The notes beneath the pieces were generated by a model, which saw only the letters and a program-made list of their open reading frames with translations, ran no database searches and was not told where the DNA came from. Both the position numbers and the translations under genes were made by a program. A DNA stretch of 64,000 nt. It comes from Longimicrobiales bacterium. GTDB taxonomy: Bacteria > Gemmatimonadota > Gemmatimonadetes > Longimicrobiales > Gaopeijiaceae. Position 1 is the first letter of the stretch, and each line of letters opens with the position of its first letter. The stretch covers positions 2,421,814 through 2,485,813 of the forward strand of contig OZ244837.1 in NCBI GenBank assembly GCA_965220675.1, given 5' to 3'. This document shows, in pieces, positions 1-64,000 of the stretch.

Positions 1-1
1 A

Positions 2-2635
2 GGCGAGACGGTGGGCCGGAAGCTGCAGGAAGTCAGGACGCTCGGAGCGCGCTTGCACGACGCCGTGGCCCGCTGGCCGGACGATCCGCAGCAGCATCTT
101 GACCGCCTGACCGAGCGTTCCGACGAAGCGACGCGGCACGCCCGGGCCCTGGCCGGACTCCGGGAGCGGGCCGAGCACGCGCGCGACACCCTGCGGCAAT
201 CCGATGCCGTTATCGCGGCGGCTCAGCACGTCGACGCGACGGTCGCGCCGGAGGCGATGGACAGGCTCACGGCCAGGCTGGATCCCGTGGCAGAGGCCCG
301 GCGGCGCATTGACGCCCAGCAGGCGGAGCTGGAGAGCCGGCACACCAGCCTGAAGCGCGACCTGAACAGCATCCCGACCGACGACGGCCCCGACCATCGC
401 ACAGTTGCCCAGGCCTCGGCCGCGTTGGGTGCGCTCCCGGAACAGGCCGAACGGGCGATCGAGGACGCCGGCAGGCTGCGCGCGCTTATCGCCGACGAGA
501 CCAGGGCCAGCAGGGACGCGGACAACTTCCTGCGAACGCTCGAAACCGCGAACGACCAGCTGGCGCGGCACGCGGTCCAGGAAGCGCCCCTCGGAGATGC
601 CGTCAAGGCCGCCCGTGATCGTGTGACAGGTACCGAGGTCTTGTATGACAAGTGCGACGAATTGCTGAACCGTCTCCTCTCGACGCGTGGCGAGCGGGCC
701 AGGCGGCGCGAGGAGATTGCCGACATCGAAGCGCGGCTCGCCTCAGCGGCAACCGAGGAGGGTCGCGCGAAGGACGAAGCCGGGCGGGCGGACGCGGCGC
801 TGGCCTCCGCGCAGCGCAGCAATGCCGCGGCGGCGGCCGCCCTCGGCTTGCACCCGGGCGACGAGTGTCCCGTTTGTCGGCGCGACCTGCCCGCGGGATG
901 GACCGCGCCGCCCGATCAGGGGCTTGACTCCGCGCAGCAGACGCTCGAGGCGGCGCGGTCGCGGGTGCGCGACCTGAGCAGAACCGCGGCCGGGCTCAAG
1001 GCACGGGAGGAATCCGCGCGGCAGACGATGGCGGACATCGAGAAGGGGCTGGCAGAGCGCGGCTCCGAGATGGCCGCCGCGCTGGAGCGGCTGCGTCACG
1101 CCGCCGGGTTGGAGGAACCCCTCTCGCGCGCGGATGACGGGCCGCTCCCCGATCGGGAACAGATTCTTGCGCCGGTGCAGCGACGGCTCCGCGCCGCTGA
1201 GGCCAGGCTGGACGAGCACAGCAAGGAGGCGGCGAGCCTCCGCGAGGCGCAAACGCGCGCCCGGATCGGCGGGAACCTGGCCCAGCAGTCATTAAAGCAG
1301 ATCCGGGACGACATTCGCTCGACCCGCGACGCTGTTCAGTCCGCTGTGGACGGTCTCAACCGGAACATCCAGTCCATTCCTTTGTCCTTCCGTCCTCGCT
1401 TGGTCCTCCCTCCCGACCCTGTTGAACTTGAAACCGTGGACACCACACCCGTCGACCGTGCGCTGTACGCAGTCCGGGAGCGCGAAGCGATCCTCCGGCA
1501 GCGCGAACAGGAGCGCGACCGGCTGCGCACGGGCATCGAAGAAATGGGAGCGGCGCTGAAGCAGGTGGGCGAGATCCGCAAGACCGAAGTCGAAGCGCCG
1601 CTGCAGGCGATTGTGCGCGCGGTTGGCGACCAGCGGACCGCGCTGGTTGAGGCTGTCCGCACATTGAGTTCCGGATCAAGCTCCGGCGAGCCCGGATGCC
1701 GGTCCCCCGCCATCGCGATTCCCGCCGTTCTCTACTATCCGGTCGAGACGGATGCTCTCCAGGACGGGATCGACCGGCTCCGCGAGGCGATGGCCGAGAC
1801 GCTGACCTTGGCGGCGGACCTCCGTCGCGGCGCCGTCGCCGCCGCGGACGCAGCCCGGCAGGAAGCGCGCAAGATCGCCGGCCAGCTGGACCCTGCCACC
1901 GACGCCACCGATCTCGACGCCCTGGTTCAACGCGCCGCCGCGCTTGCCGACGACGCCCGTTACATTGCCCGGGACGCGCAGCGCGACCGCGACGTATTCG
2001 CCACAGTCCTCGACGATGTCCTGGAGCTGCGTGATACCGCCGACGAAGTCGCCGCCCTGGAACTCGCGCTGGGTGACCTCGACGCCGCGCTCAAGCCGGG
2101 GGCATTCCTCAAGTGGCTCACCCTGCGGCGCTCGCGCGACCTCCTGGTGTATGCGTCCCGGATGCTGGAGGAGATGACCGGCGGCCGCTACGCGTTTGCC
2201 GACCCGGGCGACCACGAAGACCAGGAGTGGCTCGTGGTTGACAGCGACTCCGGCGAGGCGCGCTCCCCCGCCAGCCTCTCCGGCGGAGAGCAGTTCATCG
2301 GGTCGCTGGCGCTTGCGCTGGGGATGGTCGAGATGATGGCCCGGAGCGGCGGCCGCCTCGAGTCGCTCTTCCTGGACGAGGGCTTCGGGTCGCTCGACCG
2401 CAGCAACCTCGACTCCGCCATCGAAGCGCTCTCGACGGTGTCGGGAAGGGGCCGGCTGGTGGGCGTGATCTCCCACGTTGCTGCCGTCGCGGAACAGATC
2501 GACGATGTGCTCGCCGTGACGCGGACCGCATCGGGCAGCCAGGTGACATGGCTTTCACGCTCCGAGCGGCACGAGCTTGCACGTGGCGACACCGGTCTGG
2601 AGGGAGCTTCGGCGCTGGCGGGGCTGCTGGAGTAG
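2..2635 (+). CDS. SbcC/Rad50-like SMC-family ATPase, C-terminal part; the 5' end is cut by the window edge
   Basis: The reading frame is open from the window edge. It has a long Ala/Arg/Glu-rich coiled coil and a CxxC zinc hook (GDECPVCRRDL). The ABC signature is LSGGEQFIGSLALALG and the Walker B is SLFLDEGFGSLD, with a D-loop/H-loop (VISHV). No N-terminal P-loop is present, so the N-terminus lies upstream of the window. Confidence 0.8.
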   Translation, partial: GETVGRKLQEVRTLGARLHDAVARWPDDPQQHLDRLTERSDEATRHARALAGLRERAEHARDTLRQSDAVIAAAQHVDATVAPEAMDRLTARLDPVAEARRRIDAQQAELESRHTSLKRDLNSIPTDDGPDHRTVAQASAALGALPEQAERAIEDAGRLRALIADETRASRDADNFLRTLETANDQLARHAVQEAPLGDAVKAARDRVTGTEVLYDKCDELLNRLLSTRGERARRREEIADIEARLASAATEEGRAKDEAGRADAALASAQRSNAAAAAALGLHPGDECPVCRRDLPAGWTAPPDQGLDSAQQTLEAARSRVRDLSRTAAGLKAREESARQTMADIEKGLAERGSEMAAALERLRHAAGLEEPLSRADDGPLPDREQILAPVQRRLRAAEARLDEHSKEAASLREAQTRARIGGNLAQQSLKQIRDDIRSTRDAVQSAVDGLNRNIQSIPLSFRPRLVLPPDPVELETVDTTPVDRALYAVREREAILRQREQERDRLRTGIEEMGAALKQVGEIRKTEVEAPLQAIVRAVGDQRTALVEAVRTLSSGSSSGEPGCRSPAIAIPAVLYYPVETDALQDGIDRLREAMAETLTLAADLRRGAVAAADAARQEARKIAGQLDPATDATDLDALVQRAAALADDARYIARDAQRDRDVFATVLDDVLELRDTADEVAALELALGDLDAALKPGAFLKWLTLRRSRDLLVYASRMLEEMTGGRYAFADPGDHEDQEWLVVDSDSGEARSPASLSGGEQFIGSLALALGMVEMMARSGGRLESLFLDEGFGSLDRSNLDSAIEALSTVSGRGRLVGVISHVAAVAEQIDDVLAVTRTASGSQVTWLSRSERHELARGDTGLEGASALAGLLE

Positions 2636-2650
2636 CGGGCCGAGTCGTCC

Positions 2651-3349
2651 TCAGTTCCCCAGCCGCGCCAACGCTTCCTGAGCGTCCTGATTCCCCGCGG
2701 CCGCCGCCCGCGCGTACCAGTCGCGCGCGGCATCGAGGTCGCGGGTCGCTCCACGGCCCGCCTCATATGACTCGCCGAGCCGTAGCTGTGTGATCGCGTC
2801 GCCCTTGTCTGCGGCGAGCGTCCACCATTCCACCGCCAGGGCGGGGTCGACGGCCACCCCGCGACCCTCGCTGTACTGATTCCCGATGTTGTGCGCGCCC
2901 AGGACGTGTCCGCGTTCTGCCGCCCGTCGGTGCCACAGCGCCGCCCGCTCGTGGTCGACCGGCTTCCCCAGACCTTCGTCGAAGGCTGTACCCATCAGGA
3001 ACACGGCTTCCAGCACACCCGATTCGGCCGCCCGCTGGACGTCGCGGATCACTCCGTCGGCGATTTCGCGAGCCTTCTCCAGATCGTGGGGAAACCCCAT
3101 GCGGCCAGTGGAATGGACCCGCGCCAGCCACATCGTGGCGAGCGGGCCTCCGCCCTCGATCGCCTCATCCAGCAGCGCCCGGGCGCGGTCGTTGTCCACC
3201 GAGCCGGCGACTCCGGTGTACCAGTCGATGGCTTCGAGGAGGACCGGGTCGGGCTCCTGCGGGGCGCTGAGGCAGGCGACGGCAAGGACAGCGGCCACAA
3301 CCGGACGTCGCAGTGTGAGAAGCGAGAGAGGCTGGGTGGCTTTTGACAT
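2651..3349 (-). CDS. Sel1-like (SLR/TPR) repeat protein, probably an exported lipoprotein
   Basis: It carries repeated Sel1 motifs (GxxYxxGxGVxxDxxxAxxWxxxAAxxG), for example NIGNQYSEGRGVAVDPALAVEWW and LGESYEAGRGATRDLDAARDWYARAAAAGN. The N-terminus is hydrophobic with a lipobox-like LAVAC. The ATG is at 3349. Confidence 0.8.
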   Translation of the reverse strand: MSKATQPLSLLTLRRPVVAAVLAVACLSAPQEPDPVLLEAIDWYTGVAGSVDNDRARALLDEAIEGGGPLATMWLARVHSTGRMGFPHDLEKAREIADGVIRDVQRAAESGVLEAVFLMGTAFDEGLGKPVDHERAALWHRRAAERGHVLGAHNIGNQYSEGRGVAVDPALAVEWWTLAADKGDAITQLRLGESYEAGRGATRDLDAARDWYARAAAAGNQDAQEALARLGN

Positions 3350-3431
3350 TACCTATTCCATGTTGGACCCGAAAACAGATATAGCGAGACTCACTGTTGT
3401 GAAAACCTTAATAGGCGACAGGCCTGCCTTC

Positions 3432-4091
3432 CTAGTCGGTCCGGATCGTGCAGGGTCGCCAGTTTCGTGTCCAGTGCTGATCGGTTTGAACGTGATCCTC
3501 ACGCACACTCTTGCAGACGTTGCGGGCGAAATCCGCCGAGGGGAAGCCTTCTGCCACCCGTACCACGACGCCCTCGCGCTCACCGCCGAGCGCTGATGGC
3601 TTCGCATGCTCGCCTCGAATGAACGCCCGCATCTCGGCGACCGAGGCGAACGAACCCCGGTGGATCACGGGAACAACAGAGATGCCCCGTTCAGCCGCGA
3701 ACTCCTCAAGGGCTGCGACTGACCGAAAGTCCCCCTTCGAATCCCGCAGGGCGAACGCATGGAACGTCTCGTCCTCCCTGACGGCTCCATACTCGATGCT
3801 GTGCACGCCGTAGATGTCCTCGCCGTAGAGGTAGACTTCCGGCTCGGTGACCTTCCAGGCGTGATGCTTCTTTACCATGGCCATCCACTTGTTCGCCGAC
3901 TCGGACGCGACGGAGCGCCCGTAGACCTTGCCTCGATGGATCAGAACGTTGGATCCATCGAGCTTTTCGGTCACGACGACCGGGCGCCCGACAAGCCACT
4001 CGGGATCGGGGTGAACCGTGTCGCCGCGGCCGATTGTCGGTGAGTAGGGCCAGTAGGGAGTGCGGGGGTATTTGAGCCTATTGGGAAGCAT
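3432..4091 (-). CDS. Minimal ATP-dependent RNA ligase (nucleotidyltransferase domain only, Rnl2/PF09414-like)
   Basis: Covalent nucleotidyltransferase motifs appear in the correct order: I TEKLDGSN, III VYLYGEDIYG, IIIa FHAFAL, IV REGVVVRV, V CKSVRE. The N-terminal KYPRTPYWPYSP is typical of this ligase family. I chose the ATG at 4091 (MLPNRLKYPRTP); the 4154 alternative would overlap the upstream gene by 77 nt. Confidence 0.7.
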   Translation of the reverse strand: MLPNRLKYPRTPYWPYSPTIGRGDTVHPDPEWLVGRPVVVTEKLDGSNVLIHRGKVYGRSVASESANKWMAMVKKHHAWKVTEPEVYLYGEDIYGVHSIEYGAVREDETFHAFALRDSKGDFRSVAALEEFAAERGISVVPVIHRGSFASVAEMRAFIRGEHAKPSALGGEREGVVVRVAEGFPSADFARNVCKSVREDHVQTDQHWTRNWRPCTIRTD

Positions 4092-4590
4092 GGTCGCCGC
4101 GCGACTTCTCAGGACGGGTCGCGTGTTCAGGGCACAGTTGCCGCACATCCACATCCAGTTGATCGGTCAGCTCGCGATGCTCGTTCCAGTCCGAGTCGGA
4201 GGCATTCACGATCACGGCATCGGCCTTGAGGGCCACCGCTAGGAACTTCGCATCCTTCTTCAGATTGTTCGGCGGCAGAATTGGGTCCGTGAAGTCCCTG
4301 CCCTCATCGTCGCGCGGCCTGACTGGAATCAGGCGGACTCGGTTTGAGTCACCCATCTTCTGCCAGACGTGCTTGTAGAAGATCGTACCCGGTCCTGCTT
4401 GTCCTGCGTGTGCGATCCTTTTCCCGTACTCGCCCATGATGAGTCCCTTGTCGTCGACACACACAACCTCCTCACGCGCGAGCCTTTTCAATTCCTCCAC
4501 GCAACTCTCTTGACACCCTTCGTCGACATGGGTGTCTCGACCGTTAGCTGCGACGAGGACATTAGTGTCTACAACCGACCTGCCAATCAT
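4078..4590 (-). CDS. PIN-like domain nuclease (predicted RNase)
   Basis: The N-terminal VVDTNVLVAA carries a PIN acidic residue. The later acidic positions are in DAKFLAVALKADAVIVNASDSDW. Its ATG overlaps the stop of the upstream ATPase (ATGA at 4587-4590), and its 3' end overlaps the ligase start by 14 nt. Confidence 0.6.
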   Translation of the reverse strand: MIGRSVVDTNVLVAANGRDTHVDEGCQESCVEELKRLAREEVVCVDDKGLIMGEYGKRIAHAGQAGPGTIFYKHVWQKMGDSNRVRLIPVRPRDDEGRDFTDPILPPNNLKKDAKFLAVALKADAVIVNASDSDWNEHRELTDQLDVDVRQLCPEHATRPEKSRGDHASQ

Positions 4591-6011
4591 CGCGACCGAT
4601 CCGCCAGCTTGCGGCGCAGGGTGGCGGAGCTGATCGCAGCGATCTCCGCCATCTCGTCCCCGAAGAAGTCATCAGGCCAGTTCTCAATTTCTCCCCAATG
4701 GTTGAGGCGCAGATCCTCCAGCTTCGCGACGCCCCTCGACACAGAAGAGAAGTAGAGGCGCACATCGTCCGACGAGATGGCGAACGGGGAACTGGATCCT
4801 TTTCCCGGTACTGCCACCTTTCCCTCCGCGACACGTCGCTGGAGTCGTTGCAGCAAGTGCTGGCTATGTGACTCAACGATGACCTGAAGGTTGCGGTGCT
4901 TCGCGACGCAAAGCAACAAGTCTGCCAGCCGGCTCTGGACGGCAGGATGCAGGTGAATCTCGGGCTGCTCAAGCAGTATCACGGAATCCTCGGGCACATA
5001 GTACAGAAGGACCAGAACAGGCAGGACTTGGGAGACACCGAACCCGACATCCGTCAGGGTGGTGGATGTCTTGGATGAATTGGCCGTCAAGCGCGCTTGA
5101 TAGAGGTTGGAGGCGGTTCCGATCTCCTCCATCGAGAACCGATCGATCAACCCGAGTTCTCTGAGCCAGTGCGCGATTACCTGCTGAAACGGCTGGTTGT
5201 GGGCGCGTTGCTTGAGTTGACGAGTCTTTCCTTGCGCTGTGGCAGCCAGAATCGCGTCGATGGCCCGCTCGCCCCGGGTTCCGACATCCGAGGGGCTTGC
5301 GCCGCTCCAGTAGTATTGCCGTTGAGGATAGTCTCGTAGTGGCCCGAGATAGTAGATGCGATCCATTAGGCTTTCGTATGACAGCTCCAGGTCGCTCAGA
5401 AAATCGGCGTTCTGGTAGGACCACCGAACCTGCTGCGGGAACGCATGAGTCTTGACGGGTGGGGGGATCCGGAACGGACGTCCCTGGCTCCGCTTGAGCG
5501 CAAAGTCATGGTGCCCGCCAGAAATGTTCAGCGTGTAGGCGCGCCTCTTTCCGCCGTCGGAAGGTTGGAGCGAGAAGATTGTGTCATCGAACTGGTAGCC
5601 CAGGTTGCGCGTGAAGAAAGTCGATGATGGCCGAGATCCCGAGAGGCCGACGGTGCAGTGAATGGCCATTTCGCGGCCCGCGAAGCTCACCGACTTCCCA
5701 CCGGCCGATTGCGTGGCAATCCTGAGGAGCTTGGGCAGAGTCCAACCGAGTTCCCAGCTGATGTCTGAGTCGGTGTTGTGGCCATGGGCGACTTCGCGGA
5801 AGCTGCCGAGATTCGCCAAGCTCTCGGGGCCGCCAAAATCGAGGACGATGCGGCGGTCCGTGGCCTCACGGGTCTGCTTGAGGAGTAACAGGAACTGTAT
5901 GAGACTGCTCTTCCCCGCGCTGTTGGCGCCGAAGATGCCGGTCACGGTCGCGAACCGGATCTTCAGTTCCCTCCATGCCTTGAAATTGGTCAGCCGAAGC
6001 CGCGTAATCAC
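4587..6011 (-). CDS. ABC/OLD-class AAA ATPase with a DUF3696-like C-terminal domain
   Basis: The N-terminal RLRLTNFKAW plus Walker A GANSAGKSS matches the RecF/SMC-like AAA_15/21 type. Walker B is VILLEQPEIHLHP and the H-loop is VESHS. The C-terminal NWPDDFFGDE tail is as in DUF3696 proteins. It has a GTG start at 6011 with AGGAGA 9 nt upstream. Confidence 0.75.
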   Translation of the reverse strand: MITRLRLTNFKAWRELKIRFATVTGIFGANSAGKSSLIQFLLLLKQTREATDRRIVLDFGGPESLANLGSFREVAHGHNTDSDISWELGWTLPKLLRIATQSAGGKSVSFAGREMAIHCTVGLSGSRPSSTFFTRNLGYQFDDTIFSLQPSDGGKRRAYTLNISGGHHDFALKRSQGRPFRIPPPVKTHAFPQQVRWSYQNADFLSDLELSYESLMDRIYYLGPLRDYPQRQYYWSGASPSDVGTRGERAIDAILAATAQGKTRQLKQRAHNQPFQQVIAHWLRELGLIDRFSMEEIGTASNLYQARLTANSSKTSTTLTDVGFGVSQVLPVLVLLYYVPEDSVILLEQPEIHLHPAVQSRLADLLLCVAKHRNLQVIVESHSQHLLQRLQRRVAEGKVAVPGKGSSSPFAISSDDVRLYFSSVSRGVAKLEDLRLNHWGEIENWPDDFFGDEMAEIAAISSATLRRKLADRSR

Positions 6012-6100
6012 CGTGCACTCTCCTGAGCTTCAGGGACAGGTAGCCAAGCCAATCTAGCCGGACGGAGCATCACCCGGAGAACAGTAGCCAGCGCTTGACC

Positions 6101-6835
6101 TCAGACCAGATCCTCCCCCGCCAACCCCAGTCGCTCCAGCACCTCCGGCGGCGGCCCATCGAAGCTGGGGAGCGGGATGTTGCCCACGTAGCCCAGGTCG
6201 CGCATCCCCTCTTCCGTGGTCCAGAACCCGGTCGACACCATGTCGCGGAACTGGTCGAAGAAGCGCGCCTGCGGCTTGAGGTCGGCGGGCGCGTCGGGCT
6301 CGAAGCAGATCTCGTCGCAGATCTCGTGCTTCTGCGCCAGCGTGAGGGCGGGGAAGTCGTCAGCGCCGAACCGTTCCCGAGCGCTGCGGTTCAGCCACGC
6401 CACGCCGCCCCGGAGCGCGATGAGGCTCTCCTCGTGGCCGGGTGCCGAGACGAATTCGTTGACGTAGTCGGGCACGCCCAGGGCGCTGGCCGCCGGTGAC
6501 CGGTCGTCGGCCGGGATGATCACGTCGGCCAGCGCGGAGACAAGCCGCATCTCCTCGTCGGTGAGCACCATCTCCCAGGGGACGACGGGCGCCAACATGT
6601 CCGGATCGGTCGGCGTGCCGGCGGCCATGGGGTTGCTGGGGGGCAGCGGATCGAAGCCCGACAGGGTCTCGTGAGCGGACTCGGCCGATTGTGCGGCGTC
6701 TTGCGGCGCGCACGAGCCGGCTGCGCCGAGGGCTGCGCCCGCAGCGATCACCTTGAGCGCGCCGCGTCGGGAGATCGCTCCGCCGGCGGGCGCGGCGCCC
6801 GACTCCGGCGGGCCGCCCTTCGGATCCTCGCTCAC
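6101..6835 (-). CDS. Gluconate 2-dehydrogenase subunit 3 (gamma)-family protein with a Tat signal
   Basis: It has a twin-arginine motif (SRRGALKVIAAGAALGAAG). The GTG start at 6835 overlaps the stop of the GMC gene (GTGA). Pairing with a GMC flavoprotein is typical of this family. The 47-codon N-terminal extension in the track is Arg-rich and unlikely to be real. Confidence 0.7.
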   Translation of the reverse strand: MSEDPKGGPPESGAAPAGGAISRRGALKVIAAGAALGAAGSCAPQDAAQSAESAHETLSGFDPLPPSNPMAAGTPTDPDMLAPVVPWEMVLTDEEMRLVSALADVIIPADDRSPAASALGVPDYVNEFVSAPGHEESLIALRGGVAWLNRSARERFGADDFPALTLAQKHEICDEICFEPDAPADLKPQARFFDQFRDMVSTGFWTTEEGMRDLGYVGNIPLPSFDGPPPEVLERLGLAGEDLV

Positions 6836-8610
6836 CCGATGCTCCTTTGCCTGAGCTGCTCGACGATGTAGTCGCTGGCCCGCCACGCGATCGCCATGAT
6901 CGACAGTGTCGGGTTCTTGTCCGCGTTGGACACGAAGGGCGCGCCGTCGGTGACGAACAGGTTGGGCACGTCCCACGACTGGCAGAACTCGTTCAGCACC
7001 GAGGTGCGCGGGTCTTCACCCATCATCGCGCCGCCCACTTCGTGGATGATCTGCCCACCCTTCGAGATGGCCTGCTCGCCATCGGTGTGAATCGTCGACA
7101 GCACCTGTCCGCCCATCTCGTCCACGATCTCCGCGAAGGTCTGCTGCATGTGCACGGCCTGGCGCAGTTCGTGGTCGGCCCACTTCCAGTGGAACTTGAG
7201 CACCGGAATCCCGTAGCTGTCCACTCGGTCCGGGTCGATCTCGCAGTAGCAGTCCTCGTTGGGGATCATCTCGCCGCGCCCGTCGAACCCGAGGAAGCTG
7301 CCGTAGTAGCGGCGGCAGTCGTCCTTGAAGCGCTGGCCGTAGCTGCCGTTCGTAAGCGGCTCCACCCCGCCGAATGCGCCGAACCCGGGCATGCGCCGCC
7401 CGCCGCCGAACTCGATGTGGTAGCCGCGGGGGAAGTCGAGCCGGCCGGCCAGCTGCTCGCCGTACAGCCACCACGGCATGTACATGTGCATCGCGGACGC
7501 GCCGTCCTCGTTGTGCGGAGGGAGCGCCTGGAGCGCCGGAATGTGGGCCTGGACGCCCGCGCCGACGGTGTCCATGACGTACTTGCCCACGAGGCCGGAG
7601 GAGTTGGCCAGGCCGTCGGGGAACATGCTGCTGGTCGAATTGAGGAGGATGCGCGCGGACTCGCAGGCGCTCGCGGCGACCACGACTACGCGCGCCGCGG
7701 CGAACTCGTCGACCAGCGTCGCCTTGTCGACGTAGTGGACGCCGGTGGCGCGTCCCTGCGAATCCACGGCGACCTCGCGCACCATCGCACCCGTGCGGAT
7801 CTCGAGGTTGCCGGTGGCGAGCGCGGGGGGGAACAGGACGGTCGTGGACTGGAAGTTGGCGCGGATCGAGCACCCGCGGCCGCACGGCGTCGCCCAGTAG
7901 CACGCGGCGCGTCCCCGCATCGAGTCGGCGGTCACGCGCCGGGCCAGATCGTTGTCGGGGAAGATCTCGCCCGGCAGCCGGTTGGGGTCCTGGGTCTGGG
8001 TGAGAATGGCCAGGTGGGCCGGAATCACCGGAATCCCCAGACGGCGGCAGGCCTTGCGGGTCAGCAACTCGTACGCGCGCGGCCTCGGCGGTGGCTGCAG
8101 CACCCCCGGCGACGAGTTCGGCGTATTCTCGAGCCCCTCGTTCGACCCGTATACGCCGATCAAAGCCTCGGTCCGGTCGTAATAGGGCGCCAGGTCCTCG
8201 TACGACATCGGCCAGTCGAAGCCCAGCCCGTCGCGGGAACGCGGCCTGAAGTCGTACTCGCCCATGCGCAGCGAGATCCGCCCCCAGTGGTTGGTGCGCC
8301 CGCCCAACATGCGCGAGCGCCACCACATGAATTCGGAGCCCTCGGCCACCGAATACGGTTCGCCCGGCACCTGCCAGCCCCCGTCCACCGTCGCATCGTA
8401 GAAGCCGAAGGGCTTCTCGGGCGTGCCGGCTGCGCGCAGGGGAGCATCCTTCGGCAGCTGGAACATCGGGGTCTCGCGAATCGGGTCGTAGTCCCGCCCC
8501 GCTTCGAGCATGAGCACGCGCAGTCCCGACGTGGCCAGTATGAAGGCCGCCATGCCCCCACCCGCCCCCGACCCGACCACGATTGCGTCGTAGACGGGGC
8601 TTTGGCTCAT
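6832..8610 (-). CDS. GMC-family FAD-dependent oxidoreductase
   Basis: The FAD fold YDAIVVGSGAGGGMAAFILATSGLRVLMLEAG sits directly after the ATG at 8610. The C-terminal GMC region contains HEVGGAMMG and NPTLSIMAIAWR. The upstream 152 codons of the track ORF are Arg/Pro-rich noise. Confidence 0.85.
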   Translation of the reverse strand: MSQSPVYDAIVVGSGAGGGMAAFILATSGLRVLMLEAGRDYDPIRETPMFQLPKDAPLRAAGTPEKPFGFYDATVDGGWQVPGEPYSVAEGSEFMWWRSRMLGGRTNHWGRISLRMGEYDFRPRSRDGLGFDWPMSYEDLAPYYDRTEALIGVYGSNEGLENTPNSSPGVLQPPPRPRAYELLTRKACRRLGIPVIPAHLAILTQTQDPNRLPGEIFPDNDLARRVTADSMRGRAACYWATPCGRGCSIRANFQSTTVLFPPALATGNLEIRTGAMVREVAVDSQGRATGVHYVDKATLVDEFAAARVVVVAASACESARILLNSTSSMFPDGLANSSGLVGKYVMDTVGAGVQAHIPALQALPPHNEDGASAMHMYMPWWLYGEQLAGRLDFPRGYHIEFGGGRRMPGFGAFGGVEPLTNGSYGQRFKDDCRRYYGSFLGFDGRGEMIPNEDCYCEIDPDRVDSYGIPVLKFHWKWADHELRQAVHMQQTFAEIVDEMGGQVLSTIHTDGEQAISKGGQIIHEVGGAMMGEDPRTSVLNEFCQSWDVPNLFVTDGAPFVSNADKNPTLSIMAIAWRASDYIVEQLRQRSIG

Positions 8611-8641
8611 GGCTGGTTCCCTGGTTGGTGCCGGTCGCGGT

Positions 8642-9535
8642 TCAGCTGTCGTCCGGCGGCGCGGGAGCGATCCGGTCGGCCCGGAAGGAGGGTATCTCGA
8701 AGATATACGGGCTGGCCGGGGTGGAGACACGGAAGTTCGCCTCCTCCTCCACGAGCGCGACGGCCGCAACCTCGTTTCCCGCCGCGTCCATGGCCTGCAC
8801 AATGCGGTCCGGCTCGTCCGGCATCTCGGCATCCTGCGGGGCGAAGCCGCTCGCCCGCAACCCCGCCAGCTCCTGCAGCATGTTGCGAACCGCTGTGGCG
8901 TCGGCCTCTTCATCGCCCGTCGTCCACGTCGAATCCTGGCGTTCGTAGACAACCTGCCGGCCGTCCCTCGTGACACGAATGCTCGCCACCGCGGCGGTAT
9001 CCGCCTGGAGAACGATCTTGTTGCGCCAGTCGAAAAGCGGCCTTGCCGCGGCCGAACGCAGGTCACCTTCGATCAGGCTGACCCGATCCGCGTCCGGCAG
9101 CCGTGCGTACGAAGTGCGGAAGCGATTGCCGGCATTGCCAAGAAGCACCGTTCCGGCGCCGTCGGCGGTCAGTGCCCATGCGTCGTCGGCCGTGACCCCG
9201 AGCCGCGCGTGATTGGCCGGATTCGTGGCGACGACCGCGGCCACTTCCACCTCGTCGATCGCTCTCAGAAAACGGGCAACGGCGCTCGAATCGGCCTCGA
9301 AGCCGTTGACGGTCCACGCATCTCCACTGCGCTCCAGGCGGATCGTGTCCTCTGGACCCGCGATCTCGACGACCGAAAGGCTCTCGCCGTCCATGTCCGC
9401 GAAGGCTCCCGCCAGGTCGGAATCCGTCGTGTCCGCCCCGCCCCCCCCGCCACCGCCCGCCAGGCGGGCCACCAGGTACAGCGCAACGACCGCGCCCAGG
9501 AACCAGATCGAGGCGCGCAGGGACTTCTCACTCAT
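8642..9535 (-). CDS. DUF4340 domain protein (accessory to a GldG-type ABC system)
   Basis: It has an N-terminal TM anchor and a Gly7 linker. Its position immediately after a GldG-like gene, with overlapping stop and start, is the usual DUF4340 context. Confidence 0.65.
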   Translation of the reverse strand: MSEKSLRASIWFLGAVVALYLVARLAGGGGGGGADTTDSDLAGAFADMDGESLSVVEIAGPEDTIRLERSGDAWTVNGFEADSSAVARFLRAIDEVEVAAVVATNPANHARLGVTADDAWALTADGAGTVLLGNAGNRFRTSYARLPDADRVSLIEGDLRSAAARPLFDWRNKIVLQADTAAVASIRVTRDGRQVVYERQDSTWTTGDEEADATAVRNMLQELAGLRASGFAPQDAEMPDEPDRIVQAMDAAGNEVAAVALVEEEANFRVSTPASPYIFEIPSFRADRIAPAPPDDS

Positions 9536-11840
9536 CGTCCGACCCCCCTTCGCCGGCCTCGTGCCAGCGGCGTTCGGCGCGTGCCGTCCGCCCGTTCACG
9601 CGCATGAAGCCGAACAGCATGAACAGCACCGGCACCCCCACCAGCGACCCCCATTTCAGGGCGTTCTTTCCGGCTTCGGACTCGAACGCGAGGCTGGGAG
9701 GCGTGCGGTCCTTCGAGCGGATCCCGATCAGCGCCTCGTCCTGGGCAAGCCAGTCCACCGCGTTCGCCGCGAACACCAGGTTCTGCGAATTGGACTGCAC
9801 GAAACGGTCTTCCAGGAAGTCCCCGTCGCCCACCGCGATGATGCGGCCGCCCGCCCTCGGACCGGCGGGCATGTTCTGGTCCTCGTCCTCCACTTCGCCG
9901 TCGCCACCCTCGTCCTCGCCCCCGCCGTCCGCCGCCGACCGGTCCACCGCGACGGCGAAGGTGTGGATCCCCAGGTCGTCCTCGGTCACCCCGAGTTCCA
10001 TGCCCGGCGCGATCATGCCGCCCGGCGGCCTGCGCGCCCCACCCTCCGTGGTGTTCCACAGCGCGGTCACCGCCGGATCTCCCTCCTCCCATGTGAAGGG
10101 CGCGGCCCAGCCAAAGCTGACGTTCTCGAGGTCGCGGTTGGTGGCGTGATCGTCGCCCCGGAATGCCACGGGCCAGAGCGGATATGGGCGAACCACGTTG
10201 AAGATGCCCTGGCGCATCGAGACGCGCTCGGCCGACGCCAGGTCCACGACAAGGTCGCCGGACGCCTCGACGCCGCGCGCCGCCAGCAGATCCTCCAGCC
10301 CCGTGATCACCGGCATCGACGTCGGTGCCTGGGGGTTCATCGCGTGTCGCTCCATCAGGAGGAGCGCGGCCCCGCCGCCGTCCAGGTACCCGTCAATCGC
10401 GGCGGCGACCTCGGGAGACACGGGCTGCGCCGGAGCCGCAACCAGCAGCACGTCGATCGAATCGGGGGTCAGCGCGCCCGTCGAATCGTTCTGGATGTCG
10501 ATCGACGTCACGCCGTACCGGTCGCCGATGCTCTCGCGGAAACTCCGGTAGTAGAACGGGTCCTTGGCCTCGAAGCCGCTCATGAAGGCGAGCGTTGGGC
10601 GCTCGTCCGTGGTCATGTTGGCAATTGCCGACACGAGGCGGAATTCTAGGTCGTCGGCCCGGTCGATCACCGGGATGATCTCCTGCTCGTCGGCGTAGGT
10701 GACGGCGAGCCCGAAATAGCCGCGCTTCACCTGCAGCTCGTCGTCCCTCAGGACGTTGAACTCGATCGGCGCGATGCCCACCGAGGTCGCTTCGTCGGCC
10801 GCATCCTCACCATCGTCGGGGTTGATGATCGAGACCGCGAGCATGTCGTTGGACGCGTTCGCCAGGTCGGCGATCAGGTCGCGCACGTCGCGCTCGGTGA
10901 GCTGGATCTCCTGGGGCAGGTCGTCACTGACGAAAAAGCTGAGGTTGACGATGTCGTCCAGGCCGCCCAGGATGTCGCGGCTGCCGTCCGAGAGGGTGAA
11001 GAGGTCGCCACGGGTCAGGTCCAGACGCCCCCGCACGTGTCCGCCAAGCAGGTTGAGGACGAGCACGCCGAGGACGAGCACGCCGGTTCCCAGCCGCAGC
11101 CTCCGGTAGGCCTCACCCTCGCGGCTCAGGCGTTCGTGTCCGAGTGCGGCGACAGCCAGCAACAGGAACAGCCCGCACGTGGAGACGAAATAGAGGAGAT
11201 CGCGCAGATCGATCACGCCGCGCGCCACGTTCTCGAAGTGGCTCAGCACCGACAGCTGGACCGCCCAGCCGCCGATCAGGCGCGGCAGCCCGATCTGCAC
11301 GATCGGCGTCCCGATCAGTACCAGCATGAAGCACGTGAACGCCCCCGCGATGAACGCGGTGATCTGGTTGCGCGTCATGGACGACGCCCACACCCCTACC
11401 GACAGCATCTGGGCCGCCAGCAGCGACGCGCCCACGTACTGCGCGACCATGATGCCGGGGTCCGCTTCCGACGCCAACAGGACGCCAAGCGCCATGGGCA
11501 GCGTGCCCGCCAGCGTGATCAGGATGAAGAGCCAGCTTCCCAGGAACTTGCCGAGCACGATCTCGGTCTCGGTCAGCGGTTGTGCGAGCAGCCATTCCAG
11601 CGTTCTGCCCCTGCGCTCCTCGGCCAGGCTCTTCATCGCCACGGCCGGCACGAACACCACGAGCAGCCACGGCAGCAGGTCGAAGAACGGCCGCAGCGTC
11701 GCCGCCGACATGGCGTAGAGCGAGCGGAAGGCCATGTACAGCCCGAGGCCGAGGAATGCCACCGCGAGCACATAGGCGGTGGGCTGGTCGAAGAAGCTCC
11801 GCAGCTCCTTGCGTGCCACGAAAAGGATCTGCTTCATCAT
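9528..11840 (-). CDS. Fused ABC-2 type permease (GldF-like) and GldG-like ABC transport auxiliary protein
   Basis: The N-terminal ~240 aa form a polytopic ABC-2 permease. A large extracytoplasmic GldG-like domain follows, ending in a C-terminal TM helix. There is an ATGA overlap with the upstream ATPase gene. Confidence 0.7.
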   Translation of the reverse strand: MMKQILFVARKELRSFFDQPTAYVLAVAFLGLGLYMAFRSLYAMSAATLRPFFDLLPWLLVVFVPAVAMKSLAEERRGRTLEWLLAQPLTETEIVLGKFLGSWLFILITLAGTLPMALGVLLASEADPGIMVAQYVGASLLAAQMLSVGVWASSMTRNQITAFIAGAFTCFMLVLIGTPIVQIGLPRLIGGWAVQLSVLSHFENVARGVIDLRDLLYFVSTCGLFLLLAVAALGHERLSREGEAYRRLRLGTGVLVLGVLVLNLLGGHVRGRLDLTRGDLFTLSDGSRDILGGLDDIVNLSFFVSDDLPQEIQLTERDVRDLIADLANASNDMLAVSIINPDDGEDAADEATSVGIAPIEFNVLRDDELQVKRGYFGLAVTYADEQEIIPVIDRADDLEFRLVSAIANMTTDERPTLAFMSGFEAKDPFYYRSFRESIGDRYGVTSIDIQNDSTGALTPDSIDVLLVAAPAQPVSPEVAAAIDGYLDGGGAALLLMERHAMNPQAPTSMPVITGLEDLLAARGVEASGDLVVDLASAERVSMRQGIFNVVRPYPLWPVAFRGDDHATNRDLENVSFGWAAPFTWEEGDPAVTALWNTTEGGARRPPGGMIAPGMELGVTEDDLGIHTFAVAVDRSAADGGGEDEGGDGEVEDEDQNMPAGPRAGGRIIAVGDGDFLEDRFVQSNSQNLVFAANAVDWLAQDEALIGIRSKDRTPPSLAFESEAGKNALKWGSLVGVPVLFMLFGFMRVNGRTARAERRWHEAGEGGSDDE

Positions 11841-12805
11841 GCCTCGCTGTCCTCCTCTCCGGTGTCCTGCCCGTCCTCACCGCCGCTGTCCATGGTGAGC
11901 TCCCGGAATACCTGCTCAAGGGTGGCCCGCTCCCGGTGCAGCTCCCACAGAGTCCAGCCGCGCTCGGTTGCCAGTCTGAAGATCTCGGGGCGCAACTCCT
12001 GCTCGCCCGTCGTTTCGAGACGGACCCGGATCCGCCCGTTGACCGACTCGGCTGCGTGGTCGGCCACGCCGGGCAGCCCCTGCAGCGCCTCGGCCACGCC
12101 GTCGCCGGCAGCCTCGACGGTGTACCGCGAAATACTCCGCCCGGCATCCATCAGCTCTGCGACCGTCCCGTCGGCTGCAATCGCGCCCTTCGAGATGATC
12201 AGCAGCCGGTCGCAGGTGGCTTCGACCTCCTGCATGACGTGCGTGCTCAGAATGACCGTGCGGTCGCCCCCCAGCGAGTTGACGAGTTTCCGGATCTCGA
12301 CGCGCTGGTTGGGATCGAGCCCTTCGGTCGGCTCGTCCAGGACCAGGATCTCGGGCTCGTGCAGGATCGCGCCGGCCATGCCCGTGCGTTGCCGGAACCC
12401 TTTCGAAATTTCGCTGATCGGCCGGAAGAATACCTCTTCCAGGCCCGTCTCCTCCACCACTCTCTCGATCCCGGCCCGCCCCGCCGCTTCGTCCATGCCA
12501 CGCAACCGGGCGACGTACTCCAGAAACTCGCACACGAGCATGTCGTCATAGAGCGGATTCGCTTCGGGCAGGTACCCGACGCGCGTCTTTGCGCCCGTCA
12601 GGTCGTCCGAGATCGGTTTGCCGTCAAAGCAGATCGTGCCTTCGTCGGGCTGCAGCGTGCCGGTCAACATGCGCATCGTGGTGGTTTTTCCCGCCCCATT
12701 GGGGCCCAGGAACCCCACCACCTCGCCGCGGGCGACCTCGAAGCTCGCCCGGTCGACCGCCACGATGGAGCCGTAGCGTTTGGTGACGCCTTCCACGGAA
12801 ATCAT
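11837..12805 (-). CDS. ABC transporter ATP-binding protein (GldA/ABC-2 type)
   Basis: Walker A is GFLGPNGAGKTTT and Walker B is LVLDEPTEGLD. The ATG at 12805 is preceded by AAGGAGG. The track's 41-codon extension is unsupported. Confidence 0.9.
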   Translation of the reverse strand: MISVEGVTKRYGSIVAVDRASFEVARGEVVGFLGPNGAGKTTTMRMLTGTLQPDEGTICFDGKPISDDLTGAKTRVGYLPEANPLYDDMLVCEFLEYVARLRGMDEAAGRAGIERVVEETGLEEVFFRPISEISKGFRQRTGMAGAILHEPEILVLDEPTEGLDPNQRVEIRKLVNSLGGDRTVILSTHVMQEVEATCDRLLIISKGAIAADGTVAELMDAGRSISRYTVEAAGDGVAEALQGLPGVADHAAESVNGRIRVRLETTGEQELRPEIFRLATERGWTLWELHRERATLEQVFRELTMDSGGEDGQDTGEEDSEA

Positions 12806-13141
12806 GCATCCTCCTTTGTTGCCGGAAGGGATTCTATGCGGTTCCGCGATGCCTGTCCAGATCCTTCCGACGCCGTCGCTTTGACCGACTCCGGGAGGCG
12901 GATTCCGGGTTGCCCCTGACACGTCCACGGACCCCCCGCGGGCTTGTCACGCGGCCCCCAGAACCGCACTTTGTGGAACAACCGGAGTTACGATTTCGTT
13001 ACGGTCCCATGACCGCTTCCGTGCCGCTCCTCGCGTATCGTTTCCAGACGGCGGCCAGCGGAGGCGGGGCCGTCGAATACGACACGACGCAGAAAGGCGT
13101 TGCCGGGGCAGCGCCTGAACCAGCAAGGGGAGGAAATCCGG

Positions 13142-15892
13142 ATGAAGCAACTTCGTTTAATGCCATTCCTGCTGTTCCTGGCGCTTCCGCTGAGCGCCCA
13201 GCAGACGGGTACGGTCACGGGCATGGTGACGGCCGATGGATCCGGCCTGGGCAGCGCCCAGGTGGTTCTGTCCCAGTCCGTCACCGGCGCCCAGTACGGT
13301 GGCCTGACCGATGACAGCGGACGCTACAACGTGATGGGTGTGCCGGCCGGCTCGTACAGCATCAGCGTCCAGTTGATCGGCTACACCACTGCCAGTCAGC
13401 AGGTGACCATCGAGGCCGGCGGAACTGCCACCCTCGACTTCGCGCTGACCCCCACGGCCCTGGCGCTCGGGGGCATCGAAGTCCTGGCCGAGCGCGCCGA
13501 GGAGCGCCGCACGCCCGTCGCCTTCACCGATGTCTCGAAGACCGAGATCCAGGCCCAGCTCGGCTCGCGCGACCTGCCACTGGTCCTGAACATCACCCCG
13601 TCGGTCTACGCGACCGCACAGGGCGGCGGAGCAGGCGACGCGCGCATCAACGTGCGCGGATTCAACCAGCGCAACACCGCCGTGATGATGAACGGCGTGC
13701 CCGTCAACGACATGGAAAACGGCTGGGTCTACTGGTCCAACTGGGACGGAGTCGGTGACGCCGCCACCAGCATCCAGCTCCAGCGCGGCCTCAGCGCGGT
13801 CAATCTCGCCACGCCGTCCATCGGCGGGACCTTGAACGTCATCACCGACCCGAGCGCACTGAACCCGGGATACACCCTCATGCAGGAGTTCGGCTCGGGC
13901 AACTTCCTCAAGACGACCATGACCGCCTCGACCGGGCCGATCGGGAATTTCTCCATGACGGCTTCGGGGATCCGCAAGACCGGCGACGGCATCATTGATG
14001 GCGTGTGGACCGACGCGTGGGCCTTCTACCTCGCTTCGCAGTACAAGTTCAGCGATCGGAACCGGCTCGAGTTCTACGCCCTGGGGGCGCCGCAGCGCCA
14101 CGGGCAGCGGCTGTACAAGCTCAACGTCGCTACGATCGACCGGGAATTCGCGGCTTCGCTGGACGGCTTTGACCGGGCGGCGCTGGACCACTTCTCGACC
14201 GAGGCCGGGCGCTTCTGGAACCCGAACGTCGGTGGCGTAGATCCCAGCTACAACGGACGCCAGTTCAACAGCACCGGCCCTGGCGCGGGCGTCTCCAGCC
14301 GCTTCGGCAGCAACTTCCTCAACGAGCGCGAGAACTACTTCTACAAGCCCCAGGTCAACATGAACTGGTATTCGTACCTGGGCGACGGCCTCACGGCCAA
14401 CACCGTGGCGTACTACTCCGGCGGCAACGGAGGCGGCACCGGCACCTACGGGTCGCTGCGCTGGGACTACACCTACGGCCAGCGCTACGCCGACTGGAAC
14501 GCGACGATCGCGCGCAACCGCGGCAGCGATAACGGCGGGTCCTTCGGCATCCTGCGGAATTCGGTGAACAACCAGGACACCTGGGGCGTCATCAGCAGTC
14601 TGCAGAAGGAATTCGACAACGGCCTGAACACGGTCGTCGGCATAGACTGGCGAACCGCGACCATCGAGCACTATCGCGAAGTGCGCGACCTGCTCGGCGG
14701 CTCGTTCTACAACGATTGTTTCCGCGGCTGCAGCTCCGACTTCTGGAGCGAGGCGCAGGGCGACCGGCGCCTGGGCGACAAGATCAACTATCACAACGAG
14801 AACGACGTCAACTGGATCGGCGCCCACCTCCAGGCCGAGAAATCATCGCTCGATGGATCCTATTACGGCATGATCGGCGTTTCGAGGATCTCGTACGACT
14901 TCCAGGATTTCTTCACCAGGGGCCCCACCGGCGGGAATCTCACGTTGGCCAGCGGCGGCCTCACCGGCTACCAGCTCAAGGGCGGCGCGATGCGTAACGT
15001 CAGCCCCGAGTGGTCCGTCTACGGCAACGCCGGGCTGGTCTCCAAGGTGCCGATTTTCGACGGCGTCATCGACGACAATCGCGGGATCCTCAACCCGGAT
15101 CCCACGAACGAGACCTTCACATCCTTTGAGGCGGGCACGCGCTTCCGCTCCCTGAACCGGCAGGTCTCGCTGGACGCCAACCTCTACTTCACCCAGTGGA
15201 ACGACCGGACCCGCAACCTGTTCATTCGCAACCTCCTTGGGGACAACCAGGACGGGCTCGTCAACCTGCTGGGCGTCGATGCACGTCACATGGGATTCGA
15301 AATCGAAGCCGCCTTCCAGCCGGCCGACTGGATGCGTTTCGACGGCGCGTTTTCGTACGGCGACTGGAAGTACACCAACGATCCCACGGGCACCTACAAG
15401 CCCGACGACCGTCAGGCCGAGACGCTGGAGTACAACTTCTACCTGAACGGGTTGTATGTCGGCGACGCGCCGCAGGTTCAGGTGGCGTACGCGCTGTCGG
15501 TGTTCCCGTCCGGGGGGTTCTACGGGCGTCTGGTGGGCCGGACCTACGGCAAGCACTACGCGAACTTCGATCCCTTCGGCCGCACCAGCGACGTGGACTC
15601 CGGCATCCAGTCCTGGAGCCCGCCGGGGTACACCGTCTACGACCTCCACACGTCCTACCGGCTCCCGTCCGAGTTGGCCGCAGCGTTTGGCGGCAACGTG
15701 CAGATCTTCCTGCACGTGCTCAACCTGCTGGACACGGTGTACATCCAGGACGCGCAGGACAACTCCCGTTTCAACGGCTACTGGGACGCCGGCGAGCGCG
15801 AGCGCGGACAGCTGAGCCACAAGGCCGACGACGCCGAAGTGTTCCTGGGCTACCCGCGGTCGCTCAACTTCGGGTTCCGGATCTCCCACTAG
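13142..15892 (+). CDS. TonB-dependent receptor with an N-terminal carboxypeptidase-regulatory-like domain
   Basis: It has a signal peptide (MKQLRLMPFLLFLALPLSAQQ), a CarbopepD_reg-like GTVTGMV..GVPAGSYSISVQLIGY segment, a plug (RINVRGFNQRNTAVMMNGVPVND) and a long beta-barrel. GGAGG lies upstream of the ATG at 13142. Confidence 0.85.
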   Translation: MKQLRLMPFLLFLALPLSAQQTGTVTGMVTADGSGLGSAQVVLSQSVTGAQYGGLTDDSGRYNVMGVPAGSYSISVQLIGYTTASQQVTIEAGGTATLDFALTPTALALGGIEVLAERAEERRTPVAFTDVSKTEIQAQLGSRDLPLVLNITPSVYATAQGGGAGDARINVRGFNQRNTAVMMNGVPVNDMENGWVYWSNWDGVGDAATSIQLQRGLSAVNLATPSIGGTLNVITDPSALNPGYTLMQEFGSGNFLKTTMTASTGPIGNFSMTASGIRKTGDGIIDGVWTDAWAFYLASQYKFSDRNRLEFYALGAPQRHGQRLYKLNVATIDREFAASLDGFDRAALDHFSTEAGRFWNPNVGGVDPSYNGRQFNSTGPGAGVSSRFGSNFLNERENYFYKPQVNMNWYSYLGDGLTANTVAYYSGGNGGGTGTYGSLRWDYTYGQRYADWNATIARNRGSDNGGSFGILRNSVNNQDTWGVISSLQKEFDNGLNTVVGIDWRTATIEHYREVRDLLGGSFYNDCFRGCSSDFWSEAQGDRRLGDKINYHNENDVNWIGAHLQAEKSSLDGSYYGMIGVSRISYDFQDFFTRGPTGGNLTLASGGLTGYQLKGGAMRNVSPEWSVYGNAGLVSKVPIFDGVIDDNRGILNPDPTNETFTSFEAGTRFRSLNRQVSLDANLYFTQWNDRTRNLFIRNLLGDNQDGLVNLLGVDARHMGFEIEAAFQPADWMRFDGAFSYGDWKYTNDPTGTYKPDDRQAETLEYNFYLNGLYVGDAPQVQVAYALSVFPSGGFYGRLVGRTYGKHYANFDPFGRTSDVDSGIQSWSPPGYTVYDLHTSYRLPSELAAAFGGNVQIFLHVLNLLDTVYIQDAQDNSRFNGYWDAGERERGQLSHKADDAEVFLGYPRSLNFGFRISH

Positions 15893-15953
15893 CGGTTTTT
15901 GGACTGAAGGGCGGCGATGGCCGGGCGGCGGCCCGGTCCTCGCCCGCCTGCAG

Positions 15954-15983
15954 GGCCCCCGCGCCGATGCCGGCGCGGGGGCC
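15954..15983. terminator. Perfect 13-bp GC hairpin between convergent genes (candidate bidirectional terminator)
   Basis: GGCCCCCGCGCCG-atgc-CGGCGCGGGGGCC, checked base by base. It sits between the receptor stop (15892) and the hydrolase stop (16060). It has no clear U-tract. Confidence 0.45.
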
Positions 15984-16059
15984 TTCGCATTCAGGGGGGA
16001 GATGACCGCCGAGCCGGCCCGGCGAGTCGGGCAACCGGTGGCCTCCCGCCCGGGCGCGG

Positions 16060-16953
16060 TCACCCCAACCCGGCAACCAGCAGCCCCAGCAGCGCCTCCG
16101 GGTTCTCCGTGTTCACCCAGTGCCCGCCGTCGACCTCGTGCAGGAACACCCGCCCGGTATCGCGCCCCGCCGCCCGGATGCGTCCCGCCGCCGACCGGAT
16201 CCGCCGGACCGCCACATCGTCCAGCACGCTCGATCCCAGCGCCCTGACGAAGTGCACCGAGGCCCCCTCGGGTGGGGCGGCAGCCACATCCCACGCGTCC
16301 GTGCGGAAGTAGTCCCGCAGGTAGGCCTCCATCTGGTCGGGGTCGATCCGCCACCTCAGCCCGGTGTCGGTGCGCACGGCGTTGGTGGCCATCCAGTTCG
16401 CCACCAGGGGCGCGAACCCCTCCGACGCGACCGCGTCGACCGCCTCGGCACGGCTGCCGAACGGGCCCGGATGCCGCCGCAACATCCCGAGCATCCGCCA
16501 CGCGCTTCCTCCGGGACGGCCGGCGCCCGGCGACGAATCCACGATCCACAGCTGGAGGGCGGAGCCGGGCCGCTGGAGCGCGCCGCCCGTCGCGCCGCCA
16601 CCGCCCGCCCGACCCTGGAGCGCGCCGCCCGCCCCCCGCCCCCGCGCGTACAGCAGCGCCACCTTCCCCCCGAACGAGTGCCCCAGCACGGCGTCGGCTG
16701 CGCGGCCGAGGTGGTCCTCCAGATCCAGCAGGTCGGCTGCGCAGCATGCAAGCGTGTGCGGCGCCAGCGCGGGCGACTGCCCGTGCGAGCGCAGGTCCAC
16801 CAGCACGACCCGCCAGTCCGGCCGGGCCCGCACCAGCCGGCGCGCCACGCTGCCCCAGTTCCGGCCCGCGCCGTAGATGCCGTGCAGCAGCAGCATCTGG
16901 CGGGACGGCACGGCCCCGGGCGCTTCAACGATTTCATGGTGCAGGGTGGTCAT
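16060..16953 (-). CDS. Alpha/beta-fold hydrolase
   Basis: It has HGIYGAGRNW (oxyanion region), the nucleophile elbow GHSFGG and a C-terminal GGHW histidine region. The ATG is at 16953. Confidence 0.8.
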   Translation of the reverse strand: MTTLHHEIVEAPGAVPSRQMLLLHGIYGAGRNWGSVARRLVRARPDWRVVLVDLRSHGQSPALAPHTLACCAADLLDLEDHLGRAADAVLGHSFGGKVALLYARGRGAGGALQGRAGGGGATGGALQRPGSALQLWIVDSSPGAGRPGGSAWRMLGMLRRHPGPFGSRAEAVDAVASEGFAPLVANWMATNAVRTDTGLRWRIDPDQMEAYLRDYFRTDAWDVAAAPPEGASVHFVRALGSSVLDDVAVRRIRSAAGRIRAAGRDTGRVFLHEVDGGHWVNTENPEALLGLLVAGLG

Positions 16954-16958
16954 GAAGT

Positions 16959-19283
16959 ATGTTATCAGCGGCGCGCGGCTTTCCCCGCGCCGACACGCCA
17001 GCCAGCGGAACGACCAGCCACCACGTGAAACCGACTCGAACCTCCCTTCTGGCCGCACCCCTCCTCGCGGCATTCCTGGCGTGGCCGGGCGGCCTGAGTG
17101 GCCAACTCCGCCCTGTACAACCCTCACCCGACTCCCCCGTCACGATCCCACGCCTCTCGGGCGAGATCGTGCTGGACGGCGTCGTTGACGAGGCGGCCTG
17201 GGACGAGGTCGCGCCGCTGGCGATGACCATGTACTCGCCCAACTTCGGGGGTCCCCTCACCGAGCAGACGGAAGTGCGCATCGCGCACGACGACCGCTAC
17301 CTGTACGTCTCGGGGCGCATGTGGGACTCCGAGCCCGACGGGATTCGGACCGGCACCCTCTACCGCGACCAGTACAGCGGCGACGACATCCTGTCCATCG
17401 TCATCGACAGCTACAACGACTACGAGACCGCGGTCTGGTTCACCGCCAACCCGTCAGGGGTGCGGCAGGACCGGACGATGTCGAACGACGCCGAGTTCAC
17501 AAGCGGCATGCCGATGAACTGGGAGTGGAACTCGCACTGGGACGTGGCGACCACGCAGACCGCCGAGGGCTGGTTCGCCGAGTTCAGGATCCCGTTCTCG
17601 ACCCTGGGGTTCCAGGTGACCGGGGGCGAGGTGACGATGGGTCTGATCGCCTACCGCGTGGTCGCGCGCAAGAACGAGCGGCAGATCTTCCCGGCGATCG
17701 ATCCCGGCTGGGGACGGCTCGGATTCGCGAAGCCGTCGCAGGCCCAGCGCGTGGTGCTGCGGGACGTGCGGCAGTCCGCACCGGTGTACATGACCCCGTT
17801 CTCGGTCGCGGGCTTCAACCAGAACCCCGTGCTTGCCGAGCCGCCCGACGTGCCGCGGGCGGAGTGGCGCAGCGAGCGGGATCCCACCGCCGAGGCGGGG
17901 ATCGACATCAAGTACTCGCCCACCTCGAACCTGGCGCTCGACCTCACCGTCAACACCGACTTCGCGCAGGTCGAGGCCGACGACCAGCAGATCAATCTGA
18001 CCCGCTTCGCGCTCTTCTTCCCCGAGAAGCGCCAGTTCTTCCAGGAGCGCGCCTCGACCTTCGACTTCAACACCGGCGGCATGTTCAACCGGCTCTTTCA
18101 CAGCCGCCGGATCGGGCTGCACCAGGGCGAAATCGTGCGCATCTACGGTGGTGCGCGGGCGGTGGGACGCTGGGCGGGCACCGACTTCGGCTTCCTGAGC
18201 ATGCAGATTGCCCCGCACGACGGCCTGTCCTCCGAGAATCTCGGAGTGGTTCGCCTGCGGCAGCAGGTGATCGACGAGTTCTCGAGCATCGGCGGCATGC
18301 TCACCACGCGTCTGGGAACGGCTGGCCGGAACAACACGGCCTACGGCCTGGACGCCGTCCTGCGGTGGCTGGGCAACGAGTACGTCGTGCTCCAGTGGGC
18401 CCAGACCTTCGACGAGGCGGCGAGCCAGGCAGGGGGAGCGGAGTCGGGACTCGCGAGGGTCCGGCTCGAGCGCCGGCTCGACGACGGGTTTTCCTACTAC
18501 GCGGAGGGGATCCGGGTAGGGGCCGACTACCTGCCGGGCCTCGGGTTCCAGCTGCGGAAGGACTTCTCCTACGGGGGCGCGCAACTGCGCTACCGCCAGC
18601 TCCAGGACGATGGGTCGCTGCTGGCCCGCGCCCTGCAGATCGGCACGGCGCAGTACTTCCGCAACGCGGACCGAAGCGCCGAGTCCCGCGAAGTGAAGCC
18701 CGAAATCGAACTCGACTTCCGCGACGGGTCGAACCTCCTGTTCGGTGCCCTGTCGAGTTTCGAGAGCGTGCGCGAACCGTTCCCGATATCCGACGTGGTG
18801 ATCCCGGCAGGCGAGTACTGGTTCCACGAGGCGACCGCGATGCTCAGGCTGCCCCGCAGCGACCTGTTCCGAGGCGAATTCGAAGCGTCGGCCGGGAGCT
18901 TCTACGACGGCAGCCGCCTGCGGCTGATGGTGGCTCCCGTGTGGGTTGTGTCCAAGCATCTGGAGCTTGAAACAGGCTACGAGGTCAATCGACTGGACTT
19001 TGCGGACCGCGGGATCGCGACCACCGTCCAGCTGGGACGCCTGCGCGTCAAGACCGCGCTGAACCCCAGGGTGTCGATGAGCACCTTCGGCCAGTACAAC
19101 AGCGCCACGGACCAGACGAGCCTCAACGTGCGCTTCCGGTATCACTTCCGGGAGGGCACCGACCTGTGGATCGTCTACAACGAGGGCTTCTACAACGAAC
19201 GCGACGCCGGGTTGGGGCCGCGGCTGCCCCTATCGGCTGGCCGGGCGGTGTTCGTGAAGTACACGCACACGTTTGCGAGGTGA
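16959..19283 (+). CDS. CBM9-like / DUF5916 domain outer-membrane-associated protein
   Basis: The N-terminal CBM9-like module is IPRLSGEIVLDGVVDEAAWDEV...GWFAEFRIPFSTL. A long beta-rich DUF5916-like region follows. The true start may be the GTG at 17025, which precedes the signal-like LLAAPLLAAFLAWPG. Confidence 0.65.
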   Translation: MLSAARGFPRADTPASGTTSHHVKPTRTSLLAAPLLAAFLAWPGGLSGQLRPVQPSPDSPVTIPRLSGEIVLDGVVDEAAWDEVAPLAMTMYSPNFGGPLTEQTEVRIAHDDRYLYVSGRMWDSEPDGIRTGTLYRDQYSGDDILSIVIDSYNDYETAVWFTANPSGVRQDRTMSNDAEFTSGMPMNWEWNSHWDVATTQTAEGWFAEFRIPFSTLGFQVTGGEVTMGLIAYRVVARKNERQIFPAIDPGWGRLGFAKPSQAQRVVLRDVRQSAPVYMTPFSVAGFNQNPVLAEPPDVPRAEWRSERDPTAEAGIDIKYSPTSNLALDLTVNTDFAQVEADDQQINLTRFALFFPEKRQFFQERASTFDFNTGGMFNRLFHSRRIGLHQGEIVRIYGGARAVGRWAGTDFGFLSMQIAPHDGLSSENLGVVRLRQQVIDEFSSIGGMLTTRLGTAGRNNTAYGLDAVLRWLGNEYVVLQWAQTFDEAASQAGGAESGLARVRLERRLDDGFSYYAEGIRVGADYLPGLGFQLRKDFSYGGAQLRYRQLQDDGSLLARALQIGTAQYFRNADRSAESREVKPEIELDFRDGSNLLFGALSSFESVREPFPISDVVIPAGEYWFHEATAMLRLPRSDLFRGEFEASAGSFYDGSRLRLMVAPVWVVSKHLELETGYEVNRLDFADRGIATTVQLGRLRVKTALNPRVSMSTFGQYNSATDQTSLNVRFRYHFREGTDLWIVYNEGFYNERDAGLGPRLPLSAGRAVFVKYTHTFAR

Positions 19284-19287
19284 GTTT

Positions 19288-19413
19288 GCCCGATCGGGAC
19301 AAAACGTCGTCCCGATAGTTCGCCATTGGCTCATTTTCCCGCTCGGGAGTGTATTTTGGGGGAATGAAGGGTCGCGACCCCAGTTCGGCCCGGAGCATTT
19401 TTCCCGATCGGGA
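19288..19413 (+). promoter_or_regulatory. Three 12-bp palindromes (G/T)CCCG(A/C)TCGGGA upstream of the XRE-family gene (candidate operators)
   Basis: The copies are gcccgatcggga at 19288-19299, tcccgctcggga at 19337-19348 and tcccgatcggga at 19402-19413. A half-site-like gtcccgatag lies at 19309-19318. The last copy abuts the GGAAGGAG ribosome-binding site. Confidence 0.5.
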
Positions 19414-19420
19414 AGGAGCT

Positions 19421-19729
19421 ATGCACATCACGCCTGCGGAAATCGGACACATCGTGCGGGCTGCCAGGCGGGCGCAGGGCCTCCGACAGGATCAGTTGGC
19501 GGGGGCAGCGGGCGTCGGCGTCCGCTTTCTCTCCGAACTCGAGAGGGGCAAGCCGACGGTCCGCCTGGAGAAGGTGCTTGCGGTGCTCGACGCGTTGGGA
19601 TGCCGGTTGCGCGTTGAGATGCCGCCGGGTGCCCGCGAACCGGGTGAGGGGGAAGCCGTGCCGGCGGCTGCCGAGCGAGAGGGCGTGCCTGCGGACGGCG
19701 ATCCATTGCCGGGATGGTCCTCTGAATGA
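19421..19729 (+). CDS. XRE-family HTH regulator, HipB / y4mF-like antitoxin type
   Basis: IVRAARRAQGLRQDQLAGAAGVGVRFLSELERGKPTVRLEKVLAVLDALGCRL matches the y4mF/HipB-type HTH. GGAAGGAG lies upstream of the ATG at 19421. No hipA follows. Confidence 0.7.
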   Translation: MHITPAEIGHIVRAARRAQGLRQDQLAGAAGVGVRFLSELERGKPTVRLEKVLAVLDALGCRLRVEMPPGAREPGEGEAVPAAAEREGVPADGDPLPGWSSE

Positions 19730-19776
19730 CCCGGTCGCTGAACGTCTGGTGGGCCGGGACGCTGGCCAGCTGACCC

Positions 19777-20379
19777 GTGACCACCTTCACCGTCTACCTC
19801 CGCCTCGGCTTCGAGCACCTCCTCGACCTGCAGGGGTACGACCACATCCTGTTCCTCGCGGCGCTCTGCGCGGCCTATTCGCTGACGCAGTGGCGCGAAC
19901 TGCTCGTTCTCGTCACGGCCTTCACAATCGGGCATTCGGTCTCACTCGCGCTTGCCACGCTGCGCCTCGTGCGTGTCGACACCGGGCTGATCGAGTTCCT
20001 CATCCCAGTCACGATCGTCGCGACGGCGTTGGTCAACGTCGCAAGGCTGCGGCGCCGGGAGCGCCGCGACCAGAAGGCCGCGCGCTCGGCACGCCACATC
20101 CGCTACGCGCTCGCCCTGGCCTTCGGCGTCATCCACGGCCTCGGCTTCTCCAGCTTCCTGCGCCTGGTGCTGGGCGAGGAGCGCAACCTGCTTCTTCCGC
20201 TGCTGTCCTTCAACATCGGGCTCGAGCTTGCGCAGATCGTGGTGGCGGGCGCCGTGCTGGTGTTGGCGCTGGTTGCGACGCGCGGCCTGTCCCTTTCGCC
20301 CAAGGCCTGGAACGCCGTCGTTTCGACCCTGGCCGGGGCCCTGGCGGCCTGGATGGCGGTGCAGCGATTGCCCTGGTGA
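19777..20379 (+). CDS. HupE/UreJ-family membrane protein (putative Ni/Co transport)
   Basis: The N-terminus YLRLGFEHLLDLQGYDHILFLAAL and the ~6 TM helices are typical of the HupE_UreJ_2 family. It has a GTG start. Confidence 0.7.
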   Translation: MTTFTVYLRLGFEHLLDLQGYDHILFLAALCAAYSLTQWRELLVLVTAFTIGHSVSLALATLRLVRVDTGLIEFLIPVTIVATALVNVARLRRRERRDQKAARSARHIRYALALAFGVIHGLGFSSFLRLVLGEERNLLLPLLSFNIGLELAQIVVAGAVLVLALVATRGLSLSPKAWNAVVSTLAGALAAWMAVQRLPW

Positions 20380-20574
20380 GGGGGGGACGGCTACTCGGCC
20401 TACGTGCCTGATCTGCCGGGATGCGTCGCTGCCGCAGACTCTTATGAAGACACCGAGAAACTGATCCAGGAGGCGGTGGTCTTCCATTTGGAGTCCCTTC
20501 GCGAGCACGGCGACCCTGTCCCCGAACCACGGACGGGTGTCGGATCGGTGGAAGTGCGGACGGCCGCACCATAG
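20380..20574 (+). pseudogene. 5'-truncated HicB-family antitoxin remnant
   Basis: It translates as GGDGYSAYVPDLPGCVAAADSYEDTEKLIQEAVVFHLESLREHGDPVPEPRTG..*, a good match to the HicB/UPF0150 core. There is no ATG. The frame continues directly, in frame, from the hupE TGA at 20377-20379 through a G7 run. It is missing from the ORF track. Confidence 0.55.
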
Positions 20575-20725
20575 CAACGGGGCCAGAAGAGGCGAGCACC
20601 GGACCCCCTCTCCGATTGCCCAACCCAAAACCCCGTTAGTACCTTGAATCCCTGCGGCCCCGTCGCCGCCGGGAACCGCCCCGCCAGGGGTCGTCCAGCC
20701 AACCGAGCCACCCAGGGAGTCGTCA

Positions 20726-22066
20726 ATGTCTGTTCGGTTCAAGCACCTCTTCTCCGCCGCCGCCGTCCTCCTCCTTGCCGCGGTCGCCGCCCCCGCCCAC
20801 GCCCAGTGGACGGCCTCCAAGCCCGGCAGCGACAACATGGACATCCTGGGGCACATCCCCCTGGGCCCGCGCCTCTCCGTGGCCGACATGGACATCGAGC
20901 AGGAGCTGGACCGGCCCTACGCGTACGTCGCGCGAATGGTCTACGGCGACATCGGGCCCAAGGGCCTCGATATCGTCTCGATCGCCGACCCCGAGCACCC
21001 CGAGGTCATCTACGAGTGGCGGATCGAGAACCAGGATCTCCACATGCGCACCGGCGGCATGGACGTGAAGCACTTCAAGATCGGCGACCGCTACTACGTG
21101 GTGCAGTCGCTGCAGTTCGGACAGGGCGGACCCAACACCGACATGGGCGCGGTGGTGCTCGACGTGACCGGCCTGCCCGATCCCTCCACCGTCCGCGAGG
21201 TGGCCCGGATCCGCGAGCCCGACCTGCCGGGCGGGTTCCACAACATCTTCGTCTACAAGCACTCCGACGCGCGGGTCCTGCTCTTCTCGACCGTGAGCGG
21301 GCCCTTCGCCCACGTCTACGACCTCGGGCGGGTGGTCGAGGGCGACCTCGACAACGCCCTCGTCGGCCGGGTGCCCGTGCCCGAGACCGAGTTCAACCGC
21401 GGCGGCCGCGGATACCACGACTTCTACGTCGGATACCACCCCGACTCGGGCGAGGATCGCTTCTACGGCGGCGGCTCCGGCGGCTACTACATCTACGACG
21501 TCACCGACATCGAGAACCCCGAACTGCGGATCACGCTGGTGGGCGTCAGCGGCGTGCGCGGCGGCCACACGTTCACGCCGAGCCCCGACGGCCGCTACGT
21601 GGTCGCCGAGACCGAGTACCAGTACGCCCCGATCCGGATCTTCGACCTGCAGCCCGCGCTCGACGGCGAGGTCACCAACATCCGCAGCCCGATCTCCGCG
21701 TGGACCGCCGACTGGCAGAATCTCGTCCACAACCACGAGGTCCGCTGGCCCTACGTGTTCGCTTCGGGCTACCTCGACGGCCTGCAGATCTTCTCGCTCA
21801 TGGACCCGGAAAACCCGGTCACGGTCGGCTTCTACGACACCTACGTCGGCCCGCCCAACCGGGACCGCACGCCTGTCTTCAACGGCGCCTTCGGGGTCGA
21901 CGTCCGCAACGCCGACGGCCTGATCGTCGTCAGCGACATGTCCACCGGCCTCTGGACCTTCCGCATGGACGGATTCAGCGGCTGGAACGGCGAGGACTGG
22001 GGCGTGCCCAACATCTCGTCGGTCCAGGACTGGGACCGCGGGCCGATCCGGCGGCCGGTGAGCTGA
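20726..22066 (+). CDS. Secreted beta-propeller protein, LVIVD-repeat-like
   Basis: It has a signal peptide (AAVAAPAHAQ) and repeated beta-propeller-like segments, including GLIVVSDMSTGLWTF, which resembles an LVIVD repeat. Confidence 0.5.
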   Translation: MSVRFKHLFSAAAVLLLAAVAAPAHAQWTASKPGSDNMDILGHIPLGPRLSVADMDIEQELDRPYAYVARMVYGDIGPKGLDIVSIADPEHPEVIYEWRIENQDLHMRTGGMDVKHFKIGDRYYVVQSLQFGQGGPNTDMGAVVLDVTGLPDPSTVREVARIREPDLPGGFHNIFVYKHSDARVLLFSTVSGPFAHVYDLGRVVEGDLDNALVGRVPVPETEFNRGGRGYHDFYVGYHPDSGEDRFYGGGSGGYYIYDVTDIENPELRITLVGVSGVRGGHTFTPSPDGRYVVAETEYQYAPIRIFDLQPALDGEVTNIRSPISAWTADWQNLVHNHEVRWPYVFASGYLDGLQIFSLMDPENPVTVGFYDTYVGPPNRDRTPVFNGAFGVDVRNADGLIVVSDMSTGLWTFRMDGFSGWNGEDWGVPNISSVQDWDRGPIRRPVS

Positions 22067-22085
22067 GCGGCGAAGGGAGAGCAGG

Positions 22086-22727
22086 ATGAGGATGACTGGA
22101 TCCGGCCGACCGGGCGGTTTCCTGACGCTGACGGCACTGCTTGTCGTCGCGGCGCCGGTCCGGAACGCCGCGGGGGAAGCGGGCCTGGCCGGCTCGCCGG
22201 CCGAGGTGGCAGGGGACGTGGCGGTTTGCGAGGCGCTCGCCGACACCGGGCCCGCGCCGCACGCCGCCGGTGCTCGGCCCGGCCCCGAGTACTACCAGTT
22301 CCCGATGGTCTCCACGAAGCGGGTCCCGGGCACCGGCAACGCCGCCGGCGTCGGTGAAATCGCGTTCGCGCAGTCCCCGTACGGCATCGCGCTGGGAACG
22401 GACGGCAGCTACGAGTACGACTTCACGGTCCGCTTCGAGCGCCTGGGTCCCGCCCGGGGCGGCGCCTACGTGGTGTGGACCACCACTCCCGAACTGGACC
22501 AGGTCGCCCTCGCCGGCGAACTGACCGACCCGGCCGGCTTCAGCGGCAAGGTCGCCTGGAACAAGTTCCTCGTGGTGGTCACCCTGGAGCCCGCCTTCGA
22601 CCCCGACGCGGCCATGTGGACGGGCCCGATCGTGATCCGCGGCATGTCGCGCAGCGGCATGATGCACACCATGGCTGGCCACGGCCCCTTCGAAGAGAAG
22701 AACTGCGCCGCCTACGGGTATGAGTAG
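22086..22727 (+). CDS. Secreted hypothetical protein with an RskA-C-terminal-like domain and a Met/His-rich tail
   Basis: It has a signal-like N-terminus. YVVWTTTPELDQVALAGEL...KFLVVVTLEPAFDP..TGPIVIRG resembles the extracytoplasmic domain of anti-sigma-K RskA. The C-terminus is MSRSGMMHTMAGHG. Confidence 0.4.
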   Translation: MRMTGSGRPGGFLTLTALLVVAAPVRNAAGEAGLAGSPAEVAGDVAVCEALADTGPAPHAAGARPGPEYYQFPMVSTKRVPGTGNAAGVGEIAFAQSPYGIALGTDGSYEYDFTVRFERLGPARGGAYVVWTTTPELDQVALAGELTDPAGFSGKVAWNKFLVVVTLEPAFDPDAAMWTGPIVIRGMSRSGMMHTMAGHGPFEEKNCAAYGYE

Positions 22728-24291
22728 GGCCATCGCCCGAGTTGTGCTGCTGGCGGGGGTCTTTGCGGGGCCGGACCCCGCCACCGCCCAGAACGGGACG
22801 GCGCTGGTCTCTGCCGAAACCCTCTGCCGGGCTGCGCCCTCGCCTTCGGCGGATGCCGTGGGGATACTCGATACTGGAGACGTGGTCCTTTTCTTCCAGG
22901 GCGTGTACGCTGCGACGGGCCAGTGGACGCGCGTCACGCCCAGCCGGCCTGGCCACGGTGTTTCCGGTGGCTGCTGGGTACCGTCATCGGAAGTGGCACC
23001 GGCCAGAGGGACTGGGCGCTTTCTGCAACTGGCCGACCGGTTGTTGTCCGCGACAGTCGGGCCCACCCTCGATGAATTGCTGGCCGTTCACAACCTGTTC
23101 GCGCATCCCTGGCACCGGGAGGAGGTGGAAGCGTCCGCCGTCCTGAGTGAACGGCGCCGGGGACTCTTGGCCAGGGCGGTCAAGGTTGCGCAGAGGCAGC
23201 AGTTGGACGGCCGCCGCCCGGTCGATGAGCCATTGGTCCTCGCGTGGATCGAGTCGCTCGGGGAACAGGTCACGTACTCGGAAGGCGGCAGCGGTGACGG
23301 GAGCTGGACGATGGCCGTGACGGCTTACGAACCGGAATCGGAGCCGCCGAGGTCTCAGCCGGTCGAGCGGGCAACGCGGCCCGAGCGCGGCGAAATGGCG
23401 GTCATCGCGCCTGACGTTGCCTGTCGTTCGCGCCCGTCGCGGACGGCATACTCCTACTCGCACGTACTTCCGTTGGACTTCCACTTCCTTACCGACCGCG
23501 CGGATACGAGTGTGGCCGGGGGAGCCTGGGTCCATGTCGGGCGTTGGGGGTGCTGGGTGCTGGGCGAGCACACGGCCCCGGGCGACTCTGAAGAGCATGT
23601 AATGGCGATGACACGTCGGCTCCTGACCTCGGGAGAGGGCTGGTCCTCCGAAAACCGCCTGCGGCTGTACAACGCACTGTCCAGTTGGAACCGCGGTCAC
23701 CGCGAGGAGGTCGAAGCCTCTCCGGTGCTCGGACTTGCGCGCCTGCGGGTGTTGGAGGTGGCGCTGGATGAGCTTCGGGCTCGCGCTTCCGGTGTTCGGA
23801 CAGACGCTTGGATTGCGGCGCTTGGCGACGAGGTAACGCTTACGGACGAAGGACATTCCTGGACCGTTAGCGACGAGGCGTATCTGAGCCTGTACGAGCA
23901 GCACCGCGCAGATCCGTTCGCGGAAGAGATTCTCTGGACGTTTGCGAGCGAATCCGCCGGCTACGACTGCGAAGGTGGGTTCGCCTGCAGTGTGAGGGGG
24001 GCCGTCGTCGAGAGGCTGGCCAGGTACTGGACGGACTTCCCGAACGGTCGGCACATCGCCGAGGCGGTGGCGCATGGCCGGACCGTATTGGACCATGGGC
24101 TCGAGTCATGCAATGCCGCGCGCGGTGCCGACCCGGACTCGCCGGAGGCAGGAATGTGGGAGTGGTCGGGGTGGGACAGGTCGGGTGCGGAGATAACGCG
24201 GGAGCTTCTGGCGACGCTGTCAGAGGTGAACGACGAGGACAAGGCACCACTCCTCGGGATATTGGCGGAGTTGGAGGCTTGCGCGGCGTGA
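22720..24291 (+). CDS. Secreted hypothetical protein with an internal duplication
   Basis: It has a signal peptide. Two copies of an SH3-like segment plus a helical segment share HREEVEAS.VL and AWI..LG.(Q/E)VT. It overlaps the upstream gene by 8 nt and the downstream MCO gene by 1 nt. Confidence 0.6.
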   Translation: MSRAIARVVLLAGVFAGPDPATAQNGTALVSAETLCRAAPSPSADAVGILDTGDVVLFFQGVYAATGQWTRVTPSRPGHGVSGGCWVPSSEVAPARGTGRFLQLADRLLSATVGPTLDELLAVHNLFAHPWHREEVEASAVLSERRRGLLARAVKVAQRQQLDGRRPVDEPLVLAWIESLGEQVTYSEGGSGDGSWTMAVTAYEPESEPPRSQPVERATRPERGEMAVIAPDVACRSRPSRTAYSYSHVLPLDFHFLTDRADTSVAGGAWVHVGRWGCWVLGEHTAPGDSEEHVMAMTRRLLTSGEGWSSENRLRLYNALSSWNRGHREEVEASPVLGLARLRVLEVALDELRARASGVRTDAWIAALGDEVTLTDEGHSWTVSDEAYLSLYEQHRADPFAEEILWTFASESAGYDCEGGFACSVRGAVVERLARYWTDFPNGRHIAEAVAHGRTVLDHGLESCNAARGADPDSPEAGMWEWSGWDRSGAEITRELLATLSEVNDEDKAPLLGILAELEACAA

Positions 24292-25997
24292 TGAAGGCTG
24301 CATTGATGGCTCGGATCCCCTCGATAGGCGGAGGGCTCTTGCTGGCTGCGGGTATGTTCCTCGTCGACGCCAACCCCGCCGCCCCCCAGGAGATGGACCA
24401 CGCGGGCCACATGATGATGGGCGGCGGCTGGCGCATGCCGCCCATGGACCCGAACATGCCCATGATCCCGGGGCTGGAGATGGCGCTGCCGCCGGTCGAG
24501 CCCTTCCTTGCGGCGGCGGGGATCGATGTCATGACCCTGCCCGAGGCGCGCCCCAGCGAGGTCGTCCACCTGGAGCCCGGCGACACCTTCAACGTCGACG
24601 TTACCATCGTCCGCCGCACGCTGCACGGGCACACGGCGGCCATGTACGGCTACAACGGCCAGTATCCGGGCCCGCTGATCCGGGCGCCGCAGGGGTCGAC
24701 CGTCGTGGTGCGCGTCACCAACCGGATCGAGAGCCCCACCACCGTGCACTGGCACGGTCTCCGCCTCGAGAACCGCTTCGACGGCGTCGAGACGCTGACC
24801 CAGGACCCTATTCAAGTCGGCGAGTCCTTCACCTACGAGCTGCACGTCCCCGACGCGGGGATGTTCTGGTACCACCCCCACATGCGCGAGGACGTCCAGC
24901 AGGACCTCGGCCTCTACGGCAACCTCCTCGTCGACTCGCCCGACCCGGACTACCATGGCCCCGCCCACCGCGAGGAGATGCTCGTCCTGGACGACATCCT
25001 GATGGACGACCAGGGCTTCATCCCGTGGGGCAGGGAAGCGCCGACCCACGCGCTCATGGGCCGCTTCGGCAACGTGATGCTGGTGAACGGGGTGACCGGG
25101 CACGGGCTCGAGGTGCGTCCGGGCGAGGTGGTGCGCTTCTTCATGACCAACGTCGCCAACACCCGCACCTTCAACGTCACCTTCGGGTCGGCGCGGGTGA
25201 AGCTGGTCGCGTCGGACGTGGGCCGCTTCGAGCGCGAGGACTGGGTGTCGAGCGTCGTGATCGCGCCTGCCGAACGGTACGTGGTGGACGTGGTCTTCCC
25301 GGAGGAAGGCGAGGTGGCGATCGCGAACACGATTCAGGCCATCAACCACTTCCGGGGCGAGTTCTACCCGCACGTGGACACGCTGGCGCTGGTCACGGTG
25401 GCCGGACCGGCCGTCGCCGACGAGGTGACGGAGGCGTTCGAGACGCTGCGCGGCGTCGCCGAGGTGGCGGCCGAGGTGGAGCCCATGCGCGCGCATGCGG
25501 GCCGTGCCCCCGACTACACCCTCGAGGCCACCGTACGGGTCCGGGGACTTCCGCTCCCGATCATCCGCTCGATGGAGATGGACACGCTGTACATCCCTCC
25601 CATGGAGTGGAACGACGCGATGCCGATGATGAACTGGCTCTCCTCAGGGACCCAGGTCACATGGGTCCTCAGGGATCTGGCCACCGGCCGCGAGAACGGC
25701 GACATCCACTGGACCTTCCAGCGGGGCGACCTGGTCAAGATCCGCGTGTTCAACTCGCCCGAGTCGTTTCACCCGATGAACCACCCCATTCACGTGCACG
25801 GCCAGCGGTTCGTCGTGCTCGCGCGCGACGACGTCCCCAACGACAACATGGTGTGGAAGGACACGGCCATCCTGCCGGTCGGGTCGACCATGGACATCCT
25901 GGTCGAAATGTCGAACCCGGGGGACTGGATGCTGCACTGTCACATCGCGGAGCACCTCAGCGCGGGGATGATGTTTCACTTCACGGTGGAGGGGTGA
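24291..25997 (+). CDS. Multicopper oxidase with a Met-rich N-terminal region
   Basis: The copper ligand motifs are HWHGL, WYHPHM, HPIHVHG and HCHIAEHLSAGMM. The Met-rich stretch is MDHAGHMMMGGGWRMPPMDPNMPMIPG. The ATG at 24291 shares a base with the upstream TGA. Confidence 0.9.
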   Translation: MKAALMARIPSIGGGLLLAAGMFLVDANPAAPQEMDHAGHMMMGGGWRMPPMDPNMPMIPGLEMALPPVEPFLAAAGIDVMTLPEARPSEVVHLEPGDTFNVDVTIVRRTLHGHTAAMYGYNGQYPGPLIRAPQGSTVVVRVTNRIESPTTVHWHGLRLENRFDGVETLTQDPIQVGESFTYELHVPDAGMFWYHPHMREDVQQDLGLYGNLLVDSPDPDYHGPAHREEMLVLDDILMDDQGFIPWGREAPTHALMGRFGNVMLVNGVTGHGLEVRPGEVVRFFMTNVANTRTFNVTFGSARVKLVASDVGRFEREDWVSSVVIAPAERYVVDVVFPEEGEVAIANTIQAINHFRGEFYPHVDTLALVTVAGPAVADEVTEAFETLRGVAEVAAEVEPMRAHAGRAPDYTLEATVRVRGLPLPIIRSMEMDTLYIPPMEWNDAMPMMNWLSSGTQVTWVLRDLATGRENGDIHWTFQRGDLVKIRVFNSPESFHPMNHPIHVHGQRFVVLARDDVPNDNMVWKDTAILPVGSTMDILVEMSNPGDWMLHCHIAEHLSAGMMFHFTVEG

Positions 25998-26050
25998 GCG
26001 CGCGGGGGTGACCGGGCATGGCACGGACTCCGGCTGACCGGCGTCCTCGA

Positions 26051-26068
26051 TGTAAACTTAACGTTACA
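26051..26068 (+). promoter_or_regulatory. AT-rich inverted repeat TGTAA-N8-TTACA upstream of glnN (candidate operator/promoter element)
   Basis: tgtaaacttaacgttaca lies within a locally AT-rich patch (26051-26080) of the 299-bp intergenic region, about 230 nt upstream of the glnN ATG. Confidence 0.3.
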
Positions 26069-26296
26069 TGATGTAATGTGGGGTTTACTTTTCTTGAGAC
26101 GATTGCGGTCCGCCGAAGCGCCAATCCGGCAGGCACGCCAACCCCCTCCAAAACCGGCATTCACTGCGACATTTTCGGGCTTTGCGCCTTCTCCGGAATC
26201 CCGGTAGCTTTCGCAGTCACCCAGTTCAATCGGGCCCGCCGGAACTGCCAGACCGGCACCCGAACGCACCCTCTACACGACGAGGAACGACACCCG

Positions 26297-28459
26297 ATGG
26301 CCCACTCCGCGAAGCCCTTTGATTCCGTCAACGCCGTCCGCACCTGGACCCCCGCGTCCAAAGAACCGTACCACCTTGCCGAAGTCTTTGGAGAAGATTC
26401 ATTCGGGCTCTCTCAGATGCAGGACCGCCTGGCCGAAGGCACCTACAAACAGCTATTGGCGACCATCGAACACGGCGACAAGCCGACCGTCGAGGTCGCG
26501 GACGCCGTGGCCGCGGCGTTGAAGGACTGGGCGCTGTCCCGCGGCGCGACGCACTTTACGCATGTTTTCCAGCCGCTGACCGGTCGCACGGCCGAGAAGC
26601 ACGACACCTTCCTCAAGGTCGACAGAAACGGCCGCGCGCTGACCGAGTTCGGGGGCGACCAGTTGATCCAGGGCGAGCCCGACGCGTCTTCGTTCCCCTC
26701 GGGCGGACTCCGCTTCACGCACCAGGCCCGCGGCTACACTGCGTGGGATCCGACGTCACCGGCGTTCATCCTGTCCGGCGAGAGCGCGACCTACCTCTGC
26801 ATTCCCACCGCTTTCGTGAGCTGGACCGGCGACAGCCTGGACTACAAGACCCCGCTGCTCCGCTCGATCGAGTCGCTGGACCGCGTTACCCGGCGGGCGC
26901 TGGCGCTCTTCGGAGACGACACGGGCCGGGTATCGGCCAATCTGGGGCCCGAGCAGGAGTATTTCCTGGTCGACCAGGAGTTCTACTACCGCCGTCCGGA
27001 CCTGATCAACTCGGGCCGCACGCTCTTCGGCGCCAAGCCGCCGAAGGGCCAGGAGCTGGACGACCACTACTTCGGCGCGATCAACGACCGCATGATGGCG
27101 TACATCCAGTCCGTCGAGTCGGACCTGTTCCGGCTCGGCGTGCCCATGCAGACGCGTCACAACGAGGTGGCGCCGCAGCAGTTCGAATTCGCCCCGGTCT
27201 ACGAGAACGCCAACGTGGCTGCGGACCACCAGCAGCTCATGATGCGGGTCATGGAGAGGAACGCGGCGCGGTACGGACTGGTCTGCCTGCTGCACGAGAA
27301 GCCCTATGCGCGCATCAACGGCAGCGGGAAGCACCTGAACTGGTCGTTCGGCACGCCTTCGCAGAACCTGATGGAGCCCGGCAAGTCGATCCACGAGAAC
27401 GAACAGTTCCTCTTCTTCTGCACGGCGGTCATGCGCGCGGTGGAGCGGCACCAGGACCTGCTGCTCGCGTGCGTCGCCAGCGCCGGCAACGACCACCGCC
27501 TGGGCGCCAACGAGGCCCCGCCGTCGATCATTTCGATCTTCCTGGGTGACGAGATCCAGGGGATCTTCGAGGAGATCGCGGACTCCGGCTCGGCTTCGGA
27601 CGGCGGAGGCGGCGGCCTCATGGACCTGGGGGTGAGCATCCTCCCGGATCTGCCCAAGGACTCGGGAGACCGCAACCGCACGTCCCCCTTCGCGTTCACC
27701 GGCAACAAGTTCGAGTTCCGCGCACTGGGATCGGCGGTCAGCATCTCGTTCCCGGCCACGGTCCTCAACACCATCGTCGCCGAGTCGGTCGACGAGCTGA
27801 CCAGCGCGGTGGAGGCCGAGATGGCCGGCGGCGCGAGCCTGAGCGCGGCCCTGGGCAGCGTGCTGTCGAGCGAGGTCGCCGGATTCCGCCAGATCCTCTA
27901 CAACGGCGACAACTACACCCAGGAGTGGGTCGAGGAAGCGGCGCGGCGCGGGTTGGTGAACAGCCCCAGTGGCGCGGAAGCGCTGCCGGACATCGTCTCC
28001 GACAAGAACACGGCGCTGTTCGTCAAGTACGGCGTGCTCTCGGAGGAAGAGGTGCACTCCCGTTTCGAGGTTCTGGCCGAGCAGTACGTGACCAGGATCA
28101 CCACCGAGGGCGAGACCGCGCTGAGCATGGGACGGACGATGATTCTGCCCGCCGCGGTGCGCTACCTCGGCGACCTGGCGACGGCCGCGAGCGGCGGTGC
28201 CGGAGCGGAAGGGCTCAGCTCGACCGCGGGGACCGTCGGCGGCCTGGTGGACGCGCTCGTCTCGGCGCTCGACTCGCTCGACGCGCAGCTTGCGCACGAG
28301 GACGATGGCGACGACATGAACGCACACCTGCAGCATGTGCGCCACGGCGTGATGCCCGCGATGGACGCGGTACGCGATGCGGCGGATCAGCTGGAGGGAC
28401 AGGTCCCCAGCGACCTGTGGCCGCTCCCGTCGTACCGGGACATGATCTTCGTCCGGTAG
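26297..28459 (+). CDS. glnN: Glutamine synthetase type III
   Basis: It is about 720 aa. The GSIII hallmarks are FTHVFQPLTG, EQEYFLVD, HNEVAPQQFEFAP and NGSGKHLNWS. GAGGA lies upstream of the ATG at 26297. Confidence 0.9.
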   Translation: MAHSAKPFDSVNAVRTWTPASKEPYHLAEVFGEDSFGLSQMQDRLAEGTYKQLLATIEHGDKPTVEVADAVAAALKDWALSRGATHFTHVFQPLTGRTAEKHDTFLKVDRNGRALTEFGGDQLIQGEPDASSFPSGGLRFTHQARGYTAWDPTSPAFILSGESATYLCIPTAFVSWTGDSLDYKTPLLRSIESLDRVTRRALALFGDDTGRVSANLGPEQEYFLVDQEFYYRRPDLINSGRTLFGAKPPKGQELDDHYFGAINDRMMAYIQSVESDLFRLGVPMQTRHNEVAPQQFEFAPVYENANVAADHQQLMMRVMERNAARYGLVCLLHEKPYARINGSGKHLNWSFGTPSQNLMEPGKSIHENEQFLFFCTAVMRAVERHQDLLLACVASAGNDHRLGANEAPPSIISIFLGDEIQGIFEEIADSGSASDGGGGGLMDLGVSILPDLPKDSGDRNRTSPFAFTGNKFEFRALGSAVSISFPATVLNTIVAESVDELTSAVEAEMAGGASLSAALGSVLSSEVAGFRQILYNGDNYTQEWVEEAARRGLVNSPSGAEALPDIVSDKNTALFVKYGVLSEEEVHSRFEVLAEQYVTRITTEGETALSMGRTMILPAAVRYLGDLATAASGGAGAEGLSSTAGTVGGLVDALVSALDSLDAQLAHEDDGDDMNAHLQHVRHGVMPAMDAVRDAADQLEGQVPSDLWPLPSYRDMIFVR

Positions 28460-28573
28460 GCGGCCTGCGGAGAGGTCTCGCGGGGTGTCGTGGGCAACCG
28501 CGGCGCCCCGCGGCTTCATCTACAGGGCGGTCAGGTCAGTCGGTGGACGCTCAGGGAGGAGTGAGTTTGCAGG

Positions 28574-29782
28574 ATGAAGACGTTTCTGGCATTTGGGGTG
28601 GTGGCGGTGGTGCTGGCAGCCGGCACGGCTCTCATCGTGAAGGGAAGTGACTATCCGGGTGTGACAGGGCCGGGAGGGCAGGGCCCGACGACGCTGGGCG
28701 AAGCGGAGGCGGCGTACGAGGAGTCGTTCTCCGTCGTGTCCACGGTGCGGGAGTTGCCCGATGGCCAGGTGCTGGTGGCGGACGCGCTGGGCCAGGTGCT
28801 TGTGCGGCTGGATCTGGACGCGGGCACGGCCGACACGCTGGGACGCGTGGGCGAGGGGCCGGAGGAGTACCGGCAGCCGGACGCGGTGTGGCCGCTTCCC
28901 GGCGGCAGGACGCTGTTGGTCGACCTCGGCAACGGCCGCCTCACGGAGCTGAGCCCCGCACTGGAGTTCGGCGCCACACGGCCGTACGCGATCGGCGAGC
29001 TCGGCCCCGGCCGGGAGCTGGTGCTTGCCATTCCACAGGCCGTGGACGACCGGGGCCGCCTCTATTTCCGCAGCTTCGGACGCATGGGCGGGGGTGAACT
29101 GGCCGCCGATTCGGCGTACATCCTCCGCCTGGACCTGGAATCCGAGGTCGTGGACTCGGTGGGCCGGATCAAGCTGCCGGGTACTACCACGCGGACTACC
29201 GGCAGCGCGAACAACCAGAACACATCGGTAAGCCCGATCCCGTTGTCGGCGGCCGACGCGTGGGGCGTCGCTGGCGACGGCCGTGTGGTCATCGTCCGCT
29301 CCGGAGACTATCGCGTGGACTGGGTTGCGCCCGGGGGCCAGGTGTCGAGCGGACCCGCCGTTCCGTACGAGCCCGTCCGTATCGGTCGGGGAGAACAACA
29401 GGAGTGGGCGGACTCGCGGTCGGAGACCGGCGGCGGTCTCGGAATCTCTATTTCGATGTCGAACAACGCCATGGCCATGACCGCCAGCCGCGGCGGGGCC
29501 TCGAACGACGATGATCTGGACCAGTACGAGTGGCCCGACTTCGCGCCGGCGTTCTACGGGCGTCCGGTACCGGTCGACGGTGGGGGCCGCGCGTGGGTAA
29601 GACGTCACGTGGAAGCCGGTGATGCACCGGTGTACGACGTTTTCGACGGAGCGGGCGAGCGCGAGATGATCGTACGGCTGCCTCCCCGCCGGCGGGTCGT
29701 GGGTTTCGGCGACGCGAAGGTCTACGTGGTCCGCATGGACGAGTACGGACTGCAGTATCTGGAGCGTTACGCGCTGCCCTGA
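28574..29782 (+). CDS. Membrane-anchored or secreted hypothetical protein, beta-propeller-like
   Basis: It has an N-terminal hydrophobic anchor and repetitive beta-strand-rich segments. GGAGGAG lies upstream. I recognised no specific family. Confidence 0.5.
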   Translation: MKTFLAFGVVAVVLAAGTALIVKGSDYPGVTGPGGQGPTTLGEAEAAYEESFSVVSTVRELPDGQVLVADALGQVLVRLDLDAGTADTLGRVGEGPEEYRQPDAVWPLPGGRTLLVDLGNGRLTELSPALEFGATRPYAIGELGPGRELVLAIPQAVDDRGRLYFRSFGRMGGGELAADSAYILRLDLESEVVDSVGRIKLPGTTTRTTGSANNQNTSVSPIPLSAADAWGVAGDGRVVIVRSGDYRVDWVAPGGQVSSGPAVPYEPVRIGRGEQQEWADSRSETGGGLGISISMSNNAMAMTASRGGASNDDDLDQYEWPDFAPAFYGRPVPVDGGGRAWVRRHVEAGDAPVYDVFDGAGEREMIVRLPPRRRVVGFGDAKVYVVRMDEYGLQYLERYALP

Positions 29783-29803
29783 TCCGCAAGGGCGGCCTCG
29801 GCC

Positions 29804-30235
29804 TCAGCCGGGCCGGGTCCGAGTGGACACCTTCACCCCCCGGTCGTTGATCGTGGCCGGGTGCCCGTCGGAACGTGCCAGCCGATCGATCTCCGCTTCG
29901 TCTACTTGCACGACCGGCACGGTCGGATGCCCGAGTTCGTCGGCCACCAGGATGCCGAGCATGAGAATTGCGTCGGGCCGGCCGAGGACGATTCCGGCGG
30001 GTGAGACCCCGTTGCGCAGCAGTTCCAGCATGATCGCGCTGGACGAACTGGACCCGATCGTGCGCTTCATCACCAGGATGCGGCCGGCCAGCTCCTGTCC
30101 ATGCTGCGGATGGCGCGGATCGGCGATGATCCCCCTGATCGGATCCACACCGCCCCAGAAGCTGACAGGCTTTTGCAGGACGAAGAGGCGTCCCGTGGCC
30201 GAGCCGCCGTGCAGCGCGGTGCCGGTCAGCTCCAC
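29804..30235 (-). CDS. Aconitase X swivel-domain subunit (DUF126, AcnX small subunit)
   Basis: GRLFVLQKPVSFWGGVDPIRGII...GRILVMKRTIGSSSSSAIMLELLRNGVSPAGIV matches DUF126. The GTG at 30235 overlaps the large-subunit gene by 10 nt. Confidence 0.75.
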   Translation of the reverse strand: MELTGTALHGGSATGRLFVLQKPVSFWGGVDPIRGIIADPRHPQHGQELAGRILVMKRTIGSSSSSAIMLELLRNGVSPAGIVLGRPDAILMLGILVADELGHPTVPVVQVDEAEIDRLARSDGHPATINDRGVKVSTRTRPG

Positions 30236-31485
30236 AGGCTCTCGTCCCTGACGACGCGGCCGCTCATCGCCGACCGCACACAGTCCTCCAGGCTGCCGTA
30301 GACCACTCCATACCCCGTGTTGGATGGGGTGTAGTGGGCGAACTTGCCCGAATTGGTCATCAGGACGCCGTCCTGTGGCGGCAGAATGGGCGTGACGACG
30401 ACGCACGTGTCGACCACGATTTCGATGCCGGCGTTCTCGAAGCGTCGCAACCGGCCCGCCCCCTCCAGCTGGCGGTACTCTGACCGACCGGTGCAGACGT
30501 AGAAGGGGACGGAGAACGGTGCGGAGGGCAGGAGGGCTTCGAGCAGGTCGAACTCGGTTAGGGAGAAGTGCGGGCTGCCCACGGCAACCGCGTCGATACG
30601 GTCGGCGGCGCTCGTGCTGAGGGTGTCGCGCGCGCCGCGGAGTTCCCGGGGCGCGGGTGCGATGACTGTTTGCGGCGCCGTCCTATCCAGCGCCGTCTTG
30701 AGGTCGGGTGCCTCGGGCGTGACCCCCACGACATGGAACAGACCCACGGCTCCCGACGATGCCGCCGCCGCGCCCATCGCCTTGAGCTGGTCTTCGGTCA
30801 CGTCCCCGGGGAGCCCTGTGATGGCCGCGACGCGGTCGTCCACGGTCGCGCCGAGCCACGTGCCCAGCACGGGGTAGAAGACATCGCGCCGCTTCAGTCC
30901 GGGATCGATGGCGCTGGTGTCGACCACGACCGTCGCGAGGCGGTTGTCGTCCATGTGGAGCCCGGTACGCGGGGCGCGTCCCGCGATGGCGCAGCAGATA
31001 TCCATGAAGTCGCCGTAGCGGTTCGTGCGCGCGCCCAGCACCGAGTTGGCGAAGCATACCGCGTTGCTCTCGCCCCATGCGACGTGCTCACCCGGGGCAG
31101 GGCGGTGTCCAGCCTGATACGGGGCGCAGGTCCAGGTCGATGTACACCCGAGTGCCTGGTAGGCGCGCATCTGGCGCAGCGCCATCTCGCGCCTGTGATC
31201 GTTTCCGCGCACGCGCGCCGGGTTGAGCAGGTCGAGCGCACCGACGTTCAGCGTCGCGGGAACTGCCACCCTCGCGTCCAGGTCCACCAGCCGCTCGGCG
31301 AACTCGACCCCGCCGTCCCCGTGATACAGGCAGCCGTCGATGTGCGACGACGTGATTTCGACCAGCTCCCGCGCTCCGAGTATTTCACCCATGCGCACCA
31401 CGATGCGCATCGCCAGGCGGGCAGCGGGGCCGGAGTCGCCTGCAAGCATGGCGGCGTCGCGGCTTGAGAGTTGCAGAGAGGTCAT
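30226..31485 (-). CDS. Aconitase X catalytic subunit (DUF521, AcnX large subunit)
   Basis: The N-terminus is LSSRDAAMLAGDSGPAARLAMRIVVRMGE. Cys-containing segments typical of DUF521 are present, and it is paired with DUF126. The start may instead be at 31515. Confidence 0.75.
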   Translation of the reverse strand: MTSLQLSSRDAAMLAGDSGPAARLAMRIVVRMGEILGARELVEITSSHIDGCLYHGDGGVEFAERLVDLDARVAVPATLNVGALDLLNPARVRGNDHRREMALRQMRAYQALGCTSTWTCAPYQAGHRPAPGEHVAWGESNAVCFANSVLGARTNRYGDFMDICCAIAGRAPRTGLHMDDNRLATVVVDTSAIDPGLKRRDVFYPVLGTWLGATVDDRVAAITGLPGDVTEDQLKAMGAAAASSGAVGLFHVVGVTPEAPDLKTALDRTAPQTVIAPAPRELRGARDTLSTSAADRIDAVAVGSPHFSLTEFDLLEALLPSAPFSVPFYVCTGRSEYRQLEGAGRLRRFENAGIEIVVDTCVVVTPILPPQDGVLMTNSGKFAHYTPSNTGYGVVYGSLEDCVRSAMSGRVVRDESLWS

Positions 31486-31594
31486 GTGGTGTCCGTCGAA
31501 CGCACCTTGTGGCATCGGGGATCATCAGAAGAGTCGGTAGGGTACAGGATGCGTGGCAACGATGCGACGTTTCAAGAAGAGAGAGGAGGCCGAC

Positions 31595-32191
31595 ATGACT
31601 GGACTCAATCCGATGAAGCGGTCGTTCGCGGCGCTGTTGCTGGGCGCCGTCGTGGTCGGCTGTCAGGACAACCCCACCGAGCCGGCGGAGCCGCTTACGC
31701 TGGCGGAGACCGAGGCCCTCTACTTCGCCCTTTACGGATTTGCGACCGACACGACCCCCTCGACCCCGTCGGACGACGAGTTGGTCTATACCTGCCCGCT
31801 GGGTGGACAGATCAGAGCCACGGGTGATTTCAGCGAAGAGGCGGCGGGCGATACGACCCGTGTGACCACCGAGATCGAACTGGATCCGGAAAACTGCGTG
31901 ACCGGCCACGGGGGCCATGAATTCACGCTGGCCGACGGGAATCCGAGTATCAGGCTGCGGCTCACCATGAGCTTTGTGTCGTTCTTCGAAGCCATCGAGA
32001 TGGACGGGTCGATGACCGGGGGTGTGGACTGGGAGCTGGAGGACCGCGCGGGAACGTGCATGATGGATCTGGTCATCAGCGGAACGCTGGATTTTTCGGG
32101 GACGGAACCAGCCGGGGGTGGGAGCGCGACAGGACGAATGTGCGGTCTGGAGGTTGACTTCGATTCCAACGTGGATGTTCCCGGTTCGTAG
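31595..32191 (+). CDS. Lipoprotein of unknown function (paralog 1)
   Basis: It has a lipobox (LLGAVVVGC) and GAGGAGG upstream of the ATG at 31595. It is clearly a paralog of the next gene. Confidence 0.65.
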   Translation: MTGLNPMKRSFAALLLGAVVVGCQDNPTEPAEPLTLAETEALYFALYGFATDTTPSTPSDDELVYTCPLGGQIRATGDFSEEAAGDTTRVTTEIELDPENCVTGHGGHEFTLADGNPSIRLRLTMSFVSFFEAIEMDGSMTGGVDWELEDRAGTCMMDLVISGTLDFSGTEPAGGGSATGRMCGLEVDFDSNVDVPGS

Positions 32192-32265
32192 CGGCCGGGA
32201 CCAACGGCCCGGCCTGTGGCCCGGCCATATGCATCACTTGTTGCACACAAATGGAGGTGCGTGAG

Positions 32266-32868
32266 ATGAATGCGGCATCCAGCAGGTCGATGATCAGAGT
32301 CATGGCGGTTTGTGCGGCGCTGTCGGCAGTTGTTGCCGTGGGCTGTGAGAACAGCACAACCGGGCCTTCCGATCCGCTCACGATGGCGGAGACCGAAGCG
32401 CTCTTCCTCGGGATCAGCGAAGTGGCCCAGGACACGGCCCCGGATTTCGTTTCCGTGTCGACGGCTGGAGGCGTGATCGCGTGCCCGATGGGCGGGCAGG
32501 CGACGGTGGGTATCGAGCCCCCGAACGAGACGGCTGGCCCCCTCCGCCTGGTCACGACTTTTGACCCGGACGGCTGCGGGCTTTCCAGCAGAGGTTACGA
32601 TTTCACACTCGACGGCAATCCGAATGTCAGGACCGATCTGACCATCGCGATCGATGAATCGACCTTCGCCTTCAGCGTGACGGGATCGATCACGGGTGGT
32701 GTCGACTGGGCTTTGGACGATCGTTCAGGGGCCTGCATGATCGACCTGGTGCTCAGCGCGGGACTCGACGGGTCGGGGCCCGGCGGGGTTCCAACGGGGA
32801 TCGTCTCAGGAATGATGTGTGACCTTGAGGTCGAATTCGACGCAGTCAGCATCCAGACGCCTGGATAG
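32266..32868 (+). CDS. Lipoprotein of unknown function (paralog 2)
   Basis: It has a lipobox (AVVAVGC) and GGAGGTG upstream of the ATG at 32266. It shares LT(L/M)AETEAL, CP(L/M)GGQ, FTL.DGNP, TGGVDW.L.DR.G.CM.DLV.S and MC.LEV.FD with paralog 1. Confidence 0.65.
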   Translation: MNAASSRSMIRVMAVCAALSAVVAVGCENSTTGPSDPLTMAETEALFLGISEVAQDTAPDFVSVSTAGGVIACPMGGQATVGIEPPNETAGPLRLVTTFDPDGCGLSSRGYDFTLDGNPNVRTDLTIAIDESTFAFSVTGSITGGVDWALDDRSGACMIDLVLSAGLDGSGPGGVPTGIVSGMMCDLEVEFDAVSIQTPG

Positions 32869-32869
32869 G

Positions 32870-33892
32870 GTGCGCGCCGAGCGGATCATTGCCTGCCGAG
32901 GCCCCCTCCCGCCGGGTGAACGGATCGGCCGTTCCCGCGAGGGGCGGCCGATTCAAGCGTACCGGATCGGGAGCGGCCCGTTACGGGTCAGCCTGGTTGG
33001 CGGCTGTCACGCCGACGAGCCCGTCGGGCCACGGTTTTTGGAGCGGCTTGTGCGGCGTCTGGGCACCCCGGCCGGGGCGAAACTGTGCGAGGTAGCCACG
33101 TGGTCCGTGATCCCGCATGTCAATCCCGACGGGGCGGAGGCCAACGCCGCGTGGCAGACACCGGGAGCCGACCGGTACGACCTCGTCGCCTACCTGCGCC
33201 ATCGCGTACGGGAACTGCCTGGCGACGACATCGAGTTCGGCTTCCCGCGCGGTGCAGACGACAACGGCGCCCGCCCCGAGAACCGGGCCGCGTGGGACTT
33301 CTGGCGGGCGGGCGCGCCTTATGACCTGCACGTGAGCATGCACGGCATGAGCGTGGCCGCGGGACCGTACTTCCTGGTCGAGCGGTCGTGGTGGCCGCGT
33401 CTTGGCGACATGGCCAGGGCGCTCACGGGCATGGTCGAGGGGGCCGGGTACGCGCTGCACGACGTGGAGCGCCACGGCGAGAAGGGATTTCACCGGCTGG
33501 GGCGCGGGTTCTGCAGCCGCCCGGACAGCCGCGCGATGAGGCAGCACTTTCTTGATCTCGGCGACCCTGACACGGCTGCACGCTTTCGTCCCAGTTCGAT
33601 GGAGGCAATTCGGGCGCTGGGTGGCGACCCGCTCACGCTGGTGACGGAGATGCCGCTGTTCATCACGCCGGGCGTGGGGGAGGAGTTGGGTCCGCCGGAT
33701 CCCGTGCTGATGAGGTGGCGGAAGCGGATCGCTGACTGGGAGGTGCGGTTGGGAGCGGGTGCGGCGGAGGACGAAATCCGCGCCGATGCGGCGCGGGCCG
33801 GCCTGACACCCATGCCCGTGCGAGACCAGATGCGGTTTCAGTGGGCGTTCATACGGGAAGGGCTCAGGGCCGTGGGGGCTGCGGACGTCTGA
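32870..33892 (+). CDS. M14-family zinc carboxypeptidase-like protein
   Basis: It has GRPIQAYRIG, the zinc motif GGCHADEPVG (HxxE) and IPHVNPDG. The GTG at 32870 lies directly after the upstream stop. The track's earlier start overlaps the previous gene. Confidence 0.7.
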   Translation: MRAERIIACRGPLPPGERIGRSREGRPIQAYRIGSGPLRVSLVGGCHADEPVGPRFLERLVRRLGTPAGAKLCEVATWSVIPHVNPDGAEANAAWQTPGADRYDLVAYLRHRVRELPGDDIEFGFPRGADDNGARPENRAAWDFWRAGAPYDLHVSMHGMSVAAGPYFLVERSWWPRLGDMARALTGMVEGAGYALHDVERHGEKGFHRLGRGFCSRPDSRAMRQHFLDLGDPDTAARFRPSSMEAIRALGGDPLTLVTEMPLFITPGVGEELGPPDPVLMRWRKRIADWEVRLGAGAAEDEIRADAARAGLTPMPVRDQMRFQWAFIREGLRAVGAADV

Positions 33893-33896
33893 AGGT

Positions 33897-34331
33897 TCAG
33901 CGGAACGGGTCGCGCGTCTGCAACTCCGGGAACAACCCGAAATCACGATCCCGCGTGAGCAGCTCGTCGACACCGTGTGCCAGGCAAATCGCGGCCACGC
34001 GTGCGTCGTGGACGACCGGACCACGCACCCGGGGCCGACACACGAAGCGCTCGAGGATGGCGGGGAAGCGGCCTGTTTCGCCTATCAGCCGGTTCGATGG
34101 CGAGTCGGTCCAGGCCTGCAACTGGTTCCACGCCTCGTCCGGCGACGACTCCGCGCCGTGCCAGATCCGACGGTTGGTCACCACGCTGAGGAACTCGTAG
34201 CAGCACGGCCAGGGGATCGCCCATCGACGAGCACCCTCCGCCAATTCTCGCAGCACGCGGTCGGCCGCTTCGTGCACGCTGGATTCGCGACGGTGCGCGT
34301 ACACCAGAACGTTCGTGTCAACCGCGATCAT
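33897..34331 (-). CDS. vapC: Type II toxin VapC (PIN-domain ribonuclease)
   Basis: MIAVDTNVLVYA carries a PIN acidic residue, and the later acidic positions are in LLTRDRDF. There is an ATGA overlap with the upstream small gene. Confidence 0.85.
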   Translation of the reverse strand: MIAVDTNVLVYAHRRESSVHEAADRVLRELAEGARRWAIPWPCCYEFLSVVTNRRIWHGAESSPDEAWNQLQAWTDSPSNRLIGETGRFPAILERFVCRPRVRGPVVHDARVAAICLAHGVDELLTRDRDFGLFPELQTRDPFR

Positions 34332-34576
34332 TCGCCGCGCGGATACCCGTAGATGACCTCGGACAGGTCCTGCCAGCTGTAGGCTTCCAGGGGATCGTCG
34401 CCGTTCGGATCCCCGACGCTGAGGTCCGGCATCCGGTAGTCCCTGGCTGCCTGGGGGGCCTGCAGAACGAGGCGGAGCCCCTCTTCTACGACGGCCCGGA
34501 GCGGGACTCCCGCGCCACGGGCGTGTTGCTTGGCCCGATCGAGCAATTCGTCGTGAATGTCGATAGTCGTTTTCAT
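34328..34576 (-). CDS. vapB: Type II antitoxin VapB-like
   Basis: This 82-aa protein begins MKTTIDIHDELLDRAKQHA, as in VapB/DUF2191-type antitoxins. It is translationally coupled to vapC. Confidence 0.75.
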   Translation of the reverse strand: MKTTIDIHDELLDRAKQHARGAGVPLRAVVEEGLRLVLQAPQAARDYRMPDLSVGDPNGDDPLEAYSWQDLSEVIYGYPRGE

Positions 34577-34579
34577 GAA

Positions 34580-34597
34580 CCCATACTACCCATACTA
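34580..34597. repeat. Perfect tandem 9-bp direct repeat (CCCATACTA x2) abutting the vapB start codon
   Basis: The copies are at 34580-34588 and 34589-34597. The vapB ATG ends at 34576. The repeat is a candidate VapB operator or an unusual 5' leader. Confidence 0.5.
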
Positions 34598-34607
34598 TCT
34601 AATATGG

Positions 34608-35801
34608 TCAATCTGGTTGGCCGTCGCCATCTTGTATGGTCGGATTTCGCCTGCGGAACGGTAACAACCTGCGGACGCCGCGCCGCGGCCGGGCACGCCG
34701 GGTGTCGCGGCGCGCTTTCCTGATCCGCTTCCTGATCCGCTTCTTGAACTCGGCCTCGATGGCGGCGGGCTCCGGGGTATCCGCCTTGGACTTGGCGAAC
34801 ACTCGGTCCAGCGCGGCTGTGTAGGCTTCGCCCAACGCGGCGGTGAGCGCCCCGGCGGTTGCGGCTCTAATGGCACCTCCCACGACCAACCCGGCACCCG
34901 GGATCAGCTTCAGGAGTGCAGCGACGACGGCCCGCCCGGCCGGTCCCATGGGGCCGAGCAAGCCGACGAGCCTGGTCACAAAGGCCTTCGTCACATGCAG
35001 TCCATATAGTCTCGATATCTGCGCCAGCATTCGGACCTGAATGGGCACGAGCACTGCGGCATCGGCAAGCGGGATGGGAGTTGCACCCACGGTGGCGGCG
35101 GCGGCTGACCAAGACCATACACAACGGTGCGCGCGCTCCCTCTTCTGACGCAGGGAGACGCATTGCGCGGCTGCGAACGCTTGTCTGATCCCTTTGGGCA
35201 GGAGGCCGACGGTGGCCTCGATGAGATCGTCGAGCCCCAATGGCTCCAATGTGTGGCCGTCGTCCAGCTTCTCGGCAATGGCCCTCACGCGCACGACGTT
35301 CCCGGCTTCGGGAAGAAGCCTCTGCGCTTCGGCGCGAAACCCTTCGTCGCTCCGCGCCTTGGTGATGACCCCCAGCACGGGCATGCGCTTGCTCAACGTG
35401 CGGCACAGGTCCCGCTCCGCGTCCTGCACACGGCGTCCGTCTTCGTGAATGCAAAGCCATGCGACGTGAATGTGATGTTCGGGATCCGGGTTTCGCGCCT
35501 GCTCCTCCACCAGTTGGTTCAGTTCGTCAAGCGTCTCCCGGAAGTCGGCCATTTCCAACCCGCGAGTATCCCAGATACCCAGTGGAACGCCTTCCTTGCG
35601 GATGAGACGAGCCGTCCTGGTGACGGGTTCGCCGTAGCCCGTAGCCGCCATCCGTCCATGGAACACGCCGTTGATCAGCGTGCTCTTGCCGACGCCGGTA
35701 CGGCCCGCGATGAGGATGTTGCAGGTGCCCAATCCCTGAAGGGCCTCGTCGATCGTCGTCTGATCGAAGATCTCGTGGTCCGTGGGGTCAGGACTCGTCA
35801 C
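34608..35801 (-). CDS. GTP-binding protein (YfjP/YkfA-like G domain) with a C-terminal DUF697-like membrane domain
   Basis: G1 is AGRTGVGKST, G3 is WDTRGL and a G4-like VITKARSD follows. The C-terminal PIPLADAAVLVPIQVRMLAQISRLYG matches DUF697, and the tail is Arg/Lys-rich. I prefer the GTG at 35801 because AGGAG lies about 9 nt upstream; the track ORF extends to 35867. Confidence 0.7.
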   Translation of the reverse strand: MTSPDPTDHEIFDQTTIDEALQGLGTCNILIAGRTGVGKSTLINGVFHGRMAATGYGEPVTRTARLIRKEGVPLGIWDTRGLEMADFRETLDELNQLVEEQARNPDPEHHIHVAWLCIHEDGRRVQDAERDLCRTLSKRMPVLGVITKARSDEGFRAEAQRLLPEAGNVVRVRAIAEKLDDGHTLEPLGLDDLIEATVGLLPKGIRQAFAAAQCVSLRQKRERAHRCVWSWSAAAATVGATPIPLADAAVLVPIQVRMLAQISRLYGLHVTKAFVTRLVGLLGPMGPAGRAVVAALLKLIPGAGLVVGGAIRAATAGALTAALGEAYTAALDRVFAKSKADTPEPAAIEAEFKKRIRKRIRKARRDTRRARPRRGVRRLLPFRRRNPTIQDGDGQPD

Positions 35802-36024
35802 GTGGTGTACTCCTGTACTCTGGGTTCGCCCCGATACTGCAGTCGATGGGCAGGGAAACGGGAACACCGATCAGCCGGGTACGGAGGACCAAACATGCCT
35901 GGGCCTCGATGCGGCAGGCAACGGCCGGCGGCCGGTGCCGTGGCCCGGCACGGTTCCTTACCCTATCTTCCCCGCAGTCGCCGGGGGCATCCCGCCCCGC
36001 ACGGAGCGCGCAGTTGCCGCACAC

Positions 36025-37946
<1,922 letters not shown>

Positions 37947-37950
37947 CCCC

Positions 37951-39378
37951 TTGCGCCTCGCGCGAGCTGCCGTCCCGCCGGTCTGGGCGGCCTGCGCAAT
38001 CTGGACGGCCGGCTGCGGCAACGGCGCCACCGAGCCCTCCGACCCCGCACCGGAGACGCCGGCCACTCCCACCGTCGCATTCGCCAGCCGACTGGTCGGT
38101 GCGCCGGAGGGTGGTACTGCCGTGCTGCCCCTGCGAGTCGCCCCGGCCCCCGAATCACCCGTCACGCTCGGCTACACCATCGGCGTTGACCAGGACGCCA
38201 CGACCGACGACGCGGACAGCGCGGACTACGCCGGCGATTCCGGCAGCACGGTGCGAATCGGCGCGGGCGACACGATCGCGGCCATCGAACTCGACATCAA
38301 CGACGACGACGATATCGAGCCGGCGCGCGAGATCCTGAGCGTCCTGCTGGACGCGCCCGCGCCCGACGCCGGATACCTTCTCGGCTCGCCGGGCACGGCA
38401 CAGGTCGTGATCGAGGAAGGCGTGTGCGACCGCACACCCAGGATACAGGAAGAGATCCTCGGCGTCGCGGGCTTCGGCCACTGTGTGGAACCCAGCCGGG
38501 AGAATCTGGCGGGAATAACCGCTCTCGAACTCTGCAATCGCAGGGAATGGCCTCTGTGCCGGCGCGAGGACGCGGTCATCCCCACGCTGCGCCAGGGCGA
38601 TTTTCAGGGCCTGTCACAGCTTCAACGGCTCACCCTGGCCGGCGTCGGCCTGACCGAGCTGTCGGAGGGCGTCTTCGCGGACCTTGTCGGACTCGAGAGA
38701 CTCCTGCTGGCAAACAACCGGTTGACCTGGCTCCCGGAGCGCGTGTTCTCCGGGCTGGAGAGACTGGGCAGTCTGAACCTTGCAGACAACGGACTTGCCG
38801 AACTGCCGGTGGGGCTGTTCTCGGGTCTGTCCAACCTGTTGTGGCTGGAACTCAGCGGGAATCCGGTCAAGAAGCTTCCACCCGCTGTCTTCAGCGGCCT
38901 CACCAACCTCTCCGGGCTGCTGATGGTGAGCGGCCACCTCACCGACCTGCCGCCGGGGCTCTTCGTCGGCCTGTCGAAACTGCGCGCCCTCGACCTCAGC
39001 GCCAACCCGGGAAGCCCATTCGGGCTGCCCGTGCAGCTCAGGCGTATCGACGACGATGACCTGCAGGCCCCCGGGCCCGCGGAGGTGGCCGCAAGCGTGG
39101 AGCAGGGCGCACCTTACTCGATGGAAGTCATCCTCTTCACTCAGGGCGTCGGCCCGTCGGTCGACACGCTCGACATCGAGGCCGGCAGCGTGCTCAGCAC
39201 CATGGTCACCGTCACGCACGACACAGCGAACACCGAGGGCACGCGCATCACCATGCGTTCCGTGTCCGCGTTGCCGGACGACTACCGGGGCATCGAACTC
39301 CACACGGGGAATCCCATCGTGCTGTTCGCGCGGCCGTCGCCCGGCCTGACCGCCCAAATGCAAGGGAGAAAGAAATGA
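37951..39378 (+). CDS. Lipoprotein with a Calx-beta-like domain and leucine-rich repeats
   Basis: It has a lipobox (WTAGC). The Calx-beta-like segment is GTAVLPLRV...DYAG..VRIGAGDTIAAIELDINDDDDIEP. At least 7 LRRs follow (LxxLxLxxNxLxxLPxxxFxGL). It has a TTG start. Confidence 0.7.
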   Translation: MRLARAAVPPVWAACAIWTAGCGNGATEPSDPAPETPATPTVAFASRLVGAPEGGTAVLPLRVAPAPESPVTLGYTIGVDQDATTDDADSADYAGDSGSTVRIGAGDTIAAIELDINDDDDIEPAREILSVLLDAPAPDAGYLLGSPGTAQVVIEEGVCDRTPRIQEEILGVAGFGHCVEPSRENLAGITALELCNRREWPLCRREDAVIPTLRQGDFQGLSQLQRLTLAGVGLTELSEGVFADLVGLERLLLANNRLTWLPERVFSGLERLGSLNLADNGLAELPVGLFSGLSNLLWLELSGNPVKKLPPAVFSGLTNLSGLLMVSGHLTDLPPGLFVGLSKLRALDLSANPGSPFGLPVQLRRIDDDDLQAPGPAEVAASVEQGAPYSMEVILFTQGVGPSVDTLDIEAGSVLSTMVTVTHDTANTEGTRITMRSVSALPDDYRGIELHTGNPIVLFARPSPGLTAQMQGRKK

Positions 39379-40787
39379 AGAACGCAAGACTGTTGCGGGT
39401 GCGATGGCTGGCCGTGGCCGCTCCGACGTTCTGCCTGGCCGGCTGCTCCTCCGCGGGGTTCGTCGATCCGGCGGCCGACCTGGTCGTCTACAACGTGCGT
39501 GTGTGGGACGGCACCGGAGCGGAGGTCACCCCTCCCTCGGTCCTGCAAATGGGCGGTGGCAGAATCCTGTCGTTGGAGCCCGTGGCCGGTGACGCCGACA
39601 TTGCGACGGCCGCCGAAGCGTCCGGCGTCCCCGCCATCGATGCGACCGGACAGTTCATCATCCCCGGCCTCATCAACACGCACGGCCACGTTGGAGGCAC
39701 GTGGATCCCCGGCACCGAGGTGGAGTACGGCGCCTACGCCGCCGCAGAACTCGCCCGGTACGCGCGTTTCGGGGTCGTGACGGTGGCGAGCCTGGGGGGA
39801 GACCGCGAGGCGTCGTTCGCACTCCGGGACGCGAGCTGGGGCGACGGAGCGGCCGCGGGTGCCGACGCGGCCGCGGGTGTCGAGGCGGCTGCCGGTGCCG
39901 GCGCAGCCCCCGGTTCCGCCGCGGCCGCCCCATCCCGCGCGCGCCTTCTCGTCGCCGGCCCGGTCGTGACCGGCAACACGCCCGAGGCAGCCGCCGAGCA
40001 GGTCGATGCCGTCGCCGCGATGGGCCCGGACTGGATCAAGATCCGGGTGGACGACAACCTCGGCGCCAGCACGAAGATGTCGCCGGAGACGTACGCGGCC
40101 GTGATCGCCCGCGCACGCGAACACGGTCTCCGGGTCGCGTCGCATCTCTTCTACCAGGAGGACGCGAAGGGGCTGCTGCGGGCGGGGACAGGAATGGTCG
40201 CGCACAGCATCCGGGACGAGGCCGTCGACGACGAAACGATCGGCCTCTTTCACGAGACCGGCGTGTGCTACGTGCCGACCCTCACGCGCGAGGTGTCGAC
40301 CTACGCCTATGGCGAGCGCCCCACCTTCTTCGACGACCCTTTCCTCATGTCCGATGTCGATTCGGCGCAGGTTGCGAGGGTCAGCGACCCCGAACAGCAG
40401 GCCCGCGTGAGGGCGTCGGGCGCCGCCGAGGCGTACGGACGCGCGCTTGAGGTCGCGCAGGATAATCTGGCGCGGCTGGCCGAAGCCGGCGTGCCGATCG
40501 CCTTCGGCACCGACTCGGGGCCGCTCGGGCGCTTCCAGGGCTATTTCGAGCACATGGAGACGGAGCTGATGGCCGAGTCGGGCCTCTCCGCAGAACAGAT
40601 TCTGCGTTCCGCGACGGGCGTGGCCGCCGAGTGCCTGGGCAGGGACGACATCGGGACCCTGGAGCCGGGACGGCGCGCCGACTTCGTGATCCTGCGGGCG
40701 AACCCGCTCGAGGATATCGCGAACCTGCGCGAGATCGCGGGCGTGTGGATCGGGGGGCGGCAGGTGGAGGCGTCGAGCAGGTTCTGA
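39375..40787 (+). CDS. Amidohydrolase-family metallohydrolase lipoprotein
   Basis: It has a lipobox (CLAGC) and the HxH motif GLINTHGHVGG, followed later by AHS and GTDSG segments. There is an ATGA overlap with the upstream gene. Confidence 0.75.
   Translation: MKNARLLRVRWLAVAAPTFCLAGCSSAGFVDPAADLVVYNVRVWDGTGAEVTPPSVLQMGGGRILSLEPVAGDADIATAAEASGVPAIDATGQFIIPGLINTHGHVGGTWIPGTEVEYGAYAAAELARYARFGVVTVASLGGDREASFALRDASWGDGAAAGADAAAGVEAAAGAGAAPGSAAAAPSRARLLVAGPVVTGNTPEAAAEQVDAVAAMGPDWIKIRVDDNLGASTKMSPETYAAVIARAREHGLRVASHLFYQEDAKGLLRAGTGMVAHSIRDEAVDDETIGLFHETGVCYVPTLTREVSTYAYGERPTFFDDPFLMSDVDSAQVARVSDPEQQARVRASGAAEAYGRALEVAQDNLARLAEAGVPIAFGTDSGPLGRFQGYFEHMETELMAESGLSAEQILRSATGVAAECLGRDDIGTLEPGRRADFVILRANPLEDIANLREIAGVWIGGRQVEASSRF
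39849..39902 (+). repeat. Three imperfect 18-bp in-frame tandem repeats (AAAGAD/AAAGVE/AAAGAG)
   Basis: The units are gcggccgcgggtgccgac, gcggccgcgggtgtcgag and gcggctgccggtgccggc. They lie inside the amidohydrolase gene. Confidence 0.7.
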
Positions 40788-40846
40788 AGGGACACGGACG
40801 GGCGCAACCCCTGTTCCGCGCGTGCTCCCGGCTTATCCTTGTCCCC

Positions 40847-41656
40847 ATGCCACTACTCGAAGTTCGCGACCTTTCCCTGCGTTTCGGCGGCGTCACGGCG
40901 CTCGCCGGGCTTGACATGGAGGTGCGGCAGGGAGAGCTCCTCGCGCTGATCGGCCCGAACGGGGCGGGGAAGACCAGCGTGCTGAACTGCATCTCCGGTC
41001 TGTACCGCGCGCAGGAGGGGACGATCACCCTGACGGACCGTGAAGGCGTCGGGCACGCTCTCCACCGTCTCCCGCCGCACCGGGTCGCCGCGCTGGGGGT
41101 GGCCCGCACCTTTCAGAACATCGAGCTGTTCAAGCACATGACCGTGCTCGAAAACCTCATGCTGGGCCGGCATGTGCACATGAAGGGCGGTGTGCTCAGC
41201 GGCGGCCTCTATCTGGGCCGCCAGCGCCGCCGCGAGATCGAGCACCGCAGGTATGTGGAGCGCGTGGTCGACTTCATGAACCTGGAACCGCTGCGCAGCG
41301 CCGAGGTGGGAAGCCTGCCGTACGGGAACCAGAGGCTCGTGGAGATGGCGCGTGCGCTCGCGCTCGACCCCTCCCTCCTGCTGCTGGACGAACCCACGGC
41401 CGGGATGAACGCCGAGGAGAAGGAGTCGATGGCGCGCTTCATCCTCGACGTGCACGAGGAGTGGGGCGTTACGGTCGTGGTGATCGACCACGACATCGAC
41501 GTGATCATGGACATTTCGGACCGGGTGATCGTCCTCGACTTCGGGCGGCGGATCGCCGAGGGGACGCCGGGGGAGGTGAGGGAGGATCCCGCCGTGATCG
41601 ATGCCTATCTGGGGCACGCGCGGGAACAGGATGCGACGGTGGGGGCCGGGGCATGA
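40847..41656 (+). CDS. Branched-chain-amino-acid-type ABC transporter ATP-binding protein (LivG-like)
   Basis: It has LLEVRDLSLRFGGVTAL, Walker A GPNGAGKTS, LLLLDEPTAGMN and the C-terminal LivG-type extension. The ATG is at 40847. Confidence 0.85.
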   Translation: MPLLEVRDLSLRFGGVTALAGLDMEVRQGELLALIGPNGAGKTSVLNCISGLYRAQEGTITLTDREGVGHALHRLPPHRVAALGVARTFQNIELFKHMTVLENLMLGRHVHMKGGVLSGGLYLGRQRRREIEHRRYVERVVDFMNLEPLRSAEVGSLPYGNQRLVEMARALALDPSLLLLDEPTAGMNAEEKESMARFILDVHEEWGVTVVVIDHDIDVIMDISDRVIVLDFGRRIAEGTPGEVREDPAVIDAYLGHAREQDATVGAGA

Positions 41657-43593
41657 GCGATACCCTGCCGGGCCTGCTCGCCCGACACGCCGCAAACGCG
41701 CCGCACGGTGTCGCCCTTCGCGAAAAGGAGTTCGGGATCTGGCAGGAGACGACCTGGGCCGGGTACCTGGCGCGGGTACGGTCGTTCTCGCTGGGACTGC
41801 TCGACCTCGGCGTGGACAAGGGCGACCGGATCGCGATCATCGGCGACAACCGCCCCGAGTGGGTGATCGGGGAGCTCGCGGCCCAGTCGATCGGGGCACT
41901 CCCACTGGGCCTCTACCAGGACTCGATCCCGGCCGAGTTGGAGAAGATGCTGCAGGCCGCCGACGCCCGGATGGTCATCGCCGAGGACCAGGAGCAGGTC
42001 GACAAGGTGCTCGAGGTGCGGGACCGGGTCCCGGGCCTGCAGCACATCGTGTACTACGACCCGCGCGGCATGTACGGCTACCGGGTGCAGGGCCTGATGG
42101 CCTTTGAAGAGGTCGAAGGGCTCGGCGACCGGCGCCGCGACAGATTCCCTGGAGAATTTGACCAGAAATCCGCCGAAATCGGTGCCGAAGACACCGCGCT
42201 CCTGTGCACGACCTCGGGCACGACGAGCATCCCGAAGCTCGCGATGCTCTCGCACGCGAACCTGCTGGCCATGGCGGCGCAGCTCTGCGATGTCGACCCC
42301 ATGAAGCCCGGCGACGAATTCGTCTCCTTTCTGCCGATGGCATGGATCGGCGAGCAGATGGTCGGCGTCGCGAGCGCGCTCCTGGCGGGGTTCACGGTCA
42401 ACTTCCCGGAAGAGACGGCGACGGTTCGCCAGGACATGCGCGAGATCGGCCCCGCCTTCCTGATGTCGCCCCCGCGCATCTGGGAGAACATGGTCTCCGA
42501 CGTGCAGGTCATGGCCGAAGACGCCACCCCGCTCAAGCGCCGCGTCTACAGGTGGGCGATGAGGGAAGGAGCGGTTGCCGCCGAAGCTCGCGCCCATGGC
42601 GCGCGACCCGGCCTCCCGGCCCGAATTCGCCACCGCATCGCCGACTGGACGGTCTTCCACCCCATCCGCGACCAGCTCGGGCTCAACCGCGTGCAGCGCG
42701 CATACACCGGCGGCGCGGCGCTCGGTCCCGATGTCTTCCGGTTCTTTCACGCGATCGGCGTGAACCTGAAGCAGCTCTACGGCCAGACCGAGGTCTCGGG
42801 GATCTCGGTGGTCCACCGCGACGGCGATATCCGGTTCCACACGGTCGGCACGCCCTTCCCGCAGACCGACATCCGTATTTCGGACGAAGGGGAGATCCTC
42901 TGCCGCAGCCCCGCCGTCTTCCAGGGGTACTTCCGCAACCCGCAGGCAACCGCCGAGACCCTCGAGAACGGCTGGCTGCACTCCGGCGACGCCGGCTACT
43001 TCGAAGACGACGGTCACCTGGTGGTCATCGACCGGCTGGCCGACGTCATGAAGCTGCCCGACGGCACGAACTTTTCGCCCCAGTTCGTCGAGAACAAGCT
43101 CAAGTTCAGCCCCTACGTCCGCGAGGCCGTGGTCTTCGGCGGCGGCGGCGCGCCGTTCGTCACCACGATGATCGCGATCGACATGGAGAACGCGGGGCAA
43201 TGGGCGGAACGCCACCGCATACCGTACACCACCTTTACGGACCTGGCTCGCCGCGCGGAGGTCTACCGGCTCATCCGCAGCCATGTCAGGAGCGTCAACG
43301 ATGATCTTCCGAAGGCCGCCCGCATCCGCCGCTTCCTCCTCCTCCACAAGGAACTGCACGCGGACGACGCGGAGCTGACCCGTACGCGCAAGGTACGCCG
43401 CCGCTACATCGCGGACCGTTTCGGGGACATCATCGCCGCCCTGCAAGGGGATGGGGACGCGATCCCGGTGACCACCGAGATCACATACCAGGACGGCCGC
43501 ACGGCGGACGTCACGCACGAACTCCGCATCGAGACGCTGGGGTCTCCGGGCGCGTCCGACGCACCGGCCACCGACGGGGCGGGGGCCCGCTGA
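41653..43593 (+). CDS. AMP-dependent synthetase/ligase (long-chain acyl-CoA synthetase-like)
   Basis: The AMP-binding motif is TSGTTSIPK, followed by GQTE, GWLHSGDAGY and KVRRR. There is an ATGA overlap with the LivG-like gene. Confidence 0.85.
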   Translation: MSDTLPGLLARHAANAPHGVALREKEFGIWQETTWAGYLARVRSFSLGLLDLGVDKGDRIAIIGDNRPEWVIGELAAQSIGALPLGLYQDSIPAELEKMLQAADARMVIAEDQEQVDKVLEVRDRVPGLQHIVYYDPRGMYGYRVQGLMAFEEVEGLGDRRRDRFPGEFDQKSAEIGAEDTALLCTTSGTTSIPKLAMLSHANLLAMAAQLCDVDPMKPGDEFVSFLPMAWIGEQMVGVASALLAGFTVNFPEETATVRQDMREIGPAFLMSPPRIWENMVSDVQVMAEDATPLKRRVYRWAMREGAVAAEARAHGARPGLPARIRHRIADWTVFHPIRDQLGLNRVQRAYTGGAALGPDVFRFFHAIGVNLKQLYGQTEVSGISVVHRDGDIRFHTVGTPFPQTDIRISDEGEILCRSPAVFQGYFRNPQATAETLENGWLHSGDAGYFEDDGHLVVIDRLADVMKLPDGTNFSPQFVENKLKFSPYVREAVVFGGGGAPFVTTMIAIDMENAGQWAERHRIPYTTFTDLARRAEVYRLIRSHVRSVNDDLPKAARIRRFLLLHKELHADDAELTRTRKVRRRYIADRFGDIIAALQGDGDAIPVTTEITYQDGRTADVTHELRIETLGSPGASDAPATDGAGAR

Positions 43594-43596
43594 GCC

Positions 43597-44469
43597 ATGG
43601 ACGTCTTCCTCCAGCTCACGGTCTCCGGACTGAGCACCGGCATGATCTATGCCCTGGCCGCGGCCGGGTTCGTGGTCATCTACAAGGCCAGCGACGTCAT
43701 CAACTTCGCTCAGGGCGACTTTCTGCTGTTCGGCACCTACCTCATCTTCTTCGCCGTAGCCCAGACCGGACTTCCGTGGAGCCTCGGGGTTCTTGTCACG
43801 GTGTTGCTGGCGGTTGCCGTGGCGCTGGCCATCGAACGGCTGGTGCTGCGCCCGCTGATCGGCGAGCCCATCATCTCCATGATCATGGTGACGATCGGAC
43901 TCTCATCGGTCCTGCGCGCCGCCGTCAACGCGATCTGGGGCCCCGCCCCGCGCGCGTTCGAGTCGTTCCTCCCTGCTGGGGATGTCGCCCTGGGCCCGGT
44001 CATGCTGTCCTCGGGGCGGCTCCTGTCGATCCCGATCGCGCTGGCGGTTCTGGCCGCGCTGTGGCTCTTCTTCCGGCACACGCGCGACGGGATCGCCATG
44101 CGCGCCATCGCCGACGATCAGCAGGCCGCGCTGAGCATGGGGATCAGCATCCCGCGCGTCTTCGGGGTCGCCTGGGGGCTGGCGGCGGCGTCGGCCGCGA
44201 TCGGCGGCATCATGCTCGCCAGCATCGTCGGAGTCAGCCCGAATGTGGCTTCGATCGGGCTCAGGGTCTTCCCGGTGGTGATCCTGGGAGGACTCGATTC
44301 GATCCGGGGGGCGGTGATCGGCGGCGCGATCATCGGTCTGCTGGAGGTCTACACCGGTGGGTACGTCGGCCACGGGCTCAGCCTCGTGGTACCGTACGTC
44401 GTCCTGGTTCTGGTGCTGATGATCCGTCCGTACGGCCTCTTCGGGAAGGAGATCATCGAACGGGTATGA
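43597..44469 (+). CDS. Branched-chain-amino-acid-type ABC permease (LivH-like)
   Basis: The N-terminus MDVFLQLTVSGLSTGMIYALAAAGFVVIY and the polytopic profile are typical of LivH. Confidence 0.85.
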   Translation: MDVFLQLTVSGLSTGMIYALAAAGFVVIYKASDVINFAQGDFLLFGTYLIFFAVAQTGLPWSLGVLVTVLLAVAVALAIERLVLRPLIGEPIISMIMVTIGLSSVLRAAVNAIWGPAPRAFESFLPAGDVALGPVMLSSGRLLSIPIALAVLAALWLFFRHTRDGIAMRAIADDQQAALSMGISIPRVFGVAWGLAAASAAIGGIMLASIVGVSPNVASIGLRVFPVVILGGLDSIRGAVIGGAIIGLLEVYTGGYVGHGLSLVVPYVVLVLVLMIRPYGLFGKEIIERV

Positions 44470-44476
44470 GCGCGTC

Positions 44477-45535
44477 ATGAGCCTCGAGTGCGGCGTCTTC
44501 CACACACGCTACGAGTCCGACATGGGACTGCGGCCGCGGCCCACGCAGCGGATCCGGCTGGCGGCGTTTGCTGCTGTCGTGCTCGTGTTCCCGTTCGTGG
44601 CCGGACCCTACTGGCTGGATCTGGCCAACCAGGTCGCCATCGCGACGGTCGGTGCGATCGGCCTGAACATCCTGGTGGGCTACACCGGGCAGATCTCGCT
44701 GGGACAGGGCGCCTTCATGGCCATCGGGGCATACACGGCGGGGCTGCTCACCCTGAACCTCGGTCTGCCGTGGGGCGTGAGCATCGCGCTCGCGTGTGTC
44801 CTGACCTCGGTGGCGGGCACCTTCTTCGGGCTGCCGTCGCTGCGGCTCAAGGGACTGTACCTGGCGATCGCGACGCTGGCGGCCCAGGAGATCGTCGAGT
44901 GGGCGATGACCCACTGGACCGCCGTGACCGGCGGCACCGAGGCGCTCGTGCTGCCCGCCCCGAGTCTCTTCGGCGTGCGGCTCAACAGCACCTTCAACTT
45001 CTACTGGTTCGGGGTGGCGATGGCGGCCGGCACGGCGCTGTTCGCGGCCAATCTCTTCCGCACGCGCATGGGGCGAGCCTTCGTGGCGGTGCGCGACCAG
45101 GACATCGCGGCCAGCGTGATCGGCGTCAACCTCTTTCGCACGAAGCTGCTGGCCTTCGCGACATCGTCGTTCTTCGTCGGTCTCGCCGGAGCGATGATCG
45201 CGTACTACCGCACCATCATCACCTGGGAGCGTTTCACACTGGATACGAGCATCGTCTACCTGGCCATGATCATCGTAGGGGGACTCGGCTCGATCCGGGG
45301 GTCGTTCTTCGGCGCGGCGCTGATCACGCTGCTGCCGGCGCTGATCACCAACGCGGGGCGCGCGCTCCAGGACACCGCCCCGGTGGTCGCGAACCTGCTG
45401 CCCTACGCGCAGCAGGCCGTCTTCGGGGTCGTGATCATTCTCTTCCTGATCTTCGAGCCCAAGGGCCTGTCCAAACTGTGGGGCAACGTGAAGGACTATT
45501 TCCACGTGTGGCCGTTCGCGTACCGGCGGGGTTGA
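44477..45535 (+). CDS. Branched-chain-amino-acid-type ABC permease (LivM-like)
   Basis: GYTGQISLGQGAFMAIGAYTA is the LivM hallmark. The protein is polytopic. Confidence 0.85.
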   Translation: MSLECGVFHTRYESDMGLRPRPTQRIRLAAFAAVVLVFPFVAGPYWLDLANQVAIATVGAIGLNILVGYTGQISLGQGAFMAIGAYTAGLLTLNLGLPWGVSIALACVLTSVAGTFFGLPSLRLKGLYLAIATLAAQEIVEWAMTHWTAVTGGTEALVLPAPSLFGVRLNSTFNFYWFGVAMAAGTALFAANLFRTRMGRAFVAVRDQDIAASVIGVNLFRTKLLAFATSSFFVGLAGAMIAYYRTIITWERFTLDTSIVYLAMIIVGGLGSIRGSFFGAALITLLPALITNAGRALQDTAPVVANLLPYAQQAVFGVVIILFLIFEPKGLSKLWGNVKDYFHVWPFAYRRG

Positions 45536-45616
45536 CGGCGCGTCAACTTTCCGAGCGGGGGGGCCAGTCCCTATCTTCCATGGTGTATTCGCCTCCCTTC
45601 ATCCCATGACTCAGGC

Positions 45617-47233
45617 GTGTCAATGGCTAACCGATCCATCACAGCGGCCCTGGCCGCCCTTCTCGTCACTCCGGCAGCCTCGGTCGGACAGGGCGTGTCC
45701 GACGAGCAACTGGAGCCCCTCGTAACCCGTGTCGAAGAGGGTGTTCTCGACCGCGCCAAGCTCGCCCAGGTCATGGTCGACAAGATCTTCTCCTTCTCCG
45801 AACTGGGGCAGCAGGAGATCGAGACCTCGGCGTACGTCACCGGGATCCTGGAGGAGAACGGATTCACGATCGAGCGGGAGCCGTCGGGCATTCCGACCGC
45901 CTGGTTCGCGCGCTGGGGCAGCGGCAGGCCGGTGATCTCCTTCGGGTCGGACATCGACGGGATTCCGAAGGCGAACCAGAAGCCGGGTGTGGCGTACCAC
46001 GATCCCCTGATTCCGGGTGCGCCCGGCCATGGCGAGGGACACAACTCCGGTCAGGCCGTGAACGTGGTGGCGGCGCTCGCACTGAAGGATGTGATGGAGG
46101 CCGAGGGCATCCAGGGCACGCTGGTGCTGTGGCCGGGGGTCGCCGAGGAGCAGCTGGCGTCGAAGGCCTGGTATGTGCGCGACGGCTACCTGGAGGACAT
46201 CGACGTCACCCTGTTCACCCACGTCAGCAGCAATCTGTCGGTAAGCTGGGGCCAGGGTGGCGGGACCGGGCTCGTTTCCGTGGAGTTCAGCTTCGAGGGC
46301 GAGGCGGCGCACGGAGCGGGCGCTCCCTGGCGCGGCCGCAGCGCGCTGGACGCGGTCGAGCTGATGAACGTCGCCTGGAACTTCCGGCGCGAGCACCTGC
46401 GCCCCGACCAGCGCTCCCACTACGTGATCAGCGACGGCGGGGACCAGCCCAACGTGGTGCCGTCACGGGCGTCGGTGTGGTACTTCATCCGCGAGATGGA
46501 CTACGAGGACATCAAGCGCAACTTCGACACGGCCATCCGCATCGCCGAGGGCGCGGCCATGATGACCGACACCGAGATGTCGTACCGGATCATCGGAACA
46601 GCCTGGCCGCGGCACTTCAACAAGGTTGTGGCCGAGACCATGTACGAGCACATCCAGGATGTCGGACTCCCCGAGTGGACCGACGACGACCACGATTTCG
46701 CGAGCGCGGTGCAGGAATCGGTCGGGAGCGTCCCGTCAGGGATGCCGACCGCGCTCTCGCAGCTCGGCACCCCGGGCCCGCGCCGGAGCGGCGGCTCCGA
46801 CGACATCGGCGACATCTCCTGGAACGTGCCCACGGTCACCCTGCGCTTCCCGTCGAACGTGCCGGGCCTGCCCGGCCACCACTGGTCGAGCGCCATGGCG
46901 ATGGCCACCCCCATCGCGCACAAGGGGGCGGTTGCGGGCGCCCGCGTGATGGCCCGCACCGCGCTCCAGCTCTTCGCCCAGCCGGAGTTGGTGGATCAGG
47001 CCTGGACGTACTTCCGGGAGGACCAGACCGCCGGTGTCGAGTACATTCCATTCCTCGGGCCCGACGACGCGCCGCCCATCGACCTCAACCGGGACATCAT
47101 GGACACGTTCCGTCCCCTGCTGGAGCAGTACTACTACGACGAGACCCGGTTCGAGACGTATCTTGAACAGTTGGGGATCAGGTACCCGACGCTTACGCGG
47201 CCGATTTCCGAGGATGACTGGGGATCGCGCTGA
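45617..47233 (+). CDS. M20-family amidohydrolase/peptidase (AbgB-like), secreted
   Basis: It has a signal-like N-terminus, the metal-ligand region PGHGEGHNSGQA and an M20 dimerisation-domain-like centre. The start is either the GTG at 45617 or the ATG at 45623. Confidence 0.7.
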   Translation: MSMANRSITAALAALLVTPAASVGQGVSDEQLEPLVTRVEEGVLDRAKLAQVMVDKIFSFSELGQQEIETSAYVTGILEENGFTIEREPSGIPTAWFARWGSGRPVISFGSDIDGIPKANQKPGVAYHDPLIPGAPGHGEGHNSGQAVNVVAALALKDVMEAEGIQGTLVLWPGVAEEQLASKAWYVRDGYLEDIDVTLFTHVSSNLSVSWGQGGGTGLVSVEFSFEGEAAHGAGAPWRGRSALDAVELMNVAWNFRREHLRPDQRSHYVISDGGDQPNVVPSRASVWYFIREMDYEDIKRNFDTAIRIAEGAAMMTDTEMSYRIIGTAWPRHFNKVVAETMYEHIQDVGLPEWTDDDHDFASAVQESVGSVPSGMPTALSQLGTPGPRRSGGSDDIGDISWNVPTVTLRFPSNVPGLPGHHWSSAMAMATPIAHKGAVAGARVMARTALQLFAQPELVDQAWTYFREDQTAGVEYIPFLGPDDAPPIDLNRDIMDTFRPLLEQYYYDETRFETYLEQLGIRYPTLTRPISEDDWGSR

Positions 47234-47258
47234 TAGATTCTGACAATCGGAGGTTCTG

Positions 47259-47762
47259 ATGAACGCAACCAGACGCAGACTTCTCTCCGGCGCAGTTGCC
47301 ATATTCCTGGTGCCCACTCTTGTCGGTGCCGGCGGTCATTCCAAGGCTGTCGCCGGGCCCGCAAACGACCCACCCTCGGTCGCACCGGCCGACGAGCCCA
47401 CCGAGGTGGGCTGGCGTCTTTTGGCCAAGCTCAACTACAGGACCGGCGAAAAGACCGAGGAGCTGGCTGCCCTGGAAGGCAAGCTGGTCAAGGTCCCCGG
47501 CTTCACCGTGCCGCTCGAGGACTTTGCCTCTTCGGCGACGGAATTCCTGCTGGTGCCTTACGTGGGCGCCTGCATCCACACACCGCCTCCCCCGCCCAAC
47601 CAGCTCGTCTACATCCAGATGGACGAGGGCAAGCGCGCGAAGATGGACGGCTGGAATCCGGTGTGGGTCGAGGGCGTGCTGACGATCGAGATGACGGAGA
47701 GCATCTACGGCCACGTGGGCTTCACCATAACCGGCCAGCGAGTGTACCCGTACGAGGCCTGA
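47259..47762 (+). CDS. DUF3299 domain protein (ZrgD-like), copy 1
   Basis: It has a Tat/Sec-like N-terminus and the conserved LLVPYVGACIHTPPPPPNQLVY. GGAGG lies upstream of the ATG. Confidence 0.75.
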   Translation: MNATRRRLLSGAVAIFLVPTLVGAGGHSKAVAGPANDPPSVAPADEPTEVGWRLLAKLNYRTGEKTEELAALEGKLVKVPGFTVPLEDFASSATEFLLVPYVGACIHTPPPPPNQLVYIQMDEGKRAKMDGWNPVWVEGVLTIEMTESIYGHVGFTITGQRVYPYEA

Positions 47763-47793
47763 TGGGCGAACGGGCCGCGCGCGAGGGCCACGG

Positions 47794-48477
47794 ATGAGCC
47801 TGGCAATCGACGTCCGTCGCCTCCGCTTCCGGTACGGCGGTGGTCCCTGGGTCCTGGATATCCCCGAACTGACCCTTGAGCGGGGGACGCGCGCGTTCCT
47901 CTTCGGTCCCAGCGGCAGCGGCAAGACGACGCTGCTGGGCGTGCTGGCGGGTGTGCTGAAACCCGAAGAGGGCGAGGTGAGTGTCCTCGGCCGGGACCTG
48001 GCATCGCTCTCGGGCGCCGGGCGGGATGCGTTCCGGGCGGAGCACATCGGCTACGTCTTCCAGATGTTCAACCTCATCCCCTACCTGTCGGTTCTCGACA
48101 ACATCACCCTGCCGGTGCGCATGACCGCGGCCCGCCGCGCCAGGCTGGACGGCGCGGGCGTGAAGGAGACCGCCAGGACGCTCGCCGACCACCTTCAGAT
48201 CGGCGATCTGTTGCAGAAGCCGGTGACGGAGCTCTCGGTGGGCCAGCAGCAGCGGGTGGCCGCCTGCCGGGCGCTGATCGGGGCTCCGGAGATCATCGTG
48301 GCCGATGAACCGACCTCCTCGCTGGACTTCGACCGGCGGGAGACCTTCCTCGAACTGCTGTTTGCGGAATGCGAGCGCGCCGGCGCCACACTGGTGTTCG
48401 TCAGCCACGACCGTACGCTGGAGGGCATGTTTTCCCGCAAGATCTCGCTTCCCGACATCAACAGGGCGGCGCTCTGA
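47794..48477 (+). CDS. ABC transporter ATP-binding protein (LolD/MacB-type)
   Basis: Walker A is GPSGSGKTTLL, the signature is LSVGQQQRVAACRAL and Walker B is IVADEPTSSLD. Confidence 0.9.
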   Translation: MSLAIDVRRLRFRYGGGPWVLDIPELTLERGTRAFLFGPSGSGKTTLLGVLAGVLKPEEGEVSVLGRDLASLSGAGRDAFRAEHIGYVFQMFNLIPYLSVLDNITLPVRMTAARRARLDGAGVKETARTLADHLQIGDLLQKPVTELSVGQQQRVAACRALIGAPEIIVADEPTSSLDFDRRETFLELLFAECERAGATLVFVSHDRTLEGMFSRKISLPDINRAAL

Positions 48478-49742
48478 TGCTCGTTCTCGACCTTGCGCTC
48501 AAGTCGCTCCGCAACCGCGCATTCAGCACCTCGCTCACGGTGGGGTCCATCGCCCTCAGCGTTGCGCTCCTTATCGGCGTCGAGAACGTGCGCGTCGGCA
48601 TGCGCGAGAGCTTCTCCAACACGATCAGCCAGACCGACCTGATCGTGGGCACGAAGGGCGGCACGATTCAGCTGCTGCTGTATTCGGTCTTCGGCATGGG
48701 ATCGCCCACGAACAACCTGTCCTGGGATACCTACCGCGAATGGGCCGAACACCCTGCGGTCGAGTGGACGATCCCCTACGGCCTCGGAGACAGCCACCGG
48801 GGATTCCGCGTCATCGGCACCAGCGAGGACTTCTATCGCCACTACCGGTATCGAGGCGGACAAGAGATCGCGCTGGCGGAAGGCCGCGCCGGCTCGGGGG
48901 TGTTCGATGTCACCCTGGGGTCGGATGTGGCGACCGAACTGGGCTACGGGCTCGGCGACGAGATCGCGGTCACCCACGGGATCGGCGAGGTGGGCTTCCT
49001 GACCCACGACCAGATGCCGTTCACGGTCGTGGGTATCCTCGACAAGACCTTCACCCCGGTCGACCGCGCGGTCTACGTCACCCTGGAGGGCATCGAGGCC
49101 ATCCACTTCGGATGGGAGGACGGCGCGCCGCCCATGGACGAACAAGAGCACACGCGCGGGGACGTGCTCGCGATGGACGAGATCGAGATCACCCAGGTGA
49201 CCTCGTTCTTCGTGGGGGCGACGAATCGGAGGGACGTGCTCCGGCTGCAGCGCGAGATCAACGACTACGAGGGCGAGCCGATGATGGCGGTGATCCCCGG
49301 GCTGGCCCTGAACGAGATGTGGCGGAGCCTGGGCTACGCCGAGACCGGCCTCAGGCTGGTGTCCATTTTCGTCGTTCTGGTGGGACTGCTGGGCATGCTG
49401 GTTTCGCTCTATACGTCGCTCAACGAGCGCCGGCGCGAGATGGCGATTCTGCGCGCCGTCGGGGCCGGACCCAACCGGATCGTCGCGCTGCTGGTGCTGG
49501 AGTCGGTGTGCCTGGCCGCGGCTGGAGCCATCGCCGGGCTGGTGCTGGTCTACGTGCTGCTCTCGGCCGGGCAGCCTGTCGTGGAAGCGCAGGTTGGGCT
49601 CTTCATCCCGATCCGGCCGCCCGGATCCATCGAGTTGCTCTTTCTCGGTGCGGTGGTGACCGCTGGCTTCCTGATGGGCTTCGTGCCCGCGCTCAAGGCC
49701 TACCGCACTGCGCTGCACGACGGGCTGGCGGTGCGAGTGTAG
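48477..49742 (+). CDS. FtsX-like ABC transporter permease
   Basis: The N-terminus is ALKSLRNRAFSTSLTV. It has a large periplasmic loop and a C-terminal FtsX-type 3-TM bundle. The ATG shares a base with the upstream TGA. Confidence 0.85.
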   Translation: MLVLDLALKSLRNRAFSTSLTVGSIALSVALLIGVENVRVGMRESFSNTISQTDLIVGTKGGTIQLLLYSVFGMGSPTNNLSWDTYREWAEHPAVEWTIPYGLGDSHRGFRVIGTSEDFYRHYRYRGGQEIALAEGRAGSGVFDVTLGSDVATELGYGLGDEIAVTHGIGEVGFLTHDQMPFTVVGILDKTFTPVDRAVYVTLEGIEAIHFGWEDGAPPMDEQEHTRGDVLAMDEIEITQVTSFFVGATNRRDVLRLQREINDYEGEPMMAVIPGLALNEMWRSLGYAETGLRLVSIFVVLVGLLGMLVSLYTSLNERRREMAILRAVGAGPNRIVALLVLESVCLAAAGAIAGLVLVYVLLSAGQPVVEAQVGLFIPIRPPGSIELLFLGAVVTAGFLMGFVPALKAYRTALHDGLAVRV

Positions 49743-49767
49743 GGGAGGGGGCGCGGGCAGGGCACGG

Positions 49768-51102
49768 CTACGCGGTCAGCCTTAGTGGGAGGGCGTGGAG
49801 TCGCACAGGCCCACGGTCGAACGGCAGGGCTTCGGATCCCGTGTAGAACAGGACGCCTCGCTCGAACGCGGCCCCGGCGAGTTCGGCCAGCGCCGCCAAT
49901 CCGTTGAAGTCCTCGCGCCGGACTGTGGCGGAGGCCTTGACCTCGACGCCCACGATCCGCCCGTCCGGACGCTCCAGTACGATGTCGACTTCGCGCTTCC
50001 GCCTGTCCCGGAAGTGGTACATGCCGACTTCCTCGTCCGCCCACTCGGCGTGCTTGGCGCACTCCATGAAGACCAGGGTTTCGAGGAGCGCACCGTAGTG
50101 TGGGCTCAAGAGCAGGCGGGCCTCGTTGCGCAGGCCGAGCAGATGCGACGCGAGGCCGGTGTCGACGAAATGGAGCTTCGGCATGCGCACGGCCATCCGC
50201 CGGACCAGGTTTTTTCGATATGATGGAACCCGGCGAATCAGGAACATGAGTTCGAGGATCTCAACGTAGCTCTTGGCGAGCTTGTCGTTGAGTTCCAGGT
50301 CGTTGGCGAGGCTCGCGTACTTGAGCAGATTGCCGCTCCGGCCTGCGAGGTACGGAGCCAGGGCGCGCAACCGCGAGTGGTAGTCGCCGCGTGCGGTGTA
50401 GAGTGACTCGAAGTCCTTGAAGAAGCGGCCCTCGGTATAGGATCGAAACCAGATGGTGCGTGCTCGCGGACTCATGCCCTGAACTTCGGGATAGCCGCCG
50501 AACAGGATCAGCCTGGCGATCTGTTCGCGGGTTGGTGAGGGCTGCGCGCCGGACGTTTCACGGGACCGGGCCGCGGCAGCCGGGCTGGACGACGAGAAGT
50601 CTCCTGCCAGCAGGTAGTCGATCAGGTTGTGGCGGCTGGCTCGAAGTTCTGCGATGGAGAGCGGCAGCAACTCAAGGCGAGCCATGTGTCCGGGCAGGGC
50701 TTCCTGCGCGCGGGCCGAGCGGAAAATGTCGGCGGACCCGGTGAGGAGGAAGAGACCCTTCGGCGGGACGCCGAGGTGCCGCACCGTGTCCGGCACGTCG
50801 CTCGGCACCTGGCTGGCATGCCGATCCGACGCTTCCTTGATGGCCGGCACCAGTCCGGGTACCTGCTGGAATTCGTCGAGCACGACCGGCTGGTTGTCAA
50901 GGGACCTGACAAAACCGAACGGGTCCGCAGTGGCTGCGGCCTGCACTGCGGGGTCGTCCAGGGTCAGATAGCGCAGATCCAGCCGAGCGGCGACGCGGCG
51001 GACCAGGGTGGTCTTGCCGGACTGACGCGGACCCGTGACATAGACGATCCGGAACTCGCGGAGCATGTTGCTCACGAGCGGATCAAGGTGTCTGGCGTAC
51101 AT
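49768..51102 (-). CDS. AAA+ ATPase (AAA_14-like) with DUF4143 and a C-terminal PD-(D/E)xK-like motif
   Basis: The Walker A is VTGPRQSGKTTL and the Walker B-like segment is VVLDEFQ. A DUF4143-like middle region follows. The C-terminal EVDIVLE...IVGVEVK resembles a restriction-endonuclease-fold motif. Sampled lines in this gene have lower GC. Confidence 0.75.
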   Translation of the reverse strand: MYARHLDPLVSNMLREFRIVYVTGPRQSGKTTLVRRVAARLDLRYLTLDDPAVQAAATADPFGFVRSLDNQPVVLDEFQQVPGLVPAIKEASDRHASQVPSDVPDTVRHLGVPPKGLFLLTGSADIFRSARAQEALPGHMARLELLPLSIAELRASRHNLIDYLLAGDFSSSSPAAAARSRETSGAQPSPTREQIARLILFGGYPEVQGMSPRARTIWFRSYTEGRFFKDFESLYTARGDYHSRLRALAPYLAGRSGNLLKYASLANDLELNDKLAKSYVEILELMFLIRRVPSYRKNLVRRMAVRMPKLHFVDTGLASHLLGLRNEARLLLSPHYGALLETLVFMECAKHAEWADEEVGMYHFRDRRKREVDIVLERPDGRIVGVEVKASATVRREDFNGLAALAELAGAAFERGVLFYTGSEALPFDRGPVRLHALPLRLTA

Positions 51103-51124
51103 GGCGGCGAGGTGGGCGAATCTT

Positions 51125-51202
51125 CCAATACGAGGAATCCAACAGCTTATTACGAGAAATATTGTCTATTATTACGAAATTTCAAGGCTCTTATTACGAG
51201 AA
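51125..51202. repeat. Four 12-bp direct repeats (consensus TTATTACGAGAA) phased at exactly 22 bp
   Basis: The copies are ccaatacgagga at 51125, ttattacgagaa at 51147, ttattacgaaat at 51169 and ttattacgagaa at 51191. They sit in an AT-rich intergenic region, 23-100 nt upstream of the AAA/DUF4143 start. Confidence 0.8.
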
Positions 51203-51316
51203 CTCAATGGCCCTGCACTGGATGGCAGACGCGCGCATGCCGCCGTGCAGGGCTGGCGGCGGAACGAGCCGTTTGCGTAGTGTCCATCCTCTGACCGATT
51301 GAAAAGGGACGACGCC

Positions 51317-52537
51317 ATGACCATATGGGAACGCGCGCGGGCAGTTCCAGTGCGCGCCGCCGTATTTCTCGCCGGCCTCCTCCTCGTCGTCACCGTTGCC
51401 TGCGGCGGCGATGGCGGCGGCGACGGAGCGGCCGACAACGCCATCAAGGTCGGCGCGATCTTCGATCTCACGGGTCCGACCGCCGACGTCGGCACCGACT
51501 ACGCGGACGGCATGCGCGGCTATGCCGATTGGCTGAACATGCAGGGCGGGATCGCAGGGCGGCCGATCGAACTCATCTATCAGGACTACGCCTACCAGGT
51601 CGACCGCGCGGAACAGCTATACAGCCAGTTCGTGAGCGAGGGTGTGGTCATCTTCATGGGGTGGGGCACCGGCGATACCGAAGCGCTCCGACTGCGCGTC
51701 ACCGAGGACGAGATCCCCTTCAGCTCGGCCTCGCTTTCGCACGTTCTCGGCGACCCGTCCGAGGCGCCGTACAACTTTCTCGTCGCCCCCACCTACACCG
51801 ACCAGTTCCGCATTGCGCTGGACTGGATCGCGCGCAACCACGGAGAGGGAACGCCGGTCGTCGCGCTCATGCACAACGCAAGTCCGTTCGGGCTGTCGCC
51901 GTCGCGGTATGGCGGTGTCGAATACGCCGAGGCAATCGGCGTCGACCTGACCCTGTACGAAATGCCGCGAGCCGCGGTCGACTACACGGGTGAGTTCTCG
52001 CGCATCCGCCAGAGCGGCGCCCAGTACGTGGTCTTCCAGAATACGTCCGGGCCGGCGAGCGTCGCGATCCAGAACGCGGGCAGCCTGGGTCTGGACCTGA
52101 CCTTCATCTGCCTGAACTGGTGCGCCAATGCGCAGCTGGTGGACCTCGCGGGCGAGGCGGCGGAGGGGGTAATGGGGACGATCCCGTATGCGCCGCTGAG
52201 CGTGGATGTGCCGGGCACGCGTGTCATCCGCGAGTACCTGGAGACGAAGGGCGAGCAGATCGCAGGCATAACGAACGCTTACACGCAGGCGTGGTGGACG
52301 TTCGCCGTCTTCGCCGAGGCGATGAGCCAGGTGGTGGCGTCGGGCCAGGAGTTGACGGGGGCCAACATCAAGGCGGCGCTGGAGACCTTCACCGATCTCG
52401 ACATGGGGGGCGTGACCGTGCCGATCAGCTTCACGCCCGACGACCACCTCGGAGCGAAGGGTGTCAGGATCTTCCGGGTCGAAGGCGGCGCGTGGGTGCC
52501 CTTTACCGAGTTCATCCAGGCGCCGGCCGTGCCGTGA
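51317..52537 (+). CDS. ABC transporter substrate-binding lipoprotein (LivK / Peripla_BP_6-like)
   Basis: It has a lipobox (VTVAC), IKVGAIFDLTGPTADVG and overall type-I periplasmic binding protein features. I prefer the ATG at 51317 over the TTG at 51299. Confidence 0.8.
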   Translation: MTIWERARAVPVRAAVFLAGLLLVVTVACGGDGGGDGAADNAIKVGAIFDLTGPTADVGTDYADGMRGYADWLNMQGGIAGRPIELIYQDYAYQVDRAEQLYSQFVSEGVVIFMGWGTGDTEALRLRVTEDEIPFSSASLSHVLGDPSEAPYNFLVAPTYTDQFRIALDWIARNHGEGTPVVALMHNASPFGLSPSRYGGVEYAEAIGVDLTLYEMPRAAVDYTGEFSRIRQSGAQYVVFQNTSGPASVAIQNAGSLGLDLTFICLNWCANAQLVDLAGEAAEGVMGTIPYAPLSVDVPGTRVIREYLETKGEQIAGITNAYTQAWWTFAVFAEAMSQVVASGQELTGANIKAALETFTDLDMGGVTVPISFTPDDHLGAKGVRIFRVEGGAWVPFTEFIQAPAVP

Positions 52538-52544
52538 GGCCGCG

Positions 52545-53354
52545 GTGAGCCCGGGCGACCCGCTGCTGAGCCTCAACAACATCGAGGTACTCTACGACGA
52601 AGTGATCCTCGTGCTGCGAGGACTGTCGCTCGAGGTTGGCGAGGGAAGGATCGCGGCGCTGCTGGGCTCCAACGGGGCGGGGAAGACGACGACGCTCAAG
52701 GCGATCTCCGGACTGCTCTACACCGAGGACGGCGAGGTCAGCGATGGCACGATCGTCTTCGACGGCGAAGAAATCCAGGGCACGGACGCCCACCGGATCG
52801 TCGAAAAGGGCATCTTTCAGGTCCTCGAGGGGCGCCGGGTCTTCGAACACCTTACCGTCCGCGAGAACCTATCGGCCGGAGCGTACACGCGCCGCGACCG
52901 GAAGAGCGTCGAAGCGGACACGGAAAAGGTCTTCGAGTACTTTCCGGCGCTTGCCGACCGCCGGCGCCAGATCGCGGGCCACCTGTCGGGCGGCGAACAG
53001 CAGATGCTGGCTCTGGGCCGTGCGCTGATGGCGTCTCCGCGCATGATGCTGCTCGACGAGCCGTCGCTGGGACTCGCGCCGATCCTGGTCGAGAGCATCT
53101 TCGAGATCATCCAGCGGATCAACCGCGACGAAGGGACAACGATTCTCCTCGTCGAGCAGAACGCGCGCCTGGCTTTGTCGGTTGCCGACTACGGGTATGT
53201 GATGGAGGGGGGGAGAGTGGTGTTGGAGGGCACGGCCGACGAGCTCCGCGCCAACGAGGACGTAAAGGAGTTCTATCTGGGGTTGGGAGACGCCGGTCGT
53301 CGTTCCTACAGGGACGTCAAGCATTACCGCCGCAGGAAGCGCTGGCTGTCGTGA
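52545..53354 (+). CDS. Branched-chain-amino-acid-type ABC ATP-binding protein (LivF-like)
   Basis: It has LLSLNNIEVLY, Walker A GSNGAGKTTTL, the signature LSGGEQQMLALGRAL and Walker B LLDEPSLGLAP. The GTG at 52545 follows the SBP stop. Confidence 0.85.
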   Translation: MSPGDPLLSLNNIEVLYDEVILVLRGLSLEVGEGRIAALLGSNGAGKTTTLKAISGLLYTEDGEVSDGTIVFDGEEIQGTDAHRIVEKGIFQVLEGRRVFEHLTVRENLSAGAYTRRDRKSVEADTEKVFEYFPALADRRRQIAGHLSGGEQQMLALGRALMASPRMMLLDEPSLGLAPILVESIFEIIQRINRDEGTTILLVEQNARLALSVADYGYVMEGGRVVLEGTADELRANEDVKEFYLGLGDAGRRSYRDVKHYRRRKRWLS

Positions 53355-54655
53355 GCGGCGAGGGCTCCGACGCCTCCGGCGGCCCGGGCCGCGCGTTCCA
53401 GACCCCCGGCCGGCCGCTCTACGATCCCGACGGCGAGGCGCCCGCGGACTGGGGCGCGGCGCAGGACAGGCTCGCGGTGCGGGCGGTGCGCCACGGCACC
53501 GAACACAGCCGCGAAATCCGGCGGCGGCTGGCGAGGGCGGGGGTGGCGGTGGACGATGTCACGGGTGTCGGCGACCTGGCCCGGATCCCGGTGCTGGACA
53601 AGGACGATCTTCCCGCCCTGCAGGCTGGCGACCCGCCGTTCGGGGGCATGCTGGCCGTACCGCCGGGGTCGCTGCGGCGGATCTACCGCTCCCCGGGCCC
53701 GATCAACGACCCCGAGGGCGACACGGACGACTTCTGGCGTGTCGCACCGGCCGCGTGGGCCGCCGGGTTCCGCCCGGATGACGTGGTGCTCAACACGTTT
53801 TCGTACCACCTGACGCCCGGTGGCCTCATGCTCGACGCCGGGTTGCGCGCGGTGGGGTGCGCCGTGATCCCCGGCGGGGTCGGCAATACCGCCGCGCAGA
53901 TCGACATGGCGTGCGTGGCCGGCGCGACCGGTTATGCGGGCACGCCCCAGTTCCTGCTGACGCTGCTGGAGCGCGCACGCGAAGCCGGACGCGAGCTGCC
54001 CTTCCGCCGCGCCCTCGTCACGGGGGCGCCGCTGCCGCCGCCGCTGCGCGACCGCCTTCAGGACGGATTCGGCGTAGACGTCTACCAGTCCTACGGCACG
54101 GCCGACGCGGGAACGCTCGGCTACGAGTGCGACGCGAAGGACGGATGGCACGTCGCGACGGACATCGTCATCGAGGTGCTCGTGCCGGGCGATGACCGGC
54201 TCGCGCTTGAAGGCGAGGTGGGCCAGGTGGTGGTGACGAGCCCGAACGAGGTCTACCCGCTGGTGCGATTCGGGACGGGGGATCTGTCGGCGTGGAACCT
54301 GGAGCCGTGCGTATGCGGCCGCACGAGCCCGCGCCTGACCGGCTTTCTCGGCCGGGTCGGAGAGGGCGTCAAGGTAAAGGGCATGTTCGTGCACCCCCGC
54401 GAGCTGGCGGCGGTGCTCGATGGGGATGAAGAGGTGGCGCGGTATCAGGCGGTGGTGTCGACGGGCGCGGGCGGGGGCGACGTGCTCACCGTGCGGGTCG
54501 AAGCCGCGCCCGGATCAATGCCGGACGCGGTCGCGCTCGGTAGCCGTATCCGCGAGGCGGTGAAGGTGCGCGCCGGCGTTGATTTGGTGGCGCCGGGCAC
54601 GATTCCGGACGGCGCGCGCCCTCTGGTGGACCAGCGGGACCAGGGAGGTGGATGA
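53351..54655 (+). CDS. Phenylacetate-CoA ligase-family (PaaK / F390 synthetase-like) adenylating enzyme
   Basis: Its length and segments (SYHLTPGGLM, YQSYGTADAG, C-terminal VKVKGMFVHP) are typical of PaaK-like proteins. There is a GTGA overlap with the LivF-like gene. Confidence 0.7.
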   Translation: MSGEGSDASGGPGRAFQTPGRPLYDPDGEAPADWGAAQDRLAVRAVRHGTEHSREIRRRLARAGVAVDDVTGVGDLARIPVLDKDDLPALQAGDPPFGGMLAVPPGSLRRIYRSPGPINDPEGDTDDFWRVAPAAWAAGFRPDDVVLNTFSYHLTPGGLMLDAGLRAVGCAVIPGGVGNTAAQIDMACVAGATGYAGTPQFLLTLLERAREAGRELPFRRALVTGAPLPPPLRDRLQDGFGVDVYQSYGTADAGTLGYECDAKDGWHVATDIVIEVLVPGDDRLALEGEVGQVVVTSPNEVYPLVRFGTGDLSAWNLEPCVCGRTSPRLTGFLGRVGEGVKVKGMFVHPRELAAVLDGDEEVARYQAVVSTGAGGGDVLTVRVEAAPGSMPDAVALGSRIREAVKVRAGVDLVAPGTIPDGARPLVDQRDQGGG

Positions 54656-54693
54656 GCGGCGCCGGGAGGAAACCCTGACGTTACGTCGCCAGC

Positions 54694-55389
54694 TCAGAAC
54701 CGGAACGAGGCATCGGGCGCGACGCGACCGGCCGCTTCCCCTAGCGCGGTGAACACCGTCAGGTCCACCTGCACCACGTCGGGCAGGAGATCCCCGAAAC
54801 GCAGGCTCGCCGGTCCGCTGGGCTCACGGGAACAGGTGAGGGAGGCGAGCAGGCGCACGTCGTCGTGTACGCTGCTCTCGTCCTCGTGAGCATGCTCGTC
54901 GTCGTGCGCATGCTGGTCTTCCTGAGCGTGCTGGTCCTCGTGAGCATGCTCGTCCTCGTGAACATGCTCGTCCTCGCCTGCATGGTCATCCTCTGCAACT
55001 TCAGGCCCCTGCACCTCCGCCGAATCGACCGCACAGGTCGCCCCGTCCGGAAAGGCGACGAGACCCGCGCCACCGGTTCGGAGCCTGTCGAGGGCCTCCG
55101 CTACGGTGGCCCGCTCCTCCTCAGATCGGGGGGCGTGCTCGAAGCCGAACACGGATTCTGCGGGGAGTTCCAGGTCGACGGTGAGGCGGGTGCCGTCCAC
55201 GGCCAGGCCCAGTCGAGCGATGCCGTGTTCGTGGGCCCCAGCCGTCCCCAACCGTTCGCCCTCGACCACGGGAGGACCAGGACGCTCGGAGGATGAATCG
55301 CCGCATGCGACGAACAACAGAAGGCACGGGATCGTCCACCCGACGAAAGGGGAGCGGACCTGAGGCCGATCGAGTGTAGGGATGCTCAT
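54694..55389 (-). CDS. DUF2796 (ZrgA-like) metal-binding lipoprotein with a His/Asp/Glu-rich loop
   Basis: It has a lipobox (LLFVAC). The central loop is DDHAGEDEHVHEDEHAHEDQHAQEDQHAHDDEHAHEDE, and the flanking beta-rich segments resemble DUF2796. Confidence 0.7.
   Translation of the reverse strand: MSIPTLDRPQVRSPFVGWTIPCLLLFVACGDSSSERPGPPVVEGERLGTAGAHEHGIARLGLAVDGTRLTVDLELPAESVFGFEHAPRSEEERATVAEALDRLRTGGAGLVAFPDGATCAVDSAEVQGPEVAEDDHAGEDEHVHEDEHAHEDQHAQEDQHAHDDEHAHEDESSVHDDVRLLASLTCSREPSGPASLRFGDLLPDVVQVDLTVFTALGEAAGRVAPDASFRF
54880..54987. repeat. Six 18-bp in-frame tandem repeats encoding the His-rich loop
   Basis: The units are gtcctcgtgagcatgctc, gtcgtcgtgcgcatgctg, gtcttcctgagcgtgctg, gtcctcgtgagcatgctc, gtcctcgtgaacatgctc and gtcctcgcctgcatggtc. 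Confidence 0.8.
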
Positions 55390-55431
55390 GGTGAGGGCAC
55401 CGGTGGAGGTTGTGTACGTACAGGTGTTATG

Positions 55432-55451
55432 AATGATAATGTATTCTCATT
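55432..55451. promoter_or_regulatory. Fur-family (Zur/Fur) box candidate in a divergent promoter
   Basis: The site is AATGATAAT-GT-ATTCTCATT, with arms complementary at 8 of 9 positions. AATGATAAT is identical to the core of the classical Fur-box consensus GATAATGATAATCATTATC. It forms an AT-rich island between the DUF2796 and DUF3299 genes. Confidence 0.55.
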
Positions 55452-55488
55452 ACCATGTCCCGGTTCCCGAAGGGCGAGGCTCCCGTCA

Positions 55489-56013
55489 ATGCCAAAGCCG
55501 CGCTGCCGATTCCCGATCCTCTGGAAACCCCTCCAATTCGCCCTGGTCATCCTGAGCGGCTGGCTTGTGCTCACGTCGGGCCCCCGCTCCGTTCTTGCCG
55601 ATCCGAGCGATGGAGCGACGATCCGCGCGGGCAGTGTCCCGCGGGACTCCACCCAGGTGGATTGGCAGCTGCTGGCCTCCCTGGACTACAGCACTGGCGA
55701 GATGTCCAGGGAACTCGAGTCGGTCGTGGGGCAAGCAGTGAAGGTGCCCGGATACATGGTTCCCCTGGAGGACTGGGCCGGCGAGGTCTCGGAGTTCCTC
55801 CTGGCCCCGTACGTTGGGGCCTGCGTGCACACCTCGCCCCTGCCCCCCAACCAATTGGTTCATGTCAGGATAAAGAACGGTCAACGCGTATCAGTCTCTT
55901 TCTGGAATCCCGTGTGGGTCCACGGCACCTTGACCGTGGAGAAGACGACCAACCTGTACGGATCGGTTTCCTTCAAGATGGCCGGCACCTCGATTACGCG
56001 CTACGAGTGGTGA
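55489..56013 (+). CDS. DUF3299 domain protein (ZrgD-like), copy 2
   Basis: It has the conserved LLAPYVGACVHTSPLPPNQLVH and an N-terminal TM/signal segment. I prefer the ATG at 55489 because the track start at 55429 lies inside the putative operator. Confidence 0.7.
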   Translation: MPKPRCRFPILWKPLQFALVILSGWLVLTSGPRSVLADPSDGATIRAGSVPRDSTQVDWQLLASLDYSTGEMSRELESVVGQAVKVPGYMVPLEDWAGEVSEFLLAPYVGACVHTSPLPPNQLVHVRIKNGQRVSVSFWNPVWVHGTLTVEKTTNLYGSVSFKMAGTSITRYEW

Positions 56014-56053
56014 CGAGTCGCAGTCCTGCTGCCATCCGTAGGCGAGGTGGCGC

Positions 56054-57835
56054 TCATCGGGGGTGACCCCCCAACGCTCCCTGGCGTTTCCGCTCGAAGA
56101 TCGACACCCTCATGGCCAGGATCTTCTGTCCGGCGTAGCCGGCGACCGGCGTAGCCGACATGCGCGCGTCGATGTCGTGGTATACCGCCGCCTTGCCCTC
56201 CAGCGTCGCGCACTCCTCGAGAACGATACGCGTCCCGTAGGTGACGAAGCTGTCTTTCGGGAGCACCCCACCCTCCCCGACGGTCCACTCCGGCCTGCCA
56301 AGGCCATCGATCGGCCCGTCGGACCAGGGCACGCCTATCTGAGAGAACATCTGCTCGACCTTCACCGTGAGGGGGAGGTCCAGGGGCTCGCTCCATCGGT
56401 TGAGCAAGTCCACGCTCACATCGAAGCTGCAGGAGGCGGCGTCGAACGTGCTCCTGTTGACGAGAACCGCGACCGAGTCGGAAACGTTGCGTCCGAGATC
56501 CGCGTTCCACTCAGCCCGGGTCCTGGCCGTGCCGGCGACCTCCACGGGCGCGGTATACAGCTGCGCGACCCCGGTCCGGTTGTCGACCCATACGGGGTGG
56601 AATCGACCGTCTGCCGCAACCATCATTCCGACGTAGTCTCCCACCTCCTCGTAGGTGCGGTACGCTCCGCCCGTGATGATCGCGATCCAGCTGCTGCCGT
56701 CACCGGGTTCGCGGACGGCGCCCAGGCCCGCATACCCTTCCCGTTCACCCTCGCCTCGCGCGTAGGTGTGTGCGGCCTCGCTCACCGCCACGCTGGGCAG
56801 CACGCTTTCGCCCCCGTCCAGAGAGGCCGTGAATCGCTGGCGGAACTCCTGATTCAAGGGGTCTTCACGACGGTCGAGCCAGGTGACCCCAACGACCCCG
56901 TCGCGGTTGACCGCGATGTCGGGCATGAACGCGTTCGGGCCTGCGGAGTCGAGGGGAATGCGGGGGTCGTCGACTGGAAGGGGGCTCGCCCATTCCTCAC
57001 CGTCGTCCGACCAGCTCAACATGATCTGACAGCGTCCGTAGGTGCGGTCCGTGAATGCGAGGTAAACCCGCCCGTGGAATGGGCCGTCGGAATGATCGAC
57101 CGCGATCTCCGGAGGACCCCCATCGGGCGTACACGGCGTGGTCTTCGCGACGTGGTGCGGTTGGCGGATGGACGCGCCACCATCGGTGACCGTCACGACG
57201 GAGGCGAAGTTCTTCGTGGTCGTGTCCCGGGGGGCGCGTTCCCACCAGGTCGTCGGCGGGGGAGGGGGGGGCGTGGGCCGAAACGGGGGAAGCACATCGA
57301 GGGGAACGAGGACCCGCCCATCCGGCTGCACGGCCGGTGCACCGACATGGCCCAGATCCCAGGCCTCCGGGACGAACATGTCGACGGGGCCTGCGTAGGT
57401 CCGACCGGAGTCGGCTGAGGCCACGAGCGACACATGCCGCTGTGGGAGCTTGCCCTCTTCCTCCTCGACCCGCCCGCCCACAGCGTAGACGTGCCCGTGA
57501 TACGGCCCGCCCGTCCAGTCGGCGACGAGATCCGCGTTGTCCACGAACGGTGCGAGCACGGGTTCGCTCCACGTGAGGCCACCGTCCGTCGAGCGGAAGA
57601 GGTGGATGATGGCGTGTGACTCGTACGCGATCCTCGGGTCCCCGCGGGTCGGTCCCGACGCGAAGTAGACCATGCCTCCCGGCCCGAAGGCGCAGGCGGG
57701 GTCCCATGTCTCGCCCCACCGCGAGATCGTGTCGTTCAGCGCCATGCCCCAGGTCGCACCCGCGTCATGGGACACATAGATGCCCGACGAGAGCCGACTT
57801 CGGGTGGGGTCGACGACCATCGAGCACACCACCAT
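56054..57835 (-). CDS. BNR/Asp-box repeat (sialidase-like) beta-propeller protein; the gene appears frameshifted near its 5' end
   Basis: The Asp-box motifs are SHDAGATW, STDGGLTW, SADSGRTY and SWSDDGEEW. The signal/lipoprotein N-terminus (MISKPGFARMVPRLAAVFVLAPAFILTTAAC...NVLVSGD) is encoded at 57883-58047 in a different frame (see findings). Confidence 0.7.
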   Translation of the reverse strand: MVVCSMVVDPTRSRLSSGIYVSHDAGATWGMALNDTISRWGETWDPACAFGPGGMVYFASGPTRGDPRIAYESHAIIHLFRSTDGGLTWSEPVLAPFVDNADLVADWTGGPYHGHVYAVGGRVEEEEGKLPQRHVSLVASADSGRTYAGPVDMFVPEAWDLGHVGAPAVQPDGRVLVPLDVLPPFRPTPPPPPPTTWWERAPRDTTTKNFASVVTVTDGGASIRQPHHVAKTTPCTPDGGPPEIAVDHSDGPFHGRVYLAFTDRTYGRCQIMLSWSDDGEEWASPLPVDDPRIPLDSAGPNAFMPDIAVNRDGVVGVTWLDRREDPLNQEFRQRFTASLDGGESVLPSVAVSEAAHTYARGEGEREGYAGLGAVREPGDGSSWIAIITGGAYRTYEEVGDYVGMMVAADGRFHPVWVDNRTGVAQLYTAPVEVAGTARTRAEWNADLGRNVSDSVAVLVNRSTFDAASCSFDVSVDLLNRWSEPLDLPLTVKVEQMFSQIGVPWSDGPIDGLGRPEWTVGEGGVLPKDSFVTYGTRIVLEECATLEGKAAVYHDIDARMSATPVAGYAGQKILAMRVSIFERKRQGALGGHPR

Positions 57836-58060
57836 GCGGGTCGAGTCCGAGGGATCGGCATGGGCGAAGTACTCCGAGTGCGATCGCCACTGACGAGCAC
57901 ATTCCGTCCCACCTGGATCAGGGAGCGGCCGTGGCGGGGCTGTTCAGGCGGCGCGCACGCCGCGGTCGTGAGGATGAATGCGGGGGCGAGGACGAACACG
58001 GCCGCCAGGCGGGGCACCATGCGGGCGAATCCTGGTTTGGAGATCATCTGATCCGGTCCT

Positions 58061-58675
58061 TCACACCGCCAGATCGACGGAAATGCCACAAGGTACGCCC
58101 GGATCGGGCCCCGGCCTACCGCGCCGTAGCCCGTCGATTGCGTCGGCGAGCGTGCGCCAGGCTTGGGGAAGCGTCTGGGGCGGCAGTTGCTCGGAAGGCC
58201 GGTTCCATTGGCGCAGGACGGCGCGACGATACTCCAGGCCGCTATGCGCGAGAACCCACTCCTCGTAGTCCGCGACGCGCCGAATTGCGGCGACGGTCAG
58301 GTCAACCGGTATCCGGGGTGACGGAGGCGCCTGTTCGGGCGGGATCATGCCGGGCTTCCAAATCGGCCCCTGGATTGTCTCCGACGGGAGCCAGACGGGT
58401 CGAAACTCGTAGCGGTTGAGGTAGACGCCACCCCTCTGCGACGTTCCGTACAGAAGCCCGAAACCCCACAACATGAGACTGTCGCCGTTGGGCAGCGCGA
58501 GCGTGTAGCAGCTGGATCCCGCTTCTCCCTCGGGCGGCCGTCGTTTGAGGAAGCCCGCTTCGAGCAGGAGGTTGCCTTCCGGGCGCACGATGTCCTGGCC
58601 CCAGTTCCAGCACTGCTGGTGTAGCAGCTCCTGCCCCTTGCGTTGGCGCGGGCCGGAGACCGGGCTTACAGCCAT
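58061..58675 (-). CDS. Hypothetical protein (204 aa), family not recognised
   Basis: Only the C-terminal 204 codons of the 513-aa track ORF have protein-like composition. The ATG at 58675 overlaps the upstream gene by 10 nt. Confidence 0.45.
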   Translation of the reverse strand: MAVSPVSGPRQRKGQELLHQQCWNWGQDIVRPEGNLLLEAGFLKRRPPEGEAGSSCYTLALPNGDSLMLWGFGLLYGTSQRGGVYLNRYEFRPVWLPSETIQGPIWKPGMIPPEQAPPSPRIPVDLTVAAIRRVADYEEWVLAHSGLEYRRAVLRQWNRPSEQLPPQTLPQAWRTLADAIDGLRRGRPGPDPGVPCGISVDLAV

Positions 58676-59754
58676 GCTCCGCCCCAGGCCAGCAAAGCGC
58701 TGAACGCGGTGGCGGCCACAGCCTGCCGACCCACCAACCGTAGCGCGAACGCGCCGCCCTGCTCGCGCGCAACCGTCAAGCAGGTGACCAGGCAAGGCAG
58801 CAGCACGCCGGCCAGGTAGACCGCCGTCAGCAGTTGGACGGCGCTGAGGCTTGCGGCGACCCCCGGCTCCGCCAGCAACAGGATGCCGTCCTTGCGCACG
58901 CTCGCCATGACCACAGCCGTGGCCGCCTCCGAGGGCAATCGAAAGATGGCCATCGCCGGCTCGACGACGGTCGACGCGACTTGCAGCGCGCCCAGCCAAT
59001 GCAAAAGGGACGCCGTGGCCGTGATGAGAAAGAAGATCGGCAAGGCCCTGCGAAAGAACTCCAGAATCACGCCCTGTGTCTCCAGCCAGACGGCCCTCGG
59101 GCGCGGCCAGGTCAAGAATGCCCGACTCTCCGTCGACAGCACATTGAGCAGAGAACGAGCCGCTCGCGGCGCGGTGAGACGAGCGTAGGCGACAGTCGTG
59201 GCGCCAAGGTACAGCAGGTAGGCCACGACCAACTCGGTTCGTCCCGCCACCGCGAAGACCGCCAGGGTGGCTCCCAGCTGATACGAACAGGCCGAACCGA
59301 AAGCAATGGCCGAGACGCATGCGCCACGCGAGCAAGCGGGGGACGAGCGCGCGCTGATGACGGCGGGCACGTTGCAGCCAAAACCCATCACGACCCGCGC
59401 CAGCTCCCGGCCCGTCACGCCGAACGGCCGCAGCCACGGATTCATGGCGGTTGTCAGGCGGTGGAGCAGGCCGCTCGACTTGTACGCGCTCATCAGCAGC
59501 GCATGGAGCACGACCACCGGAGTCGCCCACACCAGCAACAGCGGCCCCATCGTGACAAAGCCGTAGTCGCCGGCAAGGATCGCCGCAAACGGCTGCGGCC
59601 AACTCGTCAGCAACTCGGTCAGCGGCTCAGTCCGGGCGCGGACCCATGGGTCGATTCGATCAGCGAGACGGTTGGCTGTGTCAACCGCGACCCAGACGGG
59701 CGCCAACAACAGCAGCAGCGCCCAGAAAGGCCGGGCAGCCCCGGACCTATTCAA
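58666..59754 (-). CDS. FeoB-like membrane core (nucleoside-recognition/Gate domains) lacking the G domain
   Basis: It has the FeoB gate motif GFGCNVPAV followed by a Cys-containing segment (SSPACSRGACVSAIAFGSAC), and it is polytopic. The likely TTG start at 59754 overlaps the upstream stop (TTGA). Confidence 0.65.
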   Translation of the reverse strand: MNRSGAARPFWALLLLLAPVWVAVDTANRLADRIDPWVRARTEPLTELLTSWPQPFAAILAGDYGFVTMGPLLLVWATPVVVLHALLMSAYKSSGLLHRLTTAMNPWLRPFGVTGRELARVVMGFGCNVPAVISARSSPACSRGACVSAIAFGSACSYQLGATLAVFAVAGRTELVVAYLLYLGATTVAYARLTAPRAARSLLNVLSTESRAFLTWPRPRAVWLETQGVILEFFRRALPIFFLITATASLLHWLGALQVASTVVEPAMAIFRLPSEAATAVVMASVRKDGILLLAEPGVAASLSAVQLLTAVYLAGVLLPCLVTCLTVAREQGGAFALRLVGRQAVAATAFSALLAWGGAWL

Positions 59755-60884
59755 CAAGCGCAGGCATCTTCGCAGCACGACAGATCGTCGAGGTACATCC
59801 CGTGACGGCGGTACCACTTCAGCGGCTCCGTGCTCACTCGCAGGCGGCGGGCGATCTGGTTGGCTACCACGGCGAAGCGTTGGCGGAACTTGTAGATGAA
59901 GCAGAAGACGAGGTTGCCCTGGCGGACCTGCGGCCCGACCAGGAAGAGCCCCCTCGTCACGGTGGACTCGTCGTTTTCCGTCAGCAACGGAAAGTTCTCA
60001 TCTCGCCAATCGAACAACGAGCGAACGAGGCTTGCCGAACCGACGAATCCGGTGGCCAGGATCGGCTTCTCGGCGCAGTCCATGACCTCGCCGTCCTCGA
60101 ACGCCAACTGATAGCCGTTGCCGTTGCCGTTGCGACGAACGCCGGTAACGGTACAGCCGCCGGACAACGTCACCCGCTCCGAGTCAACGGCCGAGTTCAG
60201 GCGCGCCCGCGTAAACGGTGACAGGAGTTGGCTGGGGTCCGAGCCTCTTCGGTTCCACGGCTCGTCGCGGTCGAAGACGACGGCTCGCCGACCGGCAGCG
60301 GCCAGCCCGACGGCGGCGTCGACGCCGCTCTCGGCGCCACCGATGATGCATCTCTCGCCGCCCACAAGATCATCCCATGAGGTCACCTCGGAGTAGTGCA
60401 GGCAAAGCTCGGCGCCGTGGAAGCCGCCGGTCTGCGGATACTGCATTTCGCCGCCCGCCCATACCACGAACCGCGCACGGATCTCGCCGCGACTCGTCTC
60501 CAGCCGAAACGGCTGGTGCCGCGTTTTCCTGGTGATCGAGCGAACGTCGATTCCGGTCGCAATGGGCAATTCGAAATGCTCTGCCACCCCCTGCAGATAA
60601 GCGGCGTACTCCGCCCCGGTGGGGTGCTCGATGCCGATCGAGTAAGCCGGCGAGGTTTCCAGACAGACGGCGTTCAGGTCCAGCAGGCCGTACTGGTTGC
60701 TGGCGAACGACGGCGTGATGAAGCGCGTTTGTCGGGGCCAACGCAGGAACGAGGCACCGACGCAGCCGCGGTCGAGGATCCCGAAGTTGTCGATTCCCAG
60801 GTGGCGCAGCGTCACTCCAAAACCGAGACCTGCAGCCCCGGCGCCGACGATGACAACGTCGAGTGTCCGGGTTCCGTTTGTCAT
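59751..60884 (-). CDS. NAD(P)/FAD-dependent oxidoreductase (two-dinucleotide-binding-domain flavoprotein) with a Cys-rich C-terminal tail
   Basis: The FAD motif is DVVIVGAGAAGLG and the second Rossmann motif is CIIGGAESGVDAAVGLA. The C-terminus is LSCCEDACAC. Confidence 0.75.
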   Translation of the reverse strand: MTNGTRTLDVVIVGAGAAGLGFGVTLRHLGIDNFGILDRGCVGASFLRWPRQTRFITPSFASNQYGLLDLNAVCLETSPAYSIGIEHPTGAEYAAYLQGVAEHFELPIATGIDVRSITRKTRHQPFRLETSRGEIRARFVVWAGGEMQYPQTGGFHGAELCLHYSEVTSWDDLVGGERCIIGGAESGVDAAVGLAAAGRRAVVFDRDEPWNRRGSDPSQLLSPFTRARLNSAVDSERVTLSGGCTVTGVRRNGNGNGYQLAFEDGEVMDCAEKPILATGFVGSASLVRSLFDWRDENFPLLTENDESTVTRGLFLVGPQVRQGNLVFCFIYKFRQRFAVVANQIARRLRVSTEPLKWYRRHGMYLDDLSCCEDACAC

Positions 60885-60990
60885 CGGCTCACCCGAACCG
60901 TTTCGCGTCCGCCGAGGCGTAACGCGCTCTCCCGTCCCGTGTGTTCTCGTTCAATGCCTTCATTTCATGTCCCCTTGCGGTACTCGGTCG

Positions 60991-61014
60991 TAATGATAAC
61001 GTGCTATCAATAAT
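60991..61014. promoter_or_regulatory. Second Fur-family box candidate
   Basis: The sequence is TAATGATAACGTGCTATCAATAAT, containing TGATA-N6-TATCA. It shares AATGATAAYGT with the 55432 site. It is about 110 nt upstream of the flavoprotein start, in a 210-bp intergenic region. Confidence 0.5.
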
Positions 61015-61094
61015 GGGCAAAGGAGTCGCGCCCGGCCTCGGCGACAGGGCCGCGGTCACGCGGACCCGGTCACGAACGCGCCGACGCAGCGCCG

Positions 61095-62468
61095 CTAACG
61101 GAAACTCCAAATTTCCAGCCCCACCGGCCCCGACCCCGAGTCGATGCTGTCGGTCAGCGCGAATGTCTCGGGCGCGTAGCGGAATATCAGGGGCGGCAAC
61201 CCCTGACGTGTGCTGCCAAAAAAGGTCTGGTAGAGCGAGCCGTCCGCTGCCGTGTGCGCCCCAAATGCGCCGCGACAACCACCGCCGTCCAGGGGCGCAC
61301 AGATGGGATCGGATCCGTCCCGCAAGAATGCCTTCGTGGCCGTGTTCCACGCCACGGTGCCCGTGAAGAAGGCCGAAGCGAAGAGCGTGCCGCCCTGTGA
61401 GACATGGACGTGTCCCGAACCCGCGGGGAAACCTCCGACCACCTCGACCCTCGCAAGCGAAGCGGGATCGATGATCGCCAGAGTCGACGGCGTGACGTAG
61501 TCGCCGGTGTTCATCACATACAGCATTCCGTCCGGGCCCACGGCCCCGAACTGCGGATTGGTGCCCCCGGTCTCGATTTCGGCGGTCACGGTCATGGTGC
61601 GCGGGTCGAGCGCGGTGACCACGCCGTCGCCTTTCGGTGCGTAGTTGTCGTCCAGGTTCGCCGAGATCACGAAGGCCAGCGAGTCGGAGAACGGCACGAT
61701 GCCGGTGGGGAACTCGGTCACCGGGACCAGGTCGCCGATGGAGTTGCCGGCCTGTCCGAGCATGAACCTGCCCACCTGGTCCGTCTGCTGGTTGGCCGCG
61801 AGTACCGTGCTGGCGCCCACGAACGCCGAGCCGGTTGCGTTCCCGGATTCGAAGAGGAAGAAGCCGTCGATCTGCTGGCTGCGCATGTCGATGACTGCAA
61901 CCGAAGCCGCATTGCCGAGGGGAACGACACCGGTCTCGCCACGGATGGCGATACCGGTGGGGGTCACCGCGCTCGACGCACCCAGCGCGATGTCGCGGTT
62001 CTCGCCCGGATCGCCCAACTGAAAGAGGCGAACCGCGTTCCCGCTCGAGTTCACCACGATCCCGATCTGCGGATCGCTCACCGTCCCGTCGATAAACGCA
62101 AGCTCCTCAACCAGCAGCGAAACCGAGGTGTTGCCGGTGTTTCCGTCGGAATCCGTAGCCGTGAGCGTGATCGTATGGACCCCGACCGACGGCGACGCCA
62201 CCTCCAGCGACGACCCGGTGCCCAGCGCGCCGTCGATCGAACTCGACCAGGCCAGCGCTGCGTCGCCGAGCGTGCCGTCCTGCGGATCGGTGGCGGTTCC
62301 GACAAGGCCGACGGGCGTTCCTTCGTGGATGGCGAGCCCGGAAGCTGGCGAGGTGATGACGACGGTGGGGGCGGAAGGTCCGGCGGGCGCGGTGGGCGCT
62401 TCGTCGCCGCACGCAGTGATCGCGAGAAGGGCCAGCAAGATGGCGGAGGGGAGGGCGGTGTTGGTCAT
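61095..62468 (-). CDS. Surface lipoprotein: Ig-like domain plus beta-propeller
   Basis: It has a lipobox (LLAITAC). The Ig-like PKD/He_PIG-type segment is VVITSPASG...VGVHTITLTATDSDGNTGN. Propeller-like repeats follow. The ATG is at 62468. Confidence 0.65.
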   Translation of the reverse strand: MTNTALPSAILLALLAITACGDEAPTAPAGPSAPTVVITSPASGLAIHEGTPVGLVGTATDPQDGTLGDAALAWSSSIDGALGTGSSLEVASPSVGVHTITLTATDSDGNTGNTSVSLLVEELAFIDGTVSDPQIGIVVNSSGNAVRLFQLGDPGENRDIALGASSAVTPTGIAIRGETGVVPLGNAASVAVIDMRSQQIDGFFLFESGNATGSAFVGASTVLAANQQTDQVGRFMLGQAGNSIGDLVPVTEFPTGIVPFSDSLAFVISANLDDNYAPKGDGVVTALDPRTMTVTAEIETGGTNPQFGAVGPDGMLYVMNTGDYVTPSTLAIIDPASLARVEVVGGFPAGSGHVHVSQGGTLFASAFFTGTVAWNTATKAFLRDGSDPICAPLDGGGCRGAFGAHTAADGSLYQTFFGSTRQGLPPLIFRYAPETFALTDSIDSGSGPVGLEIWSFR

Positions 62469-62533
62469 GAGAGTCCTGTCGATGGTTAACAAGATGGTTA
62501 AGTATTGATTCGGCAGTGGAAGAAGGGCCGCGC

Positions 62534-64000
62534 TCATCGTCCGGCTCCGATGCGGATCCGTGTCGACCAGCCACGGCCCGGCAGCGGATAGTCGACGAGC
62601 AGCGCGGCGCGTTCGTCGAGGAGGTTGCTGAGGGCCAGATCGAGCCGCCCGTCGCGCTCGGCCAACTCGAATGGGACGGAGATCCCGGCATCGAAGAGCG
62701 TGTATGCGGCGAGCCCGTTCAGCGTAGAACCGGGAACGGTGCGGCGCTCGCCGACGTGCGCGGCCGACGGGATCAGCGTGATCCCGGCCGGCAATCCGAT
62801 GACGAGGACGAGGTCGGCGGTGAACCGCGGTCGATAGGCGACCTGGCCTTCAAGTACCACGCCGGTGTATTCGACCTCGGACCAGGCGGCGGTGGCGGTG
62901 ATGCTGTGGATACGTCCGAGCGCGGCCAGGTCGGTCGTGGCGCCGACTTCGAGTCCGCGGCGCGTTACGTCGTAGTTGTCCGGGCTCCACACGAAGCGGT
63001 GGTCCGGGAACCAGAGGATCATGTCGTCGAGGTCGGCGCGGTAGGCGGTGGTGCGCAGTTCGCCGTTGGCGGCGCCGAGCGACCACCGTTGGGCGGCGGT
63101 CGCCGCGAGTTCGCCGCGAATGCGCTCTGGTGCGAGGTCGGGATTGGGCTCGACGAGGACCCCTTCCTGAAAGAAGAGGTCGCCGACTCCGGGGGGCGAG
63201 AAGCCGCGGCCCCACCGGAGGTCGAGGGTGAACCCGGCGCGGGTCAGAGTGGCGTCGACGGCGGGCGAGGCGGTTACCCCGTCCACGAGCTCGTGCCGGT
63301 CGGCGCGGAGCGCGGCACCGAGATCGAGACGGACGCCGCGCCCCAGCTCCCAGCCGCGCCCGGCACGCGCCCACGCCCCGAGTTCGTCGAGGCTGACGCG
63401 GCGCGAGGTCAGGACATTCGACTCGATGTCGAGACGGGCGGCGTGGAGACCGAACCGCAGGGCCATGCCAGCCCCGCGGGGCAACGGCGCCGGAAGTCCG
63501 CTCCACCAGCCCTCGAGCGCGACTTCCGCACGGCGCACGCGGGTGCGGGTATCGTAGGCGCGGCCGAAGGGGGGCTCCGGATCGGCGTATTCGGCGCGTT
63601 GCCACTGGAGCGAGGTGCGGACCGAGCCACCGAGCCGTGAATCCGGCGATTCGCCGCCCGATTCGACCCCGACGCCCAGCCCGTACCGGCGATGGTGCTG
63701 TCGGGCGGTGAGCGAGGGCTGTGCGATCGTGCCGGGGCTCCCGCGTTCGACGTCGCTGAGGTGAGCACGCACCGATGTGTTCGCGCCCCCGTGCCGTGTG
63801 ATACGGAAGTCGCCGCCCGCATGCGAGAAGGCGGAGTTCTCGCGAGTCGACTCGCCGCCACCCCGGAAATCGGGGACATCGTAGGTGAACGCACCGTTCG
63901 ACCGCCGCCAGCGCGCGCCGCCCGACAGCGACCAGGTGTTCCCGAACCCGTGCGACCCGGTGACCGCGGTCTCCGCCATGGACCAGGCACCCATCCCCGC
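62534..64000 (-). CDS. TonB-dependent receptor, C-terminal barrel portion; the 5' end lies beyond the window
   Basis: It shows the alternating beta-strand pattern with Gly/Arg/Asp/Tyr-rich loops typical of TBDR barrels. The frame is open to the window edge. Confidence 0.7.
   Translation of the reverse strand, partial: AGMGAWSMAETAVTGSHGFGNTWSLSGGARWRRSNGAFTYDVPDFRGGGESTRENSAFSHAGGDFRITRHGGANTSVRAHLSDVERGSPGTIAQPSLTARQHHRRYGLGVGVESGGESPDSRLGGSVRTSLQWQRAEYADPEPPFGRAYDTRTRVRRAEVALEGWWSGLPAPLPRGAGMALRFGLHAARLDIESNVLTSRRVSLDELGAWARAGRGWELGRGVRLDLGAALRADRHELVDGVTASPAVDATLTRAGFTLDLRWGRGFSPPGVGDLFFQEGVLVEPNPDLAPERIRGELAATAAQRWSLGAANGELRTTAYRADLDDMILWFPDHRFVWSPDNYDVTRRGLEVGATTDLAALGRIHSITATAAWSEVEYTGVVLEGQVAYRPRFTADLVLVIGLPAGITLIPSAAHVGERRTVPGSTLNGLAAYTLFDAGISVPFELAERDGRLDLALSNLLDERAALLVDYPLPGRGWSTRIRIGAGR

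Follow-up and report, generated by a model that had tools for sequence, protein, structure and literature searches.

An antiphage operon of the HEC-03 type that carries a minimal RNA ligase gene in a Longimicrobiales bacterium

ATPase-nuclease defences and RNA ligases linked to nucleases

Most accounts of bacterial defences that cut tRNA or rRNA present them as abortive, with sacrifice or arrest of the cell. PARIS (AriAB), P2 OLD, the PtuAB pair of Septu and retron Eco7, and PrrC/RloC all couple an ABC-type ATPase sensor to a nuclease. Several of them cut tRNA and so stop translation; their nucleases are Toprim, HNH or HEPN-like rather than PIN, and none is known to carry a ligase gene. In Menshen (NsnABC), the ATPase NsnB combines a degenerate Walker B motif with a DUF3696 tail that is predicted to bind the PIN-like domain of a partner protein (PMC12065111). 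In HEC-03 (Hma-embedded candidate 03; Payne et al., bioRxiv 10.1101/2024.01.29.577857), a DUF3696 ABC ATPase is paired with a VapC-like PIN protein. The pair tested, from Pseudomonas cichorii ATCC 10857, brought plaquing down by orders of magnitude, required both genes, worked in E. coli, protected without a ligase gene and was too toxic for IPTG induction; the word “ligase” occurs nowhere in that paper or its supplements.

RNA ligases are known on the repair side of such conflicts. Phage T4 Pnkp and Rnl1 reverse the tRNA damage caused by PrrC, in a repair that is phage-encoded and needs an end-healing kinase/phosphatase. That a ligase could neutralise a linked nuclease has a computational precedent in Burroughs and Aravind (2016), whose operons, as summarised in PMC5499597, combine a PIN_3 nuclease, a ligase, an ATPase and an HNH protein. 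Similarly, the PIN-fold RNase HARP co-occurs and co-localises with the ATP-dependent RNA ligase Rnl3, usually in divergent orientation and with no ATPase, and a housekeeping or extremophile role was proposed for the two (PMC12153264). In Deinococcus radiodurans, the ligase homologue DRB0100 self-adenylylates but joined none of the DNA or RNA substrates tested in vitro (PMC1997131); it belongs to the operon DRB0100-DRB0099-DRB0098, in which its partners are a PARG-like macrodomain protein and the end-healing enzyme HD-Pnk.

A three-gene HEC-03 locus between housekeeping genes

The locus described here lies in a 64,000-nt stretch of the genome of a Longimicrobiales bacterium (the window; contig OZ244837.1). 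Its block 3432-6011 (2.6 kb) holds three minus-strand genes in the order ATPase-PIN-ligase, with overlapping codons, and is classed as a three-gene variant of HEC-03. Its features are as follows.

4587..6011, minus strand: HEC-03 ABC-type ATPase with a DUF3696 C-terminal tail (474 aa, GTG start)
4078..4590, minus strand: HEC-03 VapC-like PIN-domain nuclease (170 aa)
3432..4091, minus strand: minimal ATP-dependent RNA ligase, the third, accessory gene (219 aa, nucleotidyltransferase domain only)
4587..4590, minus strand: ATGA stop/start overlap of the ATPase and PIN genes, indicating translational coupling
4078..4091, minus strand: 14-nt overlap between the PIN stop and the ligase start
6012..6100, minus strand: 89-nt intergenic region, the sole non-coding stretch upstream of the ATPase gene and the presumed operon promoter region
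3350..3431, minus strand: 82-nt spacer from the ligase stop to an unrelated Sel1 gene, at which the low-GC block ends

The ligase open reading frame extends over 3432-4154 (minus strand), and the start chosen, ATG 4091, agrees with where 26 homologues have their N-termini and yields exactly the 219-aa protein of the public gene call. No sigma-70 consensus was found at 6012..6100, so the promoter is placed there by inference, and the 3350..3431 spacer has no match to an intrinsic terminator. The GC content is 58-63% over 3250-6000 and 68-72% on both sides, which sets the three-gene block about 10 points below its flanks. One flank holds gluconate 2-dehydrogenase subunit 3/GMC oxidoreductase genes; the other holds the Sel1 gene, which starts 82 nt downstream of the ligase on the minus strand, and a plus-strand gene (11-2635) that encodes the C-terminal part of SbcC. 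Sel1 adjoins the module only in close Gemmatimonadota relatives, and both Sel1 and SbcC are unrelated neighbours outside it. The layout had been read correctly from the sequence alone, including the three overlapping genes, the ATGA and 14-nt overlaps, the lower GC and both neighbours. A check for a defence-island setting had also been proposed; this locus does not lie in one, its flanks being conserved housekeeping genes.

The ATPase matches the PADLOC model PDLC04148 “HEC-03B” (5e-182, residues 1-472 of 474) and the PIN protein matches PDLC04147 “HEC-03A” (5e-47, full length). Because of these full-length matches, and of 49% and 40% identity, respectively, to the ATPase and PIN protein of the tested P. 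cichorii pair, the two genes are assigned to HEC-03, a named antiphage system with experimental validation. The gene order and the overlapping codons are also those of the tested system, which differs in having two genes and in being embedded in an Hma (helicase-methylase-ATPase) locus. The window locus has no such surroundings; Hma is the context of discovery and not a requirement of the PADLOC model. Hence the sequence-only reading, which had taken the ATPase-PIN pair for part of an unnamed system, must be revised: the new part is the ligase, and within the literature searched only the ligase-bearing form of HEC-03 is undescribed.

The ATPase scores 5e-24 against AAA_15 and 1e-23 against AAA_21 in Pfam, and its tail reaches 27.4 bits against DUF3696 (threshold 22). 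It carries GANSAGKSS and ILLEQPEIHLHP; its Walker B reads E-Q-P-E where D-E is usual, and this motif and the Walker A G-x-N-S-x-G-K-S/T are invariant in 89 homologues. The motifs and Pfam scores bear out its earlier assignment as an ABC/OLD-class ATPase with a DUF3696 tail, and its grouping with the sensor ATPases of PARIS, Septu and Gabija stands as well; it is presumed to be the infection sensor and switch of the system. Among PADLOC models it is related to Menshen NsnB (4e-61), and the AriA and GajA models match it only partially. Membership in Menshen was rejected, as this match has no NsnA-like (ParB-DUF262) or NsnC-like gene beside the operon; moreover, NsnC joins a catalytically dead PIN domain to a second nuclease domain, whereas the PIN protein of the window stands alone as a single domain with intact acidic residues. 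PARIS was rejected on the partial AriA matches and on the partner, which is a PIN protein and not the Toprim nuclease AriB.

The PIN assignment is the weakest element of the annotation, since the protein scores 15.1 bits against Pfam PF01850, below the gathering score of 23.6, the family having diverged too far for the Pfam model. The assignment is upheld by the PADLOC match, by the invariance of D8, E54, D113, D132 and D134 in 32 homologues, with the four conserved acidic active-site residues present, and by the predicted fold. The AlphaFold model (pLDDT 88.8) has as its top Foldseek matches the PIN/VapC domains 1y82, 3zvk, 7vwo and 5ecw, and also HARP RNase P and SMG6, at probabilities of 0.95-1.0 and with TM-scores of 0.45-0.57 for the best PDB PIN/VapC domains. 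The PIN-like nuclease first read from the letters thus holds despite the sub-threshold Pfam score, and the protein is presumed to be the RNase effector. A VapBC type II toxin-antitoxin pair was rejected because the gene upstream, with a 4-nt overlap, encodes a 474-aa ATPase and not a small VapB antitoxin.

The ligase matches no PADLOC model. It scores 80.2 bits (2.6e-22) against Pfam PF09414 RNA_ligase, for which the cut-off is 27, over profile positions 2-170 of 171, and it matches PHROG 24030 “RNA ligase” (3.5e-32). The motifs KLDGSN, YGEDIYG, EGVVVRV and CKSVRE are present, and K43 (motif I), E91 (III), F113 (IIIa), E173-G174 (IV) and K194/R197 (V) are invariant in 91 homologues, which upholds the proposed stand-alone ligase with intact nucleotidyltransferase motifs. 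Its predicted structure is of low confidence (pLDDT 48.8), its PDB profile matches (5cot, 1s68, 2vug) are marginal and it reaches 15.2 bits against TIGR02306, for which 151 is required. The protein has neither an OB domain nor a C-terminal domain. Assignment to Rnl5 (DraRnl/NgrRnl) or Rnl2 was rejected, as the additional N-terminal OB-like domain of the former and the C-terminal domain of the latter are absent, the 171-position PF09414 domain filling the 219 aa.

Clustered at 50% identity, this minimal family makes up about 1,500 clusters. Homologues are encoded by jumbo phages. One ligase domain in the “Swiss Army Knife” RNA-repair proteins shares 33-39% identity with the window ligase, whose nearest multidomain relatives are fused to 2H phosphoesterase, polynucleotide kinase and phosphatase domains. 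The family is accordingly predicted to act in RNA repair, the fused relatives being classed as RNA end-healing proteins. DRB0100 is the closest studied homologue (32% identity, about 210 aa, adenylyltransferase domain only) and shares the N-terminal K-Y-P and C-terminal HVQTDQHW motifs; its operon partners are not an ATPase and a PIN protein. HARP, although among the structural matches of the window PIN protein, belongs to another PIN family, and Rnl3 to another ligase family.

Co-inheritance and asymmetric loss of the three genes

The sequence-only reading had made the conservation of the triad across unrelated genomes its key test. The order ATPase-PIN-ligase is found in 40 of 79 ligase-bearing genomes (39 full triads and one near-full), across at least six phyla, the 79 loci having been ascertained via the ligase and many being metagenome-assembled genomes from similar marine or sponge habitats. 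The hosts belong to the Gemmatimonadota, Acidobacteriota, Alpha- and Gammaproteobacteria, Latescibacterota, Rhodothermales and Binatia. In each of the 41 full triads examined, the ATPase gene runs into the PIN gene, in 37 of them by 4 nt; the PIN and ligase genes overlap, by 14 or 4 nt, in 14 of the 41, with a median gap of 16 nt elsewhere. The ligase of the triads comes with no kinase or phosphatase gene. All ligase-linked ATPases fall in one clade, and the distances among ATPases track those among ligases (Mantel r 0.81, p≤0.0005). When loci were sought by the PIN gene only, 15 of 16 members of the ligase clade carried the ligase, whereas one pair, at the locus L202, has lost it. The ligase thus appears to be an integral, co-inherited part of this HEC-03 branch, and the linkage is not attributable to chance.

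At all 47 evaluable metagenome HEC-03 loci the PIN gene is preceded by an ATPase gene, and the ligase is missing from 39 of these 47. Some ligase-less relatives have a Swt1-HEPN/DUF499 protein next downstream. At the distant HEC-03 locus L158 (ATPase 42% and PIN 33% identical), a ligase of a different PF09414 subfamily is joined by a 4-nt overlap and followed by an HNH_2 gene, and this branch is interpreted as having recruited its ligase independently, in a second recruitment. As far as the summary in PMC5499597 permits comparison, the operons of Burroughs and Aravind differ from both loci in their PIN_3/COG1569 nuclease, which neither the window nor the L158 PIN protein matches, and their HNH component has no counterpart in the window, whereas L158 has its HNH_2 gene. 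These operons are a computational precedent for the earlier idea of a ligase that undoes the action of a linked nuclease.

The pair is lost more often than the ligase. An intact ATPase-PIN pair is missing from 39 of the 79 ligase loci, with remnants directly upstream of the ligase in 12 of these 39, and the asymmetry (39/79 vs 1/16) is significant (Fisher p=0.0016). In four Longimicrobiales genomes the pair has been cleanly deleted at the same syntenic site, and one of them keeps the first 21 ATPase codons. As the orphans are dispersed over the ligase tree, the losses must have been many and independent, and the frequent remnants of the pair indicate that orphan loci derive from triads. Orphan and triad ligases are under the same purifying selection (dN/dS 0.11-0.20 and 0.13-0.25, respectively), hence the ligase is of value independently of the adjacent nuclease. 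Between the two main sub-lineages of the clade, identity to the proteins of the window is 64-70% for the ligase, 50-57% for the ATPase and 39-53% for the PIN protein; the better conservation of the ligase would fit a conserved cellular substrate, as against fast-evolving sensor and effector proteins.

The module has a foreign GC content in all 41 hosts examined, and genes for IS110 transposase, integrase and further transposases adjoin several triads. Across Longimicrobiales, however, it occupies one syntenic chromosomal site in many species, with no obvious mobile element. Horizontal acquisition, proposed earlier from the low GC, agrees with the GC in the hosts and with the spread across phyla, but has to be qualified by the shared site within this order.

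Proposed resealing of RNA breaks and competing explanations

In the reading preferred here, to which a probability of roughly 0.55 is given, this HEC-03 variant combines an ATPase-switched PIN RNase with a ligase that reseals the breaks of its own nuclease. By analogy with related ATPase-nuclease systems, the ABC/DUF3696 ATPase would act as sensor and switch, holding the PIN nuclease and then releasing or activating it. Once free or active, the nuclease would cut cellular RNA, tRNA or rRNA being the most likely targets, and so halt translation. PIN nucleases depend on metal ions, and the ends they produce are 3′-OH and 5′-phosphate. Ligases of this class join just such ends and require no end-healing enzymes, and because of this match the ligase most likely reseals the breaks of its own nuclease, a functional link that, together with its direction, we infer. 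Resealing could buffer leaky autoimmune cleavage in uninfected cells, allow recovery after an aborted infection, or both. It would resemble the reversal of PrrC damage by T4, with the difference that the window system is host-encoded and has no healing enzyme. Family membership, intact catalytic motifs, conserved linkage and an antidote-like asymmetric loss fit this reading, and the damage-and-reseal mechanism appears compatible with every comparative result. Against it, repair would seem contrary to a defence by translation arrest, unless it is outpaced or regulated. Furthermore, the ligase is not an obligatory antidote, since the tested HEC-03 and most lineages are ligase-free and L202 has lost the gene. 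The purifying selection on orphan ligases and the failure of DRB0100 to join any substrate tested also weigh against the reading.

The most serious competitor, which we consider improbable but worth weighing, is that the ligase works in nucleic-acid repair independently, its gene simply travelling with the HEC-03 lineage, and mends other RNA damage, from foreign toxins or stress, with no mechanistic tie to the PIN protein. About half of the ligase loci have no pair, orphans stay under purifying selection, HEC-03 defends without a ligase and DRB0100 sits in a stress-induced repair operon without a PIN gene, all of which would be expected of such a gene. It would not, however, be expected to have its linked ATPases in one clade and to co-diverge with them, to overlap the preceding gene in start and stop codons in 14 of 41 triads, or to be kept by 15 of 16 pairs in the clade; nor would a distant HEC-03 be expected to have recruited, in the same place, a ligase of another subfamily. 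The pair remnants often seen at orphan loci also mark these as triad-derived. Less plausible still is that the triad is mainly a selfish addiction module that stabilises a mobile element, with ATPase-PIN as toxin, the ligase as antidote and orphans as anti-addiction genes. The asymmetric loss, the toxicity of HEC-03 on induction, the foreign GC in all 41 hosts and the IS110 transposase, integrase and other transposase genes beside several triads agree with this, but the homologous pair has demonstrated antiphage activity, synteny is stable within Longimicrobiales with no obvious mobile element and one pair persists without the ligase. Addiction and defence are, in any case, not mutually exclusive.

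It is about equally unlikely that the ligase serves the attack, either by rejoining RNA after the PIN protein has removed nucleotides, which would yield a sealed, defective tRNA beyond repair by the phage, or by circularising or mis-joining phage RNA. A repair-defying precedent exists in RloC, which excises the wobble nucleotide (PMC2610378), and the jumbo-phage homologues make an arms race over RNA ends plausible; yet double cuts by VapC-like PIN nucleases have no evidence in their favour, and the retention of the ligase under selection after deletion of the nuclease would be left unexplained. Very little weight is given to DNA substrates, with the PIN-like nuclease nicking DNA and the ligase sealing the nicks. 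The PIN-like superfamily does include DNA flap nucleases, and DRB0100, which is radiation-induced, was first annotated as a DNA ligase (PMC1997131), but the PIN fold matches are VapC-type RNases, RNase P and SMG6 rather than FEN-type enzymes, and the ligase belongs to PF09414, has relatives fused into RNA end-healing proteins and has no OB or DNA-binding domain.

A bolder form of the damage-and-reseal reading, held only tentatively, is that this HEC-03 branch provides reversible, non-suicidal immunity, in which the PIN protein would nick an essential RNA, so freezing translation, and the ligase would be an enzymatic antidote that undoes exactly that lesion. If true, it would be the first defence system with a genetically built-in reversal of the RNA damage done by its own effector, the scattered orphan ligases would be stand-alone immunity genes against PIN-type RNA cutting, and the jumbo-phage homologues would be counter-defences that break HEC-03-like systems.

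A widespread, co-inherited, ligase-bearing variant of a validated system would offer a concrete case in which to ask how autoimmunity is limited and whether cells recover from nuclease-based immunity. Resealing, if true, would also provide the many minimal RNA ligases of this large family, whose best-studied member, DRB0100, showed no ligation in vitro, with a partner in the cell and a likely substrate, and would account for the homologues in jumbo phages. As the system is small, with three genes in 2.6 kb, and its parent is functional in E. coli, the idea is directly testable. The association of the HEC-03 pair with an RNA ligase in dozens of unrelated bacteria suggests a defence system that carries its own RNA repair enzyme.

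The two-gene core and its setting

The ATPase and the PIN-like protein encoded at window 3432-6011 match the two PADLOC models of HEC-03, PDLC04148 for the ATPase (5e-182, residues 1-472) and PDLC04147 for the PIN protein (5e-47, full length). In PADLOC-DB these are lettered 'HEC-03B' and 'HEC-03A', respectively, and the letters are the opposite in the preprint text. In addition, an ATPase gene lies upstream of the PIN homologue in 47 of 47 metagenome loci with an examinable upstream region. Hence the sequence-only reading, which knew of no named system of this composition, was mistaken as regards the two-gene core, which on these matches is assigned to the already known HEC-03. HEC-03 was described by Payne et al. 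(bioRxiv 10.1101/2024.01.29.577857) among their Hma-embedded candidate systems. In that preprint, the Pseudomonas cichorii pair lowers plaquing by orders of magnitude for at least two phages, an effect that depends on both genes, and the strain was left without IPTG induction because of apparent toxicity. Compared with this tested pair, the window ATPase shows 49% and the window PIN protein 40% identity. Membership of Menshen, PARIS or VapBC was rejected because their defining partners are missing.

The ATPase carries the Pfam domains AAA_15, AAA_21 and DUF3696. Its Walker B motif (residues 348-351, window 4953-4964) reads E-Q-P-E in place of the usual D-E-P-E, and this form is invariant across 89 HEC-03 ATPases. 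The catalytic-glutamate position is occupied by a glutamine, as in engineered hydrolysis-dead ABC mutants, and in the HEC-03 ATPase the binding of ATP may act as a switch, in place of rapid turnover. A degenerate Walker B was likewise reported for the related NsnB (PMC12065111). The match of the small protein to the Pfam PIN model is sub-threshold. A VapC-like PIN domain is nevertheless established by three further results: the invariance of D8, E54, D113, D132 and D134 across 32 homologues, a confident AlphaFold model (pLDDT 88.8), and the top PDB hits of this model, namely VapC toxins, other PIN domains, HARP RNase P and SMG6.

Features of the module in the window:
4587-6011, minus strand, ATPase gene (474 aa, GTG start)
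4587-4590, minus strand, ATGA overlap at the ATPase/PIN junction
4078-4590, minus strand, PIN gene (170 aa)
4078-4091, minus strand, 14-nt overlap at the PIN/ligase junction
3432-4091, minus strand, ligase gene (219 aa, supported start ATG 4091)

Both overlaps had been read from the sequence alone and were confirmed, as was the lower GC content of the three-gene block (58-63%, against 68-72% on either side). The ligase start is backed by the N-termini of 26 homologues, and the public gene call for the source genome is exactly the 219-aa protein. No consensus promoters or terminators were found in window 3200-6300, direct or inverted repeats flanking the module were limited to short chance-level matches without insertion scars, and the window holds no paralogues of the ATPase, PIN or ligase gene. 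Window 34083-34325 has a weak PIN-like similarity to the HEC-03 PIN protein (30% over 87 aa, E=0.007) and may be an ordinary VapC-type gene. In the neighbouring GMC-oxidoreductase region, very long ORFs overlap on opposite strands (window 6832-9066 and 6847-8973). The 744-aa ORF of this region runs into the upstream gene and its orthologues have 592 aa; judging from these, the true start probably lies well within it. The ORFs on the antisense strand are high-GC artefacts.

The ligase-bearing form and its losses

The new part is the ligase, added to a two-gene core that is known. The HEC paper and its supplements make no mention of the ligase-bearing form, and no combination of DUF3696 with 'RNA ligase' was found in the literature searched. 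In a scan of one genome per species that started from the ligase and yielded 244 relatives, the best 79 loci were examined, with ligases 64-84% identical to that of the window. A full-length ATPase and PIN lie directly upstream, in the same order, in 39 of these 79 loci and nearly so in one more. The triad thus recurs in unrelated genomes, a check that had been proposed with the sequence-only reading. Another 12 retain only remnants directly upstream (a truncated ATPase N-terminus and/or PIN fragments) and 27 have the ligase alone. Triad hosts include Gemmatimonadota, Acidobacteriota (Vicinamibacterales, Terriglobia, Bryobacterales), Alpha- and Gammaproteobacteria, Latescibacterota, Rhodothermales and Binatia. 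With ORF boundaries in relatives set by tblastn, all 41 triads have overlapping ATPase and PIN genes, and in 14 of 41 the PIN and ligase genes overlap as well; in the remainder these two are separated by a median gap of 16 nt. GC content is below that of the flanks in all 41 (59.8% vs 67.2%).

The reciprocal search, based on the PIN protein, gave 80 metagenome loci, 47 of which reach far enough downstream to judge the ligase. It is present in 8 of these 47, mostly close relatives: in 6/8 loci at a PIN identity of at least 45%, 1/11 at 38-45% and 1/28 below 38%. Further PIN homologues on long contigs are followed by the ligase in 7 of 8 cases. In the ATPase tree (neighbour-joining, as are all trees here, without support values), every ligase-linked system falls in one clade, whose sister clades are ligase-less. 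The eighth of the further PIN homologues, at locus L202, has no ligase but lies inside this clade, its ATPase sharing 74% identity with a triad ATPase. Pairwise distances of ATPases and ligases are correlated (Mantel r 0.81, p<=0.0005). The single clade, the ligase-less sister clades and the correlated distances thus show that the ligase was captured once and has since moved together with the pair, by inheritance and by transfer, as one unit. Mobility genes (IS110-family transposase, phage-type integrase, rve-type transposase) adjoin several triads (L195 4409-5431; L196 1-742 and 6130-6480; L198 5088-6495; L200 1237-1425), which fits mobility of the module.

In Longimicrobiales, the site reads ABC2, DUF4340, GMC oxidoreductase, gluconate 2-dehydrogenase subunit 3, [ATPase, PIN], ligase and (Sel1). 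The module occupies this same site in many species, hence a recent single acquisition in this genome was rejected. Sel1 and SbcC were both rejected as parts of the system: a Sel1 gene comes after the ligase only in close relatives within Gemmatimonadota, and none of the related loci has SbcC. Four genomes keep the ligase at this site and lack the ATPase and PIN (L004, L006, L011, L015); in one of them, L015, the first 21 codons of the ATPase gene are left. In the ligase tree, orphan and remnant loci do not group together but fall among the triads, so the losses occurred many times independently. They are also asymmetric: the intact pair is missing in 39/79 ligase loci, which were selected through the ligase and include many MAGs from marine or sponge samples, whereas the ligase is missing in 1/16 members of the clade ascertained through the PIN, a small sample (Fisher p=0.0016).

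Orphan ligases keep all catalytic residues and have dN/dS values (0.11-0.20) on a par with those of triad ligases (0.13-0.25); values for the orphans L004 and L039 were discarded (frameshifted). Neighbour clustering revealed no other conserved partner, only occasional HsdR-like type I restriction and Fic-motif genes recognised by eye. Several orphan or remnant ligases (L030, L032, L035 and L039, about 2000-6900) lie directly downstream of two conserved genes, one of 1001 aa resembling HsdR and one of ~400 aa with a 'HPFxxGNGR' Fic motif; if these by-eye calls are correct, the ligases sit in defence-island contexts. One Pseudomonadales chromosome (OY761542.1) carries an orphan ligase (L067) and a complete triad (L080) at different sites, hence at least some orphans coexist with an HEC-03 elsewhere in the genome.

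The ligase family within and beyond HEC-03

The ligase consists essentially of a single PF09414 domain (80 bits, profile positions 2-170 of 171). Its motifs I, III, IIIa, IV and V are intact, as had been read from the sequence alone, and do not vary among 91 homologues. The protein lacks the extra domains of Rnl2 and Rnl5, and no PADLOC model matches it. A PDB profile search with a narrow alignment gave nothing meaningful, and one with a broader alignment gave marginal matches only, to the ligase domains of Trl1, Rnl3, NgrRnl (Rnl5) and T4 Rnl2. The AlphaFold model (27-sequence alignment, pLDDT 48.8) was too poor for a fold search.

An exhaustive search gathered 1,479 cluster representatives at 50% identity, most of them stand-alone and 210-230 aa in length. 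Long relatives are the 'Swiss Army Knife' RNA-repair proteins, fusions of two ligase domains with a 2H phosphoesterase, a kinase of the AAA_33/tRNA-ligase type and a PTP-type phosphatase. Among homologues that have been studied, the closest is DRB0100 of Deinococcus radiodurans (32% identity), whose operon partners are a PARG-like protein and the HD-Pnk end-healing enzyme. DRB0100 forms the lysyl-AMP adduct and in vitro ligation was not found (PMC1997131), hence by analogy ligases of this domain-only kind may work only with a partner or on a special substrate. On plasmid pANAM02 of a Bosea sp. sponge isolate (L204), a 374-aa 'RNA ligase family protein' (3605-4729), 32% identical to the window ligase, is encoded ~640 nt from cas9 on the opposite strand.

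A ligase also accompanies a distant HEC-03, metagenome locus L158 (ATPase 42% and PIN 33% identical to those of the window), where the PIN gene overlaps by 4 nt a gene for a 245-aa PF09414 ligase (1.3e-30). This ligase is only 26% identical to that of the window. Its best matches are multidomain 'Swiss Army Knife' proteins (37-41% identity), most with two ligase domains, and the stretch that it matches strongly differs from that matched by the window ligase. On both counts it belongs, as judged by sequence, to a different PF09414 subfamily, and L158 is a second capture of a ligase, independent of that in the triads. L158 (559-6056) has two DUF3696 ATPase genes in tandem, the first with a small 175-aa partner and the second with the PIN, the divergent ligase and an HNH_2 gene downstream, and looks like a small island of related systems.

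Ligase homologues (31-53% identity) also occur on 33 IMG/VR viral contigs (L162-L194; for example the minimal ligase at L165 3953-4642), most of them 150-530 kb, and in cultured jumbo phages such as Atu_ph07, Phosso and the Caulobacter CcrSC group (GenBank, H16-H30). Taken together, the very large viral contigs with such ligases, jumbo phages included, range over 150-640 kb. The HEC-03 PIN gene is on none of the viral contigs. By eye, ligase neighbours in L165, L166, L170-L172 and L175 resemble nicotinamidase and NMN-adenylyltransferase, and four loci of this group have an apparent N-terminal part of an Rnl5-type ligase. The viral 364-aa protein at L187 3584-4678 has its PF09414 domain at residues 170-338; the Cys/His motifs of its N-terminal extension look HNH-like by eye, and Pfam reported no HNH domain there.

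A proposed role for the ligase

The locus belongs to a validated antiphage family, its nuclease and ligase catalytic residues are intact, and its three genes form a conserved, co-diverging unit. The related ABC ATPase-nuclease systems PARIS, OLD and PtuAB are described as cutting tRNA, and VapC-type PIN proteins are RNases; hence, after the ATPase senses infection, the HEC-03 PIN nuclease would be expected to cut tRNA or rRNA. The DUF3696 tail of NsnB, the related ATPase of Menshen, is predicted to bind a PIN-like domain (PMC12065111) and, by analogy, contact between this tail and the PIN protein is plausible in the HEC-03 of the window.

PIN nucleases depend on metal ions and yield 3′-OH and 5′-phosphate ends, and ATP-dependent ligases of the PF09414 superfamily (Rnl enzymes) join RNA ends of exactly this kind. 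In the simplest model, to which we assign a probability of roughly 55%, the ligase would reseal nicks made by its own PIN nuclease. Basal activity would then do no harm, a relevant point given the toxicity of HEC-03 on induction, and recovery might be permitted as well. Unlike the DRB0100 operon and the 'Swiss Army Knife' proteins, the triads have no kinase or phosphatase gene, as would follow if the PIN-cut ends were directly joinable. A computational precedent for a ligase neutralising a linked nuclease is attributed to Burroughs and Aravind 2016 (as cited in PMC5499597), with the difference that neither the window PIN nor that of L158 matches the PIN_3 of that system. Co-occurrence of HARP with Rnl3 has already been noted (PMC12153264). 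However, the ligase is not obligatory, since most HEC-03 lineages, the tested system and L202 are all without it, which counts against resealing. Defence would also need to survive constant repair, and the missing in vitro ligation by DRB0100 is a further warning.

The persistence of orphan ligases shows that the enzyme is useful without ATPase-PIN neighbours, and it could be an autonomous repair gene hitch-hiking with HEC-03. This is unlikely; the presence of two ligase lineages at the same HEC-03 position is the strongest single argument for a functional link. The loss pattern resembles that of orphan antitoxins or orphan methyltransferases. It is quite improbable that the triad is an addiction module. 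An offensive or repair-defying role of the ligase is given similarly little weight, and DNA as the substrate is very improbable. For the resealing model, the ligase-bearing form of HEC-03 provides a directly testable hypothesis, with unusually strong comparative-genomic support for this form of the system.
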